Positions 1 through 50,917 of a stretch of 50,917 bases of DNA are shown here, one piece after another. This DNA comes from a bacterium. Lineage in GTDB: Bacteria > SAR324 > NAC60-12. The stretch is taken from assembly GCA_965233585.1 (NCBI GenBank), contig CBDDTI010000201.1, positions 1 through 50,917 of the forward strand, in the 5' to 3' direction. Position 1 is the first letter of the stretch. Each line of letters starts with the position of its first letter. A program made the translations under genes and the position numbers. Under the pieces are notes generated by a model. It saw only the letters and a list, made by a program, of their open reading frames with translations, was not told the DNA's origin and did no database searches.

Positions 1-84
1 GTAAATCCCATTAAATCCCATTCAATGGACCATTTTTAATAGGTAAACCATCAATAAAAGGACCATTTTCTATGGTTCCAAGGC

Positions 85-3000
85 ACTCCCAGCCGCCTCC
101 AGCACCCCCGGCGCCCACGATCTGCCCGCCCTTCTCCATGGCTTCCATGCCCCGCCCCTCGCGGGGTCCGCCGTTCCAGGACCAATACCTAGGCGCCAAG
201 GCGGTCCTAGGAGGATCCACAGCTGGGAGGATGGGAAATCCTATGGGAAATCCTATGGGAATGGATTCTTAAGGGGATAACTCATGGTGATTTACTGCCT
301 TTTTTTGGGGGGGGGATAACTCCATGGGATAACTCATGGTGATTGATTGGATGTTTAAAGATGATTAAAATGGAATTTCATGATTTACTGGGCTTTATTG
401 GGATCCATTCTTTGGGTCATCTTTTTTGAGTTAAACCATTTTTGGGGGCATGTTTGGATGATGGTGGAGATGTTTGAGTAGTTCTGTGATTCGTGTCCAA
501 TATACTTGGGATCACCAAAAAATCACACACTTATTTTGGGGGCAAGTCGGGCAAGTCTTCATTTTTGGAGAGATTCACAAGAACAAACTGAACAAACAGA
601 GCGCGCCCGAAAACTTGGTCGATATAAACCTGAAATGATTGGTCGATGACTTTGCGATAAGGTTGGAAATTAGGGCTGAGTAATGGTGAACCAGAACCTT
701 CACTTTCCAACCAAAAAAATGTCGGAACCAGTTTTGTTTTCACTTTCAGAAGTTTCTCTTCATGTGTGGTATTCTTTCATCGGCTCTTGGATATGTTTTG
801 TTCCATTCATACAGACGTGGCCAATAGGAACAAAACAATCTATGGGGATTTGACCTTAACAAAAAATTGTGTTTGGTTTTTATGGATCCAAGGGATAGAA
901 AATCACAGTTTGTCAGTTTGTGGGCTCTACCTCACAAGACTCAAAAAAAAACAGTTGGACAGTTTGTATGGGATGATTCTAAAACTATTGGAATCAGTTT
1001 TTGCTGTCAGCAGTTCCTGAAAGACTGCGGGAAATACATGGTAGAGCTAGGCTCCACGAAATGATGACTTCAGGTGGACCATCCGATGAACATATTATGT
1101 CAACTACCAAAAACGCCTTCACTGCGTTGAGCTGAAGGAAACATCAGAGAAAACTATGGTTTCAAAAAGGTTTTGCTGTTTTGCAATCAAATACGGCAAT
1201 TTCATTCCGAATTTCGGTTGAATGAATTCTTGAACCCCACTCCACCTTCCGGTTGTATGTTTCATTTCCATAAACTCATCTCGAAGAATCAGCTGTTCCC
1301 CCCAATTGAACTTCTCCAAGATGCACACCAGACTTGGTGCATTTGGGATCATGAAGAACTTGAAAAAGGCGGGTGCCAGCCTCCTCTTCTCCGACGTATC
1401 CTCCGGTGATGTACTTCATGAAGATGGGGAAGTACTTCCTGATCGCAGAACTTGCTTCAGCATGGCTTCCCATATTGGATTGCAATATATTGTAATCATT
1501 CCAATTGACCATCCATATATATATATAATATATATGCAACAAATATATATATATATATAGAATATACAGTAAACACACACAACAACCATTATATAACTCA
1601 TCCTAGCAAGCAGAAAACATTGGCCAGGTGCAAAGTTTGGTTGTTGCAAACCAGCTCCAAACGTTGCCCCTTCGTCACCCTCTTCCAGGGACATCCATTC
1701 CCTTTCTTCACTTTTTTAGTCAAATTCTGATCTGGTTGGTGGTTTCAACCCCTCTGAAGAATATGACAGTCAGTTGGGAGTATTTTTCCCAATATATGGA
1801 AACATACAAGCCATGTTCCAAACCACCAACCAGTGATAAATAAAGCCTAGTGAGCCATGGTCAAAACTCAAAATATGGTCATGCCATGGATAATAATGGT
1901 CATCCATCCGATAGTAGGAATCCTTAATATTGGCTATCAGAAATCCCTGATGTTAAGTCGATGACCATCCTCCCACCGATGAAAACCCAGCTGCGCGCCT
2001 GAACCAGGGTCGCTTTTCTCGGAAAAGAGGTGATTCTGCAATGCATCCTGGGTGGCGTTCCGAAAAAGAACCACTGAGAAAGTGGAAAATCCATGGTTAC
2101 CCTCTGGTAAATTAACATAGCTATTGAAAATAGCCATTTATAGTTGATTTACCCATTAAAAATGGTGATTTTCCATAGTTATGTAAACGTTTACCAGAGG
2201 GTATATAGTTTTCTATGCCCTGTGACACCTGTGATATGTCTTTTCCTGCCATGTTTCTGGAGAATGTCAACTAACCATCCAACTTTCTGTCTATGCCCGA
2301 GGAAGTGGGGAACAGAAGGTCTAAGCAAAGTGCGCAGGCAGGGGCATCAAACTGCCATGTGCGAGGTATAACAACAATTGTCAGACAAAAGGATGCTTCA
2401 AGCATGTTAGACATCATTTTTCATGGTTAGCCAACACATATATCTAAAGTTGGTAATATGTCACACTTAAATCCCAATCAATCCGCTTTAACCCCCGAGA
2501 AATCCCATGGTTTCGGGGTTTCAACCGGTGGCCGCGGCGCCGGGATAGATGGAGCTGAAGGAAATGCCCGTGGAGCGGTGGAAGCGCTCGTGCAACATGT
2601 TGGAGGTCATCATCAGGGCCAGCTTGGTATCCTGCGGATCCGAAGATGACTGAGATGTGACTGAGAATGGAAGGAGACTATATCGACATGGGTATACATC
2701 TGGATATGCTACTTATAGATCAATTTTTGTTTTTTCGGAGTATGAAATTGAACTATTCAGCATTTGCGAGGGATAGAACGGAGATATACAGTCGAATATA
2801 CAACCAAGCGTGATCCAAATGAGACAATGTGAGGATTACAGAGGTGTGTGATTGGGTTTGCAATGGTATACATAGCCAACTTGATATGACTTGGCTGTTT
2901 CTGAAAACGGGTGACTTTCTTTCTATTTTATAGACACCATTTGATTTTGAACCCATATCTTTTGTTGCTTACCATTCCAGAACTTACACCAACGAACATT

Positions 3001-3802
3001 GGGACACGACATAATAAAAAACAATACTGGGCATACAAATATCACTTGGGCAATCTGAAAATGAAGTATACCGTATACCCCAATTTATGGTTGTGTGTTC
3101 TGCCACTGTGCTTGAAACAATGATCATAAACCATGCAAAACCATGCAACACCCACATCATCAATAATGGGGTGCTTGACCATGTTTAAGATGGTTTAAGT
3201 ACGTATCAAATTATTCTACACACCAAACTTGGCACTCAACCAAGAAACCATTGGGATTTAAAGGACGAAACTTGGAATTCAATCAGTCAAAATTTCATTT
3301 GAACCTAGGAAACGTGAGGTTTAACCACCAAGGATTACTGTAGCATTTGACCTATATCATCCTACATCATTTGACCTAGATCATGATCTAAGTTACGATG
3401 ATTTTCGGGGTTCTCTGCTACTGTTGAGTCACTGGTTCTGTCTTCTAGAAGCTGGGATTTCAATCTAAGATGCAGCTTCAGCGAAGCAAATTGAGGAACC
3501 ATTTGCAGGATATGTGAGATGTGTGCTATTCATTTGCCGACGAATCCTTTATGAACTTGAGGGCTCATTCCAGCAAAACTGACTGGTTGTCATTTCTTGT
3601 TTCAATTACGCAAAGGATTATCCCAGAGACTGTCATGTCAATGTGGTACCGTGGTACGTTAAAGATAGACCAAAGCCTACTTTCACATACTTTCGCCTCA
3701 GGATTTTTGCACATCCGCCTTGTACATCTTGGCACCGTTGAAGTTGTAGCCATCCATCATGGCAATCGGTTTCTTACAGCCAAGCTCCAGGCCGTCTAAC
3801 TC
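85..3802 (-). CDS. POR: Light-dependent protochlorophyllide oxidoreductase (LPOR, SDR family), partial: 5 exons at 3802-3719, 2631-2541, 2047-1999, 1438-1325 and 188-~85
   Basis: Exons splice in phase (AG|G acceptors, GC donors) to ELDGLELGCKKPIAMMDGYNFNGAKMYK|DTKLALMMTSNMLHERFHRSTGISFSSIYPG|CIAESPLFREKRPWFR|KYFPIFMKYITGGYVGEEEAGTRLFQVLHDPKCTKSGV|YWSWNGGPREGRGMEAMEKGGQIVGAGGAGGGWE. This includes the SDR catalytic YxxxK (YKDTK) and the LPOR motifs YPGCIA, LFRE and SGVYWSWN. N-terminal Rossmann exons were not found in the window, and the last exon(s) lie left of base 1. Confidence 0.93.
1732..1833. mobile_element. MITE in LPOR intron
   Basis: Perfect 14-bp terminal inverted repeat CTGGTTGGTGGTTT ... 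AAACCACCAACCAG; non-coding; TGAT on both flanks. Confidence 0.8.
2098..2203. mobile_element. MITE (TA-flanked, Tc1/mariner-like ends) in LPOR intron
   Basis: Inverted termini TACCCTCTGGTAAA ... TTTACCAGAGGGTA, with further internal inverted similarity (AACATAGCTATTGAAAAT / ATTTTCCATAGTTATGT). Confidence 0.8.
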
Positions 3803-3862
3803 CTAAACTCGAGACTGCCGTGGTTCATGTGATGAACCAAAACCCAATCGGTAAAAATCATG

Positions 3863-4013
3863 GCCAATTTGTTCAGTTTACCCCTGTTGGTTGATGATTA
3901 TAGAGGATTATACTCCCCAAAATCTTGGGGATGATCATAATCCAAGAACGGGGGATCCATAAAAAAAAACTAACCAGTGTGAAGAAATGATAGAGAGATT
4001 TTGAAGACTGCTC
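3863..4013. mobile_element. Degenerate MITE in LPOR intron
   Basis: Right end TTTTGAAGACTGCTC, weak left end TGTTCA, and internal inverted motifs (TTGGTTGATGATTAT / ATAATCCAA...AACCAG). It resembles a short interspersed dinoflagellate repeat from memory only. Confidence 0.45.
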
Positions 4014-4041
4014 TAAATATTACCTTTGAGGATAGCAGCCC

Positions 4042-4370
4042 TTAGGGTATTCCTCTCCCAGATCCCTCACGAAGTGGACTAGGGTCACGACAAAAGGTTC
4101 AAAGATGTCTTCATGAAACTTTATGCCGCCCCCCCTCTGCTACCCCCCCCAGAAAAATCCAATGTTGCCCTTAATTTGCGTTTTCTTATCCGTTTTCACC
4201 CGGAACACTAATTTGTACTTAATAGGGGCCGTTAACATTGCCGAATGTTACCCTCTCTAATCAGTGAATAATAGCAAAAAATTGTTTTTGCTAATAAGCA
4301 CAAATTAGCGACGCTAATAGTGCACTAATAGCACACAAGTTCTTTTACTAATAGTCACTGATTAGTATTC
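4042..4370 (+). other. Candidate left terminus and subterminal region of the giant element
   Basis: TTAGGGTATTCCTCTCCCAGATCCCTCACGAAGTGGACTAGGGTCACGAC, followed by C-runs, clustered (C)TAATAG-like motifs and three short hairpins (TAACATT-gccg-AATGTTA, TAGCAAAAA-attg-TTTTTGCTA, ATTAGCG-a-CGCTAAT). Confidence 0.5.
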
Positions 4371-4974
4371 AATGCTGAACATTCTCGTTTTCACTACATG
4401 GAACATTTAAGAATATGTTTTGAAACTGTGAGGTTTCTTGTAGAATTGGGTGTAGATCTGGTAAACATTCAGAGGGTTATGCCAAATGTGTGTCAGGTTA
4501 TTGCCAGGGTTCACCGATTTCGGTTTTGGGAAATTTCCTACAAACGCCAACAACACTATTGGTTCACTTTACCCATTACCCATTTTGGGAAAATTCTTGC
4601 AAACGTTAACAACAAATTCATTTTACCCATTTTGGGAAAGTTCTTGCAAATGCCAACCAGAAATATCAGTTCATTTCAAGACAGATTCATTTCAGATCAC
4701 TGGAAGGGCAAAGCAAAAAAAAACAGTGGATGTTTGCTGTCCATCATTTTTGCTCAAATGGAGAAGAGAACAGTTTCCAAGTATGAGGAGATGGCACTTG
4801 TTCCCATACAGAAACCCAGAGATTGAAGGTTGGCACACAAAACAAAGACCTATGTGTTTTCACAAATTCAGCCATAATTCACTTGAACTATTTTTCCAGG
4901 ACACATTTTACTACATTTTTTAGCATTTGAACCACCTGAGCTGCTTCAGAAAGCAGTGGCGGTTGTGCAATGCC

Positions 4975-7900
4975 ATGTCGGACCTTGACAGTGTGGGGAC
5001 GACTGACATAGATAGCCAATCTCCAGATTGGGCACGTTCTAGTGAAACCTCCCTGTTGACACCTGACTTTTCGGAGGACTATCAGTTTTGAAAATTAAAC
5101 ATTTCAAAGTACTTCCATGTCTTGTCATGTGTGGTAATTTTACAACCAAGACTTACAACATTTCCACAGAAGGCAATACTAGTTCTTCATCAACTCCAAC
5201 CCTGCAGGAACTATGGGAGACTGAGGGGTCGCTTGCAAAAGCTGCCCGAATAGTCCAAATTGCATGGAGAACGATCTTGAACAAGATTGGAATTCCACAA
5301 GTGGAGGCACAATTGCACAAATCACTTTTCTTTTCAATAAAATCAGGGAAGGATATTTTTTTGGTTTGAATCAGATCGATTAGGAAAGAATACTTGGATC
5401 TTACTCATTATGAGACCCGCTTACGTTTCAACCTGCCATTTTGCTACACAGGATAGCCTTTTGAGGACAACCACACGGACTTCAAGTACGTGCACTGGTG
5501 CCTACACCAGTGAAATGTCACTAGCAGTGATACAGAAAACAATCAACGAGTCAAAAGCTCTTTCGTTCAATGTGTGCTTTCGACCAGTTTCTGCTCATGA
5601 GACTTGATCAGTTAATTGGAGTTTTTTCAAAATGCCAAATTGACATTTTCCTTATAGAAAATCAGGAACATTATGTTCTATTTCCTACTCAACATTGCAC
5701 ATGTCTCTTGACTACATTGTGAATTGACTGCAAATCATTCATTTGCTTCTTGTATGAATCTACATTAAAAAAAACACGGTGTTTGAGTTGGGAATTCCCT
5801 TAGATTCAAGTAGTTTATATTTGATTGGCCAAAAAAAAATAAATTATATGAGATTGGCTTGGTTGTGGTTCGGTTAGATTGGATTAGATTTTGACAACAG
5901 GTTGAAGGGACTTAGATGGAATGGGATTGTATCAAGTAGTTTGGATTGGATAACCACTAGATTAGATTAAATAAGGCTAGAGTTAGATTAGATTAGATAA
6001 GATTAGATTCGACTAGATTTGACTAGATTATACCAGACTAGATTAGACTAGATTGGACCCTCAGACCAGGCTGGATTTGATTAGATTGGATTAGATTATT
6101 TTTTTTGGGTTAGATAAAAATGTGATTGGACTAGATTAGACTAGATTTGATAAGCTTAGTCTACATTAGCTTAGATTGGAACTTGTTCCCTAATGTTCTT
6201 GAATTTCCCCAAGTTTCACCAATTTTCCCCAATGTCCCCTATTTTCCCTAATGTTTCCTAATTTCCCCAATTTCCCTAAGGTTCCCAAATTTTCCCCAAT
6301 TTCCCCTAATTTCCCTAATGTTCTGTAACGTGCCCTGATGTCCCCAATTTTCTTCAATGTCTCCTAATTTCCCTAATGTTCCCTAATATTCCAGATTTTC
6401 CCTAATGTTCTCTAATGTTCCCCAATTTCCCTAATTTCCTTAATTTTCCCTAATTTCCCAAATTTCCCCCAATTCACCCAATTTTACACAATGTCCCCAA
6501 ATGTCCCCAATTTCCCTAATGTTCCCTAATTTCCCCATATTTCCCTAAAATTCCCTACTTTCCCTAATGTTCCCTAATTTCCCCCTAACGTTCTCTAATT
6601 AATGATCCATAATTTCCTCAATTATCCTGAATTTTCCCAAATGTCCCTTAATTTCCCTAATGTTCCCTAATTTCCCCAAATGTCCCCAAATTCCCTAATG
6701 TTCCCCAAGGTTCCCTAATTTCCTCAAATTTCCCGAATGTCCCCTAATTTCCCTAAGGTTCCCTAATGTTCCCCAAGTTCCCTTAATGTTCCTCAATTTC
6801 CCAAAATTTCCTCAATGTTCCCCAATTTCCCTAATTACTCTAATGTTCCCTAATTTACCTAAGGTTCCCTATTATTCCATAATTTCACCAAATTTCTACA
6901 ATTTCCCTAATGTTCCCTAATTTCCCTAATTTCCCTAAAAGTTCCTTAATTTCCAAAATTTTCCCATTGACTCCAATTTTCTTCAATGTCCACTAATTTC
7001 CCTCAAGTTCCCTGATATTCCTGAATTTCCCTAAGGTTCCCCAATTTCCCTAATTTCCCAAATTTTCCACAATTTGCCTAATTTCCCCAATTTTCCCTAA
7101 TGTTCCCTCATTTCCGCTAATTTCCCCAATGTCCCCTAAGGTTCCTGAATTTCCCCAATTTTCCCCAGACTGCAAAAGTTTAGACTAGGCTAGTTAGATT
7201 AGCCTGGATTAGCTTAGGCTAGACTAGATTTGCATCAAGTAGATTTGCCTAGATTGGATTAGCCTAGATTACTTTAGAATAGATTAATTTTTACTTGATT
7301 ATATTCGGTTAGATTGGACTACGTTTAGGATTAGGTTGTGTATTTTCCAATATCTTTTCTGAAGACGTCAATGAGTCACTATGCCCTGATTGAGGAAATC
7401 AAGCCTTCGTGCCGAGCACTGATTACAGATCATATTGAATGGTGCCAACAGCTTGAGGGCTCTGGTTTTTCTCCACCATGTGTATTTGGAGATGTGCTGA
7501 AATCCCTGCCCGAGAATAGCTACAACAGAGATGACAGTTTTGCAGACAAGTTGTATTCAATTGACCGGGCTCGATTGATGAAGCGCCAGTACTGCTAGAC
7601 ATGTGGGAAACAATGTCCACTTTTCACTCCTGGGGAAGAATCAGAACATGAGACAGCTGGTTTACCATGTGTAGACATGTCAAGTGCTGGCAAGAGACGT
7701 TTTGAGTCCGGCCCAACAGCCCCTATTTTCATTACCCATGGGAAACGACATGTGGCTAAGAGAACACGAGTGATTCTCTTGGAAAATGTCCAGGACAGGT
7801 TTTTTGAAAAAAAAGTATACTTGTATTTCTACCCAGGTTGGAAATGAACAATGTCCAATCAAAGCAATGTTAGGTACAATCAGTTTAATGCTATGCTAAA

Positions 7901-9000
7901 TTTGGCTTCTGTTGTGGTTTGTGTTTACTTTAATTTGCAGGAGCTCCACATGGGCATGATCGAGAAGATCTATGGAAGGCACTACAACATCCACCCGATC
8001 TACATGGATGCTTCAGATTTGGGTCACTCTGGGTCTTCTAGGGCCAGGGTTTATATTATCATGGTTTTGAAGGACGAGGTGGTTCTCACCTATGATTGCA
8101 ACAAGATGTTCAGAGAAATCTCCCACGCTATGACACAGCTTGTGAGCACTTGTCCAGAGGATTATTTTGTGGCTGATGAGACTGATTTAAGACTTGAGGA
8201 AGTAAGGGTTGGACGACAAAGATCCATTCAGGTCAGACCAAATGCAACTAGGATACATTTAGAACCAACAGTACGGTTTTGAAGAAATTGCCCAATGTCA
8301 ATTTCATTCTCTTTTTGTAAGTTTCAGTTTAAACTGTTGAGGGGTAGCTGAGGCAAAATCTTGGTACTACCTTATGACGAAGAGGGAAAAACATGCTATT
8401 CGCTACATCAAGAATTTGTATGTCAAGCGATATGGAAAGGATCCACATGCAAATCGAAATCTGGTGGCCTTCTTGGGAGACAATCCTGAGAAGTTCTTGT
8501 GTTGGTCAGCACCGAGCGGCAAGATACCCACTCTAAGAATGAATTGTGGAAAAATGTACATTGTATCCAAAAACCGATGGCCACTTGAAAAAAAGTAGTT
8601 TTTTTTTCTGTATTTCTGCTCTCATTGTGTTTTTTTTGTGTGTAGCTATGTGCATGTATTTTCCTATTAATATTAGCCAAAATGAACAATCCAATCGGCA
8701 AACCTAATCTAAATGATTTTTATATAATCCAATCTAACTAATCCAATCAAACACATGTTGAAGTTTCTGTACCTTGTGTGTGTGTTTTATCGCTCACTCA
8801 GGATGGTTGGAAAAGAACGGATGGCAACACTTGGTTTCCCTGTTGTTCCGTCCCAAGCTCGATCAATGGGAACACCAGTCTTACCAGTACGTGATCCTCA
8901 AAGGGCAGCGGCGGTTTCGGGCAACAGTATGCACTTTAGTTGTGTAGCTGTGGCACAGATGATTTCCCTGACCTGTTTCTCACCCAAAAATTTCACTTAA
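4975..9000 (+). pseudogene. C5-cytosine DNA methyltransferase; 7 exons (4975-5076, ~5208-5306, 5452-5598, 7395-7793, 7941-8243, 8353-8579, 8802-9000); in-frame TAG at 7596-7598
   Basis: Spliced protein shows C5-MTase motifs in order: I-like STCTGAYTSE; II SAH|EIKPSC; III VFGDV; IV AGLPCVDMS (catalytic PC); VI LLENV; VIII DLGHSGSSRARVYI; TRD IPTL; IX ERMATLGFP; X SGNSM. The only lesion seen is YC*TCGKQC. The exon 2 acceptor is uncertain. Confidence 0.9.
5860..7330. repeat. TAGAT/CTAGAT array (5860-6180, 7180-7330) enclosing a TTTCCCTAA/TGTTCCCTAA satellite (6184-7165) in DNMT intron 3
   Basis: Directly visible degenerate 5-6-mer and 9-10-mer tandem units. Confidence 0.9.
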
Positions 9001-9420
9001 ATTCATGCTGAACAAGGGCCAGAAACTTTTTGGCCACTGCCACATTTGCAAAAAATGAATTTAATTTGCTGAGACAAATGATGAGACTCGTTTTCCTTTA
9101 CTCAATTCACTCTAAAATCTGTGAAGAATGTTCTAGTTGAGAAATCAATTTGCAATCACGTCCTGATGTTGCAATCAATGTTCATTGGCTACAAATTCTT
9201 TTCATACCATTCTTGCTGTTTTTGGAAGATCAAGCCATAGTTAGTCTTGTTTCATCTGACCCATTAACGCCATGAGAGAAAAATTGGTTCACCCATCTTC
9301 GTCTTCAAGATCAGATGAGTCAGAAAGCGATGGGTCCAAGATCAAGCGGCTTTGATTTTGATTAATTGGCAGGTTGCTGGGTGTGTCTTGTTGGGAAACG
9401 GTTTGCAATGACACCAATGT

Positions 9421-9945
9421 CCCCTAATTTCCCTAATGTTCCCTAATTTCCTCAATTTCCCCACTGTTCCCAAATTTCCCTAATGTTACCCAATTTCCCC
9501 AATTTCCCCCAATTTCACCAATTTTCCCTAATGTCCCCTAATTTCCCAAATGTTCCCTAATTTCCTCAATTTCCCCAATCTTCCCCAATGTTCCCCAATA
9601 TTCCGCAATTTCCCTAATGTTCCCTAATATTCCTTAATGTTCACAGTTTTCCCCAATGTCCCCCAATTTCCCTAATGTTCCCCAATGTTAACATTTTTCT
9701 CCAATGTCCCCCAATTTCCCTGATGTTCGTGAATTTCCTTAATGTTCCCTGTAATTTCCCCAAATTTTCCCAATGTTCCGCTAATTTCCCCAATGTTCCC
9801 CTATGTTCCCCTAATTTCCACTGTTTTCCCCAATTTTCCCCAATGTCCCCTAATTTCCCTAATGTTCCCTAATGTTCCCTAGTTTCCCCAATTTTCCCGA
9901 AATTTCCCCAATGTCTCCTAATGTTCCCTAATTTCCCCAATGTTC
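9421..9945. repeat. TTTCCCTAA/TGTTCCCTAA satellite inserted into one copy of a duplicated ~80-bp segment
   Basis: Flanks 9371-9420 and 9946-9970 are contiguous, apart from a few bases, in the second copy at 10096-10176. Confidence 0.85.
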
Positions 9946-10282
9946 TCTTTGTCACTGATAGGTAAGAAGTAGCAATTTTCCCGTTGGTTTGCCACCACTA
10001 AAGAAAACCTTCATAAAAAGAAAAAGTGCCAAAAAGGAACCCCCAGGGGTTTGGCTTTTTTTGGCTTTTTGGGCAAGCCAACGGGAAAATTACAAGGTTG
10101 CTGGGTGTATTTGATTGGGAAACGGATTGCAATGACATCATTGTCTATTTTTTCTTTGTCACTGATAGATAAGAAGCCTGCTAAACAATAGAACATCTAA
10201 AAATACCTGCAAGAAATCTTTTCGGGAACAATGCAATATCAGAGAAAAATTGCACCAAAACAATTTTGTGTTCCCAGATTGA

Positions 10283-39249: not shown

Positions 39250-39735
39250 GCGAGAATTGAGGATTGAGGATCAAGGATCCAGGATTGAGAATTGAGAATT
39301 GCGATAGTCGAATTTTCAAAAATCGAGAATCGAGGATCAAGGATTGAGGATATATATATGAGAATCGAGACATGAGAATCGAGAATCGAGGATCAAGGGC
39401 CGAGAATCCATAATCCAAAATCGAGGTAATTGAGAATCAAGCAGGGAGAATTGAGGATCGTGTGTTGGTAAACAAAAACAAAGAATCGAGAAACGAGAAA
39501 CAAGAATGGAGAATAGAGAATTGATGATTGAGAATCAACGATCAAGACACGAGAATGGAGAATCAAGTATTGAGGATCGAGTATCAAGAATCAAGTATTG
39601 AGGATCGAGTATCAAGAATCAAGACATGAGAATCGAGAGTCGAGGATCGAGAATTGAGAGCGGAGAATCGTTTTTCAAGAATCAAGACACAAGAATGGAG
39701 AGACAAGAATCGAGAATCGAGGATTGAGGATAGAG
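39250..39735. repeat. Decayed 7-bp array (GAGAATC)n
   Basis: GAATCGA units interspersed with GAATTGA and GAATCAA variants. Confidence 0.8.
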
Positions 39736-42700
39736 ATATTATTGCCAATGTAGATTTTTCAAGCAGGGTATCCACAAAGCCAAAGTTAGGATTCCCAACC
39801 TATATTTGCCAATCTCAAACTCCCAACCCAACATTCCCAAGCCAAATGTCCATTTTGTTTGTTGAAATTCCAAATAGAATGACCAAAGGCAAAATTTCCT
39901 GTACATTTTTCCCCATGTGAAATTCCCATGTAACATGTTCCCCAAAAAATAATATAGTATTTAATTCATCTACAGTAAATAAAGACCTCCACAGTAAGTT
40001 TCCAAACCTACAATTCCCCAATGTCACACTCCCAAATTCAAATGCCCAAGATATTATATTCCAAACTAGTCTTCCAACCATCTTCCTGTTTTCAATCTTC
40101 CAAATTTGGAATTCCCTGTCAATAAATTCAAGAGCTAGAATTCCCAAAACTAAATACAACATCTATAATTCCCAATGCCAAAATCCCAAGCTGTGATTCT
40201 CATTCTAGCCTATTGTTTCAGGGTCCTTTCTTTTCAGTTCCAAATCCCACAAAAATCCAGAAAAAAATGTTACAACTTTTTCTCAGCTGAGGTCAAAATG
40301 AAAGCTTGGTTTTGTATCAACGACAGTTTCAGAACCTTGATACATGGGTGGCCTGTTCTAGCAGCAGCTGTGATTGCGATTCTTGACATTGAAGGAGAAA
40401 ACGTTGCTTGGTTTTTAAATTGTTCAGGTTTTTGCTAGAAGTGTTGTCAACTGATAACACCTCCAATTCATGGAACACAATCAGCTTTCTTCTCGATTCC
40501 AAAAAATGACATGTTTCTGATATCCTCTCAATGCTCTGTCCCTCTGAGCCAAAGTCCCTTTTCAATGTTTTGCATTAAAAAAACATATTTAAATTTAACA
40601 CCCAATTGCGTATCGCATCTTGTTTTCTGTCTGTCTTGGTTTTAGAAGAAAGATCTTTGGAACTAAGATTGACGAATTTGAAGCAGACGATGATCAAGAA
40701 GAGCAAGAAGAGGGAGAAATGGAGAGAAACAGGCCTGCCAAGAAGAAGGTGTTGTCAAAATCAGAGCTGTACAAAGCATATGCTGGGAAGGGTCCAACAC
40801 GAATGGTGGCAGAATTTCTCGTTTCTGAGCCAGAGCTGAAGTCCCATGCTGTACTTATCACAGAGATCTCCGCGCCCTTAGAATCTAAATATGTTGCAGA
40901 TATCAAAGCACAGCAAGATTTTCAGTCCATGCGAAGATGGAATGTACTTAGATCATCAGGACAATCATGGTGGGAAACTGGAAAAGAAATTGTGGCTCGC
41001 TCCTTTTCTGTAGACCTGTCAGAGAAGCTTGGTATCTGCCCCCCACTGAAACCACCAGTGACCTTTGATCCTGAGCAAATTTGGATGGTTGAGTCTTGGC
41101 CTTTGTGCTTGGAACATTGTTTCTTGTTGCTGGTTAGCCCTCAAAACCCGCTTTTCAGTTTTAGGTGATTCATTAGTTTCCCTTTGACACATGATTTTCA
41201 CACTTGACCAACCTGTCCAAATTTAAGGAAGAGAAGCAGCTTTTGGAGACTGCATTTCTATTTTCGGCTACTCTTGCGTCAAACACTGTATGGGCACATA
41301 TGCATTTTTGCTATTGCCTCCCTGGAGCGGCTTGTGCTTTATTGTCAGATTCTATGGAGGAGCGTGAAATCATTATGAATGCATTGAGACGTATCATTGA
41401 TGCCATTCAGCGGTTAGATAAACTGAAGGACAAGCAACCAATTTTGCAGGAATTGTTTGACGACCTGGCGTTCCAAAAGGAAACTTACCCTTTGGAATTA
41501 ATGTCTATGCTAGTCCAAAGCAACTTTGACCCAAAGGACCGAGAAATCCAAAAGTTGTTGGCCAGAACAAAGACAGGCACAAGCACAACCAAAGACATCC
41601 TTGAATCAGCATTTTCTCACCTACAGAGCATTTCTGCTTGCCACAACAAGAATCGTAAAATGGGGCTGCACTCGAAGTGGTTGTACACTACAGCGAGCCC
41701 TTACTCAAAGATTTCGGCGCCGCAGGTATATCCGGAACCTTCTGACTGGTTGAGTTTCAGTGTGTCAGACCAAGACCTTATCAAGGAATTTGCCACATTG
41801 GGATCAGTTCAAAAAGAAAAGCTACCAGAGTACGAATATGGACAGGATATCCGTTTCCCAGCCACTGCTCATGACATCACAAAACGGAAATGGAGGAATG
41901 CAGGGCCCACTTCACACCATAACAGTGCAGCAGCCATGATTTTCATGCTCACTGACGTTGGGGACGACTTCCACAATGCAATTCATTCAACATGGGGATC
42001 CTTATTCACAGTTGGTGGCATTTTCCATCATCGACACAAAGACATTTACGCGTTGTCTCTTGGATTCCGGAAATGGGCAGCTGTGGGTATGAAACTTTCC
42101 GTCCAAGAACTGGATGGTGAGGAAACTCAAATGACATTGAGTAATTTTTGACATTTAAGGTAACAATAGCAAGTCTGCTTTCTAGATTAGACAAGAAACT
42201 TAGTAAAATTCGTGTTATTTTTGTTCTTGATATTGGATGTTTCACCACAGAAACACAATTTGTATTACTTTTTACTAGTTTTTGGTAGTTTTTTGCTGGA
42301 TTAACTTTTCATGTTTTCCTGCCAAAAAAAATGTATTTCACGCTTTTTGAGATTTCACGGTTAAAAAAACGCTCAAAACCAAGACCTGAACCCTAAGATT
42401 ATTATACTTTTGCAAAAAGATGATCCAGCAGCAATTATTTAGTAAAAAATAAGCAAGAATTCACATAAATTTTCAAAAAAATAGCAATGCTTTAAAACAA
42501 AAAACAAAAAGGAGCTACTAAGGCATTATTTTCCCAAAAAATGCCAAGTCTTATGAGATTTTTTACTAGCCAGAGGCCCGGATTGTGGATTTTAAATGTT
42601 TCGTGTTTTTTTCCTGTTTTTTTCGTGTTCCGTTTTCGTGGTTTTTTCTTGTTTTTTTTGTGTTTTTTCCCTGCTGTTTTTCCTCTTCTTTTTCACTATT

Positions 42701-44939
42701 TGTGGATGTTGTCTTTTGTTTCGCCTTTTGTTTTCTTCTGGTTGCCATGCCTTGTCTGATGTGTTGCCACACTTCTCCAACCCAGGTTTTTCACTATTAC
42801 GACTAAACATGTCTGCAAAGCATTCTTGCAAGAATACAGAATACGAGACATTCGATTTCGGGTCCTCTGGTCCCCAATGCAAAAGGGGAAGATGAACACG
42901 AAAGAAATAGGAAGAAAACAGGACCCCAACGCAGAAGGGAAAAACGACCACGGAAAAAATACGAAAAAATAACACGAAAAAAATGAGAAAAAAAACTGGA
43001 CCTCCTCGATCAAGCCTTAATAAAAACAAAAATTTGGAAAATCAAGAAAAAACTCCGAGTTTTTTGTGTTTTTTTTTGCGTTTTTTTTGCCTTTTTTTTG
43101 CGTTGTTTTTTTGCGTTTTTTTTTCGTTTTTTTTTCCGTTTTTTTTTGCCTTTTTCTTGCGTTTTTTTTTGCTTTTTTTTTGGCGTTCTTTTTGTGTTTT
43201 TTTCGTTTTCTTGCTTTTCCAAAAGAATCAAAATACAGAAAAATGCCAATGCCAAAAATTATGCATTTGTTTTTTTCCCAAAAACACAGAATCTCTGCTC
43301 AGGTATATCTCCAAGTGGACACAGATGTGAAGGAGCCTTTATTCATGTCCATTTACACCTTCCAAGAAGATTGTGGGAATTGGCAGGCTGTGCAGACGGA
43401 TACAATTATTCCAGCATGTTTTGATGAAGGATTCCGCGGCTCTGGTTTAGGTCTCTGTGTCAAGAACTTCACACCACTTCTCCCAGCAGCAATATTCAAA
43501 GGCACATTTCTCACAGTGAAACTTCTTACTCAGATTGCAAAAGTCCTTAAATTGGATCTCCCGAAGAAGGGTGAGGGCAGTGGAAAAACTGGCAATGTGG
43601 TGAAGATAGATTATGCAAAAGCTCTGATTGGGCACTATTTTGAAAATGCATCAGAAACGGAGAAAAAGAGGATGCTGGAAAGCATCATGGGAACCACAAA
43701 ACTGATTGATCCAAGCATTCTGCAGGTCCTTTCGCACCTTGACCCAGAAAATGCGGAGGACAGCATGTTCTTGAAAATGAAAAAAATGGCCCAAGAAGAA
43801 TTGGAGCAATGTCTAGTTCAGCATGGACGTGCAGAGAAAGAGAAAGAGGTTGATGAAAAGGTGCGGCTCGAAAAGGAAAAAGAGGAACAAAAGAGATCAG
43901 CAAAAGAGAACATGGAGGAAGTGGCAAAAGCCAAGGAAATCGGTGAACGAAAATGTAGAAAACAAGAGGAGGTGGCCAGGCTATGGAACCTAACTCCAAA
44001 GGAGCTTCGGGACTTTGCCTGGAGGTGGTAGCATTGAGAACACTTTCAGCATAGAGTACCATCCGGTCAAGGAATACTTCCGGGTGAAGTACCCTAGTCC
44101 CTCTGATTGCAATTTCGATTTCATGCTGTTGTTCCAATAAATAGTTTGTTTCCTTTTCAAAACCAAGTATCCTTGAGTGATGTTGCCAGATAATTATTCC
44201 TCTGGTTTGTGCCCTGGTTCTGGGATGTTCCAGAATCTGGAAAGAACATTTGTTTTCAGTTATTTTCTCGGCAAGGACCTGATGAGCCAGGATTTGCACA
44301 AAGCTGCCAGCGCAAATACAAAACCAACCGCTACCCCAACAAGGAGGACTCCTTGGCTGCTGTCCTTGATTGGTGCTACAACCTTTGGAATTCCCGCAAT
44401 CCAAAGAACAAACTCAAACCGTCCCTTGGTTGTTTATCAGAACCAAATGTTTCCCAACTTTTTACAGAGGAGATTCTTGTTTTTTGGAAAACCATGTGCC
44501 TTCAATTTTGCCAGCAGATACAGTACATCACTAAGGCCTTCAATGGCCGAACTTAAAGCATTTTGTGATGGTCTCAGTGACGAGGCAGGTTACTTTGGTG
44601 AGATTCACACAAAAACCCATCCTTGTTAATGTTTCGTCAAGAAAGGAATGATTTCGGTCATTTGTTCAAAGAAACAACTATTTTTCAAGTTGAAAAGTTC
44701 AAAAAGGAAAGCATCCACTTTGGTGATTGTGTTTCAGGCCGAGAAGAGACAATGAACTCGCATCCGGACGGGGTTCCTTGACATTATTTGGTGTTTGAAT
44801 GGCAAACCATATCTCAAATCTCAATGTGACCATGTATTGAATACATATTGTATTCATCTACAGATTGGGATTCACATAAGGCTCTCAATTCCACATCAAT
44901 TGAATTCTATCAATTTGGATTTTTAAATCCAAAAATGAG

Positions 44940-46260
44940 TAGATTTTTGTTTAGATTTAGATTAGATTTTTTGATTTACATTTACATTTAGATTTGGATT
45001 ACATTTAAATTTAAATTTAGATGAGATTTAGATCTAAATTTAGATTATATTAGATTTTGATTTACATTTAGATTAGATTAGATTTACAATCATATTGAGA
45101 CATAGATTTGATTTAGATTTACATTTAGATTGAGATTTAGGTTTAGATTTAGATTTAGGTTTAGATTGAGATTTAGGATTTAGATTTATTTTTAAATTTT
45201 GGATTGGATGTAGATTTAAATTTAGATTCTATCAGATTTTGATTTGGATTGAGATTTAGATTTAAATTTCGATTTAGATTAGGTTTAGATTGAGATTTAG
45301 ATTTAGATTAAATTTAGATTTAGATTTTAATTTAGATATAATTTTTGATTTTGATTTAGATTAGTTCAGATATTTAGATTTATATTTTGATTGAGATTTA
45401 GATTGAAATTCAAATTTAGATTAGATTTAGGTTTAGATTTAGATTATATTTAGTTTTTAACTTAGACTTAGGTTAGATTAGATTTAGATTGATATTTTCG
45501 ATTGAGATTTAAATTTCGGTTTTGATTAGATTTTGATTTATATTTACATTTAGATTTAGACAACATTTAGATTTAGATTTAAATTAATATTAGATTAGAT
45601 TTAGATCTAGATTAGGTTTTGATTTAGGTTTAGAATAGATTTATGTTTCAACTTAGATTTAGATCTAGATTAGATTTATATTGAGATTGAAATAAAAACT
45701 TCAATTTAAGATTAGATTTTGATTTAGATTAGATTTAAAACTAGATTTACAATCAGATTGAGACATATATTCGATTTAGATTTGCATTTAGATTTAGATT
45801 GAGATTTAGATTTAGGTTTAGATTGAGATTTAGGATTTAGATTTATTTTTAAATTTTGGATTAGATGTAGATTTAAATTTAGATTATATCAGATTTTGAT
45901 TTAGATTGAGATTTAGATTTAGATTTCGATTTAGATTAGATTTAGATTGAGATTTAGATTTAGAATAAATTTAGATTTAGATTTTAATTTAGATTTTTTT
46001 TAAATGATTTAGTTAACTACATTTAATCTAATCTAGTCTAATCTCTAAATCTTATCTTTTCTAGATCTAGATTTTGATTGATATTTATTTAGATTGAAAT
46101 TTAAATTTAGATTAGATTTAGATTGACATTTAAATTTAGAATAGATTTAAATTTAGTATTAGATGTAGATTTAAATTTAGATATTAGATCAGATTTAGAT
46201 TTAAATTTAGATTGAGGTTTAGATTAGATTTTTAATTTTGATTTTGATTAAGATTTAGAT
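44940..46260. repeat. (TTTAGA/TTAGA)n AT-rich array with an internal long direct duplication
   Basis: Visible 5-6-mer periodicity; ~45080-45340 is repeated at ~45745-45995. Confidence 0.9.
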
Positions 46261-47139
46261 TAGTGCTGCCCTTTGTTTCCTTGCCCGAGGTCCACTGTGT
46301 TGGGCGGTTGGCCATTCTGCATTGCTTGCCACATCAGTGTGGATGCCGTTGGGCCGAATTTTTCCGGCACTTAGGCGGGTTCTTTTTGAGGAAAAGGGCT
46401 GTACAGAAGTGCCAGAAATAACATGAAACATGTGTACAGACAAATAATTTCACAATCCTATTTGCTTATATGTTTTTTAATAAATATATACATGTTTGCA
46501 GTACATATATATATATAATCTCCTAAGATTCCTATGTCGTTGGCCCTTTTGTCCCAAGCATTGCACTGCCCGTTGGTTGTGCTGAAACGACCTGGGCCAA
46601 GCATGTGTATCCATGGCCGGGTGCAGATTTCAAAGCCTCACCGCTTCGTCCCCTCAAAGTTGGTAACGATTCCAATTTGGATGTATTTCATTTTCTTCAA
46701 ACATTGTCAAACGTTGATTGAGCAGATGAGCACTGTTCCTTTCAAGAAGAGGTAACCGGAGCATGGAGTGAGGTTATGTCTTGAAGTTTACAACCGAAAA
46801 TTTACATCCACAATGCCTAAGGCATTGTGTGTTGATTATGTTTCTTTGGTCTTTGGCCTGTGGCATTCGCCAGAAGGTGATGTGCCGTGGAATCCCAAAC
46901 GTTTGCAGAGTGAAGAAAAAATGACCAAAGACATTGAGCCAAGTTGCATTTGATGAATTCCTGTACTTGGATGTTGGCAATTCTAGCTTCCCTCACTCCA
47001 CTTGCTGCCCAAGCTGTCTCCTCTCTCTCTCCCCTCTCTCCACTTTCTCTCCACTTTTCTCTCTATCTCTCTCTCTCTCTCTCCCCTTGCTTTTCCCTCT
47101 CCAAGCCTTCAATATAGGGTCCCCAAACTAGAATTTCAT

Positions 47140-48473
47140 ATATTTGCATATATTCCCTTAATTTTCGCTAATTTACCTGATTTCCTAATTTCCCCTTATT
47201 TACCCTAAATGTTCCCTAATTTCCGAGATTTTCTTCATTTATCAAATTTCCCTGTTGTTTCCCCCCATGTTTCAGAATTTTCCCTAATGTTCCCTAATTT
47301 CCCTTTAATTTCGATAATTTCACTGGTTTCCCTTATTTCCCTAATTTCCTTGATGTCCCTGATCCTTCTATTTTCCCTAATGCTCACTGCTTTCCCTTTA
47401 TTTTTTCAGATTTACCTATGTACCATTTTCCGAATTTCCCTAATTTAACTAATTTTCCCAAATTTCACAAATTTCCTTAATATCATGTTTTTCCATAATT
47501 TCCCAAATTTCTGTAATTTCCATTGTTTCCTTCATTTTCAATATTTTCAATAATTTCAGGTTTCTCTAGTTTCTTTAATTTCAGTGTTGTTTCCTCATGT
47601 CATTTCTTTCGTTTTCCATTTTGTTGAATTAATTCCCTAACCTAATTTCCACAATGTTATGTTCCATCATGTTTTCCAACTTCCCGGAATTCCAATTGTT
47701 TCCATTTTCCATTCACTTTATCTACTTTACCTGATTTCCATAATTTCCCTCATGTTCCCAAATTTTCCCTAATGTTCCATAATTTTCCTATAATTGCTCA
47801 GATTCCCCTAATTTCCTCCATTTCCAAAATTTCCTAATTTACATAAAACAGTGTTTGATGAGATCAATTTTGTTTCAAATCTAAATTTGATTTTTAATTA
47901 TGTTTGTTTATCTCTAGAATAAATCCATATCTATAATATTGGATTATTTGACCTATATATGATTGGACTAGATTAAGATTAGGCAAGAGAAGATTTGATT
48001 AAATTTAGGTAACAAATGATTGGATTAGATTTAGATAAGGATTTAAAATGAGATTAAGATTTTGAATAGATGAGTTTGAGATTGAGATTTGGATTTTGAT
48101 TTAGATGAATGTTATTATTGATATTTAGATTTAGATTCAGATTTAAGATGTTGATTCAGATTTAGGTTTGGATTTAGATCTTAATCTAATCCGAATCTCA
48201 TTGGAATATAATTTAAATCAAATCTAAATCAAAAAAAATCTAATCTAAATCTAAAAATTAATCTAATCTAATCTTAATCTGAATTTAAAAAAATAAAATC
48301 TAAATCTAATCTAAACAACCTTAATCTGAGTCTATCTAAACCTAAATCCAATCAAATCTTATCTTAATCTAAATTTAATCTAAACTAAACTAAATCAAAA
48401 ACTAAATTTAAATCTAAATAAACAACTCTAATGTTATAAATCAAAAATTAAAATATAATCTAAATCTTAATCT
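47140..48473. repeat. Degenerate TTTCCCTAA satellite followed by TTAGAT array and its inverse AATCTA array
   Basis: Visible periodicities; orientation switch near 48180. Confidence 0.8.
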
Positions 48474-49010
48474 TAATCTAGGCTCGAGGACTTCGACCTG
48501 TCTGGCTCGAGGACTTCGACCTTTCTGGCTCGAGGACTTCGACCTGTCTGGCTCGAGGACTTCGACCTGTCTGGCTCGAGGACTTTGACCCGTCCACAGG
48601 GACCACAACAGGGGAAACAACAGGAATACAATGGGAAACAAAATGGCAAAATCAAAAATGAAAAAAAAAGAAGTCATATCTATAATTTTTAATCTGTTCA
48701 ATTGCTTTAAAACAATGTATGTATATGAATCAAATGAAAAAAGTGAAAATCACATTTTTTTTAAAGCAGTTTTTTTGGTTTACAAACTATAAAAGTGACA
48801 TTTTTCATTTTGCACTGTGTCTCCCCTTTCCTGTTGTGCCTTCTCTGTTGTGGCTTCCCTGTTGTGGCTTCCCCGTTGTCACTCCCCCTTTTGGGTCCAA
48901 GTCCTCGGGCCAGACAGGTCGAAGTCCTCGAGCCAGATAGGTCGAAGTCCTCGAGCCAGAAAGGTCGAAGTCCTCGAGCCAGACAGGTCGAAGTCCTGGA
49001 GCCTAGATTA
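48474..49010. mobile_element. Foldback-type element with arms of tandem 23-bp units (GGCTCGAGGACTTCGACCTGTCT)
   Basis: About 5 units at 48481-48591 and about 5 inverted units at 48894-49003. Inner CCACAACAGGG / CCCTGTTGTGG motifs are also inverted. Non-coding. Confidence 0.8.
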
Positions 49011-49014
49011 GATA

Positions 49015-50917
49015 AATTAGGAGACCTTGGGGAAAATTGGGGAAATTGGGGAACATTAGGGAAATTAGGCAACAACATTGGGCAAAAATGTAACATTGGG
49101 GCAAAGTAAGGAAATTTGGAAAAATCAGGAGATTCCAGGGATTCTAGGGATTGTTGGGGAAAAGTGGGGAAAATGGTGATTTTTTTTTTGGGAAAATTAG
49201 GAAAATTGGGGAACATTAGGGAACATTAGGGAAATTACTGGAGATTAGGGAACTTTGGGGCAATTGGGGAAATTAGGGGAAATTGGGGAACATTATGGAA
49301 ATTGCGCAAATTTGGGAAAATTAGTGAACATTAGGGAAATTGCGGACATTTGGGGACATTGGTGAAAATTGGGGAAGTTAGGGAAATTTGGGAACATTAG
49401 GGGAAATTAGGGAACATTAGGGAAATTAGGGAACATCAGGTGAAATGACGTAAATTGAAGAACATTAGGAAAATTGAGGAAAATCGGGGAAATTGGTGAA
49501 AATTGAGGTAATTGGGCAAATTTGGGAAAATTAGGGAACATCAGGGAAATTAGGGGACATTTGGGGAAAATGAGGGAACATTACTTGAAATGAGGGAAAT
49601 TGAGGAACATAAGAAAATTGGGGAAATTAGGGAAATTGATGTTCACCAAATTGGGGAAATTTGGCAAATTTGGGAAAATAGGGAACATTAGGGAAATTGG
49701 GGACTTTTGGGAACATTGCCCAAATTGGGGGTTCCCTAATTTCTCCAATTTTCTCCTAAGGTTCGCACAATTTCCCAATGGTGTTAATGTTCCCTGATTC
49801 CCCAATTTCCCTAATGTTCCCTAATGTTCCCTAATTTCACCTAATGTTCCCTAATTTCCCTAAATGTTCTAATCTCCTAAATTTCCCCAATTTTCCTAAT
49901 GTTCCCAATTTCCCTAATTTCACCTAATGTTCCCTCATCTTCCCCAAAATCCCTAATGATCGTCCTAATTTTCCCAAATTTGCCAAATTTTCTCCAATGT
50001 CCCCAAATGTCACCAATTTCCCTAATGTTCCCTAATTTCCCTGATGTTCCCTAATTTCCCCTAATGTTCCCAAATTTCCCTAACTTCCCCAATTTTCACC
50101 AATGTCCCCAAATGTCCGCAATTTCCCTAATGTTCACTAATTTTCCCAAATTTGCACAATTTCCAATAATGTTCCCCCAATTTCCCTAATTTCCCCAATT
50201 GCCCCAAAGTTCCCTAATCTCCAGTAATTTCCCTAATGTTCCCTAATGTTCCCCAATTTTCCTAATTTTCCCAAAAAATTCACCATTTTCCACACTTTTC
50301 CCCAACAATCTCTAAAATCCCTGATGTTCTGTAATGTTCCCTTAATTTCCTGATTTTTTCCGAAGTTCCCTTACTTTGCCAAAATGTTACATGTTTTTCC
50401 AAATGTCGCCTAATTTCTCTAATGTTCCCCAATGTTGCCTAATTTACCCAATGTTCCCCAATGTTCCCCAATTTTCCCCTATTTCCCCTAAATTGGGAAA
50501 CATTATATAGGGAAATTGGGCAAATTTGGGAAAATTAGGGAACATTAGGGAAATTGGGGCCATTTGGGGACTTTGGGGGAGTTGGGGAAATTGGGGAACA
50601 TTAGGTGAAATTAAGGAAATTAGTGAAATTAGGAAGATTAGGGAAAATTTGGGAAAATAGGGAAAGTTTTGGGAAAATGTGGAAATTAGGTAAATTTGTG
50701 AACATTTGGGAAATTTTGGGAAATTAGGGAAATTGGATGACATTTGGGGAAGTTGGGGAAACTTAGGGAAATTAGGGAAATTAGGTGAAATTAGGGAACG
50801 TTAGGGAAATTGGGGACATTTGGGGACATTGTTGAAAATTGGGGAAGTGAGGGTAATTGGGGAACATTAGGGAAATCAGGGGACATTTGGGAAAATTGGG
50901 AATCCCTAATTTCGCCA
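49015..50917. repeat. TTAGGGAAA/TTTCCCTAA satellite blocks in alternating orientation, including a long inverted duplication
   Basis: G-rich 49015-49720, C-rich 49730-50490, G-rich 50495-50900; ~49060-49430 is the near-exact reverse complement of ~50020-50410. Confidence 0.9.

What the first reader, a model, noticed from the sequence alone, without database searches (positions are those of the whole stretch)
4975..9000. Intron-containing C5-cytosine methyltransferase cargo, interrupted by a single stop in a Cys-rich insertion
All catalytic motifs are intact (PC, ENV, RxR, GNS), but motif I is atypical (STCTG rather than FxGxG). There is an insertion between motifs III and IV containing C-x-x-C-x3-C (YC*TCGKQC), a possible zinc site. 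The one lesion, TAG at 7596, could be a CAG>TAG transition, a sequencing error or a target of mRNA editing/readthrough. No regulatory domain (BAH, chromo, PWWP) is apparent, so it resembles a stand-alone bacterial-style enzyme that has acquired host-type introns.
Basis: partly seen in the sequence, partly recalled or inferred. Interest (0 to 1): 0.75.

Follow-up and report, generated by a model that had tools for sequence, protein, structure and literature searches.

The report
Dinoflagellate DNA methyltransferase gene with stop
This is an intron-containing cytosine DNA methyltransferase gene of a coral-associated dinoflagellate, lying on a stray contig inside a bacterial genome bin; this copy carries a natural premature stop that other samples lack, and it is a host gene rather than transposon cargo.

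Summary
Window 4975-9000 (+) encodes a seven-exon, ~490-aa stand-alone C5-cytosine methyltransferase. It has intact PC, ENV, RxR and GN motifs, an S-x-C-x-G motif I, a Cys/His-rich hairpin before motif IV, and one in-frame TAG (7596-7598).

The interpretation needs correcting.
- **Family:** the gene belongs to a large multi-paralog family whose named members are all Suessiales dinoflagellates (Symbiodinium, Cladocopium, Durusdinium, Effrenium, Polarella).
- **Introns:** positions are conserved across the family and the splice sites are dinoflagellate-type (GA/GC/GT donors, AG|G acceptors), so the gene is old and native, not a recent bacterial-style arrival.
- **Cargo:** no reverse transcriptase, transposase, LTR or TIR lies on the contig, so cargo status is unsupported.
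- **The stop:** TAG is an allele of TAC (Tyr), not CAG. Nine of nine other gene calls covering the codon, two of two sequencing runs covering it, and one metagenome contig read TAC.
- **Closest structure:** the methyltransferase domain of Cryptococcus DNMT5. By sequence profile only M.HhaI/HaeIII are reached. The DNMT5 hallmarks (SNF2 ATPase, Ser-Cys in motif IV) are absent.

RNA-library contigs showed no splice junctions, so the exon model rests on homology. The contig is a eukaryotic contaminant in a bacterial bin. Ordinary; modest interest.

The parts
4975..5084 (+). Exon 1 (start ATG 4975). The 3' end is uncertain; the alternative is 5076 with a GA donor.
   Evidence: tblastn of P0020 aligns TDIDSQSPDWARSSETSL to its N-terminus; models A and B. 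Weakly conserved; no RNA support.
5183..5300 (+). Exon 2. The 5' end is uncertain (alternative 5208). Donor CAA|GTGGAG.
   Evidence: Aligns to P0020/P0073 'SxLxxAARxxQxxWR'; model.
5452..5598 (+). Exon 3 with the motif I variant S-T-C-T-G (5485-5499). It ends ...VSAH before a GA donor.
   Evidence: 48.6% identity over 37 aa to P0020 without gaps. P0025 reads ...SFRPVSCH|EWDAHC. Family columns: S 11/11, C 11/12, G 12/12.
5599..7394 (+). Intron 3, 1796 nt, GA..AG|G. It holds the TTCCCTAAT-type satellite (6186-7167).
   Evidence: Junction SAH|EIKPSC fixed by homology. The codon before the conserved Glu is Q, K or E (xAG) in 67 of 80 family proteins. Read-through after ...CH/AH starts with D or E in P0132 and P0057. 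Satellite.
7395..7793 (+). Exon 4. Holds motif II Glu (7395-7397), Cys/His cluster (C131 7410-12, C154 7479-81, C192 7593-95, C195 7602-04, C199 7614-16), motif III GD (7488-7493), motif IV GLPC (7659-7670) and motif VI ENV (7782-7790).
   Evidence: PF00145 23.3 bits. Conservation: E 83/83, C131 82/87, C154 C86/H21 of 107, C192 125/127, position 195 H114/C11 of 128, C199 126/129, GLPC 134/134. Coordinates.
7596..7598 (+). In-frame TAG (codon 193), 24 codons before the catalytic Cys. It is an allele of TAC (Tyr).
   Evidence: 9 of 9 other gene calls covering the codon read Y. 7598 G>C in X1 and X15, the 2 of 4 runs that cover it. L007 is identical over 598 nt except TAC. Family column: Y44 F23 H15 L9 R7 of 127.
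7794..7940 (+). Intron 4, 147 nt, GA..AG|G.
   Evidence: Junction ENVQ|ELHMG matches the spliced homologs P0017, P0019, P0021. GA..AG is the only placement with an AG acceptor (and the sequence itself). 10 family ORFs read through this same place.
7941..8231 (+). Exon 5 with motif VIII R-A-R (8040-8048). Linked SNP at 8203 (GTA Val here, GCA Ala elsewhere).
   Evidence: PF00145 14.3 bits. G286 59/59, R292 57/57, R294 55/55. 8203 T>C in X1 and X15. A in 7 of 7 other records covering it; V in P0009 and P0015.
8232..8352 (+). Intron 5, 121 nt, GT..AG|G.
   Evidence: Junction RQRSIQ|AKSWYY against P0017 and P0020.
8353..8579 (+). Exon 6 (target-recognition region, FLGDNP...WS...PTLR).
   Evidence: 54.9% identity to P0017 over 71 aa.
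8580..8801 (+). Intron 6, 222 nt, GC..AG|G.
   Evidence: Junction KNRW|MVGKERMATLGFPV is colinear with P0017 KRW|LCGREKLSTLGFPV.
8802..9000 (+). Exon 7 with motif IX/X (GNS 8920-8928) and stop TAA 8998-9000.
   Evidence: 58.3% identity to P0017 and P0021 over 60 aa. G471 and N472 21/21.

Best explanation
The region is a native nuclear gene of a dinoflagellate, most likely a Symbiodiniaceae or other Suessiales symbiont in coral samples. It encodes a ~490-aa stand-alone SAM-dependent DNA cytosine-5 methyltransferase.

**Family.** It is one paralog of a large dinoflagellate DNMT family. The fold is closest to the methyltransferase domain of DNMT5, but without the SNF2 ATPase.

**Inferred mechanism of the intact (TAC) allele.** This follows established C5-MTase chemistry.
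- SAM is held by motif I (here S-x-C-x-G), the motif II Glu, motif III GD and motif X GN.
- Cys217 of the GLPC motif attacks C6 of a flipped-out cytosine, Glu255 of ENV protonates N3, and R292/R294 help.
- The ~150 residues between motifs VIII and IX read the target.
- A conserved Cys/His cluster (C131, C154, C192, H/C195, C199) around a beta-hairpin probably binds zinc and braces the catalytic-loop side.

**This contig's allele.** Codon 193 is TAG instead of TAC. The product would stop 24 codons before the catalytic Cys. The next Met (codon 220) lies after that Cys, so this is a natural null allele of one paralog in one strain or haplotype.

**Shown:** gene, motifs, family, conserved intron places, allele states, closest fold. 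**Inferred:** splicing, enzyme activity, zinc binding, target (CG), loss of function.
For: **Family.** 496 relatives at E<=1e-3. Every relative that carries an organism name is from Symbiodinium spp., Cladocopium goreaui, Durusdinium trenchii, Effrenium voratum or Polarella glacialis. The window protein is sister to D. trenchii CAK9089666.1, with 56% identity over 284 positions.

**Motif conservation.**

**Introns.**
- Donors are GT, GT, GA, GA, GT, GC; 5 of 6 acceptors are AG followed by G.
- 67 of 80 relatives have an xAG codon just before the conserved Glu.
- 10 relatives read through at the ENV intron.
- GC/GT/GA donors and unidirectional genes are the published Symbiodinium pattern (PMC5177918, Table 1 passage).

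**Contig composition.**
- ORFs >=150 aa outside satellites: 8 on the + strand, 1 on the - strand.
- CpG o/e is 0.44 here, against a median of 0.94 (range 0.81-1.28) on the bin's 27 GPCR-bearing animal-type contigs. This fits a CG-hypermethylated genome (PMC5890265, abstract).
- Runs labelled coral metagenome hold the stretch.

**Fold.** Homolog model pLDDT 87.7, with a confident hairpin at the C-x2-H-x3-C. DNMT5 is the top hit: Foldseek E 1.6e-15 against 7.3e-9 for M.HhaI; VIA Z 28.0 with 381 aligned against 25.8 with 299-304.

**Allele.**
Against: - No spliced contig was seen. In the two RNA libraries that cover the stretch (X1, X5), contigs run straight through introns 4, 5 and 6. DNA may be present in those libraries, so neither expression nor the exon joins are shown.
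- Window GC (0.387) and exon GC (0.46) are below published Symbiodinium genome values of 43.5-50.5%. Exons of 110-399 nt are longer than the medians of 65-68 bp given for exon-rich Symbiodinium DNMT genes (PMC5890265, section 6).
- No full dinoflagellate spliced-leader word occurs in the bin (0 hits of the 21-mer and 15-mer; motif recalled from memory).
- A neighbouring 318-aa ORF found no relatives. No other window ORF has a Pfam family, so the organism rests on this one gene plus composition.
- Sequence profiles reach M.HhaI/HaeIII and not DNMT5. The family keeps Pro-Cys where Cryptococcus DNMT5 has Ser-Cys.
- The TAG allele is seen directly only in this contig and, by inference, in P0015, which may stem from the same reads.
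Confidence: 0.75

Rival explanations
1. The TAG is an assembly or sequencing error, and the gene is intact in the source organism.
For: Every other data set that covers the codon reads TAC: 9 of 9 gene calls, 2 of 2 covering runs, and L007. The window differs from run X15 by only 2 substitutions in 2121 nt.
Against: A second record (P0015, from a 73,244-nt contig) starts at the same Met after the stop and shares the linked Val at 8203. A G/C transversion together with a linked second change looks more like a haplotype than random error. It is not known whether P0015 is an independent sample.
Confidence: 0.2
2. The methyltransferase is cargo of a mobile element: a retrotransposon of the SymbioLINE/SymbioDIRS kind, a DNA transposon or an integrated virus.
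For: More than 90% of Symbiodinium DNMT genes are retrotransposon-borne (PMC5890265, section 6). The family is large. The bin holds virus-like elements with small MTases on other contigs.
Against: - Retrotransposon DNMTs are described as intronless, in or beside an RT ORF. This gene has six introns at family-conserved places.
- None of the bin's 113 RVT_1 matches is on this contig.
- No Pfam family in 163 further ORF translations from the window.
- No LTR or TIR pair, and no second copy in the bin.
- The small MTases of the virus-like contigs are unrelated in length and motifs.
Confidence: 0.05
3. The contig is coral (animal) DNA, and the gene is a horizontally acquired, decaying dinoflagellate gene in the host genome.
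For: Most eukaryote-like contigs of the bin are animal-type: 41 matches to 7tm_1 GPCRs. Contig GC of 0.387 is the same as theirs. A stop codon is present and no splicing was seen.
Against: - The satellite that fills this contig occurs on 1 of 747 contigs, this one only.
- CpG o/e of 0.44 lies outside the 0.81-1.28 range of the 27 GPCR-bearing contigs.
- GA and GC donors would not be spliced by an animal, yet the frame is otherwise intact over 496 codons.
- Most samples carry the intact Tyr allele.
Confidence: 0.04
4. The TAG is decoded, by readthrough or by RNA editing back to a sense codon, so the allele is functional.
For: The frame downstream of the stop is fully intact.
Against: - The gene ends with TAA, and the TAG corresponds to a plain TAC in other samples, so no change of genetic code is needed.
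- The linked second change replaces the Ala that all 7 other records carry, which fits relaxed constraint.
- No RNA of this haplotype was available, so the idea is untested.
Confidence: 0.04

Closest known systems
DNMT5 (Cryptococcus neoformans; PDB 7R76/7R77/7R78/7T02) and the SNF2-less 'Dnmt5' paralogues reported in dinoflagellates
   Same: It is the best structural match of a family member. Foldseek E is 1.6e-15 to 2.6e-13 with TM 0.57-0.59. VIA Z is 28.0, rmsd 3.0, with 381 residues aligned to chain 313-755, about 80 more than with M.HhaI. The literature says dinoflagellate DNMT5 orthologues lack the SNF2 domain (PMC12344493 passage; PMC10538959 legend passage). It also says Symbiodinium has many exon-rich Dnmt5 paralogues without extra domains (PMC5890265 section 6; peer-review file passage '11 Dnmt5 genes').
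   Different: There is no SNF2 ATPase and no RING fingers. Motif IV keeps Pro-Cys (134/134), where CnDNMT5 has Ser-Cys (bioRxiv 10.1101/2021.10.01.462825 passage). HMM profiles of the family do not reach DNMT5 chains at E<=10. No phylogeny was made, so membership stays open.
Bacterial type II C5-MTases (M.HhaI, M.HaeIII)
   Same: They are the only solved proteins reached by sequence profile: M.HhaI E 2.4e-8 and 2.9e-7, HaeIII 0.011 and 0.034, over motifs IV-VIII. They share the single-domain architecture. VIA Z is 25.8. The nearest non-family Atlas structure clusters are bacterial DNMTs with TM 0.61-0.65.
   Different: Motif I is S-x-C-x-G instead of F-x-G-x-G. There is a ~60-residue Cys/His-bearing insertion between motifs III and IV and an N-terminal helical extension. 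The gene has six spliceosomal introns, and all named members are dinoflagellates.
SymbioLINE-Dnmt and SymbioDIRS-Dnmt3 (retrotransposon-borne DNMTs of Symbiodinium, de Mendoza et al. 2018)
   Same: Same host group. SymbioLINE-Dnmt is also an 'orphan', domain-poor DNMT (PMC5890265 section 6).
   Different: Those are intronless and lie in or next to a reverse-transcriptase ORF. This gene has introns and no RT nearby. No reference sequences were accessible, so sequence kinship was not tested.
DNMT6
   Same: A stand-alone DNMT without companion domains, reported in dinoflagellates (PMC9998398 passages).
   Different: DNMT6 is defined by phylogeny and is now linked to RNA substrates (PMC12344493 passage). 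No DNMT6 reference could be compared here.

Membership tests
C5 cytosine methyltransferase superfamily (Pfam PF00145) | Match to the family HMM above the curated cut-off | tested here: met
   23.3 bits against cut-off 22 on exon 4; 33.9 bits with neighbours in frame. 7 of 11 long homologs are over 22 bits, 2 are below it (16.7 and 20.2 bits) and 2 have no hit.
C5 cytosine methyltransferase superfamily (Pfam PF00145) | Catalytic motifs IV (PC), VI (ENV), VIII (RxR) and X (GN) | tested here: met
   GLPC, ENV, RAR and GNS are present. In the family: PC 134/134, E255 124/126, N256 114/128, R292 57/57, R294 55/55, GN 21/21.
C5 cytosine methyltransferase superfamily (Pfam PF00145) | Motif I F-x-G-x-G (SAM binding) | tested here: not met
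   It is replaced by S-T-C-T-G. The replacement is itself conserved: S 11/11, C 11/12, G 12/12. Pfam alignments of the 9 homologs with a hit start at profile position 58-66 of 324.
C5 cytosine methyltransferase superfamily (Pfam PF00145) | Methyl transfer to cytosine C5 in DNA | not testable with these tools
   Needs an enzyme assay.
DNMT5 | MTase domain most similar to DNMT5 | tested here: met
   DNMT5 chains take ranks 1-4 in Foldseek and rank 1 in VIA-align at Z 28.0. This holds by structure only; sequence profiles do not reach DNMT5.
DNMT5 | C-terminal SNF2 ATPase with RING fingers | tested here: not met
   The protein ends 24 residues after GNS. No other Pfam domain in the gene or its homologs. 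The literature reports the same loss in dinoflagellate DNMT5.
DNMT5 | Ser instead of Pro before the catalytic Cys (motif IV) | tested here: not met
   Pro216 in 134 of 134 family sequences. The feature is taken from a passage of bioRxiv 10.1101/2021.10.01.462825.
DNMT5 | Placement inside the DNMT5 clade in a DNMT phylogeny | not tested
   No reference DNMT1-6 sequences could be obtained.
SymbioLINE-Dnmt / SymbioDIRS-Dnmt3 | Intronless DNMT ORF in or directly upstream of a reverse-transcriptase ORF, with LINE or DIRS terminal structures | tested here: not met
   Six introns. None of 113 RVT_1 matches is on the contig. No Pfam hit in 163 further ORF translations. No LTR-like pair.
DNMT6 | Placement in the DNMT6 clade; no companion domains | not testable with these tools
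   Absence of companion domains is met but is not specific. No DNMT6 reference was available.
DNMT1 / DNMT3 | BAH/RFD (DNMT1) or PWWP/ADD (DNMT3) companion domains; nearest fold | tested here: not met
   No such Pfam domains. DNMT3 and DNMT1 chains rank lower: Z about 20 and Foldseek E about 1e-6.

The most novel reading that the evidence does not exclude
The family is a distinct, Suessiales-wide branch of DNMT5-like enzymes. It lost the SNF2 motor, kept a classical Pro-Cys catalytic loop, and gained (or retained) a zinc-binding C-x2-H-x3-C hairpin and an S-x-C-x-G cofactor motif. Its many paralogs are the enzymes that write the near-complete CG methylation of these genomes. On that reading, the TAG/TAC polymorphism found here is a natural knock-out of one paralog segregating among coral symbionts, which would allow the contribution of a single paralog to the methylome to be read from field samples.
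Probability: 0.25. Interest if true: 0.55.

Novelty: new member of a known kind. Interest (0 to 1): 0.3.

Why it matters
Dinoflagellate symbionts of corals have an unusual, almost fully CG-methylated genome and lack DNMT1. The enzymes responsible are uncharacterised 'Dnmt5/Dnmt6 paralogues' (PMC5890265).

This locus gives a clean gene model for one such paralog. It documents family-wide features that bear on mechanism:
- an altered SAM motif;
- a conserved Cys/His hairpin;
- a retained Pro-Cys catalytic loop;
- conserved GA-donor introns.

It also shows a natural null allele. That is useful but incremental.

The practical lesson is about data hygiene. A species-representative 'bacterial' genome rated 2.09% contaminated holds several megabases of animal and protist DNA. 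Eukaryotic genes there get called with bacterial code-4 read-through, as the 424-445-aa gene calls of this locus show.

Tried and rejected
- **Splice junctions from public runs.** Four runs were laid on 7280-9400; no joints were found. X1 and X5 (RNA libraries) give contigs colinear with the genome, X8 gave no cover, and X15 (DNA) spans the stretch in one contig. So there is no evidence for or against splicing. I left the satellite-bearing part (before 7280) out of the laid stretch because the tool turns away long repeats, so the upstream junctions were not examined.
- **Context of distant relatives.** The search for related loci with alignment A1 on metagenome contigs failed for lack of a conserved stretch. 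The RT-adjacency test on relatives was therefore not done.
- **Source organism from neighbours.**
  - The Atlas search on the 318-aa ORF 41195-42151 gave only weak unrelated clusters.
  - The search for homologous proteins on it ('longer' lengths only) found none.
  - The PCP family search found nothing, but its controls did not ring either, so it is uninformative.
  - The spliced-leader 21-mer and 15-mer had 0 hits. The 12-mer had 7 hits against 1.4 expected, none on this contig.
- **Allele scan.** Exact-pattern scans across the stop codon found 1 metagenome contig (TAC) and 0 in genome contigs (the window's own record may be left out by the tool).
- **DNMT5 by sequence.** Profiles A1 and A2 against the PDB gave no DNMT5 chain at E<=10.
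- **Alternative exon 4 start.** An acceptor at 7364|7365 with a canonical GT donor near 5577 was considered, because 'HYALIEE' also resembles the strand before the motif II Glu. It was rejected because 67 of 80 relatives place an AG right before the conserved Glu and P0025, P0020 and P0168 match '...FRPVSAH'.
- **Variant genetic code for TAG.** Rejected: other samples have TAC.
- **Earlier notes of this scan.** By place, sequence and words, there was nothing on this contig.
- **Supplements of PMC5890265.** The largest file (MOESM1, probably the supplementary figures with the DNMT alignments and trees) could not be read. It may already show this family's placement.


Full report
**What is there**

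Pfam's C5-MTase model PF00145 matches the piece 7335-7847 at 23.3 bits (cut-off 22, E 5.2e-5). It matches 7848-8282 at 14.3 bits, below the cut-off, and the other 5 of 7 pieces tested have no hit.

A read-through gene call of the same locus (P0005) was searched against 1.84 billion representative proteins. It found 496 relatives at E<=1e-3, 235 at <=1e-10 and 22 at <=1e-30. The signal is far beyond chance.

- STCTG, 5485-5499
- GLPC, 7659-7670
- ENV, 7782-7790
- RAR, 8040-8048
- GNS, 8920-8928

The stretch YC*TCGKQC runs from 7590 to 7616, with TAG at 7596-7598.

**Gene model**

Spliced full-length relatives were used as guides: P0020, P0073, P0017, P0021, P0025, P0166 and P0168. With them I place the exons at:
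- 4975-5084
- 5183-5300
- 5452-5598
- 7395-7793
- 7941-8231
- 8353-8579
- 8802-9000

This gives 496 codons, one internal TAG and a terminal TAA. The first junction is uncertain; an alternative (5076/5208) gives 485 codons.

The donors read GT, GT, GA, GA, GT, GC, and five of six acceptors are AG followed by G. At the two GA introns, no other placement keeps an AG acceptor.

These are not alignment artefacts, because the intron places are conserved across the family:
- In 67 of 80 relatives that cover the conserved motif II Glu, the codon just before it is Gln, Lys or Glu, that is xAG. The 13 exceptions include the spliced proteins P0020, P0025, P0070, P0073, P0084, P0102 and P0153.
- Ten relatives carry an unaligned insertion exactly after ENxx, as expected for read-through of an intron there.
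- Genomic read-throughs after '...CH/AH' start with Asp or Glu, that is GA (P0132, P0057 and the window).

This moves the start of exon 4 to 7395. The canonical-looking acceptor at 7364|7365 is rejected.

**No RNA proof**

Four public runs were laid on 7280-9400 and none showed a joint. Contigs of the two RNA libraries that cover the stretch (X1, X5) run through introns 4-6. The tool warns that DNA can be in such libraries. The exon model therefore rests on comparative evidence only, and expression is not shown.

**The family**

Every relative that carries an organism name is from one of:
- Symbiodinium microadriaticum, S. natans, S. necroappetens, and Symbiodinium spp. CCMP2456, CCMP2592 and KB8
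- Cladocopium goreaui
- Durusdinium trenchii
- Effrenium voratum
- Polarella glacialis

There are several paralogs per genome. In a FastTree of the 31 sequences with at least 200 aligned positions (rows below that were dropped), the window protein is sister to D. trenchii CAK9089666.1. Identity is 56% over 284 positions.

Family-wide conservation:

| Feature | Count |
|---|---|
| Motif I: S / C / G | 11/11, 11/12, 12/12 |
| Motif II Glu | 83/83 |
| C131 | 82/87 |
| W141 | 95/95 |
| C154 | C 86 / H 21 of 107 |
| C192 | 125/127 |
| Position 195 | H 114 / C 11 of 128 |
| C199 | 126/129 |
| GLPC | 134/134 |
| E255 / N256 of ENV | 124/126, 114/128 |
| R292 | 57/57 |
| R294 | 55/55 |
| GN | 21/21 |

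In an AlphaFold model of P0020 (pLDDT 87.7, pTM 0.87) the C-x2-H-x3-C lies on a confident beta-hairpin. Metal binding itself is inferred.

**The stop codon**

The 90%-identity cluster of this locus has 17 members, of which 15 were listed and 14 fetched.
- Nine records cover codon 193, and all nine read Tyr.
- Two records (P0009 from this contig, and P0015 from a 73,244-nt contig) begin at the Met 27 codons downstream of the stop. Only these two carry Val at codon 346, where all 7 other records that cover it have Ala.

Laid runs agree: position 7598 is C in X1 and X15, and 8203 is C in both. X5 and X8 do not cover 7598. A metagenome contig (L007) is identical over 598 nt except TAC.

In the family this column is Y44, F23, H15, L9 and R7 of 127. 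Hence TAC>TAG, not CAG>TAG, and no change of genetic code is needed.

The stop lies 24 codons before the catalytic Cys, and the next Met lies after it. If real, the allele is null. I put about 0.7-0.75 on a real haplotype and about 0.2 on an assembly error.

**Where the contig comes from, and whether the gene is cargo**

The window is the whole contig C201 of a 12-Mb, 747-contig 'prokaryote' assembly. Earlier notes of this scan call its bacterium SAR324 (not checked here).

Only part of the bin is densely coding. It also holds 41 matches to animal-type 7tm_1 receptors and 113 to RVT_1. Much of it is therefore animal DNA, presumably the coral host, since runs labelled coral metagenome hold the stretch.

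C201 differs from those contigs:
- Its TTCCCTAAT-type satellite occurs on 1 of 747 contigs.
- Its CpG o/e is 0.44, against 0.81-1.28 (median 0.94) on the 27 GPCR-bearing contigs.
- Its long ORFs are nearly all on one strand: 8 against 1 at >=150 aa.

Together with the GA/GC donors (published for Symbiodinium: PMC5177918, Table 1 passage), this points to a dinoflagellate.

Against this, several points stand:
- GC is lower than published Symbiodinium genomes.
- Exons are longer than typical.
- No spliced-leader relic was found.
- No neighbour gene could be identified.

For cargo status I found nothing:
- no RT on the contig;
- no Pfam family in 163 further ORF translations;
- only satellite repeats;
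- no paralog in the bin.

The four other PF00145 hits in the bin are ~195-219-aa MTases in virus-like elements and are unrelated.

**Comparison with known families**

- De Mendoza et al. 2018 (PMC5890265; sections 6 and 7 read) divide Symbiodinium DNMTs in two. Exon-rich host genes are Dnmt5, Dnmt6 and Dnmt2 paralogues without extra domains. Intronless retrotransposon genes are SymbioLINE-Dnmt and SymbioDIRS-Dnmt3. The present gene fits the first group.
- By structure the nearest solved protein is the MTase domain of Cryptococcus DNMT5. Foldseek E is 1.6e-15 against 7.3e-9 for M.HhaI. VIA Z is 28.0 with 381 aligned against 25.8 with 299-304. Later literature states that dinoflagellate DNMT5 lost the SNF2 domain (PMC12344493 passage).
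- Against membership: family HMMs reach only M.HhaI/HaeIII by sequence, and the family keeps Pro-Cys where CnDNMT5 has Ser-Cys.

I therefore say it works like, and most resembles, a DNMT5-type MTase domain standing alone. Clade membership is left open, because no reference sequences could be brought in for a tree. The unreadable supplementary figure file of PMC5890265 may already contain that placement.

**Verdict**

This is a real, ordinary host gene of a coral-associated dinoflagellate, caught as a contaminant contig in a bacterial bin. It carries a natural (or, less likely, artefactual) nonsense allele. It is not transposon cargo and not a recent bacterial import.

Some features were not mentioned in the paper passages I read, but they may be in the literature:
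- the conserved Cys/His hairpin;
- the S-x-C-x-G motif;
- the conserved GA-donor introns;
- the segregating null allele.

Two searches were aimed at dinoflagellate DNMTs in general, not at these features, so I make no claim that they are unpublished.

Noticed in passing
whole assembly G000 (747 contigs): The 'prokaryote' genome (completeness 92.49, contamination 2.09 by marker genes) is a chimeric bin. By summed length, about 2.4 of 12.0 Mb lies on contigs 80-90% covered by ORFs >=150 aa, while 643 contigs are under 40% covered. The bin also has 41 matches to animal-type 7tm_1 GPCRs and 113 to RVT_1. Marker-based contamination scores miss this eukaryotic load.
   Followed up: partly
G000 contigs C155:24213-24869, C322:11448-12086, C581:12429-13067, C657:19791-20375 (L001-L004, L006): Four virus-like elements each carry a small (195-219 aa) PF00145 methyltransferase. 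The gene set around it is largely shared by C322, C581 and C657. On C581 the neighbour is a Pox_A32-type packaging ATPase (PF04665, E 3.5e-11), and the MTase hits PHROG DNA-methyltransferase families (E 4.7e-17). They look like polinton-like or virophage-like elements; the host is unknown. They are unrelated to the window's enzyme.
   Followed up: partly
G000 C155:25312-30501: A 1730-aa open frame, visibly richer in G+C-type codons than its surroundings, lies directly beside the small-MTase element. By eye it contains an 'LLELFAGS...LPCTKWS...FEHP' stretch reminiscent of an MTase fold. It was not scanned.
   Followed up: no
G000 contigs C313, C138, C102, C352: Four repetitive contigs (14-59 kb, 86-93% identical to one another in blocks of up to about 5 kb) are almost free of CG dinucleotides. 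CpG o/e is 0.02-0.06; for example, C313 has 42 CG against 2348 GC. This is far more extreme than anything else in the bin. Cause unknown.
   Followed up: partly
window 6186-7167, 9414-9945, 16456-17220, 23527-24011, 27317-27760, 34642-35518, 47153-47846, 49194-50902: A degenerate satellite with nested periods of about 9.5, 19 and 29 nt (TTCCCTAAT / AATTTCCCC type, about 62-73% matches) recurs in both orientations. It often flanks TAGATT-type microsatellites, and one array lies inside an intron of the MTase gene. It occurs on no other contig of the bin.
   Followed up: partly
window 10697-11554 versus 15768-17794; 21915-24866: There are tandemly duplicated coding-looking segments on the + strand: two related ORF pairs about 5-6 kb apart, and repeats in three to five copies 0.4-1.4 kb apart. 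None has a Pfam family. They may be a tandem gene array, as is typical of dinoflagellates.
   Followed up: no
window 32634-33337, 36593-37177, 44950-46261: Further simple arrays: (GAGAGGAGA)n with about 77 copies, a 7-nt TCGAGAT unit with about 84 copies at 90% matches, and a 1.3-kb TTTAGA array where GC falls to 0.19.
   Followed up: no
proteins P0001, P0005, P0008, P0012 (same locus in other assemblies): Public gene calls of this locus are 424-445-aa artefacts. They read TGA as Trp and run through introns, and they still carry a precomputed PF00145 label. This shows how eukaryotic contigs in metagenome pipelines produce chimeric 'proteins'.
   Followed up: yes
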